DNA from: Eledone cirrhosa
Taxonomy: Eukaryota
Direction: 5' to 3'
Assembly (NCBI GenBank): GCA_964016885.1
Contig: OZ024763.1
Span: 21,638,001-21,702,000 of the forward strand
Length of the DNA: 64,000 bases
This document shows, piece after piece, positions 1-64,000 of this stretch. The first letter of the stretch is position 1. Every line of letters starts with the position of its first letter. The notes under the pieces are model-generated. The model was given only the letters and a program-made list of their open reading frames with translations, was not told where the DNA came from and did no database searches. The translations under genes were made by a program, and so were the position numbers.

Positions 1-21
1 AACAAGTTCCTTATTGATAAG

Positions 22-96
22 GCTGCGATACATATTTCAATGATGACAGTGGCCTCGCAATTTCGCTTAACCAGTGCCCTGATCTCATCAGACAGC
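22..96 (-). ncRNA. Type I hammerhead ribozyme-like motif with long stem II (probable PLE relic)
   Basis: Minus strand: gctgt-CTGATGA-gat...(ggcactgg/ccactgtc)...att-GAAA-tatgta-TC-gcagc; stem I gctgt/gcagc, short near-palindromic stem III, AUC cleavage triplet. Confidence 0.5.
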
Positions 97-221
97 TTCA
101 TTACATAATAAAGTTACGTTCTCGAGGCAATCCAAAATTGGAAAAAGTGTTTTCAGAGACAAATAACAGGTCAATTCATATGTATATATGTATGTATATA
201 TATATATATATATATATATAC

Positions 222-256
<35 letters not shown>

Positions 257-410
257 AGGAATTTCATCATTTTCCTATGAGAAGTAGCTTATATAAGTTT
301 CTTCAATGTAAATAATGCTGTAATGTTCCAAACTCTTTACATTCTCTTTCATTTCTGACAAGAACCATTCAGCTATGAAATTCAATTGCTACATATATAT
401 ATGTGTGTGC

Positions 411-451
<41 letters not shown>

Positions 452-477
452 CGTGTGTGTATATATATATATATATA

Positions 478-578
478 CAGAGTGTCCCCCAAAAAATATA
501 TACACACTTTGATTACCTGTACAGGCAATGTTTATTAGAATTCTGTTGAAGTGTGTATACATTTTTTGGGATGCCGTG
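478..578. mobile_element. Tc1/mariner-type MITE
   Basis: TA-flanked imperfect TIRs CAGAGTGTCCCCCAAAAAATATATACACACTT / AAGTGTGTATACATTTTTTGGGATGCCGTG; partial reverse copy at ~59154-59238. Confidence 0.65.
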
Positions 579-926
579 TATATATATATATATATTCAGT
601 TATTTAAGCACTATAAAGAGCCTGAAGTTGTTCTGGGCTTACATCTAAACAACTAAACCGTAATCTTTTACAATAGAACTTCACAGCTTGCATCATACAA
701 ACTATCTGATGTTTTTATATAACTTCTAAATACACTCTGATTTCATTTTGTTTCAATGAATTTCATGGCTATAAAACTAAATAGGACATTGCATCTGGTG
801 TGTTTCAGTATAGTTTGTTTCACCAGAGAACATCTTGAAATTTTTATATGTCTTTAATCTTTTACCGTACTTTCCGTCTGGATCTCTTGAATATATTTAT
901 ACACACACACACACACATATATATAT

Positions 927-1100
927 GTAAAAGGTAAACAGAAATAACAACACAATCGGTACAGTAATATGGAAGGGATATATTAGGTTAACGCTTGAAA
1001 TAACAGGAAGAGGGTCTTAACGTTTCGGGCGCTAGTCCTTCATCAGAAGAAAGAACGAGAAATAAGATAGATTGGAGTTGGAAAAAATGTCTTTAGATGA
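927..1100 (-). mobile_element. PLE-like terminal fragment (family B) containing a minimal hammerhead
   Basis: Sequence aaaggtaaacagaaataacaac...atggaagg recurs at ~39831, ~40456 and reversed at ~44850-44932, always next to (TA)n. Confidence 0.55.
1015..1050 (-). ncRNA. Minimal hammerhead ribozyme motif
   Basis: tctt-CTGATGA-a-gg-actagcgc-cc-GAAACGTT-aaga; stem I tctt/aaga, palindromic AACGTT stem III as in PLE minimal/dimeric hammerheads. Confidence 0.6.
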
Positions 1101-1215
1101 AAAATAACAGCTCCATTCATGTTGACATCTCTTGCAAAACTGTTGGTGCTGGAGTTTTGTGTATGATATATTTTTTAGAAAAGTGGATGATGATGGAGGT
1201 GTGTATATATATATA

Positions 1216-1743
1216 TCATCATCATCATCGTTTAACGTCCATGTTCCACACTTGCATGGGTTTGGACGGGAGTTTTCCCACTTGAGGCAAGAGTGGTTGT
1301 CTTGCTCGCATAGGACTGTCTGGCGGGTTTTCTACAGCTGGATGCCCTTCCTAACACCAACCACATTTACAGTGTGGGTCTGGGAGGTTTTTACCGTGTT
1401 GCCTACACGGTCACATTACAGCGTGGACTGTCTGGCGGGTTTTCTACAGCTGGATGCCCTTCCTAACACCAACCACATTTACAGTGTGGGTCTGGGAGGT
1501 TTTTACCGTGTTGCCTACACGGCCACATTACAGCGTGGACTGTGTGTTTTTTTGTCGTGACACCTACACAACCTCATTTGTTTCGGCCTGGATTTTGTGG
1601 CACCAACATAACTTTATATTGAAAGGGGCGGTGTGGATGGGGTGGGGGTGGTGGGACGGGGGTGTATTTTGTTAGAGATGCCTACTGACTGTAGTAGGTT
1701 TTACTTTGTATTTAGGTAAGGCGGGTCTTCTCTATTACTGAGT

Positions 1744-1748
<5 letters not shown>
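1216..1748 (-). mobile_element. 5'-truncated RTE-clade LINE 3' end with internal 114-bp duplication
   Basis: Ends in ...ggacgttaaacgatgatgat tail; near-identical to 13668-14155, 33672-33928 and 39896-40390. Confidence 0.7.
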
Positions 1749-1780
<32 letters not shown>

Positions 1781-1781
<1 letters not shown>

Positions 1782-1945
1782 CGAAGGAAGTGTGGTAAGA
1801 TACCAGGTGGACCATAACACACCAGAGTACTGGATACTTAGGGGAGTAGAGTGGGTAATAGGAAAAGAGACAGGACCCCGACGGCTGAGCTCCAGCCATT
1901 TCGACAGATAGATCCGGCGGACTCCGGATCTAAATTTCCTTATTT
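1781..1945 (-). mobile_element. Family A (TA)n-inserted element, single arm plus tail
   Basis: Matches hairpin copies at 33398, 34470, 44357, 58134, 59434 and 59987. Confidence 0.6.
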
Positions 1946-2242
1946 TTTAATATATACACTCTGCCTGTGTCTAGAGTGCTTGTTTTTGGTACCACCAGTA
2001 ATTCACTAAATCATCTGCACTTTATTGATATATATCTAACCCACGTAAGCATGGAAAAATGGATATTAAATGGTGATGATGATGATGATGATATATATAT
2101 ATTACAATGGTGTGGATGCAGGATTCATTGGTTGAGTCCAACTCAAGCCATGTTGGGTGAAAGCCAGAATGTATGGTCCTGTAACTCCCCATAGAGTCAT
2201 AGGGGCGCCTTATTGACATACACTGTTTCTGGGGCATTTTAA

Positions 2243-2612
2243 GCCTGGTGGAGCCCACCCCTCTCCAGGCCTGACCTGGTGGAACCCATCCCTCTCCAGG
2301 CCTCACCTGGTGGAGCCCATCCCTCTCCAGGCCTCACCTGGTGGAGCCCATCCCTCTCCAGGCCTCACCTGGTGGAGCCCACCCCTCTCCAGGCCTCACC
2401 TGGTGGAGCCCATCCCTCTCCAGGCCTCACCTGGTGGAGCCCACCCCTCTCCAGGCCTGACCTGGTGGAGCCCACCCCTCTCCAGGCCTCACCTGGTGGA
2501 GCCCATCCCTCTGCAGGCCTGACCTGGTGGAGCCCACCCCTCTCCAGGCCTGACCTGGTGGAGCCCACCCCTCTCCAGGCCTCACCTGGTGGAGCCCACC
2601 CCTCTCCAGGCC
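2243..2612. repeat. 31-bp GC-rich minisatellite (~12 units)
   Basis: Unit AGGCCTCACCTGGTGGAGCCCAYCCCTCTCC. Confidence 0.9.
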
Positions 2613-3604
2613 TAAGTACAGCAGATTTCTTCTAGAGAGTGAGAGAGAGTGAGAGAGAGTGAGAGAGAGGAAATCAGAAAGAGATATAGAGGAAGAATCG
2701 ACCCCAGTACTAGACTGGTACTTTTTTTTTATCGACCTTGAAAGGATGAAAGGCAAAGTTAGTTGACCTGAGCAGGATTTGAACTGAGAGAGCAGAGAGC
2801 CAGAACAAATACCATAAAGCATTCTATCCGAAGTTCTAATGATTCTGCCAATTTGCTGCCAATTCAAGTAAATAAAGGTTAGAGTCCCCTGTTGAATGGC
2901 TTCAAACATTGACTGGCGACAGTTATGCTATATTCCCCTCCATCAATCCAAACACAGATCACTCAGCAATACAATTGTTTTGTTGTTTTGGCAGATATTT
3001 TTTAATGTTTAGATTGAATAATATTCCAGTCTCTAGTCTATGAAAACAGGAAAAAATTGTTATAATATTTTAAGACAAAAAAAAAAAACAACAAATAATA
3101 AAATGGTTTAATCACATAGAATCGTTTAGATTTGCAATTGTGAAAAAGCAAAAAGCAAAATGATAAATGACCAAAAATAATTATTAAAAAATGGAAAATT
3201 CGAGAAATTATTCTTTATTTAGTAATGATCTCAGAAATGATATATAATATATTTTTTCTCTCTTCCATAATTCTATAAAAGACATCTTTGGTTTGTTGTC
3301 TTTTCTTCTGTCCAATAATTGCTATAGAAATATTGAAATTACTGGGAGAGGGTGGGAGAGAGAAAGGAAATAGGGGTAGGTGGAAGGAAGGGATAGATAG
3401 ACAGACATCAGAGAAAGTCAGGGGGACAGGGGTAAGTGGGGCAGATAATGGAACCCTTTTGTTTTTTTTTTAAAAGGGTCTTTAATGAGAAGACACAACA
3501 TAAAGATAAATATAAATAGGGGTTCTAATGTGTACAGATTCATTGGAATATTCTTTGGGAAAAACAAAAATAATAATGTTGATATTAAACTGGTGTCTAT
3601 TTTT

Positions 3605-4548
3605 GGTAATGGTGGTGGTGGTGATGGTGGTGCTGGTGGTGGTATGGGGTAATGGTGGTGGTGGTTGGTAGTGGTGAGGTGGTGATGGTGATGATGGCGG
3701 TGTTGGTGATGGTGGTGGTGGTTGTTAGTGGTGGTTGTGGTGGTGGTGACTGGTGGTATGAGGTGGTGGTGGTGGTTGTGGTGGTTGTGACTGTTGGTAT
3801 GAGGTGGTGGTGGTGATGGTGGTGGTGGTGGTTTTCAGGGTAGTGTTGGTAATGGTGGTGATTGTTGTTGGTGATTGGTGGTGGTGGTAGTGGTAGGGTG
3901 GTGTATTGGTGGTGGTGGTAGTGGTACGGTGGGGTATTGGTGGCAGTGGTGGTATTGGTGGTAGCAGTTGGGTGGGGTGGGGTATTGGTGGTAGTGGTAG
4001 GGTGGGTATTGGTGGTAGCAGTAGGGTGGGGTGGGGTATTGGTGGTATTGGTGGTGTGGTAGGGTGGGGAGGGGTATTGGTGATGGCACAGGTGGGGTGT
4101 GGGGCTGAATATAATGGAGAAATACTTTCATGAAGATACTTGAAATTCCTTAATATAATACCCCAAAAATGTTAATTTAATTTTGCATACTTCTCTGCTC
4201 ATCTCTCTCTCTCTCTCTCACCACCACCACCTCTCTCTCTTTCTCTGTCTCTCACTCTCTCTTTCTCTGTCTCTCTTCCTTTCTCTCTCTCATATCTCTT
4301 TCTCTCCACTTCTCTTTCTATCTCTCTCCTACCCTTTCTCTCTCTCTCTCTCTCTCCTACCCTTTCTCTTTCTCTCTTTCCCTGTCTTCAACTTTTTCTA
4401 TTTCTCTCTATTTCCCTCTCTGTCACCCTTTGTGTCTCTTTTTCTCCCCTACCTTTCTATTTATCCTTTCTCTTGTTCTCTCTCCTCTATCTTTTCTCTT
4501 GTTATCTCTCCTCTACCCCCCCCTCCCTTATCCCCCCTCCCTCTCTCA
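3605..4548. repeat. (GGT)n-rich then (CT)n-rich low-complexity tracts
   Basis: Direct inspection. Confidence 0.85.
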
Positions 4549-4714
4549 TGAAGGTGACAGAGTGGAAGTTAACAATGAAGTGAATTAAGGCACAAGATAT
4601 TTCACAGCCCTCAACATCATTGGAAATCCTTCTAAAGTTAACTCAATTGTTTAATTCTACTTTAAACCCCTTTGATTCCGAACTGCCCCGAACCAGCCCC
4701 TAGCTTTAAAACAT

Positions 4715-5340
4715 AAAATTATTTGCTTTAAAGTGTTTATATTTATCTAAAAACCTCTCATCATACATTTATATAAGAACCTTTGTTAAGTTATGTTCCA
4801 AACACGCCAGGTTTTATGATACAAAATTATTTGCTTTAAGGAGTTTAAATTTATCTAGAAACCTCTCATCATAAATTTATGTAAGAACCTTTATTAAGTT
4901 ATGTTCCAAACATGCCAGGTTTTATGATACAAAATTATTTGCTTTAAGGTGTTTAAATTTATCTAGAAACCTCTCATCATAAATTTATGTAAGAACCTTT
5001 GTTAAGTTATGTTCCAAACAGCGCTGGTTCTATGATACAAAAGTATTTGCTTTAAAGTGTTTATATTTATCTAAAAACCTTTCATCATAAATTTATGTAA
5101 GAACCTTTGTTAAGTTATGTTCCAACACCCCTGGTTCTATGATACAAAACTACAGCGGAACCCAGGTTCATGAACAATTTAAAGTGTTTATGTTTAACTA
5201 AAAACCTTCCATCATAATTTTATGTAAAAACCTTTAAGTTATTTTCCAAAATGCCTTAGCTTTATGATATAAAATTATTTGCTGTAAGGTGTTTAAATTT
5301 ATCTAAAAACCTTCCATCATCATTTTTTGTAAGAGCCTTT
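4715..5340. repeat. ~110-bp tandem repeat related to piggyBac-like MITE internal sequence
   Basis: Unit ...tatgatacaaaattatttgctttaaagtgtttatatttatctaaaaacctctcatcataaatttatgtaagaacctttgttaagttatgttccaaac...; similar to 13015-13110. Confidence 0.7.
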
Positions 5341-5639
5341 GTTATCATCATCATCACCACCAATACTACCACCGTCATCATCGTTATCATCACTTCCTCC
5401 ACCTTCACGACCACCACCATCATCATCACTGCCACCACCAACACCACCACCAACACTACCACCACCACCACCACCACCATCACCACATCATCACCATCGC
5501 CACCACCACCATCATCATCACCATCATGACCACCACCACCACCACCACCACCATCATCATCATTATCAAATTGATCATTTCTGAAACGGTACCCAGTAAA
5601 AGATGGCAGCAAGACATGGTTGGGTCATAATATATATAT

Positions 5640-5927
5640 ATGAGAATTAGAACCCTGTAACCATTAAGCTCTAAGTATAAAGTACAAATAAATACTGAGC
5701 CGATTAACAATATATAGTAAGAAACACAGTAAACCGTGTGTCTAAAATTACAAGGGTTGAAAAACCACATATGCTTGAAATATTTAACCAAGAAACAGAC
5801 AGAATGACAAAATGAAAATAAAAATATTGTCATTCTGTCTGTTTCTTGGTTAAATATTTCAAGCATATGTGGTTTTTCAACCCTTGTAATTTTAGACACA
5901 CGGTTTACTGTGTTTCTTACTATATAT
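5640..5927. mobile_element. Asymmetric hairpin element: ~100-bp perfect inverted repeat (5710-5927) with extra tail on the left
   Basis: Arms atatagtaagaaacacag...cagaatgacaa / ttgtcattctg...gtttcttactatat; related copy at ~56900-57281. Confidence 0.7.
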
Positions 5928-5985
5928 TATATATATATATATATTTATATGTGACCTAACCATGGGTCATATATATATATATATA

Positions 5986-6360
5986 TGGCTTAGTGGTTAG
6001 AGCATTGGCCTTGCAATCGAAAGGTTGTGAGTTCAATTCTCAGACCGGGTGATGTGTTGTTTCCTTGAGCAAGACACTTTATTTCACATTGCTCCAGTTT
6101 ACTCAGCTGTAGAAATGAGATGATAGGACTGGGGTCCATATCATTCCACTGCAAAGTGGTCGTGGAGGTGCCACGGCAAAAAAGCACCCAGTCCACACTG
6201 TAGAGTGGATGTGTAGGCGCCACAGAAAAAAAAAAAAAGCGCCCAGCACTCACTGTAAATAAGGTTGGTGTTAGGAAGGGCATCCAGCTGTAGAAATCAA
6301 GCCAGAATCAGTTCCCATCCCACCCTTGTAAGCAGGCAAAAGTGGACGTAAAATTATGAT
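5986..6360 (+). mobile_element. tRNA-headed SINE with CORE-like block and RTE-type 3' tail
   Basis: Box A TGGCTTAGTGG, box B GAGTTCAATTC, ccttgagcaagacacttt block, ggttggtgttaggaagggcatccagc, ggacgtaaaattatgat tail; copies at 57454-57772, 59585-59892, head at 45210-45320. Confidence 0.75.
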
Positions 6361-6395
6361 ATATATATATGTTGGGCTGATCAATATAAAGGAAA

Positions 6396-6475
6396 TTAAT
6401 TGTCTGTCTTCCTTAGAGCCTGCAAACAGTTGTTAAAAATAATCCTAAACATTTGGCTGACTTGCGTTAAGCTTG
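6396..6475 (-). CDS. Candidate last coding exon of unrecognised host gene ((A)SLTQVSQMFRIIFNNCLQALRKTDN*)
   Basis: Acceptor tgttctgcttccag, phase 1 start matches exon 11055-11070; could instead splice internally (GTCAGC or GTTTGC). Confidence 0.4.
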
Positions 6476-6584
6476 CTGGAAGCAGAACATTTTTCATAAA
6501 TAAAAAATCAATATAAATAAATAAATAAATTAATAAATAAACTGGAAGAATTGTATTGATTTTGAAGAAGAAAGAACAATATGT

Positions 6585-6602
6585 AAATATAAATATATAT
6601 AT

Positions 6603-6662
<60 letters not shown>

Positions 6663-6800
6663 TTGTGTAGGTATGTATGTGTTTGTGTAGGTATGTATGT
6701 GTGTGTGTATTATATATATATATATAGTATAGGTATTGTTATATTAGTTTACTAAATGTATGTATATGTGTGTATATATATATATATGTATATATACATG

Positions 6801-6855
<55 letters not shown>

Positions 6856-7201
6856 GTATATGTATATATATGTATGTATATGCTAGCGTGGAAGATGGAC
6901 ATTAAACGAAGATGATGATGATCAATATACATACATATATACATACATATATATATGTATGTATATACATATATATATACATATATATGTACATATATAT
7001 GTATATATATACATATATATATATATATATGTATGTATATATATATGTATATATAAATATATATGTATATATATATATGTATGTGTATATATATATGTAT
7101 ATATAAATATATATGTATATATATATATGTATGTGTATATATATATGTATATATAAATATATATGTATGTATATATATATATATGTATGTATATATATAT
7201 G

Positions 7202-7248
<47 letters not shown>

Positions 7249-7349
7249 ATATATATATGTATATATGTATGTATATATATATATGTATATATGTATGTAT
7301 ATATATATATGTATATATGTATGTATATATATATATGTATATATGTATG

Positions 7350-7380
<31 letters not shown>

Positions 7381-7677
7381 GTATGTATATATATATATAT
7401 GTATATATATATGTATGTATATATGTATATATATATATATATATGTATGTATATATGTATATATATATATGTATATATATATATGTATATATATGTGTGT
7501 ATATATTTACTAAATATATATATGTGTATATATGTATATGTATATATGTATATATATGTATATATGTATATATATATATATGTGTATATATTTACTATAT
7601 ATATATGTATGTGTATATATTTACTATATATATATGTATATATATATATGTATATATATATGTGTGTATATATTTAC

Positions 7678-7708
<31 letters not shown>

Positions 7709-7779
7709 GTATATATATATATGTATATATATATATGTGTGTATATATTTACTATATATATATATAAAATATCTGATAG

Positions 7780-7829
<50 letters not shown>

Positions 7830-7835
7830 ATGTAT
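6585..7835. repeat. Compound (TA)n/(TATG)n microsatellite field
   Basis: Direct inspection; similar fields at 9100-10560, 17560-18050, 51870-52740, 54315-54905, 60186-60720, 60940-61640. Confidence 0.95.
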
Positions 7836-8149
7836 AATAGTAAAATATAAGAACAAAGAAAAAAAAGAACAGCTTTTACTGAAAAAGAGATCTGCATTGT
7901 TTACATGTGTGCATGTGTATGTGCATGTATGTGTGTATGTGTATGTGTATGTATGTGTGGGTTTGTATGTGTATGTGCATGTATGTGTGGGTGTGTATGT
8001 GTATGTGCAAGTATGTGTGGGTTTGTATGTGTATGTGCAAGTGTGTGTCTGTATGCGAGTGTGTTTATGTGTACATGAATGTCCAAGAATGTTTATATGC
8101 ACATGTATATGCATGTGTGTCTGTATTACATGTAGGAGTGTATATACAT

Positions 8150-9082
8150 GTATATGCATGTGTGTATGTACTTGTATATACATGTGTGTGTGTACTTGTA
8201 TATACATGTGTGTATGTACTTGTATATGCATGTGTGTGTGTACTTGTATATACATGTTTGTGTGTACTTGTATATACATGTTTGTGTGTACTTGTATATG
8301 CATGTTTGTGTGTACTTGTATATACATGTGTGTATGTACTTGTATATGCATGTCTGTGTGTACTTGTATATACATGTGTGTATGTACTTGTATATACATG
8401 TGTGTGTACTTGTATATACATGTTTGTGTACTTGTATATACATGTTTGTGTGTACTTGTATATACATGTTTGTGTATACTTGTATATACATGTGTGTGTA
8501 CTTGTATATACATGTGTGTGTGTACTTGTATATACATGTTTGTGTGTACTTGTATATACATGTGTGTATGTACTTGTATATACATGTATGTATGTACTTG
8601 TATATGCATGTGTGTATGTACTTGTATATACATGTTTGTGTGTACTTGTATATACATGTTTGTATGTACTTGTATATGCATGTGTGTATGTACTTGTATA
8701 TACATGTGTGTATGTACTTGTATATACATGTGTGTATGTACTTGTATATACATGTGTGTATGTACTTGTATATGCACGTGTGTATGTACTTGTATATACA
8801 TGTGTGTGTGTATTTGTATATACATGTGTGTGTGTACTTGTATATACATGTCTGTATGTACTTGTATATGCATGTGTGTATGTACTTGTATATACATGTG
8901 TGTATGTACTTGTATATGCACGTGTGTATGTACTTGTATATACATGTGTGTGTGTATTTGTATATACATGTTTGTGTGTACTTGTATATGCATGTGTGTG
9001 TGTACTTGTATATACATGTGTGTATGTACTTGTATATACATGTTTGTGTGTACTTGTATATGCATGTGTGTATGTACTTGTA
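8150..9082. repeat. 22-bp minisatellite (TGTGTRTGTACTTGTATATRCA), ~42 units
   Basis: Regular GTACTTGTATA core every 20-22 bp. Confidence 0.9.
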
Positions 9083-9801
9083 TGTGTATGAACATGTATG
9101 AACCTGCAAGTGTATCTGTATGTGTATGTATGTGCAAATGTGTCTTTATGTACATGTATGTGCATTTATGTGTACATGCATGTGTTTGTGTGCATATGTA
9201 CATGTATGTATGTGAATGTGTGTCTGTATAGATGCAAGAGTGTCTGCATATATCTATATGTATATGTGTGTCTGTGTCTCTATATGTATGTGTGCATATA
9301 ACATGTATATGTATGTGTCTACATGTGTACTACATGTGTATACATGTATATGTATGTGTCTACATGTATGTATATGTATGAGTCTACATGTATGTATATG
9401 TTTTCTTGCAACGATGTATATACATGTATATGTAAGTGTCTACATGTACATGTATGTATATGTGTGTCTGTGTCTCTATATGTATGTGTCTACATATACA
9501 TGTATGTATATGTGTTTTCTTGCAACGATGTATGTATGTACACATATGTGCATGTCTGTCTGTACAGGGATGTGTGTGTATGTGTTTCTCTATGTGCAAG
9601 TATGTGTTTATGTACATATATATATATATGTGTGTGTGTATATTGTAAACGTATGTACAATTGTTTCAGTATGTACATGCTAGTGTGTCTGTATGTACAC
9701 ATATATGTACGTATGTGTGAATCTACATGTGTATATATATGTGTGTCTATATGTATGTGTATATATATGTGGGTTCTGCTTAGTTGCCAGTATGTATCTA
9801 C

Positions 9802-9875
<74 letters not shown>

Positions 9876-10024
9876 TTCTATATGTACATGTATGTATATG
9901 TGTTTTCATGCAAGGACATCTCTATGTATATATATATATATATGTGTGTGTATGTGTATATATATATACATATGTGTGTGTGTTTCTATATACATGAATA
10001 TATATGTGTTTACTTGCAAAGATG

Positions 10025-10066
<42 letters not shown>

Positions 10067-10072
<6 letters not shown>

Positions 10073-10258
10073 TGTAATAAACAACATAAGATAATTATTT
10101 CATTTACCAGTGGTTTCTTGAAAGCAACCAAAATTGCTTTCATTCATCAGAATGAAATGAAATAATTATCTTATGTTGTTTATTACATAACTATTAAGCT
10201 CTGTAACCTACATAGAGCACTCTTTTTTCCTGGACCTTTCCGACGGAATCACTTCATT

Positions 10259-10260
<2 letters not shown>
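10067..10260. mobile_element. Asymmetric hairpin element with a hammerhead in the loop (PLE-like)
   Basis: 38-bp arms tagttatgtaataaacaacataagataattatttcatt / reverse complement; right arm has ~65-bp extra tail. Confidence 0.7.
10097..10158 (-). ncRNA. Type I hammerhead ribozyme motif
   Basis: atttcatt-CTGATGA-a-tgaaagcaa-ttttgg-ttgctttca-a-GAAA-ccactgg-TA-aatgaaat; 8-bp stem I, 9-bp stem II (A:A at its base), GUA triplet. Confidence 0.7.
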
Positions 10261-10289
<29 letters not shown>

Positions 10290-10369
10290 GTGTGTGTGTT
10301 TCTATATACACATGTCTATATATATGTGTTCTTGCAAGGATGTCTGTATGTATATATGTTTATATATAT

Positions 10370-10431
<62 letters not shown>

Positions 10432-10462
10432 GTTTATATATATGTATATATATGTTTATATA

Positions 10463-10505
<43 letters not shown>

Positions 10506-11054
10506 GTTTCTATATGTACATATATATGCATGTGGGTTCTGCATAGTTGCCAGTATGCAAGTGTATCTGCATCTACATGTGTAGACATGCAAGTATTTCA
10601 GTATGTATGCATATGTGCATGTGGGTTCTGCTTAGTAGTCACTATGACTGACTATGAAAAACAATTCAGTCAGCAAAGGGTGAATATATTTAAGGCTGTT
10701 GTGTCTGAGAATATAGAATACTACAAAGTTTGATTTTTTAACTTCCAATTCCTCTACCACTCCCGGTTTGTTTTCTCTCAAGTTTTTTTTTCTTTTTCTG
10801 TATTTTTTTCGCTTGTTTATTTCGAATGTTATTCATCCTCCGTCTACCTAACCCCACCCCCACCCAATTTTGATGATTCAAAGAATCATTGAAGAAGACT
10901 GTTTAACTATGGTGCTGGTTAGGTATTTGTTTGTTTTGATCTTATTAGGAGAAGTCTGTTCCATTCTTCATCTTTAAATCTATTTTGAAAATATCTCTCT
11001 ACATTTCCAATTGAAAAATGTAGAGATGTTTTTTTTCAATTGAAATAAAGTAAC

Positions 11055-11070
11055 CCATTGCCAGAGTTCT
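11055..11070 (-). CDS. Candidate 16-nt microexon (RTLAM+G)
   Basis: aacag/GTTACT boundaries, phase 0 to 1; acceptor lacks a pyrimidine tract. Confidence 0.3.
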
Positions 11071-11084
11071 CTGTTAACTGTGTC

Positions 11085-11540
11085 TTTGGTGGTGGTGGTG
11101 GTGGTGTTGGTGGTAGTGTTGTTGTTGATGGTGGTGGTATTGGGGGTTGTGTTGTTGTTGTTGTTGGTGGTGGTTTTGTTGTTGTTGTTGTTGGTGGTAG
11201 TGTTTTTGATGGTGTTGGTGTCTTTGGTGGTGTTGTTGTTGTTGGTTGTGTTCCTGTTGTTGTTGTTGTTGTTGTTGTTATTGTTGTTGATGTTTGTTTT
11301 GTGTACATTGTGATTTATCTGTTTGATGTAGTTCACATCTATATACTACAACTACTACTACTATTACTACTATGACCACCACCACTACTACTACTGCTGC
11401 TGGTACTACTACTACTACCCCCACCCCCACCACTACTACTATGACCACCACCACTACTACTACTTCTACTACTAATATGACCACTACTACTACTACTACT
11501 ACTATGACCACCACCACCCCTAGCACTACTACTACTACAG
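11085..11540. repeat. (GTT/GGT)n and (ACT/ACC)n trinucleotide tracts
   Basis: Direct inspection. Confidence 0.85.
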
Positions 11541-11566
11541 TAGTCTGTATTTCTGTATGCATGTAC

Positions 11567-11596
11567 CATGAAGTTGGTAAAAAACAGTTCATTGTG
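11567..11596 (-). CDS. Candidate 30-nt exon (HNELFFTNFM)
   Basis: Acceptor tgtttttgcag, donor GTACAT, phase 0 to 0. Confidence 0.5.
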
Positions 11597-11747
11597 CTGC
11601 AAAAACATGTTTCGATTGATGTACTTTTAAACAAGACATTTCATGTTAGATAACTCCCAATATATTTCTGGCCCTTGGACCCCTAAACAACCTCGTTGTT
11701 TTGTGTTTTTACTGATGTACTTTTAAACACAAGACAGTTCATGTTAA

Positions 11748-11955
11748 CCCTTTATCATTTAAACCAGCCGTATCTGGCCAGAATTCTCTCAACTCTTTCT
11801 ATTCAAACTGGTTGTAACTGGTTGTTCATACTTATGTTAAGGTATTGTTCTCAAAATAACTAATATCAAAATCTCATAGATTCGATATTATGTGAGGTAA
11901 ATCCTTTACCACAAAAATACAATAGTATATATAGAGTAAAGTATTTGCTAAAGGG
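11748..11955. mobile_element. piggyBac-like MITE family 1
   Basis: TTAA-CCCTTTAKCATTT...GCTAAAGGG-TTAA; copies at 16109, 19319, 36919, 42355, ~44945, 50508. Confidence 0.75.
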
Positions 11956-12789
11956 TTAAACAACTTCCAATACAGTTCTGGGCCTTGGAACCCTAAAAGC
12001 CCCAATATTTTATGTTTTGAGTGATGTACTTATAACCCTTTAGCATTCGAACTGGCCATATCTGGCCAGAATTCTCTCACCGCTTTCTGTTCAAACTGGC
12101 TGTAACTGGCCATATCACACATACACACTCACATACTTATACACACACACACACTCACATACTTATACACACACACTCATACACTCACATACACACATTT
12201 ATTCACATACTTACACACATACTCACATACACACACACACACATACACACACACACTCACATACACACACTCATTCAACTACATTCACACATTCACAACA
12301 CTAAGAGACATATATTCACATAGACATTGTCACAAGACTAAGACACACATCCACACACTATCACATACTCTCACACACACACACACACATACTCACATGA
12401 CTAAGACACACACATACATCTAACTGTAATGTTACACTCACACACACCTACACACGCATACTCACATACACACTCACATGACTAAAACACACATATATCT
12501 AACTGTAATGTTACACATTCAAATATACACACACACACATATATCTAACTGTAATGTTACACACTCACACATACCTACACACACACATATACCTACATCT
12601 AACTTTAATGTCACACACTCACACACACTTACACACCCACACACATACTCACATGCTCAAAACACACACATACATCTAACTGTAATGCCACACATTGACA
12701 CACACATACACACACACTCACATACACACTCACTCACTCACATGACTAAAACACACACACAATCTAACTGTAATGTTCTTATTATATAC

Positions 12790-12832
12790 TGGAGATTGAA
12801 TAATTTGTCTTAGTTTTTCTCTCTCTGTCAAG
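12790..12832 (-). CDS. Candidate 43-nt exon ((I)LTEREKLRQIIQSP)
   Basis: ggatttag acceptor, GTATAT donor, phase 2 to 0. Confidence 0.4.
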
Positions 12833-12874
12833 CTAAATCCAGCTAAGTTGTGTAGAAATCAAATCAATAATTAA

Positions 12875-13225
12875 CCCCTTCGTTAGCCATATTTCTAATG
12901 AAATACGCATCCTGTAAATTTCAATTAATTTTGAAAATAAGAATTTGAAGAGATTTAGTAAAATAGCTTTTTATTATTAACCCTTTTCATGCCATTCAGC
13001 CTGAACCTCCCCTGTTTCTCAGATAAAATTGTCCATTTTAAAGTGTTTGTATCTAAATTAAAACCTCCCAGCATAATTTTATATAAGAACTTTTTTTTTT
13101 AAATTGTTTTAAATATCAGCTTAATGAAAAAATTATTTTATCAAAACACTCATCAATTTCTTGATTATTTTCAACATAAACAGAAAAATATTGTGTATTT
13201 CATGAGAAATGTGGTAATGGAAGGG
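12875..13225. mobile_element. piggyBac-like MITE family 2
   Basis: TTAA-CCCCTTCGTTAGCCATATTTCT ... AGAAATGTGGTAATGGAAGGG-TTAA. Confidence 0.65.
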
Positions 13226-13636
13226 TTAAGCTATTGTCTGGAATATGGTTTCACTAATATGGTTTTACATAAAATTTATTATAGAATCATCGTCTTCATC
13301 ATCATCATCTTCAGCTTTATCATCATAATCATCATCATCATCATCTTCATCATCATTGTCATCATTATTTAATGTCTGTTTTTTCATGCTAGCATAGGTT
13401 AGATGAGTTGTCCCGTTGTGAGACAAGTCAGATCAGGTGACCTTGTCTTGCTCACACAGAACTGTTTCTGGTTAGGTTTCTGTGGTGGGGTGACCTCCCT
13501 AATGCAAACTACATTAACAGCATAAACTGGGCGCTTTTTATCATGACATCAAAATTACCAACTGGCAGGTTGGACTGGGTACTTTTTCATTGTCATTAGC
13601 ATGGACAGGGTGGACCAGGTGTTTTTTGTCATGTCA

Positions 13637-13667
<31 letters not shown>

Positions 13668-13670
<3 letters not shown>

Positions 13671-14155
13671 CGACCTCACACACTTACACCTCACCAAGAC
13701 AATATCACTGGACCGAGACCTTTGGCGGTACTCAGTAATAGAGAAGACCCGCCTTACCTAAGTACAAAGTAAAACCTACTACAGTCAGTAGGCATCTCTA
13801 ACAAAATACACCCCCGTCCCACCACCCCCACCCCATCCACACCGCCCCCTTCTATGTAAAGTTATGTTGGTGCCACAACATCCAGGCCGAAACAAATGAG
13901 ATCGTGTAGATGTCACGACAAAAAAACACACAGTCCACGCTGTAATGTGGCCGTGTAAGCAACACGGTAAAAACCTCCCAGCCCCACACTGTAAATGTGG
14001 TTTGTGTTAGGAAGGGCATCCAACTGTAGAAAACCTGCCAGACAGTCCTATGCGAGCAAGACAATCACTCTTGCCTCAAGTGGGAAAACGCCCGTCCAAA
14101 CCCATGCAAGCGTGGAACACGAACGTTAAACGTTGATGATGATGATGATGATGAT
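13668..14155 (+). mobile_element. RTE-clade LINE 3' end
   Basis: Encodes ...DRDLWRYSVIEKTRLT* (RTE C-terminal motif), then 3' UTR and (GAT)n tail; deleted copy at 14918-15121. Confidence 0.75.
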
Positions 14156-14216
14156 ATAATCAAGTTTTAGCAAATAGAGAAAAAGTTTTAAAAAGTTTAC
14201 TGTACTTACTATATTT

Positions 14217-14300
14217 ACCCTTACCGCGCAGTTTCAAGTCTCAAAATAAATGGATAATCCATGCGGAACACCATTGAGAAGGAGACTTCCATCAGAGGGT
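14217..14300 (-). ncRNA. Hammerhead ribozyme-like motif with long stem II
   Basis: accct-CTGATGG-aagtctc...gagactt-GAAA-ctgcgcgg-TA-agggt; 5-bp stem I, 7-bp stem II base, GUA triplet; one core deviation (A9 to G). Confidence 0.6.
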
Positions 14301-14439
14301 TCTTCTCACTCGGAGAATATAAAATTCCCGAGTTCAAATCATGAACTGTCGCCATACAGAACTGTTCCCGGATGATATATATATATATATATAAAATGGC
14401 GTAGACATTATAGTATAATACAATACAATAAGGGGAAAC

Positions 14440-14900
14440 AATAGTACCAGTGATGATGTTGCAGATGTGTGACGAAAGAACTTTGATAGACTATATATAT
14501 ATATTGCCCATATGGGTTTGTGAGTATTGATTTATTATTTTTTAGATCGTACAGGCAAACTATATGTATTTGAATTAAGATATTTCATTCTAACGATTTT
14601 ATTAGTCAATTGCAACTAAAATATGTAAATGTTTATCAAATATTAATTTATTCTGCTCAGAAGCGATTCTTAGAGCTGAAATAATTGTAAATGACCCCAT
14701 TGAGTGTAAACTCTAAGTTATATTATATTTATATCTATATTTTTAACCGCTGGTCAATCAATGATAAAACATTGATTGCCAAATAAATTAACTATGGAGA
14801 TATAAAAGATACAGAAGCGAAAACCAACCAAACAGTGAGTGTGTTCTGTTATTATTTCTGGCAATATTATAACAATATGACCCTCCCTAAGTATAAGAAT
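14440..14900 (+). mobile_element. Family C (TA)n-inserted repeat in two pieces, probable PLE terminus
   Basis: tgatgatgt...gaaagaactttgatagacta and ...ggcaatattataacaatatgaccctccc recur at 32920-33140, 33945-34115 (reverse), 44130-44288, 54113-54258. Confidence 0.55.
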
Positions 14901-15206
14901 ATATATATATATATATATGCCACAACATCCAGGCCGAAACAAATGAGATCGTGTAGGTGTCACGACAAAAAAACGCAGTCCACGCTGTAATGTGGCCGTG
15001 TAGAAAACCCGCCAGACAGTCCTATGCGAGCAAGACAACCAATCTTGCCTCAAGTGGGAAAACTCCCGTCCAAACCCATGCAAGCGTGGAATATGGACGT
15101 TAAACAATGATGATGATGATATATATATATATGTTTCGTCACTATATATATATATATATAGTGACGAAACATAAGTCAATTGCATGAATTCATAATCCTT
15201 TATTTA

Positions 15207-15260
15207 CTGCTATATATATTTCGATGATAGCCAATGAATGGCTATGACCTCATCAGGCAG
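15207..15260 (-). ncRNA. Type I hammerhead ribozyme motif
   Basis: ctgc-CTGATGA-ggtc-atagcca-ttcat-tggctat-catc-GAAA-tatata-TA-gcag; intact core, palindromic stem III. Confidence 0.65.
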
Positions 15261-15320
15261 ATACTCAGTTCTTAGATATGCCAGGTCTGTGTTTATGGTG
15301 TTGATGGTATCAGAGCCTTG

Positions 15321-15374
<54 letters not shown>

Positions 15375-16108
15375 GAGTTGTGGTATCACTGGAGCCAAGT
15401 TGCATTGACTTTTGTCTTTCCCTTGAACAACATCATATATAGTGTATATATAGTATATATATATAGTGTATATATAATGTATATATATGTTGTGATATCA
15501 TGGAGCCCAGCTGCATCGACCTTGCGTTTCCTTTGAAAAACATATAATGTATATATAGTATATATATATAGTATATATATAATGTATATATAGTATATAT
15601 AGTATATATATATATAATGTATATATAGTATATATATATAATGTATATATATAGTATATATATATATATAATGTATATAGAGTATATATATAATGTATAT
15701 ATAGTATATATAGTATATATATATATAATGTATATATAGTATATATATATATATAATGTATATAGAGTATATATATAATGTATATATAGTATATATATAT
15801 ATTATATATATATAGTATATATATATAATTGTTTCTACTTTTGGCACAAGGCCAGCAATCATCTCAGTGTATTACTGGTACTATATAATGTATATATGAG
15901 TTATGACATATCTAGTGCCAAACTGTATCAGCCATTACCTTTCCCTTGGACAACATTGGTGGCATGGAGAGGGGAGGCCAGTATATATGGGGGACTGCTG
16001 GTTTTCCACAAACAACCTTGCCAAGACATGTACCTCAGAGGGGAACTTTCTAAATGCAATATATCCATTGGTCATTCATAATGAGACGGGGGGGGGGGGT
16101 CTATTTAA

Positions 16109-17198
16109 CCCTTTAGCATTCACATTACTCTATATATACTATTGTATTTTCATGGTAAAGGCTTTACCTCACATAATATCTCGCATAGCATTCACATTAC
16201 TCTATATATACTATTGTATTTTCATGGTAAAGGCTTTACCTCACATAATTATCTCACATAACATTTACATTACTCTATATATACTATTGTATTTTCATGG
16301 TAAAGGCTTTACCTCACATAATATCTCGCATAGCATTCACATTACTCTATATATACTATTGTATTTTCATGGTAAAGGCTTTACCTCACATAATTATCTC
16401 ACATAACATTTACATTACTCTATATATACTATTGTATTTTCATGGTAAAGGCTTTACCTCACATAATTATCTCACATAACATTTACATTACTCTATATAT
16501 ACTATTGTATTTTCATGGTAAAGGCTTTACCTCACATAATTATCTCACATAACATTTACATTACTCTATATATACTATTGTATTTTCATGGTAAAGGCTT
16601 TACCTCACATAATTATCTCACATAACATTTACATTACTCTATATATACTATTGTATTTTCATGGTAAAGGCTTTACCTCACATAATATCTCGCATAGCAT
16701 TCACATTACTCTATATATACTATTGTATTTTCATGGTAAAGGCTTTACCTCACATAATATCTCGCATAGCATTCACATTACTCTATATATACTATTGTAT
16801 TTTCATGGTAAAGGCTTTACCTCACATAATTATCTCACATAACATTTACATTACTCTATATATACTATTGTATTTTCATGGTAAAGGCTTTACCTCACAT
16901 AATATCTCGCATAGCATTCACATTACTCTATATATACTATTGTATTTTCATGGTAAAGGCTTTACCTCACATAATATCTCACATAACATTTACATTACTC
17001 TATATATACTATTGTATTTTCATGGTAAAGGCTTTACCTCACATAATTATCTCACATAATATCGAATCTATGAGATTTTGAAAGTATTTATTTTGAGAAC
17101 AATACCTTAACATCAGTTTGAGCGACCAGTTACAGCCAGTTTCAACAGGGAAAGATAGAGAATTCTGGCTGGTTTTGGCCAGTTTGAACATTAAAGGG
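16109..17198. mobile_element. piggyBac-like MITE family 1 carrying a 72/73-bp tandem array (~13 units, 16115-17060)
   Basis: Left end TTAA-CCCTTTAGCATT, repeated subterminal unit, normal right half ending AAAGGG. Confidence 0.8.
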
Positions 17199-17480
17199 TT
17201 CATCTCTGACTAATAAAGTCTGTCCAGATTAAATCCTCCTGTGTTTACATCATATCAATTTCTTCATTAAAAATTTACTAATAACTTTACCTTGGTTCTT
17301 CAGTTATATAATTTCAACAATTTCATTATCTTAGATTTAGAAACTTCCGAAAAAAAATCTAATTAGCTAATAATATAGTTTAATTATCTGTATCAAAATT
17401 AAAATTGTTATTAATAATAATATTATTATCTTTGTTGTTATTCTAATTTGTTGGTGTTTTCAGACCCAACACCACAATAC

Positions 17481-17534
17481 ATTAACAAGATTGGGTTGTG
17501 TATTATGCGACTTAATTTTAATAACATTGGCAAC
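17481..17534 (-). CDS. Candidate 54-nt exon ((R)[17 protein letters not shown])
   Basis: tatacacag acceptor, GTATTG donor, phase 2 to 2. Confidence 0.5.
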
Positions 17535-17578
17535 CTGTGTATACACACGTGTGTCTAGTATGTGTATATATATGAGTG

Positions 17579-17623
<45 letters not shown>

Positions 17624-17688
17624 GTGTGTGTTGATTTGTGTGTGTATATATATATACATACGTATATATACATATATATATACATACG

Positions 17689-17741
<53 letters not shown>

Positions 17742-17864
17742 GTATATATATACGTATGTATATATATATATGTGTATATATATGTATAAATATGTATGTA
17801 TAAATATGTATGTATAAATATGTATATATATATATATGTATATATATGTGTATCTATATGTATG

Positions 17865-17896
<32 letters not shown>

Positions 17897-18180
17897 TACA
17901 TATATTTATATGCGTATGTATATACATATGTTTATATATGTGTATATACACGCATGTATATATATATATATCATCATCGTTTAATGTGTATCTTCTATGC
18001 TAGCATGTGTGTGTATATATATATGCATGTGTATATATATAAATTCTGTTAAATAATGTTACTCTTTTAGACAGAAAAATATTATAAATAAAAAATATAA
18101 AAAATATAAAATATATTTTTTAAAATATTATCATCAAATGTTTTGCTTCCATAATTGATAAAGTGGTTTGTGTTGTTTAC

Positions 18181-18210
18181 CTGACTCTCCCCCACACCTT
18201 GAGAAATTTG
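18181..18210 (-). CDS. Candidate 30-nt exon ((Y)KFLKVWGRV)
   Basis: CAG/GTAAAC donor, weak aaattag acceptor, phase 2 to 2. Confidence 0.45.
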
Positions 18211-18292
18211 CTAATTTATTTAGTTTTATATATATATACATATATATATATATGTGTATGTATGTATATATGTATAAGTGCATGTATAGATG

Positions 18293-18333
<41 letters not shown>

Positions 18334-18652
18334 GTGTGTGTAAAAAAGAGAAGAATGACTTTACTGGTGGTTGGTGTTCTTTAATAATTCACATCTATAC
18401 AATAAGTCACTATATATATATATATATATACACAGTATATATACATACACATATATATATATATATATTATTATTATTATTATTATTATTAATTTATTAT
18501 TTTTTGTATATTGTTCAGTATTGGTAATTTTAGTATTTATTGTCTTAATATTGATTTATATGTCAATATCTTTAAAGAAAATTCTCTGTCTATTGTATTA
18601 TCTTTAGTCGACTACTTAACAAGATCTTTGATGTTACTGCGAGGTTACTTAC

Positions 18653-18699
18653 TAATCAGGCTCTGAGAATATAAACTTATGATTACCCAGTGAACTTTG
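18653..18699 (-). CDS. Candidate 47-nt exon (QSSLGNHKFIFSEPD)
   Basis: gttaacag acceptor, GTAAGT donor, phase 0 to 2. Confidence 0.55.
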
Positions 18700-18727
18700 C
18701 TGTTAACATAATTTAATGCAACAGCAT

Positions 18728-19200
18728 TAAATAATAACGAAATTTATTGTGTACAGTGCTCAGGTGCACTACAGCTCATCAAAGAATGGAGAGTATTTGT
18801 TTGGTTGCATGTCTCTGAACAGTTTCCAGATCAATATTCTGAGTAAGATAGGGATTCCATACTGGTGATGCAAATTCTAAGTGTGGCCGCACCATAGTTA
18901 TATACAGCTTTAAATAGATAGTTGGAGAGCAGCTGATAAAGGTCTTACTGAGTGATGTTAAGACACCGGCCTTTTTGACAATTTTAGAGATGTGCTTTGT
19001 CCAATGCAAATTGCTGTTGACAATAATACCCATGATACGTTCACAAGAAGACTTCTTGAGATTGGTGTTGTTGGGGGGAGTATGTGAACAGTGGGTTTTT
19101 CCTCCCAAAATGCTTTGAGGTACACTTGTCCACAGCCAGTTTGAGTTGCCAGTCCATAATCCATTGTTGCATTGTGTTCAGGTCTGATTGCAGGAGGAAA
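18728..19200 (-). mobile_element. CR1-group LINE remnant
   Basis: GIIVNSNLHWTKHI...LYITMVRPHLEFASPVWNPY...LETVQRHATK is a CR1-type RT C-terminal region; 3' end gagcactgtacacaa shared with 23220-23508. Confidence 0.8.
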
Positions 19201-19318
19201 GATCTATAGTGCTCTCCTGTAAAGGAAGTTTTAAAAATGTAGAGAAAAAAAGTGGATGTTAAACTGCCACGATGTGATTTGTCAGATTTTGGATATTCAC
19301 AAAGTAGAATTTATTTAA

Positions 19319-19545
19319 ACCTTTAGTATTTAAAGCGGCCATATCTGGCCAGAATTCTCTCACCTCTTCCTGTTCAAACCAGTCATAACCGGGTGCTTAT
19401 ACCAATTTTATGGTATTGTTCTTAAAATAAATAATAACATAATCAAAATCTCATAGATTCGATATTATGTGAGATAATTATTTGAGATAAAGCCTTTACC
19501 ATGAAAATACAAAAGTATATATAGAGTAATGTAAATGCTAAAGGG
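19319..19545. mobile_element. piggyBac-like MITE family 1
   Basis: Same body as 11748-11955; ends AATGCTAAAGGG-TTAA. Confidence 0.7.
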
Positions 19546-20188
19546 TTAAAGAGAAACATAGCAATGTCCCTCATTGGTTGATGAATAGATAAATAATTGT
19601 TTCTACTTTTGGCACAAGGCCAGCTATTACCTCAGTAAATAATGTCTTAGTTTCATTTATGTCTGTGAGTTGTTATCCATAGTCATCTAGGATAGCAGTA
19701 GTTATCATAAAGAGCTACACAAATATATTAATAAATATTAAATACAGCAAACAACTCAGTGTGTGTTTCCATAGTGTGTAGTCTTCTTATAGAGAAGAAG
19801 GAGTGTGAGGGAGAGAGTAAGTAAGATAATAGAGGGAGAGAGAGTCAGTAAGATAATAAAGGGAGAGAGAGAGGGATACAGAGGTAAAAGCTTAAAGAGA
19901 GAGAGGTAAGAGAATAGAGAGAGAAAGAACTAAAAGCTTAAAGAGAGAAAGAGAGAGAGAGAGAAGTAAAAGCATAAAGAGAGAGAAAGAGAGAGAGAAA
20001 GAAATGATAAGAGTGTAAAGAGGAGGGGAAAGAGAGAGGTAAGAAAATAGAGAGAGAGAAGAAAGAAAGAAAGTCCAGTTTAAATAGATAAATAATTGTT
20101 GTTAGGATCATTTAATATCATCTCTCTCTCTCTCTCTCTTTCTCACTACCCCTCCCCACCCCTTTCTCCACCTCCAGTCATCCCCGTC

Positions 20189-20251
<63 letters not shown>

Positions 20252-20304
20252 TCATGTTGTTATCCAGTTAGAGAGAGACATGATATCCAGTTCTCTATAA
20301 TAAC

Positions 20305-20389
20305 CAGTGTGAAATCCTCATTTATCACACTGATACACTCCATTAATAGATTACTGGAGAGATATTGTCCAACAAACAACCCAGCATGT
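20305..20389 (-). CDS. Candidate 85-nt exon ((R)HAGLFVGQYLSSNLLMECISVINEDFTL)
   Basis: Unique island, open frame, AG/GTTATT boundaries, phase 2 to 0. Confidence 0.5.
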
Positions 20390-21217
20390 CTTGTTGTAAT
20401 ATACGCATACACATACACATATATACATACCGAAACACACACATATATATACACATACACATACACACACATACACACATACTCACACACATATACACAT
20501 ATATGTACACACATACACATACACATACCCACACACGCACATTAATGGATATAGACGTACACACATATACAGACTCACATACACAGACACATGCATGTGT
20601 GTCTGTGTCTGTATGTCTGTGTGTGTGTGTATGTGTATGTGTCTATGTATGTGTGTCTGTATATGTCTCTGCATGTATGTGTATATGTCAGTGTGTGTAT
20701 ATATATATGTCTGTACATGTCAGTGTATGTGTACCAGTGTGTGTGTGTGTCTAATTACATGTTAATTATGTATGATATAACAGCCTTATTCTATTGAAAC
20801 CTCTAATTTGAAATTTATAAACTTTTTTATCATAAAATTATAAATTAAAATTTTTTTAAATGGATTATTATTGATTATCTAAATTTAACTTGAAATGTTA
20901 AATTTATGAAACCTTATTAAATTGCATTTTTAATGTACGGTAATTATTTACATAATTAATGTTCGGTTTAAGTGCATCATCATCATCATCATCATCATCA
21001 CCATCATCATCACCATCACCATCATCATCACCATCATCACCATCATCATCACCATCACCATCATCATCACCATCACCATCATCATCATCATTATCGACAT
21101 CATCATCATCGTTGTCATGATCTTCCTCATCATCATCATCTTCAATAGGAATATGATACACCAAAATGGCTGACTGAATATGCATATGTCTAATTTCTTT
21201 CCTTGTCAAGGATACAC

Positions 21218-21259
21218 CGCTGGCATATATTGAGTGCTCTTAGCATCATTTGTTGTAGA
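21218..21259 (-). CDS. Candidate 42-nt exon ((H)LQQMMLRALNICQ)
   Basis: Acceptor ccctgtctctcattatacacag, donor GTGTAT, phase 2 to 2. Confidence 0.5.
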
Positions 21260-21387
21260 CTGTGTATAATGAGAGACAGGGATAGATAAATAGATAGATA
21301 GATAGATAGAGAGAGAGATGGAGAGAGAGAGTGTGTGACAGAAAGAGGGAGAAAATGTCACTCTCATTTAGTAGTAGTAGTAATAAT

Positions 21388-23101
21388 GCTTTCTTTATTG
21401 ACCACAAGGGTTGACACAAAGTATAACATTAAGGACAACACAGGACAATACAGGACAATACAAGACAATACAAGACAATACAGGACAATACAGGACAATA
21501 CAGGACAACACAGGACAACACAGGACAACACAGGACAACACAGGACAACACAGGACGGTACAAGACAATACAGGACAATACAGGACAACACAGGACAACA
21601 CAGGACGGTACAAGACAATACAGGACAATACAGGACAACACAGGACAATACAGGACAACACAGGATGGTAAAAGACAATACAGGACAATACAGGACAACA
21701 CAGGACAACACAGGACAACACAGGACAACACAGGACGGTACAGGACAATACAGGACAACACAGGACGGTACAGGACAACACAGGACAACACAGGACAACA
21801 CAGGACGGTACAGGACAATACAGGACAACACAGGACAACACAGGACAATACAGGACAACACAGGACAACACAGGACAACACAGGACAATACAGGACAACA
21901 CAGGACGGTACAGGACGGTACAGGACAATACAGGACAATACAGGACAATACAGGACAACACAGGACAATACAGGACAACACAGGACGGTACAAGACAATA
22001 CAGGACAACACAGGACAACACAGGACGGTACAGGACAATACAGGACAACACAGGACAACACAGGACGGTACAGGACAATACAGGACAACACAGGACAACA
22101 CAGGACAATACAGGACAACACAGGACAACACAGGACGGTACAGGACAACACAGGACAATACAGGACAACACAGGACAACACAAGACAATACAGGACAACA
22201 CAGGACAACACAGGACAACACAGGACGGTACAGGACAATACAGGACAACACAGGACAACACAGGACGGTACAGGACAACACAGGACAACACAGGACGGTA
22301 CAGGACAACACAGGACAATACAGGACAATACAGGACAACACAGGACAACACAGGACGGTACAGGACAATACAGGACAACACAGGACAATACAGGACAACA
22401 CAGGACAATACAGGACAACACAGGACAACACAGGACAACACAAGACAATACAGGACAACACAGGAGAACACAGGACAATACAGGACAACACAGGACAACA
22501 CAGGACGGTACAAGACAATACAGGACAACACAGGACAATACAGGACAATACTGGACAACACAGGACAACACAGGACAATACAGGACAATACAGGACAACA
22601 CAGGACAATACAGGACAACACAGGACAACACAGGACAATACAGGACAATACAGGACAACACAGGACAACACAGGACAACACAGGACGGTACAGGACAACA
22701 CAGGACAACACAGGACAACACAGGACAATACAGGACGGTACAGAACAATACAGGACAACACAGGACAATACAAATGGGCATTTCTGCGTGTGAAAAAAAA
22801 AAAAAACAGTGTGACAAAAGGAAACAATGAAAAATTCCCAATAGGGGGGAGACTTCCGAGGGTTGCTCGTGGAGAAAGCCCACAAGAAAAGCCCCGGTTA
22901 CCCCGACCGCTAGGGCAAATGCCCTCTTCCAGTTTTCCTCCTACAATGCTACAGGCACACGCTCATGGTAGACCCATTCACACGGGCCATTCTTGCCTCT
23001 CTCACCCACCTTTCAACAAACTGGCTGGAGGTCAGCACTTCCCTCTCCACCCTGATTTTCCTCTTCAGGTGAAACCTGAAAATGTTAATGAGGGCGTCAC
23101 C
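21388..23101 (-). mobile_element. 5'-truncated Tx1-clade LINE with a minisatellite inside its 3' UTR
   Basis: LINIFRFHLKRKIRVEREVL...RWVREARMARVNG matches the ORF2 end of the 26.5-31.1 kb element; AATAAA at 21394-21399; candidate TSD agtagtaataat at 21376-21387 and 23102-23113. Confidence 0.75.
21432..22771. repeat. 10-bp minisatellite (CAGGACAAYA, variant CAGGACGGTA), ~134 units
   Basis: Perfect 10-bp register over 1.34 kb. Confidence 0.95.
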
Positions 23102-23219
23102 AGTAGTAATAATAATAATTGTTTCTACTTTTGGCACAAGGCCAGCAATTATCCCAGTGTATTACTGGTACTTTATTTTATCGACCCCATAAGGATGAAA
23201 GGCAAAGTTAACCTCGGCT

Positions 23220-23508
23220 ATCATAATGATATTTTTTCATGTTCAGAGTTGCTGAAACATGGAACAAACTAGCTGCATCAGTTGTTAGCTGTCGAGACAC
23301 TGCATCCTTCAAAACTTCCAAACTTCCAGTAATTCACCAACACTACACCTGATATTCCTCCTCCATACACACACACACATGTATCTGTGTATATATCATG
23401 ACTCATACACTGTTCACTTCCCTGACATTTGTACATTATTCTATGTACTATACATGCACCTTTGATGTGTTAGTTGTACACCCGAGCACTGTACACAACA
23501 ATTTCATT
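23220..23508 (+). mobile_element. CR1-group LINE 3' end
   Basis: ...FRVAETWNKLAASVVSCRDTASFK resembles the CR1 terminal motif RV..WN.LP..VV.....FK. Confidence 0.65.
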
Positions 23509-23761
23509 CTTAACATTATTATAATAACTAAAATGAAATAAATATCGACATGGGTCAGATAGTTATGCAAATTTTCCCAATTCATTTCAATTCAATGGAA
23601 ACTTCTCTTGAAACTGAAGTCTCAAGAGAGGAAGAGTCAGCACCATGGTAATGTCTTTCACAGATCTATATTTTAGCTTACAGTCAAATATATCTTTCAA
23701 CATAACACACCGTCTATAATGTTATGCTTGTCTACAACACCTCAATTTTAGTGGGGGTTTT

Positions 23762-24835
23762 TCATCATCATCATCATCACCATCATCATTATGTCCACCA
23801 CCATTATCATCATCATAATCATTATCATCATCACCATCCTCTCTATGTCCACCACCATTATCATCATCATCACCATCATCACTATGTCCACCACCATTAT
23901 CATCATCATCATCACCATCATCACTATGTCCACCACCATTATCATCATCATCACCATCATCACCATCATCACTATGTCCACCACCATTATCATCATCACC
24001 ATCATCACTATCTCCACCACCATCATCACCATCACCATCATCACCATCATCACTATGTCCACCACCATTATCATCATCACCATCATCATCACCATCATCA
24101 CTATGTCCACCACCATTATCATCATCATCATCACTATGTCCACCACCATTATCATCATCATCATCACCATCATCACTTTGTCCACCACCATTATCATCAT
24201 CATCACCATCATCACTATGTCCACCACCATTATCATCATCATCATCATCACCATCATCACTATGTCCACCACCATTACCATTATCATCATCATCATCATC
24301 ACCATCATCACTATGTCCACCACCATTATCATCATCATCATCATCACCATCATCACTATGTCCACCACCATTATCATCATCATCATCATCACCATCATCA
24401 CTATGTCCACCACCATTACCATTATCATCATCACCATCATCACCATCATCACTATGTCCACCACCATTATCATCATCATCATCATCACCATCATCACTTT
24501 GTCCACCACCATTATCATCATCATCATCACCATCATCACTATGTCCACCACCATTATCATCATCATCATCATCACCATCATCACTATGTCCACCACCATT
24601 ACCATTATCATCATCACCATCATCACTATGTCCACCACCATTATCATCATCATCACCATCATCACTATGTTCACCACCATTATCATCATCATCACCATCA
24701 TCACCATTATCATCACATCATCATCATCACATCATCATCACCATCATCATCACTATGTCCACCACCATTATCATCACATCATCATCATCATCACATCATC
24801 ATCACCACCACCACCACCACCACCATCATTATTAT
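23762..24835. repeat. Compound (CAT/CAC)n repeat punctuated by TATGTCCACCACCAT every ~35-50 bp
   Basis: Direct inspection. Confidence 0.9.
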
Positions 24836-25428
24836 CGTGTGGAACGACTCCGGCTATCGGCTGAGTCCATAGTGAAGATCGAGCCGCCACCTTCCTTAGG
24901 TCAGGAAGAGCAGGACATTTTCCTCTGTCTGGTGGCAGTTGCGAAAGAGATTATATGGTGGACCAGGTTGAAAGGACTGAAGACAGACACTTTTCTCTTC
25001 GGCCAATCCCTCATCAACTTCTTCAAGTTTCACCTGGAAAGGAGGGTGAGGGTGGAGAGAGAAGTGCTGCCCCCCAGTACATTTGCTGAAAGGTGGGTGA
25101 ATGTGGCGAGAATGGCTCGTGTGAATGGGCCTACTCTGACCATGCGCCTATAGGCTGGCTAACTTGAGGAGAGGGGTGCTCTCCTGGGTGCCCTAGAAGC
25201 ACAGGGTGGTTCAGGATTGGTGGGGTACCTGAAGCACCCCAGGGTCGTACACCCCCTATCGGGGAATTTATTTTGTTATATTTATGCATAGTTTATTTTA
25301 TATTTTTATATTTTCATTGTTAAATTAGTCTTGCCATTGTGCACTTTTACTCGACCTTATTGTAAATCCCCACTGTCCCTGTCTTTGTATTGTCCCCTAC
25401 ATGTCGGCCCTTGTGGCTAATAAATTAA
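24836..25428 (+). mobile_element. 5'-truncated Tx1-clade LINE
   Basis: FLCLVAVAKEIIWWTRLKGL...RWVNVARMARVNGPTLTMRL*, 3' UTR with AATAAA; 11-bp TSD atcattattat at 24825-24835 and 25429-25439. Confidence 0.8.
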
Positions 25429-25454
25429 ATCATTATTATTATTATTGTTTCTTA

Positions 25455-25650
25455 AGGGTGGTGAATTGGCAGTATCGGTAGAGGGTCGGACGCCATGCTT
25501 TCCAGCATAGTTACGTCCCTTTACGATCTGAGTTCAAATCCCGCCGAGGTTGACTTTGCCTTTCATCCTTACGGGGTCAATAAAATAAAGTACCAGTAAT
25601 GCACTGGGTAATTGCTGGCCTTGTGCCTAAAGTAGAAACAATTATTATTA
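25455..25650 (+). mobile_element. tRNA-derived SINE with (ATT)n tail
   Basis: Box A TGGCAGTATCGG, box B GAGTTCAAATC, central gcctttcatccttacggggtcgataaaataaagtaccag; further copies or pieces at ~2700, 23117, 25889, 31550, 35090, 41080, 41210, 47834, 50135, 50773, 56976, 58752, 58966. Confidence 0.8.
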
Positions 25651-26119
25651 TTGTTTCTTCTTCTTACAAAGATGGAAAAAAAACGCAAAAAAATAACAAA
25701 CACATTTCCCCACCCCACCCCAACATCCAACCCCCACCCACCCCAACATCCAACCCCCACCCACCCCAACATCCAACCCCCACCCCACCCCAACATCCAA
25801 CCCCCACCCACCCCAACATCCAGCCCCCACCCCACCCCAACATCCAACCCCCACCCTGTAATGTTCTCTTTATTATTATTATTATTTTTAGTTACGTCCC
25901 TTTACGATCTGAGTTCAAATCCCGCCGAGGTTGACTTTGCCTTTCATCCTTACGGGGTCGAGATAAAATAAAGTACCAGTAATGCACTGGGTAATTGCTG
26001 GCCTTGTGCCAAAAGTAGAAACAATTATTTCTATAAGAACTGGTTTAGGTGTCTGAACAAGGAGCTCATTTCTTTTCTTCAACAAATTAATCACCTTTTC
26101 TGGAAGTAAACTTATTCCT

Positions 26120-26120
26120 T

Positions 26121-26158
<38 letters not shown>

Positions 26159-26516
26159 GAGAGACAGACTGACATACAGACAGACAGACAGGCAGGCAGA
26201 CAGACAGGCAGACAGGCAGACAGACAGACAGACAGACAGACAGAGAGATAGACTGACAGACAGAGAGATAGACTGACAGACAGAGAGATAGACAGAGAGA
26301 GAGAGACAGACAGAGAGACAGAGAGAGAGACAGACTGACAGAGAGAGAGACTGACAGACAGACAGAGAGACTGACAGACAGACAGAGAGACAGACTGACA
26401 GACAGACTGACAGACAGAGAGACAGAGAGAGAGACAGACAGACAGAGAGACAGACTGACAGACAGACAGAGAGACAGACAGACAGATTGGCAGAGAGACT
26501 GACAGACAGAGAGACA
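26120..26516. repeat. (GACA/GAGA)n microsatellite, continued at 31121-31175 beyond the LINE
   Basis: Direct inspection. Confidence 0.9.
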
Positions 26517-29500
26517 AATTTCTGTTTATTTGCCACTAGGGCACAAAAGAAAGGGACATGTACATGGGTGGGGGGAGTTTACATAAAAATCGAGTAAGAA
26601 AAATGTAATAAGTAAAATTTTAACAAGAAGGTCCTCAATAGGGCGGGATCGTTTTGGGGTCACACACACCCCCGAAAAAAATGTGCGACCCTTCTCCACG
26701 GGAGCACAAAGAGAGGGTGCTCCCTTCTTCCTTTTCCACCTACAGGCTGAGGTAGAGAGAAGGCCCATTCACACGGGCCATTCTTGCAACTTTCACCCAC
26801 CTTTCATAAAACTGGCTGGAGTGGAGCACCACTCTCTCCATCCTGATCCTTCTTCCGAAATGGTATCGGAAGAAAAGGACCAGTTGTTGGCCGGAGAGAA
26901 AGGTGTCCGACCTCAGCCCTTTCAGACGCGTCCACCATATAACCTCTTTTACCATGGCTATTACACAGAGGAAGACCGCCTCTCCTTCATTTTTGAAGGG
27001 GGGAGGCGCTTGATCATTACAATGGACTTGGTGGTCAACCTAATTGGTCCCACCCGTGACAGCAGTTGTTCGACATAGCCCCACAGATCGGCAACGCCCG
27101 GGCAGTGCACCAATGTGTGCGCGACGGTTTCCTCGTCGCGCACGCATCTGGGACAGATCTTTTTCGAGGGGTCCCTACCCGGGCGCCCGTGTCTGTAGAG
27201 CTTATCCCGAACGGGCAGAGCCCCTCGGTAGCACTGCCAGGCCAAGGACTTCTGGAAGTTGTCCATAGGTCCCGGGCCGAAAGTCCTACCGAGTAGACTG
27301 GCCAGTTCGTCCTCCTCCATGCCTAGGGTTTCTCCGAGGGCGTCGTCGCACCTGCTAACCACCAGCCCTCTATAGAATGACGAGGTGGAGTCTCCGTCGA
27401 TAGCCGGGTCCGCCTGCCAGAGAGCCGTGAGCGCCTGGGCACACTCGGTGTGCCAGTCGCCCAGTTTTCTCGGTCTTTGCTTCACCCAGGACTGCAGCTC
27501 TGTGAGCGAGACGAGCCTCGGGAAGGCTCGCCTCACAAACGGGGCCCACACCGGTTGACCGGTGAGGAATACCTGGCGGTGCCTTAGCCTTAATGCGTGT
27601 TTACGCATTTTTAGCCACGGCATCCCCAGCCCTCCTTTCAAAGGGTGTTGACAGCAGATGGATCTCCTCACCAGAGGAGACCTCTTCTTCCAAAGGAAAT
27701 AAAAGAGGGCGAGCTCCATTTTGGCGAGGATCTCACTCGGGCAAGGCACGACAGTCAAGCGGTAATAGATGACGGACGCTATGTAAGCGTTCGCCACCTC
27801 TGCCCGACCTTTCAGGGATAGTTTGCACTCGGCCCACTTCTGGGTCAGTGCAAACACCCTATTCGTCACCTCACCCCAGTTTTTCTCCACCTGGAGGTCC
27901 GGTCCGAACCAGACCCCAAGCAACTTCACCGGGCCCTCCGTCCACCGTCCGACGATACCGTCGGACGACATCGCTTTGCCCCTCCACTCGCCGAGTTGCA
28001 AAGCGACTGACTTGTCCCGGTTCAGCTTAGCCCCTGTCAACCTTTCGTACTCCTCCAGTAAGGTACCGATTGCCTCGATTTCCGCGGTGGTCGACACCAT
28101 AAATGTTATGTCATCGGCGTAGGCCGACACCGCTTTGCGCAATCCCGGTTCCAAAGGGATGCCCTGCAACAACTCCAACTTCCGCAGTAGTGGCTCGAGA
28201 GCCAATACATACAGAAGGGAGGAGAGAGGGCACCCCTGTCGGATGGAGCGTGTGATTTCGAATGGCTCCGAGAGGTAGCCGTTCACTGTGACTCTAGACC
28301 AGATGTGGCTGCTGTGCATGGCAGTGATCCAGCCCCTGAAAATGGGTCCGAACCCAGCCGCCGCTAGCACCGCATCCAGGTAACCATGGTCCACCCTATC
28401 GAACGCTTTAGACTGATCTAAATTTATCAGGGCCCCACCAAAGCCGGGATCGTTCCCAACCCTCTCTATGATGTATCGCATGAGGTGGAGGTTGTCGTGG
28501 ATGGACCTGGACGGGATAGCACATGTCTGCGCATCTCCCACCAGGCCCCCCACGACAAGCGCCAACCTCTTCGCTAACACCTTGGCCAAAATCTTTAACT
28601 CTGCATTTAGCAGAGTTATGGGCCTAAAATTACTAATGTCATCCCCCTTGTTCTCGTCCTTCCTCACTAGCGAGACTACGCCCTTGGCCACAGAACAGGG
28701 AATTCTCCCGTTCTGTTGCCAGTTGCAGTAGACCGCCTCGAGGAGATCGGGGAACAAGTCCAGCATATTAATATATAGTTCGTAGGGCAGACCATCGAGC
28801 CCTGGAGATTTGCGTTTGCCGCATAGGCTCAGCACGTCCCCTATTTCAGCAGCTGAGATCGGCCCGTCGCCGGACCTTGCCTCCTTGTCCGAAAGATGCG
28901 GCAGGCCGTCAAGGTATGGACCGAAATCCACATCTCCAACCGGCCCCCCGCCCCTCCCGAACAATCGGGCAAAGTGCCTTTGAAAGGCCTCGCACATTTG
29001 CTTAGGTTCAAGGATCACCCGTCCATCCTGGTCTCGCAAAGACCGGATAGTGGATCTAATCCCACTTTTGGTTTCTGTCACACGGGCCTAGCTAACAGCT
29101 TTGGTCCCCTCATTTCCCAGAGCACGTATTTTGCTTCGGACAATGCAGCCTTCGTGTTTCGCGTCGAAGAACTGGCTCAAGGCCGTTCTCGACGCTTGCA
29201 CTCTGGGCACGTTGCCGCTTCTCATTGCCTCTTCAGCATTAACTACCAACTCCCTTTCCTTCCTATTTCTATCTGAGGCTAACTCATTACTAACTCCTAC
29301 TGAAACTACTCTAATCTCTCTTTCTAGAGAGCCCCACCACCTGCTGTTGACGATGGCGCCCGTCAATCGCTCCTTAACTAAGGTTCTAATCCGGTCCCTG
29401 TAAGCTCTACTTGCCGGTAAGGACAAGTTGAGCTTCCAGTAACCGGGTCCCTGCCTATGCGTTCAATCAAGGTGGACTACGCAGGTCACTAACTTGTGGT

Positions 29501-31120
29501 CTGAATAGCCAACCATGAGCATTTCTGGACAACTTAAAAAGTCCCTATCCTTAATTCTAACTAAGAACTTATCTAGGTACGATCTAGATTGACCGCTGTT
29601 ATTTGACCAAGTCCAGGTTGGCACAGTCAGAAAATCTAGTCGATATCTATCGGCCAGGTCAAATCGGCCGATTAACCCCTTGAGGCTGTTACACCCCCCT
29701 CTATCGGGACATGCCCCTACATAGTCCCAACGTGCATCTAGGATACCATTCCAGTCCCCCACTAAAAGCAAGGAGCAGAAAAGTCTCCAGACGATGGAAG
29801 AAGTCCGACCGTATTGCCCCAAAAGGGGCGTAAACGGCGGCAAGCCTAAAAGCTTCGCCTTCACCACTGCCAAGGTCCAGAACCACGAGTTGACCCTCCG
29901 GGTCCAAGTGTACCGTCTGTGTAGCGAGACCCAGATGTTTTTGCAGCAGAACGACAACCCCACCCCCACCTCCGGGCTGACAGAGAGATGCGTGCATCTC
30001 AAAGTCATCAAAGGTGGGAGCTAGTTGTCACACGCTGCTGATCCGGGCCTCGCAAATAAACATCACATTTATACATCGTGACCTGAGGTCATTTAGAAGT
30101 TTAGCTTGCTTCCAAGGTGAGCCCAGGCCACGCGCATTTAGACAACCTACTCTTAACACAGCCATATTGGCGGTAAAGAAAGAGGCACTTACCTCTCTGC
30201 GTCCCGGGGGTCCGGGCTGCTCAGTTTCCATGGGGGGGGGGGTTGTGGTGGTGTGGGGGTATTAGTGTGTGGAGGGGTTGGGGTGTTTGGAATTGTGTGG
30301 GTGTTTGAGGAGGGGAGGGGAAAACCTTTCAGGAGGACGCGATTGAGTGGCCTGGTGCAGGGTAAATGTTTTTCAATGTTTTGAAAATGTCAAGCGGGAC
30401 TTTCACCATTTTCAGGTTAGGGAGTCCCATTGCCATTGCAAAATTCGGCCCTTCAGAACCAGCTCAATTTGACTTTCTGTCAATTGAGCTGGCTTTCTTG
30501 TTGCGTTGGATATAGTCCTGAAGGTTATGGTATTCCTATATACCTGTTGACGAACTTCTTCTGAGGAGTTGATCGTAAAAGAACCATCCTCCCCAAAAGA
30601 TACGTACTTTCTGGCATTTAGCAAGTTCTGCTTAGCGTTAGTAAGTCTATGGGCTTGTATTCGATAGCTTTCCTGACTGTTTGGGCAAAAGAAACTTTGC
30701 TGTCTTTGTTGCTTTCGCTTCGTTCATTGTTGCTTGTTGTTGCAATGTTTCATCTTTTGTAGTATTTTTTCCCTGTTATTTTTTTCAAAATTTGGGTTTT
30801 CACTCGAATTAATAGTCTTTTTTCCATTCGAGAGTAGGGGTTGTCCAACAGTTTGAATTGTTGTTCCCTTTTTCTCGCTTTTTTTGGTGGGTGTGGCGTT
30901 AGCTTGCAATATGGCTTCCTCGTTTTCAACGATATCGATAAACATTTTAAAATTAAAGATTTTCACCCCAAAAGGGGCGAAAATATATTTACCCTACATC
31001 TACAGTCCCAGACGAGGGGTTAGAGTCAACAATAGTAAAACAATTTAAATAATACACTCACAAATAACCAAGTAATGATTCAAAATCGAAGAGCCGATGT
31101 GAAAGACGTCTACTATCAAC
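26517..31120 (-). mobile_element. Near full-length Tx1/L1-group non-LTR retrotransposon, frameshifted
   Basis: 5' UTR, broken ORF1 (~30260-30966), ORF2 with APE, RT and CCHC, 3' UTR with AATAAA at ~26525; flanked by (GACA)n on both sides. Confidence 0.9.
26740..30165 (-). pseudogene. Tx1-type ORF2 (APE endonuclease + reverse transcriptase + zinc knuckle) in ~5 fragments
   Basis: APE: LNARGL, VGDWN, RSYLDKFLV, YSDHKLV. RT: KSPGLDG, FRPITLLN, DQSKAFDRV, IRQGCPLS, AYADD. Knuckle: CPRC...ETVAHTLVHC. Confidence 0.92.
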
Positions 31121-31448
31121 GACAGACAGACAGACAGAGAGACAGACAGAGAGACAGACAGACAGACAGACAGACTAAAGTATATAGAAACGTTGGGGTG
31201 GGGTGGAGATGTGATATAAGAACCACTGGAGGAAAATACAACTCATGAGTAAATTTCACTTTGTAATATATTTATATTGTGGAACAAACATGTCCATCTC
31301 TCTCTCTCTCCATCTATCTCTCTCTCTCCCTCCATCTATCTATCTCTCTCTCTATCTATCTCTGTCTCTATCTCTCTCTCTCTCCATCTATCTATCTATC
31401 TCCATCCATCTCTCTCCCTCTCTATCTCTCCATCTATCTATCTATCTA

Positions 31449-31510
<62 letters not shown>

Positions 31511-32804
31511 CACCCACACACATATATACATATATATGTATTATTACTGTTGGATTGGCAGTATTGGTAAGGGTCGGACGCCATGCTTTGAAGCATAGAG
31601 TTACCTCCCTTTATGATCTGAGTTCAAATCCCGCCGAGGTTAACTTTGCCTTTCATCCCATCCTTACGGGGTCGATAAAATAAAGTACCAGTAATACACT
31701 GGAATAATTGCTGGCCTTGTGCCAAAAGTAGAAACAATTACTGTTATATTACCCCATCTGACAGTGGAGGAGCAATTGTCAGTGTCATGAGGCTTGACTT
31801 TGAAGAGAAGGAAAGAGGAGAATGAATACAACTTGGCTTTCTACTTTGTAATATATATATTATGGAACAAACATGTCTACATCTCTATCTCCCTCAGTCT
31901 GACCATATCTCTGTCTGTCTCTCTGTCCATTAAGGTTTTATTACAGCCATTGCTGTTCTCATCTCACAGTAGGGGAGCAATTTACACTGTCATGGGGGCT
32001 GACTTTCCACTTGGTAATATATTGATATGATGGAACAGACATCTCTCTCTCTATATATATATATAACTTTCTCTCTCCATCTTTCTGTTTGTCCATCTCT
32101 TTCTCCAGCTCTCTCTCTCTCTCTGCCTGTATGTCCATCTCTCTCTCTTTCTCTCCATCTATCTCTCTCTCTCTCTCTCTCTCTCACCATCTCTCTCTCT
32201 CTCTCTCCGTGTCTCTATCTCTGTCCCTCTGTCTGTCAATCTCTCCCCCACCATATATCATCAAGGTATTACCTCCCTAGCTGTCCTCACCCTACCAAAA
32301 TACACTTTACATTAAGTGTCAACCCTGTCTATATCCTCTCCATTAGGAATCATTAAACACAGTTCACTATTTCATTGATTTCAAACTTGTTAATATATCT
32401 GCTACATATTTATCTCTGATATTTGATTTACTAGTAATTGCTCTATATTTAATGTATATATATATAATATAATATATAATGTAGATATACTGGAGATATA
32501 CTGGAGATATACTGTGTATTTGCTGTATATATACTGTAGATATACTGTAATATTTACTGTATATATATAGTGTGTATATATACAGTATTTACTGTATATA
32601 TTTGTTGTGTATGTGTATATGCAGTGACTTACAAATTAATGGATAGAGTCTGCAAAAAAAAATACGTGTGTGTATATATATATATATATATATGTATATA
32701 TTTATTCGTACATATATATATATGTATATATATACACACACACACACACACACATATATATATGTGTGTGTGTGTGGGGGGGTATATATATATATGTGTG
32801 TGTG

Positions 32805-32882
<78 letters not shown>

Positions 32883-33204
32883 CATGTATTTGTTTTGCAC
32901 AAACAGAGACAAGAATAAATAACTAAATGATGATGTCACAAGTGTGAGATGAAAGAACTTTGATAGACTATACACATATATATATTTATATCTATATTTT
33001 TAACCGTTGGTCAATCAATGATGAATATTGATTACCACATAAATTAACTAGAAGTGAAAACCAATCCAAACTGTGAATGTGTTTTATTTTATTATTTCTG
33101 GCAATATTATAACAATATGATCCTCCTCAAATATAACCATATATATATATATGTTATATAGGTATATATAGAGATATGTAAAATCCCAACATGGTACCAC
33201 AGAC

Positions 33205-33289
<85 letters not shown>

Positions 33290-33397
33290 ACTGTGTCAAG
33301 TGGAGAGATGATGTGCTGAATAGGACCTGTCCAACTCTTGGAAGCAGGGAAAAGCGGACGTAAAATGATGATGATGATATATATATATATATATATG

Positions 33398-33604
33398 AAA
33401 TGTTCAGGACCCCGACGGCAGAGCTCAAGCCGTTTCGACGGTTATTTCGGAACGCTGTTTCTGAGTCCAGAAATAGCCGTCGAAACGGCTTGAGCTCTGC
33501 CGTCGGAGTCCTGACTATTTTCCTATTACCCACTCTACTACCCAAAGTATTGAGTACTCTCGTGCGTTATGGTCCACCTAGCTCTTTACCACACTTCCTT
33601 CGTT
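33398..33604 (+). mobile_element. Family A asymmetric hairpin element
   Basis: ~60-bp arms (ggaccccgacggcagagctcaagccgtttcgacggttatttc / reverse complement) plus ~80-bp tail, in (TA)n. Confidence 0.75.
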
Positions 33605-33671
33605 ATAAGTGTATATATATATACCCTTGCAAGCAGGGAAAAGTGGACGTAAAATGATGATGATATATATA

Positions 33672-33928
33672 TCATCATCATGATCATCGTTTAACGTCTC
33701 TCTTCCACGCTAGCATGGGTTTAGACGGGAATTGTCCCACTTGAGGCAAGATTGGTTGTCTTGCTTGTATAGGACTGTCTGGCAGGTTTTCTACGACTGG
33801 ATGCCCTTCCTAACACCAACCACATTTACAGTGTGGAACTGGGAGGTTTTTACCGTGTTACCTACACGGCCACATTACAGCGTGGACTGTGTGATTTTTT
33901 GTCGTGACACCTACACGTCCTCATTTAT
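33672..33928 (-). mobile_element. RTE-type 3' end remnant
   Basis: Same sequence as 1216-1580 without the duplication. Confidence 0.7.
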
Positions 33929-34121
33929 TTATATATATATATATTTGGGGAAGGTCATATTCGTGTAATATTGCCAGAATTAATAACAGAACACACTCAC
34001 TGTTTGGTTGGTTTTCGCTTTTCGCTTCTGTGTTTTTTATATCGGTTAATTTAATTTATTTGGTCCTCAATGTTGTCATTGACTGACAAACGGTCAAAAT
34101 ACAGATACAATATAGACACAA

Positions 34122-34153
<32 letters not shown>

Positions 34154-34157
<4 letters not shown>

Positions 34158-34448
34158 ATGAAATGACAGGAGGTTGGATTTGTGTAAATCCTTGAAAGGT
34201 TTATTATACTATGATCATTTCAATGACCGGGTTCCGTATAAATGATCATAGTATAATAAACCTTTCAAGGATTTACACAAATCCAGCCTCCTGTCATTTC
34301 ATTATAATATCTAACTCCGTAATAGCACCACCAACTACAAAAACAAAGACAGTTGAACTGCCTTACGTTGAGTACTCTCTATATTATTACATTGCGATTG
34401 ACCATACGGAATAGACCAGCTCTATACAGTGGTGAACCTCAAACCTGA
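34154..34448. mobile_element. Asymmetric hairpin element (~65-bp arms 34154-34305 plus tail)
   Basis: ataatgaaatgacaggagg...atgatcattt / aaatgatcat...cctcctgtcatttcattat; minus strand shows GAAA-tgatca-TA-gtat (3' half of a hammerhead) at the turn. Confidence 0.65.
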
Positions 34449-34469
34449 ATATATATATATATATATATA

Positions 34470-34658
34470 GGAACCAGTAAGACCCCGACAGCTGAGCTCA
34501 AGCCGTTTCGACGGCTAATTCTGTCCAGAATTAGCCGTCGAAACGGCTTGAGCTCAGCTGTCGGGGTCTTACTGGTTCCTATTACCCACTCTACTACCTC
34601 AAGTATTGAGTACTTTGGTGCGTTATGGTCCACCTGGTTCCTTACCACATTTCCTTCG

Positions 34659-34660
<2 letters not shown>
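34470..34660 (+). mobile_element. Family A asymmetric hairpin element
   Basis: Arms ggaaccagtaagaccccgacagctgagctcaagcc... with a very short loop, then the family tail. Confidence 0.75.
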
Positions 34661-34704
<44 letters not shown>

Positions 34705-36762
34705 TAAACCGATATATATATATATATATACTAAACCGATATATATATATATATATATACTAAACCGATATATATATATATATATATATATACTAAGCTC
34801 GTCCTATGGACTGAGTGCTCTTCATCTTGGATATTTCCACTTAACTTTTACTTCAGTATATATATACATAAGTAGTAACACAACAGTTAGTTCACCATCC
34901 CAAGAACAATTGTTTCACCTTATATATATTGTACTAACATATCAAACTGTGTACATTAAGAAAATTCAATAAAGAAATTTTATTTTCATTTCCATTTCCA
35001 TTATCATATTTATCTGTTATGACTGGCAGTACAGCAATCATCAACAAGTATGGTCTTTATTGGAGTATGGAATATATTATATAACCATAATTGTTTCTGC
35101 CTTTGGCACAAGGCCAGCAATTACCCAGTGCATTACTGGTACTTTATTTTATCGACCCCGTAAGGATGAAAGGCAAAGTTAACCTCGGCGGGAATTGAAC
35201 TCAGAACGTAAAGGGACATAACTCTATGCTGTAAAGCATGGCGTCTGGCCCTCTACCGATTCTAGTGCCATTCCACTGCTTTAATCATAATATCATAATA
35301 TATGCGAAAGAGTAAAAAAGAGAGAAAGACAGTGATATTGGCTGAATGGTTTGTAGGAAGATAGAGCTAGACTGATGGTAGAAGAATGGTTTGTCTCTCT
35401 CTCTCTCTCTCCCCCTCTTTCACTCTCGCCCTCCCTTTCTCTCTCTCCCCCTTTCTCTTTCTCTCTCTCTCTCACTTTTTCTCACTCCCTTTCTCTCTCT
35501 CTCTCTTCCCCCCTCTTTCTTTCTCTCTTTCTTTCTCGCTCTTTCTCTCTCGCTCTTTCTCTCTCTCCCTTTCTCTCTTTCTCTCTTCCCCTCTCTCTTT
35601 TCTCTCTCTTTCTACTGAGTATCTATCTATCTGTCTGTCACCTTTCTATCACCACCTCCCACTATCACCCTACCTCCCACTATCACCCCCCACCCCCCAC
35701 TATCACACCCACCACCCTCCACAGCCCCAGACAATTTACCCATCAAATGAAAGACAAATAAATGTTTGCTTTTCATCTTAAGAAGTGAGATGTATATATT
35801 GGGGGGGGGGGGGGACTATAGCAAGGATGAGAACTGCTGACTAGGGTTTGTTTCCCTGCACACACATACACACACATACACACACACACACACATGTACA
35901 CACATGTACACACATATACACATACATGCACACACATACACACATGTACACACACATACACACACACATACATACACATACACACACATACGCACACATG
36001 TACACACATACACACACCTGTACACACACACATACACACACACACATACACACACACACATACATACACATACATACACATACACACGCATACATACACA
36101 TGTACACATGCACATGTACACACACACATGTATACACACATACATACACATGTACACACATTCACACACATGTACACACACACACACACACATACACACA
36201 CATACACACACACATGTACACACACATACACACACATATACACACATACATACACCTTCAGATATACACCCACCCATATACACCCCCATACTCACAACCA
36301 CAGACACCCACACACCCACAGGAGAGTGAGGGAAAAGAGGGGGAAGAGATTGAGATGAGAGAGAGGAGAGAGAGGGGAAGGGTAGATCTATAGAGGAGTA
36401 GTGAGAGGAATGGGGAGGACGAGGAAGAGGAGGCAGCAATGATAATAAGAGGAAGAAGAAGATATAGAAGGAGAAGATATAGAAGAAGAAGAAAAAGAAG
36501 AAATGAAGAAGATATAGGAGAAAAAAGAAGAAGAAGAAGTAACAAAGAAAGCAGAAGAAAAAAAGAAGAAAAAGAAGATGAAGACAGAAGAAAGAGAAGA
36601 AGAAGGTTTAAGGCTCTTAGAAACATCTGTATGTTTCTTGTAATTGCTTCTACTGTGTTATTTATTTGTTCTGTTGCTGTTGTTGTTGTTGTGGTTGTTA
36701 TTGCTGTGATTGTTGTTCTTGTTGTTGTTGATGTCTCTTCTACTTAGGTGGAACGGCCTTAC

Positions 36763-36800
36763 TGCTTATGGATGTAAGGCTTGGCTTTTTGAGGGAATTT
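36763..36800 (-). CDS. Candidate 38-nt exon (KFPQKAKPYIHK)
   Basis: tatgttacag acceptor, GTAAGG donor, phase 0 to 2. Confidence 0.45.
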
Positions 36801-36918
36801 CTGTAACATAATACCCACTTTAAAAGGGCATGATTGCTACTTAATGCTTGAAATTACAGGAATATTCTGGGTTTCAAAGCCCACATCGAGGGAGGAATTA
36901 GTCTAAGGGTCACTTAAT

Positions 36919-37329
36919 CCTTTAGCATTTAAACCGGCCCTATCTGGCCAGAATTCTCTCACCTCTTTCTGTTCAATCTGGCCAGAACCAGCTGCTCATA
37001 TTTATGTTAAGGTATTGTTCTCAAAATAAATATCAAAATCTTATAGAATCGATATTATGTGAAATAAAGTTGTTACTGTGAAATTACAATAGTAAATATA
37101 GAATAATGTAAATGCCATAAATATAGAATAATGTAAGCCACCCATATCTGGCCAGAATTTTCTCAAATTTTTCTGTTCAAACTGGCTGTAACCAGCCACT
37201 CATACTTATGTTCAGGTATTGTTCTCAAAATAAAGAATATCAAAATCTCATAGATTCGATATTATATAAGATAAATCCTTTACCGTGAAAATACAATAGT
37301 AAATGTAGAGTAATATAAATGCTGAAGGG
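36919..37329. mobile_element. piggyBac-like MITE family 1, tandem dimer
   Basis: Two consecutive bodies between TTAA-TCCTTTAGCATTT and AATGCTGAAGGG-TTAA. Confidence 0.65.
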
Positions 37330-37751
37330 TTAAATATTGGATATATAGGCACAGACATGGCTAGTAAAAGTACTAGAAATATTTGAATTAAAAGAAACTA
37401 TAAACATTTAGAACAACACAACACTATAACTGCATCACATTAAATATTCAAGTCTTTACTCTAATACTACAAATTTTCACAACAATATCTACTAGTAAAG
37501 ATACTATAACATTTTAGTACAAAACAACACTATGACTACATCACATTAAATATTAAAGTCTTTAATGTAATACTGTAAATTTTCATAACAATCTGTCCTC
37601 TAGTGAAGATACTATAAACATTTGAATTAACAAATTTGTCTATAGATATATTCTCCTAAATCTTTACAGGGTGTTTTGAGACAATACTACAAATTTTCAC
37701 AATGATCTGTCCACTGGTAAAGATACTATAAACATTTGAATTAACAAACAT

Positions 37752-37926
37752 GTCTGGCCGCTTCCTCTTTGCACTGGTCGTCATTGAGACTTCAAGCGTA
37801 CTTGAACCCCATACTGCTGGGCTCCTCTGCAAGATCGGATCATCAGCAGCCTGTCTGAGGAAGGAGCCCCACGAGGTGGGGTGGCTGTTACAGCAGGTGT
37901 CACTGGCCATTGTCTGCAGGAATGCA
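37752..37926 (+). mobile_element. CRE-clade non-LTR retrotransposon C-terminal remnant
   Basis: FALVVIETSSVLEPHTAGLLCKIG...EVGWLLQQVSLAIVCRNA resembles the CRE RLE-domain end (F.P..IET.G...A...L..IG...L.QRISLA..RGNA). Confidence 0.6.
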
Positions 37927-38065
37927 CAAGGGCCGACATATAGGGGACAATACAAAGACAGGGACAGTGGAGGTGGGTGGGGTTACAATAAAATCAAGTA
38001 AAAATACACAATAACAATAAACAACAATGAAAATATATAAAAACTAACAAAATAAATTCCCCAAT
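37924..38065 (-). mobile_element. Tx1 3' UTR fragment
   Basis: cacaagggccgacatataggggacaatacaaagacagggacagtgg is the reverse complement of 25370-25415. Confidence 0.75.
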
Positions 38066-38350
38066 AATATACAAACAATTACAATAACATACAAACATTA
38101 ACAACAACAACAACAACAACAAACAAAAGAACAAGAAAATCTCATTATCCTTCGCCATAAATTTCTAGCTTTGTGCTTTAATTAAGAAATTGTTATTAAC
38201 AACAACAGGAACTGTTAATTGTTGTGGAGCAGCTGCAGATAACTGTGAAATGTCTAGACTATAAACATTGATAATAGAAACTGCTTTTAGAAACTGCTTC
38301 ATTTCTGCCAATTTTCTTGTCATTTTTATTTCATGTGATTATTTCATATT

Positions 38351-38662
38351 TTAACCATTTTTCATACCAACCCATCTAAAACTGTCCCAGGTTCTGTGAT
38401 AAAAACATTGTTTTAGCCTTATCATACCAACCTGTCTAAAACTGTTCCTGATTCTGTGATAAAAATATTGTTTTAGCCCTTTTTTGTACCAACCTGCCTA
38501 AAACTGTCCCTGGTTCTGTGATAAAGACACTGTTTTAACCCTTTTTCATACTAACCTGTCTAAAACTGTCCCTGGTTCTGTGATAGAAACACTGTTTTAA
38601 CCCTTTTTCGTACCAACCTGTCTAAAACTGTCCCTGGTTCTGTGATAAAGACACTGTTTTAA
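38351..38662. repeat. ~60-bp tandem repeat (5 units) starting with a piggyBac-like end
   Basis: Unit ttaaccctttttcrtaccaacctgtctaaaactgtccctggttctgtgataaagacactgtt. Confidence 0.75.
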
Positions 38663-39804
38663 TCTTATCCTGGTCTTTCCGTACAGTAGGGCCATCCAAT
38701 GTGAGGCTCCCAGACTGTGGTCCTGCACCTGCCCCTCCTCATAGCGGTGCCAGCTAATACCAGGGCCCAAAACTGTGGCTACGCTGTGAGATGGGTTAGG
38801 CTTCTCGTATTGGTGTCATCTAGTACCAGGCTCCAAAATATGGTTCCACTGTGAGAGGGGTTAGGCTCCAAAACTATGGTTCAGTTGTGAGACAGGTTTG
38901 GTATAGCCAACTGACCTGTTCCTCCTCATAATGGAACCATCCAGTTTCACACTGTAAAAATGTGGTTGTTGTTAGGAAGGGCATCCAGCTTTAAAATACC
39001 CGGCCAAATTTACAGGCCTCATTGGAGCAAGGTGTAGTATGGCCAACTCTGGCCAGACTTGTCTCCCGTCAGGGACGACATGTCTAACTCATGCAAGCAT
39101 GGAAAAATGGACGCTAAACGATGATGATGATGATGACAACTTGTCTAAAACTGTCCCTAGTTCGGTGATAGAAACAGTTTTAATCTGTTCATACTAACCT
39201 GTCTAGGGGGGAGTCTTGTACTAATTAGTTCCTTAATGCTATGGACCCTGAGATAAGCTCTGACCTGATGAGCCTCTCGGCTTGGGATAGACTTTTTTTT
39301 AGAAAGGTACTGTTTTCTCCCTTCCCCCTAACAGTTGGTCCCTATATTAATGTTAGAAAGATTTATAATAGAACAAGAGAGGTGTCAACTCTTCTCTTGT
39401 TTTCTATGAATGTTGTATACTAATGTACCATTATCATAATGGTCTTTTCTCTCTGGTGCTGTTTTTTCATGTGTATATGTATATATATGTCTATATATGT
39501 GTGTGTGCATATGTCTGTGTGTGTGTATATATATATATATATGAATAAAATTAGTCCTTCATCAGTGATCTTCCAGCCTTCATTGGTATTTCATCGCTTT
39601 AAAGACCATATACCTCTGGTTGGTGCGAGCAACAGCAAAAGAAAGTCGTTGGGATACGTAAATAGGGTGAACGAGCGAGACAGTAAACAAACAGAGATGT
39701 TAATGCAACGAAAAGTGAGGAAGAAGGAGTCAAGTCCCTGAAATCGATGAACATAAGTTCTGTGAAATCGTGGACAAGATATATATATATATATATTTAT
39801 ATGG

Positions 39805-39835
<31 letters not shown>

Positions 39836-39895
39836 GTAAACAGAAATAACAACAGAATCGGTACAGTATATGGAAGGAATATATATATATATATA

Positions 39896-40390
39896 CATCA
39901 TCATCATCATCGTTTAACGTCCCTGTTCCACGCTTGCATGGGTTTGGACGGGGGTATTCCCACTTGAGGCAAGAGTGATTGTCTTGCTCGCATAGGACTG
40001 TCTGGCAGGTTTTCTACAGTTGGATGCCCTTCCTAACACCAACCACATTTACAGTGTGGGGCTGGGAGGTGTTTACCGTGTTGCCTACACGGCCACATTA
40101 CAGCGTGGACTGTCTGGCGGGTTTTCTACAGCTGGATGCCCTTCCTAACACCAACCACATTTACAGTGTGGGACTGGGAGGTTTTTACTGTGTTGCCTAC
40201 ACGGCCACATTACAGCGTGGACTGTGTGTTTTTTTGTCGTGACACCTACACGATCTCATTTGTTTCGGCCTGGATGTTGTGGTACCAACATAACTTTACA
40301 TAGAGCGGGGTGGTGTGGATGGGGTGTGTGGGGGGGGGGGGGTATTTTGTTAGAGATGCCTACTGGCTGTAGTAGGTTTTACTATGTATT
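39896..40390 (-). mobile_element. RTE-type 3' end with 114-bp internal duplication, flanked by ~100-bp direct repeats
   Basis: Flanks 39795-39890 and 40388-40510 match apart from (TA)n length. Confidence 0.75.
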
Positions 40391-40395
40391 TATAT

Positions 40396-40459
<64 letters not shown>

Positions 40460-40500
40460 GTAAACAGAAATAACAACAGAATCGGTACAGTATATGGAAG

Positions 40501-40564
<64 letters not shown>

Positions 40565-40588
40565 GTGTGTGGGTATATAGATACATAC

Positions 40589-40631
<43 letters not shown>

Positions 40632-40662
40632 CACACATATATATATATATATATACATACAT

Positions 40663-40693
<31 letters not shown>

Positions 40694-41539
40694 CATACAC
40701 ACATATATATATATATACATACATACACACACACACATATATACATATATACATACATACACTCACACATGTGTGTATGTGATCTGACATTTTTTATTTA
40801 ACTAAAAGTAGATGCAGAATAAATAGTGTTGCAAGATGGGATTATTTCGGTAGAGAAGGAGATTATTTCAAGAATGAGATCTATGTAGAAAGATGTCAAT
40901 TTACTTGTTAGCGCTATCAGGAATTACAGGCAATTTGTCACTGAGAAACACTGAGAGCTTCTTACCAATATAATATAAAGAAGCAAGATTTGATATTTGG
41001 GTTTCATTTTTAGCAAACGTCTTATTTTCTTCTTTCACAAAGATAAAACAAATGTAATATAATTGTTTCTATATTTTGGTACGAGGCCAATAATTTGACA
41101 GGGAAAGAAGATAAGTTGGTTAAATCGATGCCAGTGCATTACTGGTACTTTATTTTATTGGGCCTGTAAGGGTGAAAGGTAAATTTAACTTTGGTAATAA
41201 TAATAATAATAATTGTTTCTACTTTTGGCACAAGGCCAGCAATTATCCCAGTGTATTACTGGTACTTTATTTTATCGACACCGTAAGGATGAAAGGCAAA
41301 GTTAACCTCGGCGGGATTTAAACTCAGACCATAAAGGGCCATAACTCTTTGCTGCAAAGCGTGGCGTCCGACCCGCTATCAGACCAAGGAAACAATGTTT
41401 TTATTAGTCTTTCCATTGTTGTTACTTTCTAACATCCACAACTCCTGGTAGAAAGGGCAATGTGAAATAAAGTGTGTTGCTCTAGGACATAACGCATCTG
41501 TTCTGCCTCCCATCAGTGATACGGGCAGAATTTTATATA

Positions 41540-41707
41540 CCGTATTTCCTGGCATCGAAGATGCATCGTCCTAAAGGATGTACCTTAATTTTGAACCAAA
41601 AATTTGAAAAACAAATAATAATCAACCTTCAGAGTCCAGGATGCATGGTAGATTTTTGAGACTTATTTTAGGGAAAAAGTAGCGTCTTTGACGCTGGGAA
41701 AACACGG
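41540..41707. mobile_element. pogo/Tigger-like MITE
   Basis: TA-CCGTATTTCCTGGCATCGAAGATGC ... GCGTCTTTGACGCTGGGAAAACACGG-TA. Confidence 0.65.
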
Positions 41708-42354
41708 TATGTTTTTTTTTGTTTTTTTTTTTGAAAAAATGTGCATCCAATATGTTGGCTAATATAGCAATTTTAATTCTGTTGCAATTTTAATTACTGT
41801 GGAGTTTTGTTGACAGAACTAATAAAGATATTGTAAATAAAAAAATAGACAGCAGTAATGTGAGTAATCACTGTAACATTACTGATTAACTGCAGTGTAA
41901 TTATTGTGTATGAAATATAATAGTCCTCGGCGTATGGTTTTACCAGCTAGCTGCAGAGAGAAGAGGGATGGAAAAAGGTTTAACTTTCTTGATATCAACC
42001 TGAGAAAACTGTCTCAGATTTTATGAAAGAAAACCACCCATTTTAAAGAGCCCGTTTGGTTTTACGAGCTAGCTGTAGAAAGAACAGGGATGGAAAAAGG
42101 TTTGACTTTGTTGATATCAACCTACCAAAATCTGTCTCAGATTCTACGGAACAAAACCACCCAATTTTAAAGGGTTCTTATTTAATCTGTACTGATACCG
42201 ACTCACTCAAAATCCAGCCCCAGTTCAGTGAAACAAAACCACCCGTTTTAAAGAGTCATTTGGTTTTACCAGCTATTTGTTGAGAGAATAGGAATGGAAG
42301 AAGGTTTAATTTGCTTGATACCAACGTGCTAAAACCTGTCTCTGATTCTATGAA

Positions 42355-42557
42355 CCCTTTAACATTTACATTACTCTATATATACTATTGTATTTTTGTT
42401 GTAATTATCTCACATAATATCAAAGCTATGTGATTTTGATATTATATATTTTGAAAACAATATCTTACCATTGGTATGAACGGTTGGTTACCGTCAGTTT
42501 GAACAAAAAGAGGTGAGAGAATTCTGGCCAGATATAGCCGGTTTTAATTCTAAAGGG
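42355..42557. mobile_element. piggyBac-like MITE family 1
   Basis: CCCTTTAACATTTACATTACTC...TAAAGGG. Confidence 0.65.
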
Positions 42558-42632
42558 TTCATCTGTTCTGATAGTAACCCAATCAAACCAGCTCTGGTTC
42601 TATGAAACAGAACTCATTTTAAAGGGATCCCT

Positions 42633-43192
42633 ATTAGAAATATGGTAATGAAAGGGTTAAAAACATAGACAGTGTCTTTCATTAGAAATATGGTAATGAA
42701 AGAGTTAATGACATAGACAGTGTCTTTCATTAGAAATATGGTAATGAAAGGGTTAAAAACATAGACAGTGTCTTTCATTAAAAATATGGTAATGAAAGGG
42801 TTAAAGACATAGACTGTGTCTTACATTAGAAATATGGTAATGAAAGAGTTAAAGACATAGACAGTGTCTTACATTAGAAATATGGTAATGAAAGGGTTAA
42901 AGACATAGACAGTGTCTTTACATTAGAAATATGGTAATGAAAGGGTTAAAGACATATACAGTGTCTTTCATTAGAAATATGGCAATGAAAGGATTAAAGA
43001 CATAGACAGTGTCTTACATTAGAAATATGGTAATGAAAGGGTTAAAGACATAGACAGTGTCTTACATTAGAAATATGGTAATGAAAGAGTTAAAAAACAT
43101 AGACAATATCTTTCATTAGAAATACGATAACAAAAGAGTTAATGACATAGGCAGTGTCTTTCTCATTAGAAATATGGTAAGAAAAGGGTTAA
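42633..43192. repeat. 47-49-bp tandem repeat (~12 units) made of a MITE family 2 terminus plus TTAA
   Basis: Unit attagaaatatggtaatgaaagggttaaagacatagacagtgtctttc; reverse complement matches 12871-12905. Confidence 0.85.
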
Positions 43193-44284
43193 GTGACATG
43201 AGGGGGAACATGGTGTTGGTGATAGGATACATATCTGTTTGTCTGTCCCTATATATATTGTTCAGGTTGATAATACTTAAGTCATCCAACAGGGTAATCA
43301 AGCTTTTTGTAAACAGGTTCAGGAAAAAAATAATAAAGAAAAAATAGAGTTTGGTTTCCCACCTCGCCTCTGCCATTAACACTGCTAGCTATAACATAAC
43401 TGTGGTTAAAGCTATGTAAATACACGTGTGTGTGTCTATGTGTGTAGAGGTGTGTACGTGTGTGTATACATAGGTGTGTGTGTGTACAATTATGAGTGTG
43501 TAGCTGTGTGTGTGTATATAGTTCTTTTTCTGTATGTGTGTGCTTGTCTATAGGCCTTTGTGCGTGTATAGTTGTGTGTATGAATGTATATGTGTGTGTG
43601 TATGTGTGTGTATGTATAGGTGTGTGTGTGTATGTTTGTGTGTATATAGGTGTGTGTATGTACGTATATATGTATGTGTATATATATATATATAGGTGTA
43701 TGTGTGTATGTATATAGGTGTGTGTATGTATGTATATATGTATGTGTATATATATATATATATAGGTGTATGTGTGTATATATATAGGTGTGTGTGTGTG
43801 TATATATATAGGTGTGTGTGTGTGTATATATATATGTGTGTGTGTGTATATATATATAGGTGTATATATATACATGTGTGTATATATAGGTGTGTGTATA
43901 TATAGGTGTGTGTATATATATGTGTGTGTGTGTATATAGATATATGTGTGTATATATAGGTGTGTGTATATATATGTGTGTGTGTACTCTATGAATATCT
44001 CATCAACTCGGGAACATCATGGTAAACAATAACAACAGTTTAAAGAGAATCTGCCGCTCTATTAACAAAGTAAAGACAAGATAGAATCAGAGATTAAGAC
44101 CAGAAAGATGAGGAGACACAAAAGAAATGAGATAGTTATTGAGGAGGTCACAGAATGTGTGATGAAAGAACTTTGATGAACTAATGAATAACTAGTTAGA
44201 TAAAATGAAAAAGTGAAAATCCTATGGTGTGTGCGTTCCTTTCTATTGGCAATACTCGTAACATGACCATCTCATAATATAACA

Positions 44285-44356
<72 letters not shown>

Positions 44357-44359
<3 letters not shown>

Positions 44360-44541
44360 AGTAAGTAAGACTCCGACGGCTGAGCTCAAGCCGTTTCGAC
44401 GGCTAATTCTGAATTAGCCATCGAAACGGCTTGAGCTCAGCCGTCGGGGTCTTACTTACTCCTATTACCCACTCTACTTCCCTAAGTATTGAGTACTTTC
44501 GTGCGTTATGGTCCACCTGGTTCCTTACCACTTTTCCTTCG

Positions 44542-44543
<2 letters not shown>
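44357..44543 (+). mobile_element. Family A asymmetric hairpin element
   Basis: Near-perfect palindrome 44357-44464 plus tail, inside (TA)n. Confidence 0.75.
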
Positions 44544-44579
<36 letters not shown>

Positions 44580-44690
44580 ATAATAATAATAATAATAATA
44601 ATATTAATCTTCAGACTAATATGAGTCTCAGAAGATCCCGTTAAGGGTGAAAGCAGCGATTCTTTGCTTAAACTTTAATCTGTTATTTTA

Positions 44691-44743
<53 letters not shown>

Positions 44744-45407
44744 TACACACACACACATATATATACATGTATATATATATAGTCCCACCCTTGCAAGCAG
44801 GGAAAAGTGGACGTAAAATGAAATGACGATGATATATATATATATATATTTCTGTGCTATTTCAAGCGTTAAACTAATATATTCCTTCCATATACTGTTC
44901 CATTTGTGTTGTTATTTCTGCTTACCTTTTACATATATATATATTCAAAGGCTTTATCTCACATAATATCAAATCTATGAGATTTTGATATTCTTTATTT
45001 TGAGAACAATATGTTAACATCAGTATGAGCAGCCGGTTACAGCCAGTTTAAACACAAAGAGGTGAAAGAATTCTGGCCAGATACGACCAGTTTAAATGAT
45101 AAAGGGTTAACACGCTAGCAAGTTCTGCTAAAGTTTAGCCCTAGAAACAGGAGGGAGCAGTGATGAAGTGGGGCAATTTCAGTTAGGGTCTTCCTATGGT
45201 ATTGAAAGACGTGTGGCTGAGTGGTCAGAGAATTGGATTCACAATCGTGAGGTTGTGATTTCAATTCCCGGACCGGGCGATGCGTTATGTCCTTGAGCAA
45301 GACACTTTATTTTATGTTGCTCCTTCTGTCTGGATTTGCGACCGATAGATAGTATTAGCAATTAGAAAGACCAATGGAAACATTGTTTCCTTTGTCTGAT
45401 TTGACAA

Positions 45408-46125
45408 GCTCCACCCCACTCCTTAAGGCAATGAGGTCTGGGATCTTGTCAATCAACTGTCGATTAAGCTCCACCCCACTCCTTAAGCCAATGACGTCTG
45501 GGATCTTGTCAATCAACTGTCGATTAAGCTCCACCCCACTCCTTAAGGCAATGAGGTCTGGGATCTTGTCAATCAACTGTCGATTAAGCTCCACCCCACT
45601 CCTTAAGCCAATGACGTCTGGGATCTTGTCAATCAACTGTCGATTAAGCTCCACCCCACTCCTTAAGCCAATGAGGTCTGGGATCTTGTCAATCAACTGT
45701 CAATTGAGCTCCACCCCACTCCTTAAGCCAATGAGGTCTGGGATCTTGTCGATCAACTGTCGATTAAGCTCCACCCCACTCCTTAAGCCAATGACGTCTG
45801 GGATCTTGTCAATCAACTGTCGATTAAGCTCCACCCCACTCCTTAAGCCAATGAGGTCTGGGATCTTGTCAATCAACTGTCAATTGAGCTCCACCCCACT
45901 CCTTAAGCCAATGAGGTCTGGGATCTTGTCGATCAACTGTCGATTAAGCTCCACCCCACTCCTTAAGCCAATGAGGTCTGGGATCTTGTCAATCAACTGT
46001 CGATTAAGCTCCACCCCACTCCTTAAGCCAATGAGGTCTGGGATCTTGTCAATCAACTGTCGATTAAGCTCCACCCCACTCCTTAAGCCAATGAGGTCTG
46101 GGATCTTATCAGTCGACTGTCATTT
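45408..46125. repeat. 60-bp minisatellite (12 units)
   Basis: Unit gctccaccccactccttaagccaatgaggtctgggatcttgtcaatcaactgtcgattaa. Confidence 0.95.
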
Positions 46126-46820
46126 GAAAGGGGTTAACACTTTAGTCAGTTCTACTGCTTTCTATATGTCTCAAAAACCCCTAAAATGATCAGTTTCAAC
46201 AGACTTAGACCTCATCATTTTCCTTTTGGTAACAACAGGAATTTCAAGCTTCATGATCAACCAAAGGAATGCCCTAAACTTTCCAGCTATTATCCCCTTT
46301 TTTTCTTAATGTTTTTACTCACCTTACATTTTTTTCACATTTTCATGCCCTCCCCCCCTCATTATTTTTGTTCCTTTATTTTATTATTATTTTTATTTTT
46401 ATTTATTTTATATTTACCCTCCTTTGTCTGTTTATTGAGTTTATTTTTTGTTTTTGTGTTTTGTGTGTGTTTTTGTAGGTTTCTTTTTTTTTGGTTTTTG
46501 TTCCCCGCCCTCTGCTTGTCTTCTTCACCATGCTTTCTTGTCATTAATACCTGGCCACACCCCAGCTTTCTGTATCCACCACCACCACCACACAACCATC
46601 AACACCACCCCAGCTTTCTGCCTGTACACCCCCACCATCTCTGTGTCTCCACCACCCCTCACACTAATCTCTGTGTATCCATCCCCACCTCGGCATGCCT
46701 GCTGCTTATTTTGCTTCTCCCCCCCCCCGTGTCTTTCTGCCTCTTCCCTATGAGAATTCTCCCTTCCTCTCTCTTTATTTCTCTCTCTAAATATATATAT
46801 ATTTCTCTCTATCTCTCTTT

Positions 46821-46876
<56 letters not shown>

Positions 46877-46996
46877 GTTTATATATATATATACATTAAT
46901 CTCTCTCTACATACACATACACACACACACATATATATATATATATGTTTATATATATATATACATTAATCTCTCTCTCTCTCTCTACATACACAT

Positions 46997-47052
<56 letters not shown>

Positions 47053-47170
47053 CTCTCTTTCTTTACACATACATATATATATGTATATTGCTCTCTCTCT
47101 CACTCTCCCAGTACTTAGTTCTATGTAGTAACAGCTACTGTAAGCTACAGTTGTTATTACTCTAACTTAC

Positions 47171-47295
47171 CTGGGTATGTTCAGGTATTTTACACCGTGG
47201 TGGACATTCTATCCTGTAATTGTCTGTGCTAAGGTTTAACATAAGTTCATTAGTGGAGTATTCTTTACCCATGCTTTCTCTAATCTGTGCTGCTA
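47171..47295 (-). CDS. 125-nt exon ((L)AAQIRESMGKEYSTNELMLNLSTDNYRIECPPRCKIPEHTQ)
   Basis: Acceptor ttcttaccatatttaacag, perfect CAG/GTAAGT donor, single open frame, phase 1 to 0. Confidence 0.7.
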
Positions 47296-47329
47296 CTGTT
47301 AAATATGGTAAGAATATTATCACTATTAT

Positions 47330-47820
47330 TATTATTATTGTTGTGTTATTTCGTTTAGCTCAGTTCTGTTTCTCTATTGCTGGGTTCAGGCCTTGAACCT
47401 AGGGCAATAGAGGTTTTCATTGTAGAGAGACAACTTGTCTGAGAATGTGTGTTGTTCCTAGTACCCTCATCTTCTGTAGCTCATATTTGCTGATCTTGCA
47501 GGGAAGGGCACTAAGGTGCAGGTCTGATGATTGGGGTATTAATCCTAATGTTCCCAGGGATAGTGTTTGTGGCCACCCTCCTCATGTGGTTGATCTCTAA
47601 TTCCAGGTCTTTGTACTTTGACAGTTTTTTCCATTGTTTTTATAGATGTATTCTTGTCAGCTGACGCAGAAATATCTATGAGGCTCCATGTCCAATCTGT
47701 TTTGTGTTTTATGGATGATATCTGGTCTGTTGAGTGCGAATTCTTGGTCGGTTATCAGAGGCATATCACAAGATGTATATGTTGCCCTTTTCCGTGACTG
47801 TTTTTGGTTGATGTTCATAT
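47330..47820 (-). mobile_element. R4/Dong-clade LINE 3' remnant in (TAA)n
   Basis: Degenerate YEHQPKTV...NRPDII...LIDIS...LSKYKDLELEI...GTLGLI...LQKMRVLGTTHILR (RLE domain); (ATT)n on both sides. Confidence 0.75.
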
Positions 47821-48138
47821 TATTATTATTGATTGGCGGTGGATTGGCAGTATCGGTAGAGAGTCGGACGCCATGCTTTGACGCATAGAGTTACGGCCCT
47901 TGCCATTCTGAATTCAAATCCCGCCAAGGTTAACTTTGCCTTTCATCCTTACGGGGTCGATAAAATAAAGTACCAGTAATACACTGGGATAATTACTGGG
48001 CAGTATCGGTAGAGGGTCGGACGCCATGCGTTGATGCATAGAGTTACGGCCCTTGCCTTTCATCCTTACGGGGGTCGATAAAATAAAGTACCAGTAATGC
48101 ACTGGGTAATTGCTGGCCTTGTGCCAAAAGTAGAAACA

Positions 48139-48174
<36 letters not shown>

Positions 48175-48177
48175 GTG

Positions 48178-48605
48178 CTTGTAGATTGAGGGAGGACATC
48201 TGGGAGGGGGGTCAGTTGCTCTGACAGTCAGAGTGGCTGTAGCTTTTGTGGGCTTTCTCCATGAGTAACCCCCAGAAGTCTCCCAACCTATTAGGGAATT
48301 TTCTTTTGTTTCTACTTTTTTGTTACACCCTTTGTTTTTGTTTTATACTCATTTTTACATGCTGAAACCCACATTGTACCATCCTGTGATGTCCTTAATG
48401 TATTTTTATGTAAACCCTTTGTGGTCAATAAAGAAAACATTGTTGTTATTCTGCTGCCAGCATCCTCAATGTGGAGGGCTGAGCATGCCGTGGCTAACGA
48501 TGCGCCAACATGCGCTGAGGCTGTGGCATCTCCAGATATACTGCCTAAATGTTGAACAGGGGAGGTCACCGTTTGTGAGGCGGGCCCTTCCTTAGCTCGT
48601 CTCTT
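48178..48605 (+). mobile_element. Degraded Tx1 fragments (3' UTR and ORF2 piece)
   Basis: cccttgtggtcaataaa-like end; CCQHPQCGGLSMPWLTMRQHALRL matches CCQHPLKGGLGMPWLKMRKHALRL of the full element. Confidence 0.7.
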
Positions 48606-48676
48606 TAACTTAGCCGATAAAATAAAGTATCAGTAATGTACTGGGGCCTATATAATTGATTTTCTCCTTCCCTAAC

Positions 48677-48839
48677 ACATCTGCTGGTAACAATATAGCA
48701 TTTGATGTTTGTTTACAAAGTTGAGAAACTTAAGAGTATTTTGATAACAGTGCTCGACAGCGTGGTTTTGGCCATTCTGGAGCATCACTGACTGTAGTAT
48801 GTGTAATAATGGAGAATCTCTTCTGAAGAGCACCTTTAC
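48677..48839 (-). CDS. 163-nt exon (VKVLFRRDSPLLHILQSVMLQNGQNHAVEHCYQNTLKFLNFVNKHQMLYCYQQM)
   Basis: Strong acceptor tttccttttcataccacag, 54 open codons, GTTAGG donor gives the phase 1 needed by exon 47171-47295. Confidence 0.6.
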
Positions 48840-48894
48840 CTGTGGTATGAAAAGGAAACTAAACTATTGTTGATGGTATAACTACAGTAAACAT

Positions 48895-50002
48895 CCTGCT
48901 ACCACTACTGCTACTACCATCCTACTACTACTACTCCTGCTACTACTCCTGCTACCACTCCTACTACCACTCCTGCTACCACTCCTACTACCACTCCTAC
49001 TACCACTCCTACTACCACTACTACCACTCCTGCTACCACTCCTGCTACCACTCCTGCTACCACTACTGCTACTACCATCCTACTACCACTACTCCTACTA
49101 CCACTCCTACTACCACTACTACCACTCCTGCTACCACTCCTGCTACCACTCCTACTACCACTCCTGCTACCACTACTGCTACTACCATCCTACTACCACT
49201 ACTCCTACTACCACTCCTACTACCACTCCTGCTACCACTCCTGCTACCACTCCTACTACCACTCCTACTACCACTCCTGCTACCACTCCTACTACCACTC
49301 CTGCTACCACTCCTACTACCACTCCTGCTACCACTACTGCTACTACCATCCTACTACCACTACTCCTGCTACCACTCCTGCTACCACTCCTACTACCACT
49401 CCTGCTACCACTCCTGCTACCACTCCTGCTACCACTACTACTACCACTACTACCACTCCTGCTACCACTCCTACCATCCTACTACCATCCCCCTACTACC
49501 ACTCCTGCTACCACTCCTGCTACCACTCCTACTACCACTCCTGCTACCACTCCTGCTACCACTCCTCCTACCACTCCTGCTACTACTACCATCATGCTAC
49601 CACTCCTGCTACCACTCCTACTACCACTCCTCCTACCACTCCTCCTACCACTCCTCCTACCACTCCTCCTACCACTCCTCCTACCACTCCTGCTACCACT
49701 CCTGCTACCACTCCTGCTACCACTCCTGCTACTACTACCATCATGCTACCACTCCTGCTACCACTCCTACTACCACTACTACCATCATGCTACCACTCCT
49801 ACTACCACTACTACCATCCTGCTACCACTCCTACTACCACTCCTACTACCACTCCTACTACCACTCCTACCACTACTACCATCATGCTACCACTCCTGCT
49901 ACCACTCCTACTACCACTCCTGCTACCACTCCTACTACCACTCCTGCTACCACTCCTGCTACCACTCCTACTACCACTCCTGCTACCACTCCTACTACCA
50001 CT
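48895..50002. repeat. 12-bp minisatellite (CTACCACTCCTR)
   Basis: Direct inspection. Confidence 0.9.
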
Positions 50003-50507
50003 CTTCTATTTACAACTGCTGTTGCAGCAATAATTTAAATAACACCAAAAGTGCACCAAAAGTGCACCAAAAGTGCACCACGTACATCAGTTTAACATTG
50101 CAGACAAAGGAAAGAATTAAATAATAATAATAACAGTTTCTGATTTAGGCACAAGGCCAGCAATTTTGGGGGAGGGGAAAGTTGATTAAATTGACCCCAG
50201 TGCATCACTGGTACTTTATTTTATCGACCCCCCCGTAAGGATGAAAGGCAAAGCTAACCTCAGTGGAAAGGCATTCACTTCCACCACCCACTGACAAATC
50301 CATCCCTGAACAGACATGATGGTGTCACACAGTGGGACTGAACACGCCACCTTGTGGCAGCAATCAGAACCCCTTAACCACTCGGCCATCTCTGTGATTA
50401 CAATATTGTGAACACCTTTTTTTATGCAACTTTTATAATCTTTCAGGAATTGTGGGTGTTAGGAAAATGATAAAATTAGCAGAAAAGAAAAACTGTATCT
50501 CATTTAA

Positions 50508-51088
50508 CCCTTTCTGTAACCGGCCACTCATACTGATGTTAAGGTATTATTCTCAAAATAAATAATATCAAAATCTCATAGATTCAATATTATGTGAGAT
50601 AATTATGTGAGGTGAAATGTTTACCCCAAAAATACAATAGTATATTGAGAGTAATGTTAAGGCTGAAGGGTTAAACTGGCTGTATCAGGCCAGAATTCTC
50701 TCATCTCTTTCTGTTGAAACCGGCTGTAACCAGCCGCTCATACCAATGTTAAGGTATTGTTCTCAAAATAAATAATTGTTTCTACTTTTGGCACAAGGCC
50801 AGCAAATACCCAGTGCATTACTGGTACTTTATTTTATCGTCCCTGTAAGGATGAAAGGCAAAGTTAACCTCGGCGGGATTTGAACTCAGAATGGCAAGGG
50901 CCGCAACTCTATGCGTCAAAGAATGGTGTCCGACCCTCTACCGATACTGCCAATTCACCGCCTTATGTTCTCAAAATAAATAATATCAAAATCTCATAGA
51001 TTCAATATTATGTGAGATAATTATTTGAGGGGAAACGTTTACCAGGAAAATACAATAGAAGATATAGAGTAATGTAAATGGTAAAGGG
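50508..51088. mobile_element. Tandem piggyBac-like MITE family 1 copies with a SINE inserted at ~50773-50962
   Basis: tgttctcaaaataaataat duplicated on both sides of the SINE (TSD). Confidence 0.7.
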
Positions 51089-51269
51089 TTAACTACACAG
51101 CCATGTCTGTGCTTACAATATTGTAAACATATATATATTTCAACTTATATATATATAAATATATATATTTCAAACATATATATATATATACAACTTATAT
51201 ATATATAAATATATATATTTCAAACATATATATATATACAACTTATATATATACATATATGTACGTTAT

Positions 51270-51392
51270 TCCGGGTTGAATCGGAGGTAACCACAGTAAG
51301 TAAGGTACTCAATACATAGCAGAGTATAAAAGTTTTAATATAGATGAGATTCTACAGGACTAGAACTGTTTCATTCATTAGAAATCATCAGG
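51270..51392 (-). mobile_element. Family E (TA)n-inserted repeat ending in a hammerhead-like core
   Basis: Copies at 57308-57431 and 59325-59425 (reverse); CTGATGA-N12-GAAACAGTT on minus strand, stem I not evident. Confidence 0.55.
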
Positions 51393-51794
51393 ATTTCAAA
51401 CATATATATACAACTTTCTCCGGCTTAGCCTGTGCCCCCCCTTTTGGAACTTACCCCCGTTGATGGGCGTGAGCCCGAAATATTGGGATTAAATCTCCAC
51501 TACAGTAACCCTTCTACCTTTGCTTTGTTTACATTTTCATTTTCACTTTTCTCCTATTTCTCACTCACTTCTTACCTCGAGATTTCCCATCTGCATTGTT
51601 GTGGCTTTCTAAACTACATATTTTATATATATATTTATATATATATATTTTTTCTTATACGACTCTTTTAATCTTTTAGGAATTGTGAGTGTTAATAAAA
51701 TGAGAAAATTATAAGGAATGAAAAACTGTATCTGGTTTAAAAAACTTAGTTGATGTTTCCTCATTTTGCCTTCAATACATAAATGTAGACATAC

Positions 51795-51814
51795 TGACGA
51801 GGTTTGTGTTCCAC
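51795..51814 (-). CDS. Candidate 20-nt microexon ((G)GTQTSS)
   Basis: ataccag acceptor, GTATGT donor, phase 1 to 0 bridges exons 60785-60830 and 48677-48839. Confidence 0.3.
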
Positions 51815-51873
51815 CTGGTATATTGTTTAATGAGATTTATCAACTACTTACAGTTCTCTTCATGTAATTGGTG

Positions 51874-51912
<39 letters not shown>

Positions 51913-51969
51913 ATATATATGTGTGTGTGTATATATATATATAAATATAGGTATATATATATGTATATA

Positions 51970-52013
<44 letters not shown>

Positions 52014-52086
52014 TATATATATATATATATATATATATGGTGTGTGTATATATATATATATAGGTATATATATATGTATATATGTA

Positions 52087-52120
<34 letters not shown>

Positions 52121-52140
52121 GGTATATATATATGTATATA

Positions 52141-52174
<34 letters not shown>

Positions 52175-52290
52175 GGTATATATATATGTATATATGTGTG
52201 TGTGTATATATATATATATATAGGTATATATATATGTATATATGTGTGTGTGTATATATATATATATATAGGTATATATATATGTATATA

Positions 52291-52322
<32 letters not shown>

Positions 52323-52789
52323 GGTATATCTATAGCTATATATATATATATATATGTGTGTGTGTATATATATAGATATATATATATGTATATATGTGTG
52401 TGTGTGTGTATATATATGTATATATATATATGTGTGTGTATATATATATATGTATATATATGTGTGTGTGTTTATATATATGTATATATATGTGTGTGTA
52501 TATATATATATGTATATATATGTGTGTATGTATATATATATATGTATATATATATGTGTGTGTGTTTATATATATGTATATATATGTGTGTGTATATATA
52601 TATATGTATATATATGTGTGTATGTATATATATATATGTATATATATATGTGTGTGTATATATATATATGTATGTATGTATGTGTGTATATCTATATATA
52701 TATATATGGGTATATATATGTATGTGTGTATATGTATTCTTTTATGTGTACTTTTAATCCTCGTTCATTCATGTTTTTTTCTCTCTTTA

Positions 52790-52833
<44 letters not shown>

Positions 52834-53082
52834 TCCTTTTATTTTAATTATATTATTGAGAATTCTTCAGTGTTGAACTTTGAAACACATTTTGATTTCA
52901 AGGGGGGAGGTACCATATAGATTCCTGGTTGGGGCCTTATAGTTTCTGTTTGTTCTTATAGATTTTTTGTATCTGTGGACTTCGAATAATTGACGACAAC
53001 GAATTCTTATAGCTTACCTCAGGGTATACTTTCAATAGGAGCTATAATAACAAACGCAGATTTCTGTTGATAGGTTTACCAT

Positions 53083-53128
<46 letters not shown>

Positions 53129-53170
53129 GTTTATATATATATATGTTTATATATATATATATATATATAT

Positions 53171-53242
<72 letters not shown>

Positions 53243-53509
53243 GTAAGTATGTATGTATACGTACATACAAACAGTAGCATGTATATATATATATATATAT
53301 ACATACAGGCACACATATATATATACACGTATCAGTTTACCGTATACATACATACTTACATTTAAGTAAGTGCCGTACTAAGAGTGAGAAATGAAATTTC
53401 GTTTCATTCTATTCCATTTATATATATATATATATATATACGGAAAAAATGAAACAAAATTTCATTTCCCACTCTTAGTATGACTGTTACTTAAATATAA
53501 GTATGTACA

Positions 53510-54045
53510 AGTACATACATATATGTATACAGACGTACAGTAGTATGTATATATATATATACATACATGCACACATATATATATGTACGTATGGATTCAC
53601 CGAACATTTATTATAATGCTCGGTGTGTTTGTAAACAAACATCCCGTATTAAGCCGTAGTGTCTAGCAACCATCGTTGCTTGTTTGTTCAACACTGACAA
53701 AGGAACGCTGTACTAGTTTCAAGTTTATTAGCTATCGTCAGCAAATTGAGCTACTCGGCCGTTAATATGCATAAGGTAAGTATATACTTTCTGGCAGGAA
53801 GCTATACGTTGCTGACAATAGCTAATAAGCTTGAAACTAGTACAGCGTTCCTTTGTCAGTGTTGAACAAACGAGCAACGATGGTTGCTAGACACTACGGC
53901 TTAATACGGGATGTTTGTTTACAAACACACCGAGCATTATAATAAATGTTCGGTGAATCCATACGTACATATATATATGTGTGCATATATGTATATATAT
54001 ATACATACTACTGTACGTCTGTATACATATATGTATTTACGTGTA
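53510..54045. mobile_element. Long inverted repeat (~235-bp arms) with a hammerhead at the inner end of each arm
   Basis: Arms ~53510-53744 and ~53809-54045 are near-perfect reverse complements. Confidence 0.8.
53807..53847 (+). ncRNA. Hammerhead ribozyme motif (mirror copy at 53706-53744, minus)
   Basis: cgttg-CTGAC(A/G)A-t-agc-taataa-gct-t-GAAA-ctag-TA-cagcg; plus copy has CTGACAA, minus copy has canonical CTGACGA. Confidence 0.65.
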
Positions 54046-54112
54046 CATACTTATATATATATATATAATTATATATATGTGTGTGTGTGTATGTATATAT
54101 ATATATATATAT

Positions 54113-54315
54113 ATTGTTATACTTTGGGAGGGTCATGTTGCCAATAGGAAACACACGCACCAGTTGCTTTCACTTCAATTGATTATAATAAATTGAAGTG
54201 AAAGCAACTGGTGCGTGTGTTTCTTATTGGCAACATGACCCTCCCAAAGTATAACAATATCGGTTTCAACACACGTTTTCAGATAAAGAATCTTGCTAAA
54301 CAAATTCAGAAACGA
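54113..54315. mobile_element. Family C asymmetric hairpin (~70-bp arms plus ~55-bp tail)
   Basis: attgttatactttgggagggtcatgttgccaata... / ...tattggcaacatgaccctcccaaagtataacaat. Confidence 0.7.
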
Positions 54316-54670
54316 TATATATATATATATATATGTGCGTGTGTGTATATATATATATATATATATACATACATATATATATATATATACATACATATAT
54401 ATATACATACATATATATATATATACATATATATATATGTCTGTGTATGTATATATATACACATATGTATATATATATATATGTGTGTGTGTGTGTATAT
54501 ATATATACACATATGTATATATATATGTATGTATGTATATATGTATGTATATATGTATGTATGTATATATGTATGTATATATGTATGTATATATATATAT
54601 ATGTATGTATGTATATATGTATGTATATATATATATATGTATGTATGTATATATATATATATGTATATAA

Positions 54671-54724
<54 letters not shown>

Positions 54725-54751
54725 ATATATATATATATATGTGTATATATA

Positions 54752-54800
<49 letters not shown>

Positions 54801-54821
54801 ATATATATATATATATGTGTA

Positions 54822-54857
<36 letters not shown>

Positions 54858-55289
54858 CATACATATATATATATATATATATGTATGTATATATATATAT
54901 ATACACACGTGTGTCTGTGTGTGGTTGCTTACACTAGCACAAATGAACACAGCCCAGCCCCCTTTTGACAGTGTCTACATCTATATTCCATTATAGACAT
55001 AGCCAGGAGCATGTAAGATGTGTGGTGTGTATACTTGTGGTGTGTATACTTGTGGTGTGTATACTTGTGGTGTGTATACTTGTGGTGTGCATACTTGTGG
55101 TGTGTATACTTGTGTCAACATGTGTGCATACGCTAACTTGCATGGGCGCATGTCTCGATGCAGACACAAGCATAAGAACAGAGCACGTACACAACAATAT
55201 ATACACATACATCAATATACACCTGTCCATATATACACACACACACACACATATATATATATAAACAAAGCATGTGAACGTTAATATCT

Positions 55290-55489
55290 ATACATACACA
55301 TGTATGTAGATACACATGCATATATATCAATACATACACACATACACATGTATGTATATACACACATATATATATATATATATATATAAATAAACACAAC
55401 TATGTGCATACACATATTTAAACCAACATGTGTATGTATATATCAATACATGCACATGTATGTATATACACATACACATGTATGTATAT

Positions 55490-55522
<33 letters not shown>

Positions 55523-56700
55523 AACACAACTATGTGCATACACATATTTAAACCAACACGTGTATGCATATATATCAATACATACACACATACACATGTA
55601 TGTATATACACACATATATATATATCATCATCATCATCATCATCACCGTTTTACGTCCGTTCTTCCACGCTAGCATGGGTTAGACGGGTTGTCCTGTTGT
55701 GGGCAGTGTCTGGTCGGCTGACCATGCCTTGCTCATACAGGAACTGATCTGGCTTGATTTCTACAGCTGGATGCCTTTCCTAACACCAACCTCATTTACA
55801 GTGAGTGCTGGGTGCTTTTTCGTGGCGCCTACACGTCCACTTTACAGTGTGGGCTGAGTGCTTTTTTGCCGTGGCACCTCCACGACCACCTTGCAGTGGG
55901 GGGAGTGGGGGCATATTGTTTATATGCTTCAGCATGTACCCATGGGAGGTCGGGTACCCTGTATTACTGCGTGACGCCAGAAGTCACGGTCGTGTGTCAT
56001 TGACTTTGAGAGGTGTAGTTGGGTAAGGTTGGCTTTTATCACCTCATCCCAAGTCATCTTGGGTCTCTCCACTCCGCGGTTTCCATCAACTTCTACATCA
56101 ACACATGTATGCATATATATCAATATATACACACATACACATGTATGTATATACACACATATATATATATATATATAAACACAACTATGTGCATACACAT
56201 ATTTAAACCAAGACGTGTATGCATATATATCAATACATACACACATACACATGTATGTATATACACACATATATATATATATATAAACACAACTATGTAC
56301 ATACACATATTTAAACCAACACGTGTATGCATATATATCAATACATACACACATACACATGTATGTATATACACCCATATATATATATATATATAAACAC
56401 AACTATGTGCATACACATATTTAAACCAACATGTGTATGTATATATCAATACATACACATGTATGTATATACACATACACATGTATGTATATACACATAC
56501 ATATATATATATAAACACAGCTATGTACATACAGATATATATATCAACTAACATGTGTATATATAAGTATCTATACATACACATACATATGTATAAAAAC
56601 ACTGCTATGTACATACACATATATATATAACAACTAACATGTGTATGTACATATTTATATATACACATGTATGTATATACACATGTATATATATACACAT
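55290..56700. repeat. ~110-bp degenerate tandem repeat interrupted by an RTE remnant
   Basis: Recurring ataaacacaactatgtgcatacacatatttaaaccaac. Confidence 0.75.
55625..56098 (-). mobile_element. RTE-clade LINE 3' end (second subfamily)
   Basis: RGVERPKMTWDEVIKANL...MTHDRDFWRHAVIQGTR*; 3' UTR shared with the SINE at 5986; (GAT)n tail. Confidence 0.8.
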
Positions 56701-56899
56701 ACATATGTATATAAATACTGCTATATATATCTATATATCTATATACACATGTATATATAGATAACTATAGACTAACAAAGATCATAGTACAATTATTGAC
56801 TGGTAAGCATGTATTTATGCATATATACATACATTCATGCATATATACATACATGCATATAGACATGTTGGTATATGTACATATATATATACAAATAAA

Positions 56900-57281
56900 A
56901 TATAGAGTTATTAACTCATATAGATACCCTGCAATTAACAAGCTCAAAGTATAAATACTGAGCATTATAATAAGAGAGTCGGACACCATGCTTTGAAGCA
57001 TGATCTGAGTTCAAATCCCGCCGAGGTTAACTTTGCCTTTCATCCTTACGGGGTCAATAACATAAAGTACCAGTAATGTACTGGGTAATTGCTGGCCTTG
57101 TGCCTAAAATAGAAACAATTATAATATTAATATGTGTAGAAATACAATAAATTCTGTGTCTAAAATGACGAGGGCAGATTACACCAATCTACCCTCAGAT
57201 TACACCAATCTACCCTCAGATTACACCAATCTACCCTCTTAATTTTAGACACAGGATTTACTGTGTTTCTACACATATTAA
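56900..57281. mobile_element. Hairpin element related to 5640-5927, split by a SINE; loop holds 3 x 21-bp repeat
   Basis: Arms ttaatatgtgtagaaatac...gtgtctaaaat / attttagacac...tctacacatattaa; agattacaccaatctaccctc x3. Confidence 0.6.
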
Positions 57282-58078
57282 TATATATATGTATAAATAT
57301 AAATTTGTCCCGGGTTCAATCGGGGGTAACCACAGTAAGTAAGGTACTCAATACATAGCAGAGTATAGATATTTAATAAAGAAATGGCTTCTACAGGACT
57401 AGAACTGTTTCATTCAGGAGAAATCATCAGGGCTTCCTAATTATATATTATATAGTGGTTAGAGCATTGGCCTTGCAATCAAAAGGTTGTGAATTCAATT
57501 CTCAGACCGGGTGATCTGTTGTTTCCTTGAGCAAGACACTTTATTTCACATTGCTCCAGTTTACTCAGCTGTAGAAATGAGATGATAGGGACTGGGGTCC
57601 ATATCATTCCACTGCAAAGTGGCCGTGGAGGTGCCACGGCAAAAAAGCACCCAGCACTCACTGCAAATGAGGTTGGTGTTAGGAAGGGCATCCAGCTGTA
57701 GAAATCAAGCCAGAATCAGTTCCCATCCCACCCTTGCAACCAGGGAAAAGCAGACGTAAAATGAAATGATGATATATATATATATATAAATGTAATCTGA
57801 GTGTTTCGAATATTAATAACAACATTCGATTTATTTGCATTTATTGTATTCAGCCATGTAGAGTGAACATTTTTTTTTTATGTATATATATATAACAATG
57901 AAAACAAAATACGAAGTTTAGTCCTTAATCAGTTCATTGTTTTACAATCGTTTCAGAAGGTTAATTGATCATAATAAATCAATACACTGACTAACCAATA
58001 GTAGTTATGTAACCACATATTATTAGTCACCAAGCTATAGATCCCACCTGCTTCCTCAGAAACAATACATATAAATAG

Positions 58079-58135
<57 letters not shown>

Positions 58136-58222
58136 GAAGGAGTTGTGGTAAGGAACCAGTTGTGATAAGTCCAGAAATAGCCGTCGAAACGGCTTGAGCT
58201 CTGCCGTCGGGGTCATACTTTT

Positions 58223-58257
<35 letters not shown>

Positions 58258-58353
58258 TTACCATTCTTTCATGCTAGCATGTGTTAGACAGGTTCTTCTG
58301 TTGTGGGCAGTGTCCGGTCGACTGACTTTGTCTTGCTCATATATGTAAGCAAC

Positions 58354-58396
<43 letters not shown>

Positions 58397-58404
58397 ATAT
58401 ATAT

Positions 58405-58613
58405 AATAGAATACTGGCGGGTTATATCTGTAGTAGTAGAGCACTCAGTCCATGGGAAGAGGTGGTAGAAGTGGTTACACAACAGTTAGTTCACCATTAC
58501 CGAGAACAATTGTTTCACCTTATTCAGATCATCAGTTCGGTCTAAAAGCTGCGGATCTGAATAAGGTGAAACATTTTTTCTCTGTATGGTGAACTAACTA
58601 TTGTGGAACTACT
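58405..58613. mobile_element. Asymmetric hairpin element with a hammerhead at the turn (58499-58541, minus)
   Basis: accga-a-CTGATGA-tctgaataaggt-GAAA-caattg-TT-c-tcggt; related fragment at 34795-34922. Confidence 0.6.
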
Positions 58614-59986
58614 TATATATATACGTGTGTGTGTGTGTGAATAGGAGCTTTTTGTTGAATCTCCAGTCTGATGAGCAGATCAGAGTTGGAGTCAGGTCCA
58701 TAATTTCGAAGGGCGACCATGAACCATTCCATTGCGAAACATGTTGATACATAATTGTTTCTACTTTAGGCACAAGGCCAGCAATTACCCAGTGTATTAC
58801 TGGTACTTTATGTTATCGACCCCATAAGGATGAAAGGCGAAGTTAACCTCGGCGGGATTTGAACTCGGAATGGCAAGGGCCGTAACTCTATGCATCAAAG
58901 CATGGCGTCCGACCCTCTACCGATACTGCCAATCCACCGCCCGTGGATACATAACGTTGATTACATAATTGATTCTACTTTAGGCACAAGGCCAGCAATA
59001 ACCCAGTGCATTACTGGTACTTTATTTTATCGCCCCCGTAAGGATGAAAGGCAAAGTCAATCTCGGCGGGATTTGAACTCAGATCGTAAAGGGACGTAAC
59101 TCTATGCTGGAAAGCATGGCGTCCGACCCTCTACCGATACTGCCAATCCACCGTATACAGACTTCAACAACATTCTAATAAATATTGCCTCTACAGGTAA
59201 TCAAAGTGTAAATATATTTTTTGGGGGGACCCCCTCTATATATATATCTATACATGAGTGTATGTATATATATATATAAGTTTATGTATATATATATATA
59301 ACTGTATGTATATATACATACATATAGTCCTGTAGAAGCCATTTCTATATTATGTATTAAATATTTATATTCTGCTATATATTGAGTACCTTACTTACTG
59401 TGGTTACCTCCAATTGAACCCGGGATATATATATAATGAAGGAAGTGTGGTAAAGAACCAGATGGACCACAATGCACCAGAGTACTCAATACTTAGGGTA
59501 GTAGAGTGGGTAATAGGAAAATGTTTAACCCCGACGGCAGAGCTCAAGCTGTTTCAGCAGCTATTTCTAGTCCAGAAATAGCCGCTTGCAATCGAAAGGT
59601 TGTGAGTTCAATTCTTAGACCGGGTGATGTGTTGATTCCTTGAGCAAGACACTTTATTTCACATTGCTCCAGTTTACTCAGCTGTAGAAATGAGATGATA
59701 GGACTGGGGTCCCTATCATTCCACTGCAAAGTGGTTGTGGAGGTGCCACGGTAAAAAAGCACCCAGTACTCACTGTAAATGAGGTTGGTGTTAGGAAGGG
59801 AATCCAGCTGTAGAAATCAAGCCAGAATCAGTTCCCGTCCCACCCTTGCAAGCAGGGAAAAGCGGACGTAAAATGATGATGATGATGATGATATCTGCAT
59901 ATATATTTGTATATATAAATATATTTATACATGAAAAATATATATATATACACACATACATATATATGTATGTGTATATATATGTA

Positions 59987-60185
59987 AGAAAATGTTCAAG
60001 ACCCCGACGGCAGAGCTCAAGCCGTTTCGACGGCTATTTCTGCACAGTCCAGATATAGCCATCGAAACGGCTTGAGCTCTGCCGTCGGGGTCTTGAACAT
60101 TTTCCTATTACCCACTCTACTACCCTAAGTATTGAGTACTCTGGTGTGTTATGGTCCACCTGGTTCCTTATCACACTTCCTTCGT
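59987..60185 (+). mobile_element. Family A asymmetric hairpin element
   Basis: As 33398-33604; another copy at 59434-59584 is truncated by a SINE. Confidence 0.75.
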
Positions 60186-60279
60186 TATATATATATCTGT
60201 ATATATGTGGGTACATATGTATATATACACACACATATATATATATATATACATATGTGTATATATATATATGTATATA

Positions 60280-60311
<32 letters not shown>

Positions 60312-60347
60312 CACACACATATATATATATATACATATATATATATA

Positions 60348-60387
<40 letters not shown>

Positions 60388-60473
60388 TATATATATGTAT
60401 ATATATATATGTGTGTGTATATATATATATATATACACACACACATATATATATATATAATATATATACATAT

Positions 60474-60564
<91 letters not shown>

Positions 60565-60784
60565 TATATATATACATATATATATATATGTGTGTATACA
60601 TATTTGTATATATAAATATATTTATACATGCACAACATATATATATATATATCATCATCATGCTTTTCCATTCTTGCATATCTATATATTTATATATACA
60701 CACATACAATATATATATATATATTGTTTAAATCTAAATCTCTGTTGTATGCTGTACCATAAAATTACATCTACTCTTCCACAC

Positions 60785-60830
60785 CATCTGCTGCCATAGG
60801 TAACAAAGTATGACCACAATGATCAGTTGA
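60785..60830 (-). CDS. Candidate 46-nt exon ([15 protein letters not shown])
   Basis: Branch-point-like ctaat plus tgtgttacag acceptor; donor GTGTGG is weak; phase 0 to 1. Confidence 0.4.
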
Positions 60831-60952
60831 CTGTAACACAATTAGTAAAGTTTCTATGGAAAATATTAGCTATTGTTACAGTCATTTTAACAGAGCAGAA
60901 ACTGGTATAGAATAGACTTATAGTTTATTTAGTGAGTGTATATATATATACA

Positions 60953-61012
<60 letters not shown>

Positions 61013-61013
61013 A

Positions 61014-61105
<92 letters not shown>

Positions 61106-61283
61106 GTATACGTACATACATATATGTATACAGGCGTACACATTATATATATGTATATATACATACTTGTATTTAAGTATCAGCCGTATTAAGATTGAGA
61201 TATGAAATTTTTATTTTTTTCCATTTACATATATATATATATATATATACATGTATATGTGTATATATATGTGTATATATATA

Positions 61284-61343
<60 letters not shown>

Positions 61344-61554
61344 TATATGTATATATTTATATGTGTATATATTTATATGTGCATATATATATATGTATTT
61401 ATGTATATATATACATTTATATATATATGTATATATATATACAGGTATGTATATATATATATATGTATATATATTTATGTACCATCATGCTCATCATTTT
61501 TTACATCCGTTTTTCCATGCTTGCCTATATGAGCATATATATTTATATATATGC

Positions 61555-61612
<58 letters not shown>

Positions 61613-61704
61613 ACATATATATGTATATACATATATATACACTCATTTATACAGTCTTGCATGACATAAACAAAACTACTGATATTTTTTGTACAAATAC
61701 TAAC

Positions 61705-61812
61705 CTGTAGGTACTGTGACATTATAAGCTGCCATCTTGAATCCCCTCCCTCCTCTTCCTCAACCTCATTCTCCTCCTCCTCCTCATCATCATCATCTCC
61801 ATAGAAACTTAG
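61705..61812 (-). CDS. 108-nt acidic exon ([36 protein letters not shown])
   Basis: Acceptor cttttgtttttag, donor CAG/GTTAGT, only one open frame, phase 0 to 0. Confidence 0.65.
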
Positions 61813-62307
61813 CTAAAAACAAAAGCCTATGGGCAAGACATGTTCACCTTCGTATGACCCATGCAAGCATGGGAAATTAACGTTATACAATGTTGATGAT
61901 GGTGATGGTGGTGGTGATGGTGGTGCTGGTGATGGTGATAATAATGATGTGGATGATGATGATGATGATGGTGGTGTTAACGATGATGATGGTGATGGTG
62001 ATGATGATAGTGATGAGTCTTCCTCTCCTTGTTCCCCCATCTCCCCTACACTGCCACCACCATCATCCTTGTTATCATCAGTAGGTGAAGAAGATGAGGA
62101 TAATTTGGTTAACGACATATGAAACTAGTTCTGATGTTTGCTGAAGTATATATACATATATAAATTATTAAGGCCATTATTTGTATATCTATATAATTAA
62201 AATGAGTTTTATAAACTAATTGGTAAGTAACTCTGAAACTAAATACTAAAATATACAGCCGGTGTGTGTGTGTGTATATATATACATTCTTACACACATA
62301 TTATATG

Positions 62308-62351
<44 letters not shown>

Positions 62352-62584
62352 AGTTAATTAGAAATGATTATTATGACATATGAAGGGTTTTGTTTCATTT
62401 CTACTTGGAATTAGATAGTTTTCAGATCTTTTTTATATTCTTTGTATTAAATCAGGATTTATTTATTAATAAAAAAAATATTGCGCTGTATTTAGGATAA
62501 AAGCAACAGTAATATCATAATACTGGTATTTTATTATTTATTTATGTATATATTTGTTTATTCATTATTATTATTGTTATTATT

Positions 62585-62845
62585 ATCATCATCATCATCA
62601 TTCATAACACGTTCGCTCTGACAGATGTTATACCGACACTATACCGAAGGAATGGACCAAAGCCAATGGCCAAAGGTTCTTTGAGTCATTCTTTCTCCTT
62701 CAACTTTCTAATGCACTTCGTAGAATCCTTGCTGTTTTATAGCAATCCTGTCCTGATGGCAATTCTTATCTCTCAAACCATACAGCCAACCTTCTACTAA
62801 CTGTTCCCAGTGTACCAACCACAATTGGTACCACTTCTACATGTC
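62585..62845 (-). mobile_element. R4/Dong-clade LINE 3' end
   Basis: HVEVVPIVVGTLGTVSRRL...TARILRSALES*, 3' UTR, then (ATG)/(TAA)n. Confidence 0.7.
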
Positions 62846-64000
62846 CAACCTTCTACTAACTGTTCCCAGTGTACCAACCACAGTTGGTACCACTTCTACA
62901 TGTCCAACCTTCTACTAACTGTTCCCAGTGTACCAACCACAATTGGTACCACTTCTACATGTCCAACCTTCTACTAACTGTTCCCAGTGTACCAACCACA
63001 GTTGGTACCACTTCTACATGTCCAACGTTCTACTAACTGTTCCCAGTGTACCATCCACAGTTGGTACCACTTCTACATGTCCAACCTTCTACTAACTGTT
63101 CCCAGTGTACCATCCACAATTGGTACCACTTCTACATGTCCAACCTTCTACTAACTGTTCCCAGTGTACCATCCACAATTGGTACCACTTCTACATGTCC
63201 AACCTTCTACTAACTGTTCCCAGTGTACCATCCACAGTTGGTACCACTTCTACATGTCCAACGTTCTACTAACTGTTCCCAGTGTACCATCCACAATTGG
63301 TACCACTTCTACATGTCCAACCTTCTACTAACTGTTCCCAGTGTACCAACCACAGTTGGTACCACTTCTACATGTCCAACCTTCTACTAACTGTTCCCAG
63401 TGTACCAACCACAATTGGTACCACTTCTACATGTCCAACGTTCTACTAACTGTTCCCAGTGTACCAACCACAGTTGGTACCACTTCTACATGTCCAACGT
63501 TCTACTAACTGTTCCCAGTGTACCATCCACAGTTGGTACCACTTCTACATGTCCAACCTTCTACTAACTGCTCCCAGTGTACCAACCACAGTTGGTACCA
63601 CTTCTACATGTCCAACCTTCTACTAACTGTTCCCAGTGTACCAACCACAGTTGGTACCACTTCTACATGTCCAACCTTCTACTAACTGCTCCCAGTGTAC
63701 CAACCACAGTTGGTACCACTTCTACATGTCCAACCTTCTACTAACTGCTCCCAGTGTACCAACCACAGTTGGTACCACTTCTACATGTCTAACCTTCTAC
63801 TAACTGTTCCCAGTGTACCAACCACAGTTGGTACCTCTTCTACATGTTCAACCTTCTACTAACTGTTCCCAGTGTACCAACCACAGTTGGTACCACTTCT
63901 ACATGTCCAACCTTCTACTAACTGCTCCCAGTGTACCAACCACAGTTGGTACCACTTCTACATGTCCAACCTTCTACTAACTGTTCCCAGTGTACCAACC
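62787..64000. repeat. 59-bp satellite (>20 units, runs off the window)
   Basis: Unit caaccttctactaactgttcccagtgtaccaaccacagttggtaccacttctacatgtc. Confidence 0.95.

What the first reader, a model, noticed from the sequence alone, without database searches (positions are those of the whole stretch)
10067..10260. Hairpin element whose fold-back point is a hammerhead ribozyme
Seen: the loop of this inverted repeat is a complete minus-strand hammerhead (10097-10158). The plus-strand arm begins with aatgaaataattatc, exactly the sequence 3' of the predicted GUA cleavage site, and only that arm carries a ~65-bp tail. Known: PLEs carry hammerheads in their pseudo-LTRs and often integrate with an inverted, tail-less partial copy. 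Inference: ribozyme cleavage or ribozyme stems set the point where cDNA synthesis folds back, giving tiny non-coding ribozyme-hairpin retroelements.
Basis: partly seen in the sequence, partly recalled or inferred. Interest (0 to 1): 0.8.

Follow-up and report, generated by a model that had tools for sequence, protein, structure and literature searches.

The report
Penelope insertion scar with hammerhead loop
This 192-base hairpin with a hammerhead-ribozyme motif in its loop is real, but it is most likely the ordinary head-to-head insertion scar of a Penelope-type jumping gene rather than a new element; only this one among similar hairpins nearby turns at the predicted cut site, and the hairpin is predicted to misfold the ribozyme.

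Summary
Observation confirmed: a perfect 39-bp inverted repeat (10067-10105/10155-10193), a minus-strand type I hammerhead motif (10097-10158, predicted cut after 10105), a plus arm starting at the cut (10156) and a 65-bp one-sided tail, all in a (TA)n tract.

The sequence is a high-copy repeat, but most reads continue upstream past the fold point (291 loose ends at 10157, depth about 360), so the hairpin is not the family form. The family ends at both 10194 and 10258, like the two reverse-transcription starts of a lizard Penelope element.

Cleavage does not generally set the pivot: 1 of 8 hammerhead-associated hairpins in the window, and 0 of 8 other junctions of this family, start at the cut. 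Pivots fall more often at stem II (4 of 4 hairpins of a second family), which fits published self-priming at palindromes. In the hairpin transcript the active fold is predicted about 8.6 kcal/mol disfavoured. No Rfam hammerhead hit and no Penelope ORF were found. The scan reported the same pattern in three other genomes. Verdict: new member of a known kind, low interest.

The parts
10029..10066 (.). (TA)n target tract, inside an array of a roughly 100-bp host minisatellite
   Evidence: neighbouring units anchored at 9908, 10014 and 10332
10067..10157 (-). inverted, tail-less, 5'-truncated copy: from the family's inner 3' end (+38) through the hammerhead to the outer edge of stem I (about -52)
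   Evidence: other copies continue past 10157 into a different upstream sequence (291 reads of X14, 1 contig of X5)
10097..10158 (-). type I hammerhead motif: core 10150-10144, GAAA 10117-10114, GUA 10107-10105; lacks G10.1-C11.1
   Evidence: core kept with variable N7 and altered stem II in other copies; no Rfam hit
10104..10105 (-). predicted cleavage site (after A17 = 10105)
   Evidence: position from hammerhead core numbering; cleavage not tested
10155..10157 (.). head-to-head junction with a 2-3 nt overlap, 5 nt out of register with stem I
   Evidence: sequence
10156..10193 (+). sense arm, +1 to +38 after the predicted cut
   Evidence: perfect complement of 10067-10104
10194..10258 (+). 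65-bp one-sided tail between the family's two 3' termini
   Evidence: copies pass into (TA)n behind 10194 (275 reads, 20 contigs) and behind 10258 (19 contigs of X1, 1 of X5)
10259..10289 (.). (CA)8(TA)7 right flank, then the next minisatellite unit

Best explanation
This is most likely a single integration scar of a Penelope-like retroelement: two severely 5'-shortened copies of its terminal-repeat end, joined head to head inside a TA microsatellite, one with the 65-bp tail and one without. SHOWN: insertion into (TA)n; two fixed family 3' ends 65 bp apart; most copies carry further upstream sequence; junctions of other copies lie elsewhere. INFERRED, by analogy with the Anolis Poseidon protein (which cuts both strands of AT-rich DNA and starts reverse transcription at two sites flanking the tail): each end of the cut target primed one cDNA, at +103 and at +38. 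The +38 cDNA ran through an uncleaved hammerhead and stopped at the outer edge of stem I. Its 3' end re-annealed near its own stem I partner by a 2-3 nt overlap, copied back +1 to +38, and was joined to the tail cDNA. On this reading the match to the cut site follows from stem I geometry (stem I's 3' strand starts at +1 by definition) or from chance, not from catalysis. Within this reading I put self-priming fold-back at about 55% and end-joining of two full cDNAs at about 45%. The resulting hairpin is predicted to be a dead end for the ribozyme.
For: Architecture matches published PLE insertion units: inverted 5'-truncated copy, one-sided tail, hammerhead, (TA)n bias (PMC8557442 passages; PMC3846280 passages). 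Two RT start sites delimit the tail, and hammerhead catalysis is dispensable for insertion in vitro (PMC11167929); 2408 contigs (X1) and 3977 reads (X14) laid; termini at 10194 and 10258; 291 reads continue upstream of 10157 at a depth of about 350-360; at most 12 of 60 reads scored at 10160 carry this locus's base; no listed contig piece spans the junction (19 of about 2450 shown). The 10127-to-10195 joint is an inverted piece plus tail only, as two priming sites would give. The window holds 10 such hairpins from 7 unrelated sequence types, and at least 7 have an extra stretch on one side. The active fold has probability 0.17 alone, 0.04 in the left copy and about 1e-6 in the full hairpin.
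Against: No reverse transcriptase/GIY-YIG ORF is linked to this family: none among 91 of 104 non-repetitive frames in the window, and no genome is held, so PLE membership rests on anatomy and no clade can be named. The tail (65 bp; 55-139 bp to the next microsatellite in 6 other hairpins) is longer than the 30-40 bp in print. A fold-back in the 7-8 bp stem I register would not leave the extra 5 nt seen here, so the junction needs a weaker 2-3 nt register or slippage. Both arm ends do coincide with the two ends of stem I, which a purely random truncation would not predict. RAD reads sample loci unevenly, and joints could be seen only inside the 196 bases laid.
Confidence: 0.78

Rival explanations
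1. Cleavage run-off: the sense arm is a cDNA that ran off the 5' end of a self-cleaved RNA (+1) and was joined to a cDNA made from an uncleaved copy, so catalysis fixed this breakpoint.
For: The arm starts at 0 to +3 of the predicted cut. The core is conserved across copies. One other junction has its inverted piece ending at -1 (10106).
Against: 1 of 8 hammerhead-associated hairpins in the window starts at the cut; the others start at -10, -25, -33 and -34 to -36. Eight other family junctions have sense-arm starts at +12, +18, +18, +40, +50, +71, -22 and -52. The chance of at least one hit in a 4-nt window among 8 draws over 90 nt is 0.30. Metazoan PLE hammerheads cleave weakly and not as monomers (PMC4209133). 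No RNA-seq ends were seen at the Anolis cut site (PMC11167929).
Confidence: 0.12
2. A non-autonomous ribozyme-hairpin retroelement that is transcribed, self-cleaves and is copied as a unit.
For: The sequence is high-copy. One different junction (10127 to 10195) has depth 96.8 in X1, against 5-17 for the listed pieces, so some junction forms may recur or be re-amplified. Family B occurs as a hairpin in 4 of 6 window copies.
Against: Most reads continue upstream of 10157; at most 12 reads could span this junction. The inverted arm pairs A17 and displaces stem I. Family-B hairpins have four different loops, their arms share copy-specific variants, and none of the 6 copies keeps CUGANGA, which points to formation anew at each insertion. 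There are no tandem hammerhead units as in retrozymes.
Confidence: 0.07
3. A post-insertion inversion or a DNA fold-back element (MITE-like) that happens to contain a hammerhead-like sequence.
For: Perfect arms in an unstable microsatellite region; two hairpins in the window (54111, 5709) have no hammerhead motif.
Against: The arms end at a family-wide terminus (10194) and the tail at a second one (10258). One-sided tails recur in unrelated families. The core is conserved while stem II sequences differ.
Confidence: 0.03

Closest known systems
Insertion unit of endonuclease-bearing Penelope-like elements (Craig et al. 2021, PMC8557442; Arkhipova et al. 2013, PMC3846280)
   Same: Inverted 5'-truncated copy joined head to head, tail on one arm only, type I hammerhead near the 3' end, microsatellite target; self-priming at palindromic inverted junctions already proposed.
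   Different: Both copies are cut down to about 100 bp with no ORF; tail 65 bp rather than 30-40; one arm starts at the predicted cut site; clade not determinable.
Poseidon_Ac (PAc) of Anolis carolinensis (Frangieh et al. 2024, PMC11167929)
   Same: Two fixed termini downstream of the hammerhead cut site that delimit a tail; AT-rich target.
   Different: No ORF start is evident here. PAc starts were mapped biochemically, whereas here they are inferred from copy ends. The parts of that paper I read do not map inversion breakpoints.
Metazoan PLE hammerheads with short palindromic helix III (Cervera and de la Pena 2014, PMC4209133)
   Same: Type I topology, intact core, short palindromic helix III suggesting dimer action.
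   Different: No G10.1-C11.1 pair; long 9-10 bp helix II; at this locus the extra arm is predicted to misfold it.
Non-LTR retrozymes (bioRxiv 10.64898/2026.07.22.740005)
   Same: Non-coding, type I hammerhead, PLE-derived.
   Different: Defined there as tandem repeats with at least two hammerhead units; this is one inverted, single-hammerhead insertion.

Membership tests
Type I hammerhead ribozyme | Conserved core CUGANGA, GAAA, NUH in order | tested here: met
   N7 is U, G or C among copies; no change listed at the other core positions except G8 (106 reads from 2 starts), with 41 variant rows not shown
Type I hammerhead ribozyme | Three helices around the core | tested here: met
   minimum-energy fold of 10097-10158 alone; not met in the full hairpin transcript
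Type I hammerhead ribozyme | G10.1-C11.1 closing pair | tested here: not met
   A.A at this locus; U or C opposite A in nearly all other reads (10143 rows); called highly conserved in PMC4209133
Type I hammerhead ribozyme | Match to an Rfam hammerhead model | tested here: not met
Type I hammerhead ribozyme | Self-cleavage | not testable with these tools
   needs in vitro assay
Penelope-like element insertion | Adjacent inverted 5'-truncated copy, head to head | tested here: met
Penelope-like element insertion | Optional tail on one arm between two fixed termini | tested here: met
   termini 10194 and 10258; 65 bp, longer than the 30-40 bp in print
Penelope-like element insertion | AT-rich or microsatellite target | tested here: met
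Penelope-like element insertion | Parent element with RT plus GIY-YIG ORF | tested here: inconclusive
   none in 91 of 104 frames scanned in the window; whole genome not available, upstream family sequence seen for only 30 bases
Penelope-like element insertion | Direct partial tandem forming a pseudo-LTR | not testable with these tools
   locus too truncated; no long copy obtained
Non-LTR retrozyme | At least two tandem units each with a hammerhead | tested here: not met
   single motif, no second copy in the window

The most novel reading that the evidence does not exclude
The palindromes at Penelope head-to-head junctions are the hammerhead's own stems. Nascent cDNA re-forms stem II (mostly) or stem I (this locus) as a DNA hairpin and self-primes, so the ribozyme's fold, not its catalysis, sets the inversion pivot. 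This would give PLE hammerheads a structural role in integration and fit the finding that catalysis is dispensable in vitro. Support: 4 of 4 family-B hairpins pivot at -34 to -36, both non-inverted B copies also start in that stem, and 5 of 8 family-A junctions break at the stem II loop edge, one as a symmetric turn. Weaknesses: small numbers, B lacks the 5' core, clipping bias at 10127, and hairpins without a hammerhead have similar arm lengths.
Probability: 0.3. Interest if true: 0.55.

Novelty: new member of a known kind. Interest (0 to 1): 0.22.

Why it matters
As it stands the locus is an ordinary example of how Penelope-like elements land, from an unclassified family. Its value is as a data point: this genome carries about one such scar per 6 kb from many families, so an assembly would allow a large-scale test of two open questions, how PLE inverted junctions form and what their hammerheads are for. 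If pivots track hammerhead stems across families, that is a modest mechanistic advance on the published self-priming idea.

Tried and rejected
Rfam: 0 hits at gathering; only chance miRNA-like or snoRNA-like matches at relaxed thresholds.

More copies of this family: none elsewhere in the window; 0 hits in metagenome contigs, prokaryote genomes and viral contigs. No whole genome is held for this window, so genome-wide breakpoint mapping could not be run.

No RNA holder was listed; this says nothing about expression.

Read-end piles at 10093, 10132/10135, 10164 and 10249 first looked like element ends. I rejected them because each sits on an AATT in a RAD library (10247-10250 is AATT in the family majority). 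The enzyme is inferred, not on record.

The joint 10067 to 10202 was dropped from the junction count as a normal, un-inverted copy. Three of the 13 arm pairs were dropped: one is the outer continuation of 53550, and two pair separate family-B copies.

The half-hammerhead motif alone is weak: it arose in 9 to 185 of 500 shuffles depending on the locus. The 34150 assignment (103 of 500) is therefore tentative, and 34467 was placed by homology because the script did not score it. An over-masking script missed this repeat and was replaced.

No PLE protein domain was found in the window. The Lunse 2017 paper on dimeric PLE hammerheads was not held and is known only through a review passage.

Literature searches showed no paper that maps PLE inversion pivots to hammerhead stems or the cut site. 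The library is partial, and supplements and figures were not read.

Full report
OBSERVATION. The window is microsatellite-rich animal-type DNA; the organism was not established. Positions 10067-10105 and 10155-10193 form a perfect 39-bp inverted repeat, far beyond chance (maximum 22 in 1000 resamples). On the minus strand, 10158-10097 has the hammerhead core in type I order, with an 8-bp stem I, a 9-10 bp stem II, a short palindromic stem III and GUA at 10107-10105. This stretch alone folds into the three-helix form, and it was the only descriptor hit in the window with stem I of at least 6 bp (1 of 30 shuffles reached that). The plus arm starts at 0 to +3 of the predicted cut and alone carries a 65-bp tail. 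The motif lacks G10.1-C11.1, and Rfam does not recognise it.

THE FAMILY. No genome is held, so I laid 4 of 16 listed runs on 10067-10262 at 85% likeness. 2408 contigs of X1, 3977 RAD reads of X14, 23 contigs of X5 and 3 of X8 were laid. Counts are reads or contigs, not loci, and 41 variant rows, 176 loose-end rows and 2430 pieces were not shown. Four results follow.

(a) The core is kept while N7 and stem II vary. The commonest loose end behind 10127 (718 reads) reads as a CUGAGGA core with a fully paired stem II, and X1 and X8 show a CUGACGA variant with a different stem II. This locus's base after A9 is rare (at most 6 of 351 reads).

(b) Copies end in (TA)n at two places, 10194 (275 reads, 20 contigs) and 10258 (19 contigs of X1, 1 of X5): the tail-less and tailed termini.

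(c) At 10157, 291 reads continue into a different upstream sequence, at a depth of about 350-360. At most 12 of 60 reads scored at 10160 have this locus's base. The hairpin is therefore a minority form.

(d) After dropping one un-inverted read-through, 8 other junctions remain. Their sense arms start at +12, +18, +18, +40, +50, +71, -22 and -52; none starts at 0 to +3. Five break at 10126/10127, the stem II loop edge, but this locus differs from the majority just there, which can bias clipping, and one of the five lies at an AATT site. Read-end piles at AATT sites were discarded as library artefacts.

THE NEIGHBOURHOOD. The window holds 10 hairpins of this kind after dropping 3 of 13 arm pairs. 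Most have (TA)n on one side and an extra stretch of 55-139 bp on the other. Eight carry a full or half hammerhead motif. The shared arms begin at 0 (this locus), -34 to -36 (four copies of family B, in a stem-II-like hairpin with four different loops), -10 (34150, weak motif), -25 (58466) and -33 (53585). Two have no motif. So 1 of 8 turns at the cut; with uniform breakpoints over 90 nt the chance of at least one is 0.30. No PLE protein domain was found in 91 of 104 non-repetitive frames; the only RT is a LINE-type one at 26964-29087.

FOLDING. In a minus-strand transcript of the whole hairpin, the long helix forms 5 nt out of register with stem I and pairs A17. The cleavage-competent ensemble is 8.6 kcal/mol higher (P about 1e-6), and P is 0.01 when only +8 has been made. 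P is 0.04 for the left copy alone and 0.17 for the motif alone. These are nearest-neighbour predictions without tertiary contacts or dimers. A negative cleavage assay on this locus would therefore not show that the family ribozyme is dead.

MECHANISM. Shown: target, two termini, variable junctions. Inferred: a PLE protein cut TA-rich DNA and primed two cDNAs, at +103 and +38, as PAc does in vitro (PMC11167929; parts 1-2 of 4 read). The +38 cDNA crossed an uncleaved hammerhead, stopped at the edge of stem I and was turned or joined by a 2-3 nt overlap. Because stem I's 3' strand begins at +1, a stem I-guided turn lands at the cut site without any cleavage. The extra 5 nt show that the best stem I register was not used cleanly, which neither this model nor cleavage run-off explains without slippage. 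The 10127-to-10195 joint (inverted piece plus tail only) resembles LINE-1 twin priming (recalled, not read). Confidence 0.78 for the scar reading; rivals 0.12 (cleavage run-off), 0.07 (unit element), 0.03 (DNA fold-back).

KNOWN WORK. Inverted truncated copies, one-sided tails and microsatellite bias: PMC8557442 (passages) and PMC8969392 (passage). Self-priming at palindromic head-to-head junctions, there proposed on an antisense template: PMC3846280 (passages). Weak, dimer-dependent PLE hammerheads: PMC4209133 (abstract and passages) and PMC6765202 (passages). Retrozymes as PLE derivatives: bioRxiv 10.64898/2026.07.22.740005 (part 1 of 5). I found no paper mapping pivots onto hammerhead stems. 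The library is partial, and unread supplements of these papers, for example the PAc genomic-end figures, may bear on this. Three earlier scan reports on other genomes reached the same reading; they are unchecked and not independent support.

VERDICT. Real feature, likely a known kind of PLE insertion scar. Cleavage-set pivot is not supported as a rule; a stem-guided pivot remains an open, testable lead (probability 0.3). Interest 0.22.

Noticed in passing
window 1781-1920 (-), 33398-33603, 34467-34659, 44355-44542, 59436-59575 (-), 59988-60185: Family B, six copies: 3' half of a hammerhead-like motif with a long palindromic stem III; four are hairpins pivoting in a stem-II-like hairpin, with a tail of about 77-91 bp; none keeps CUGANGA.
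   Followed up: partly
window 58420-58617: Older hairpin (81% arms) with a minus-strand hammerhead core at 58535; the other arm starts inside the core; a related solo copy lies near 34800-34900.
   Followed up: partly
window 53495-54056: Long inverted repeat with a hammerhead core in both arms (53741 minus; 53812 plus, mutated); junction 5' of the core; the spacer holds a splice-donor-like motif; the inversion extends into simple-repeat flanks.
   Followed up: partly
window 34150-34449, 54111-54315, 5709-5928, 57120-57289, 53349-53507: Further hairpins beside TA tracts, some with a one-sided extension, with weak or no hammerhead motif.
   Followed up: partly
window 51291-51400, 57330-57447, 59325-59403: Non-inverted copies of another hammerhead-bearing family; two begin just 5' of stem I.
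   Followed up: no
window 91 (-), 1046 (-), 39565 (-), 58668 (+): More CUGAUGA cores in other repeats; the 1046 family has shorter copies at 39842, 40466 and 44919.
   Followed up: no
joint 10127 to 10195: Inverted piece joined directly to the tail, depth 96.8 in X1 and 2 reads in X14: a possibly recurrent two-primer product.
   Followed up: partly
window 26964-30020 (-): Broken LINE-type retrotransposon: RVT_1 (E 8.5e-27) and zf-RVT.
   Followed up: no
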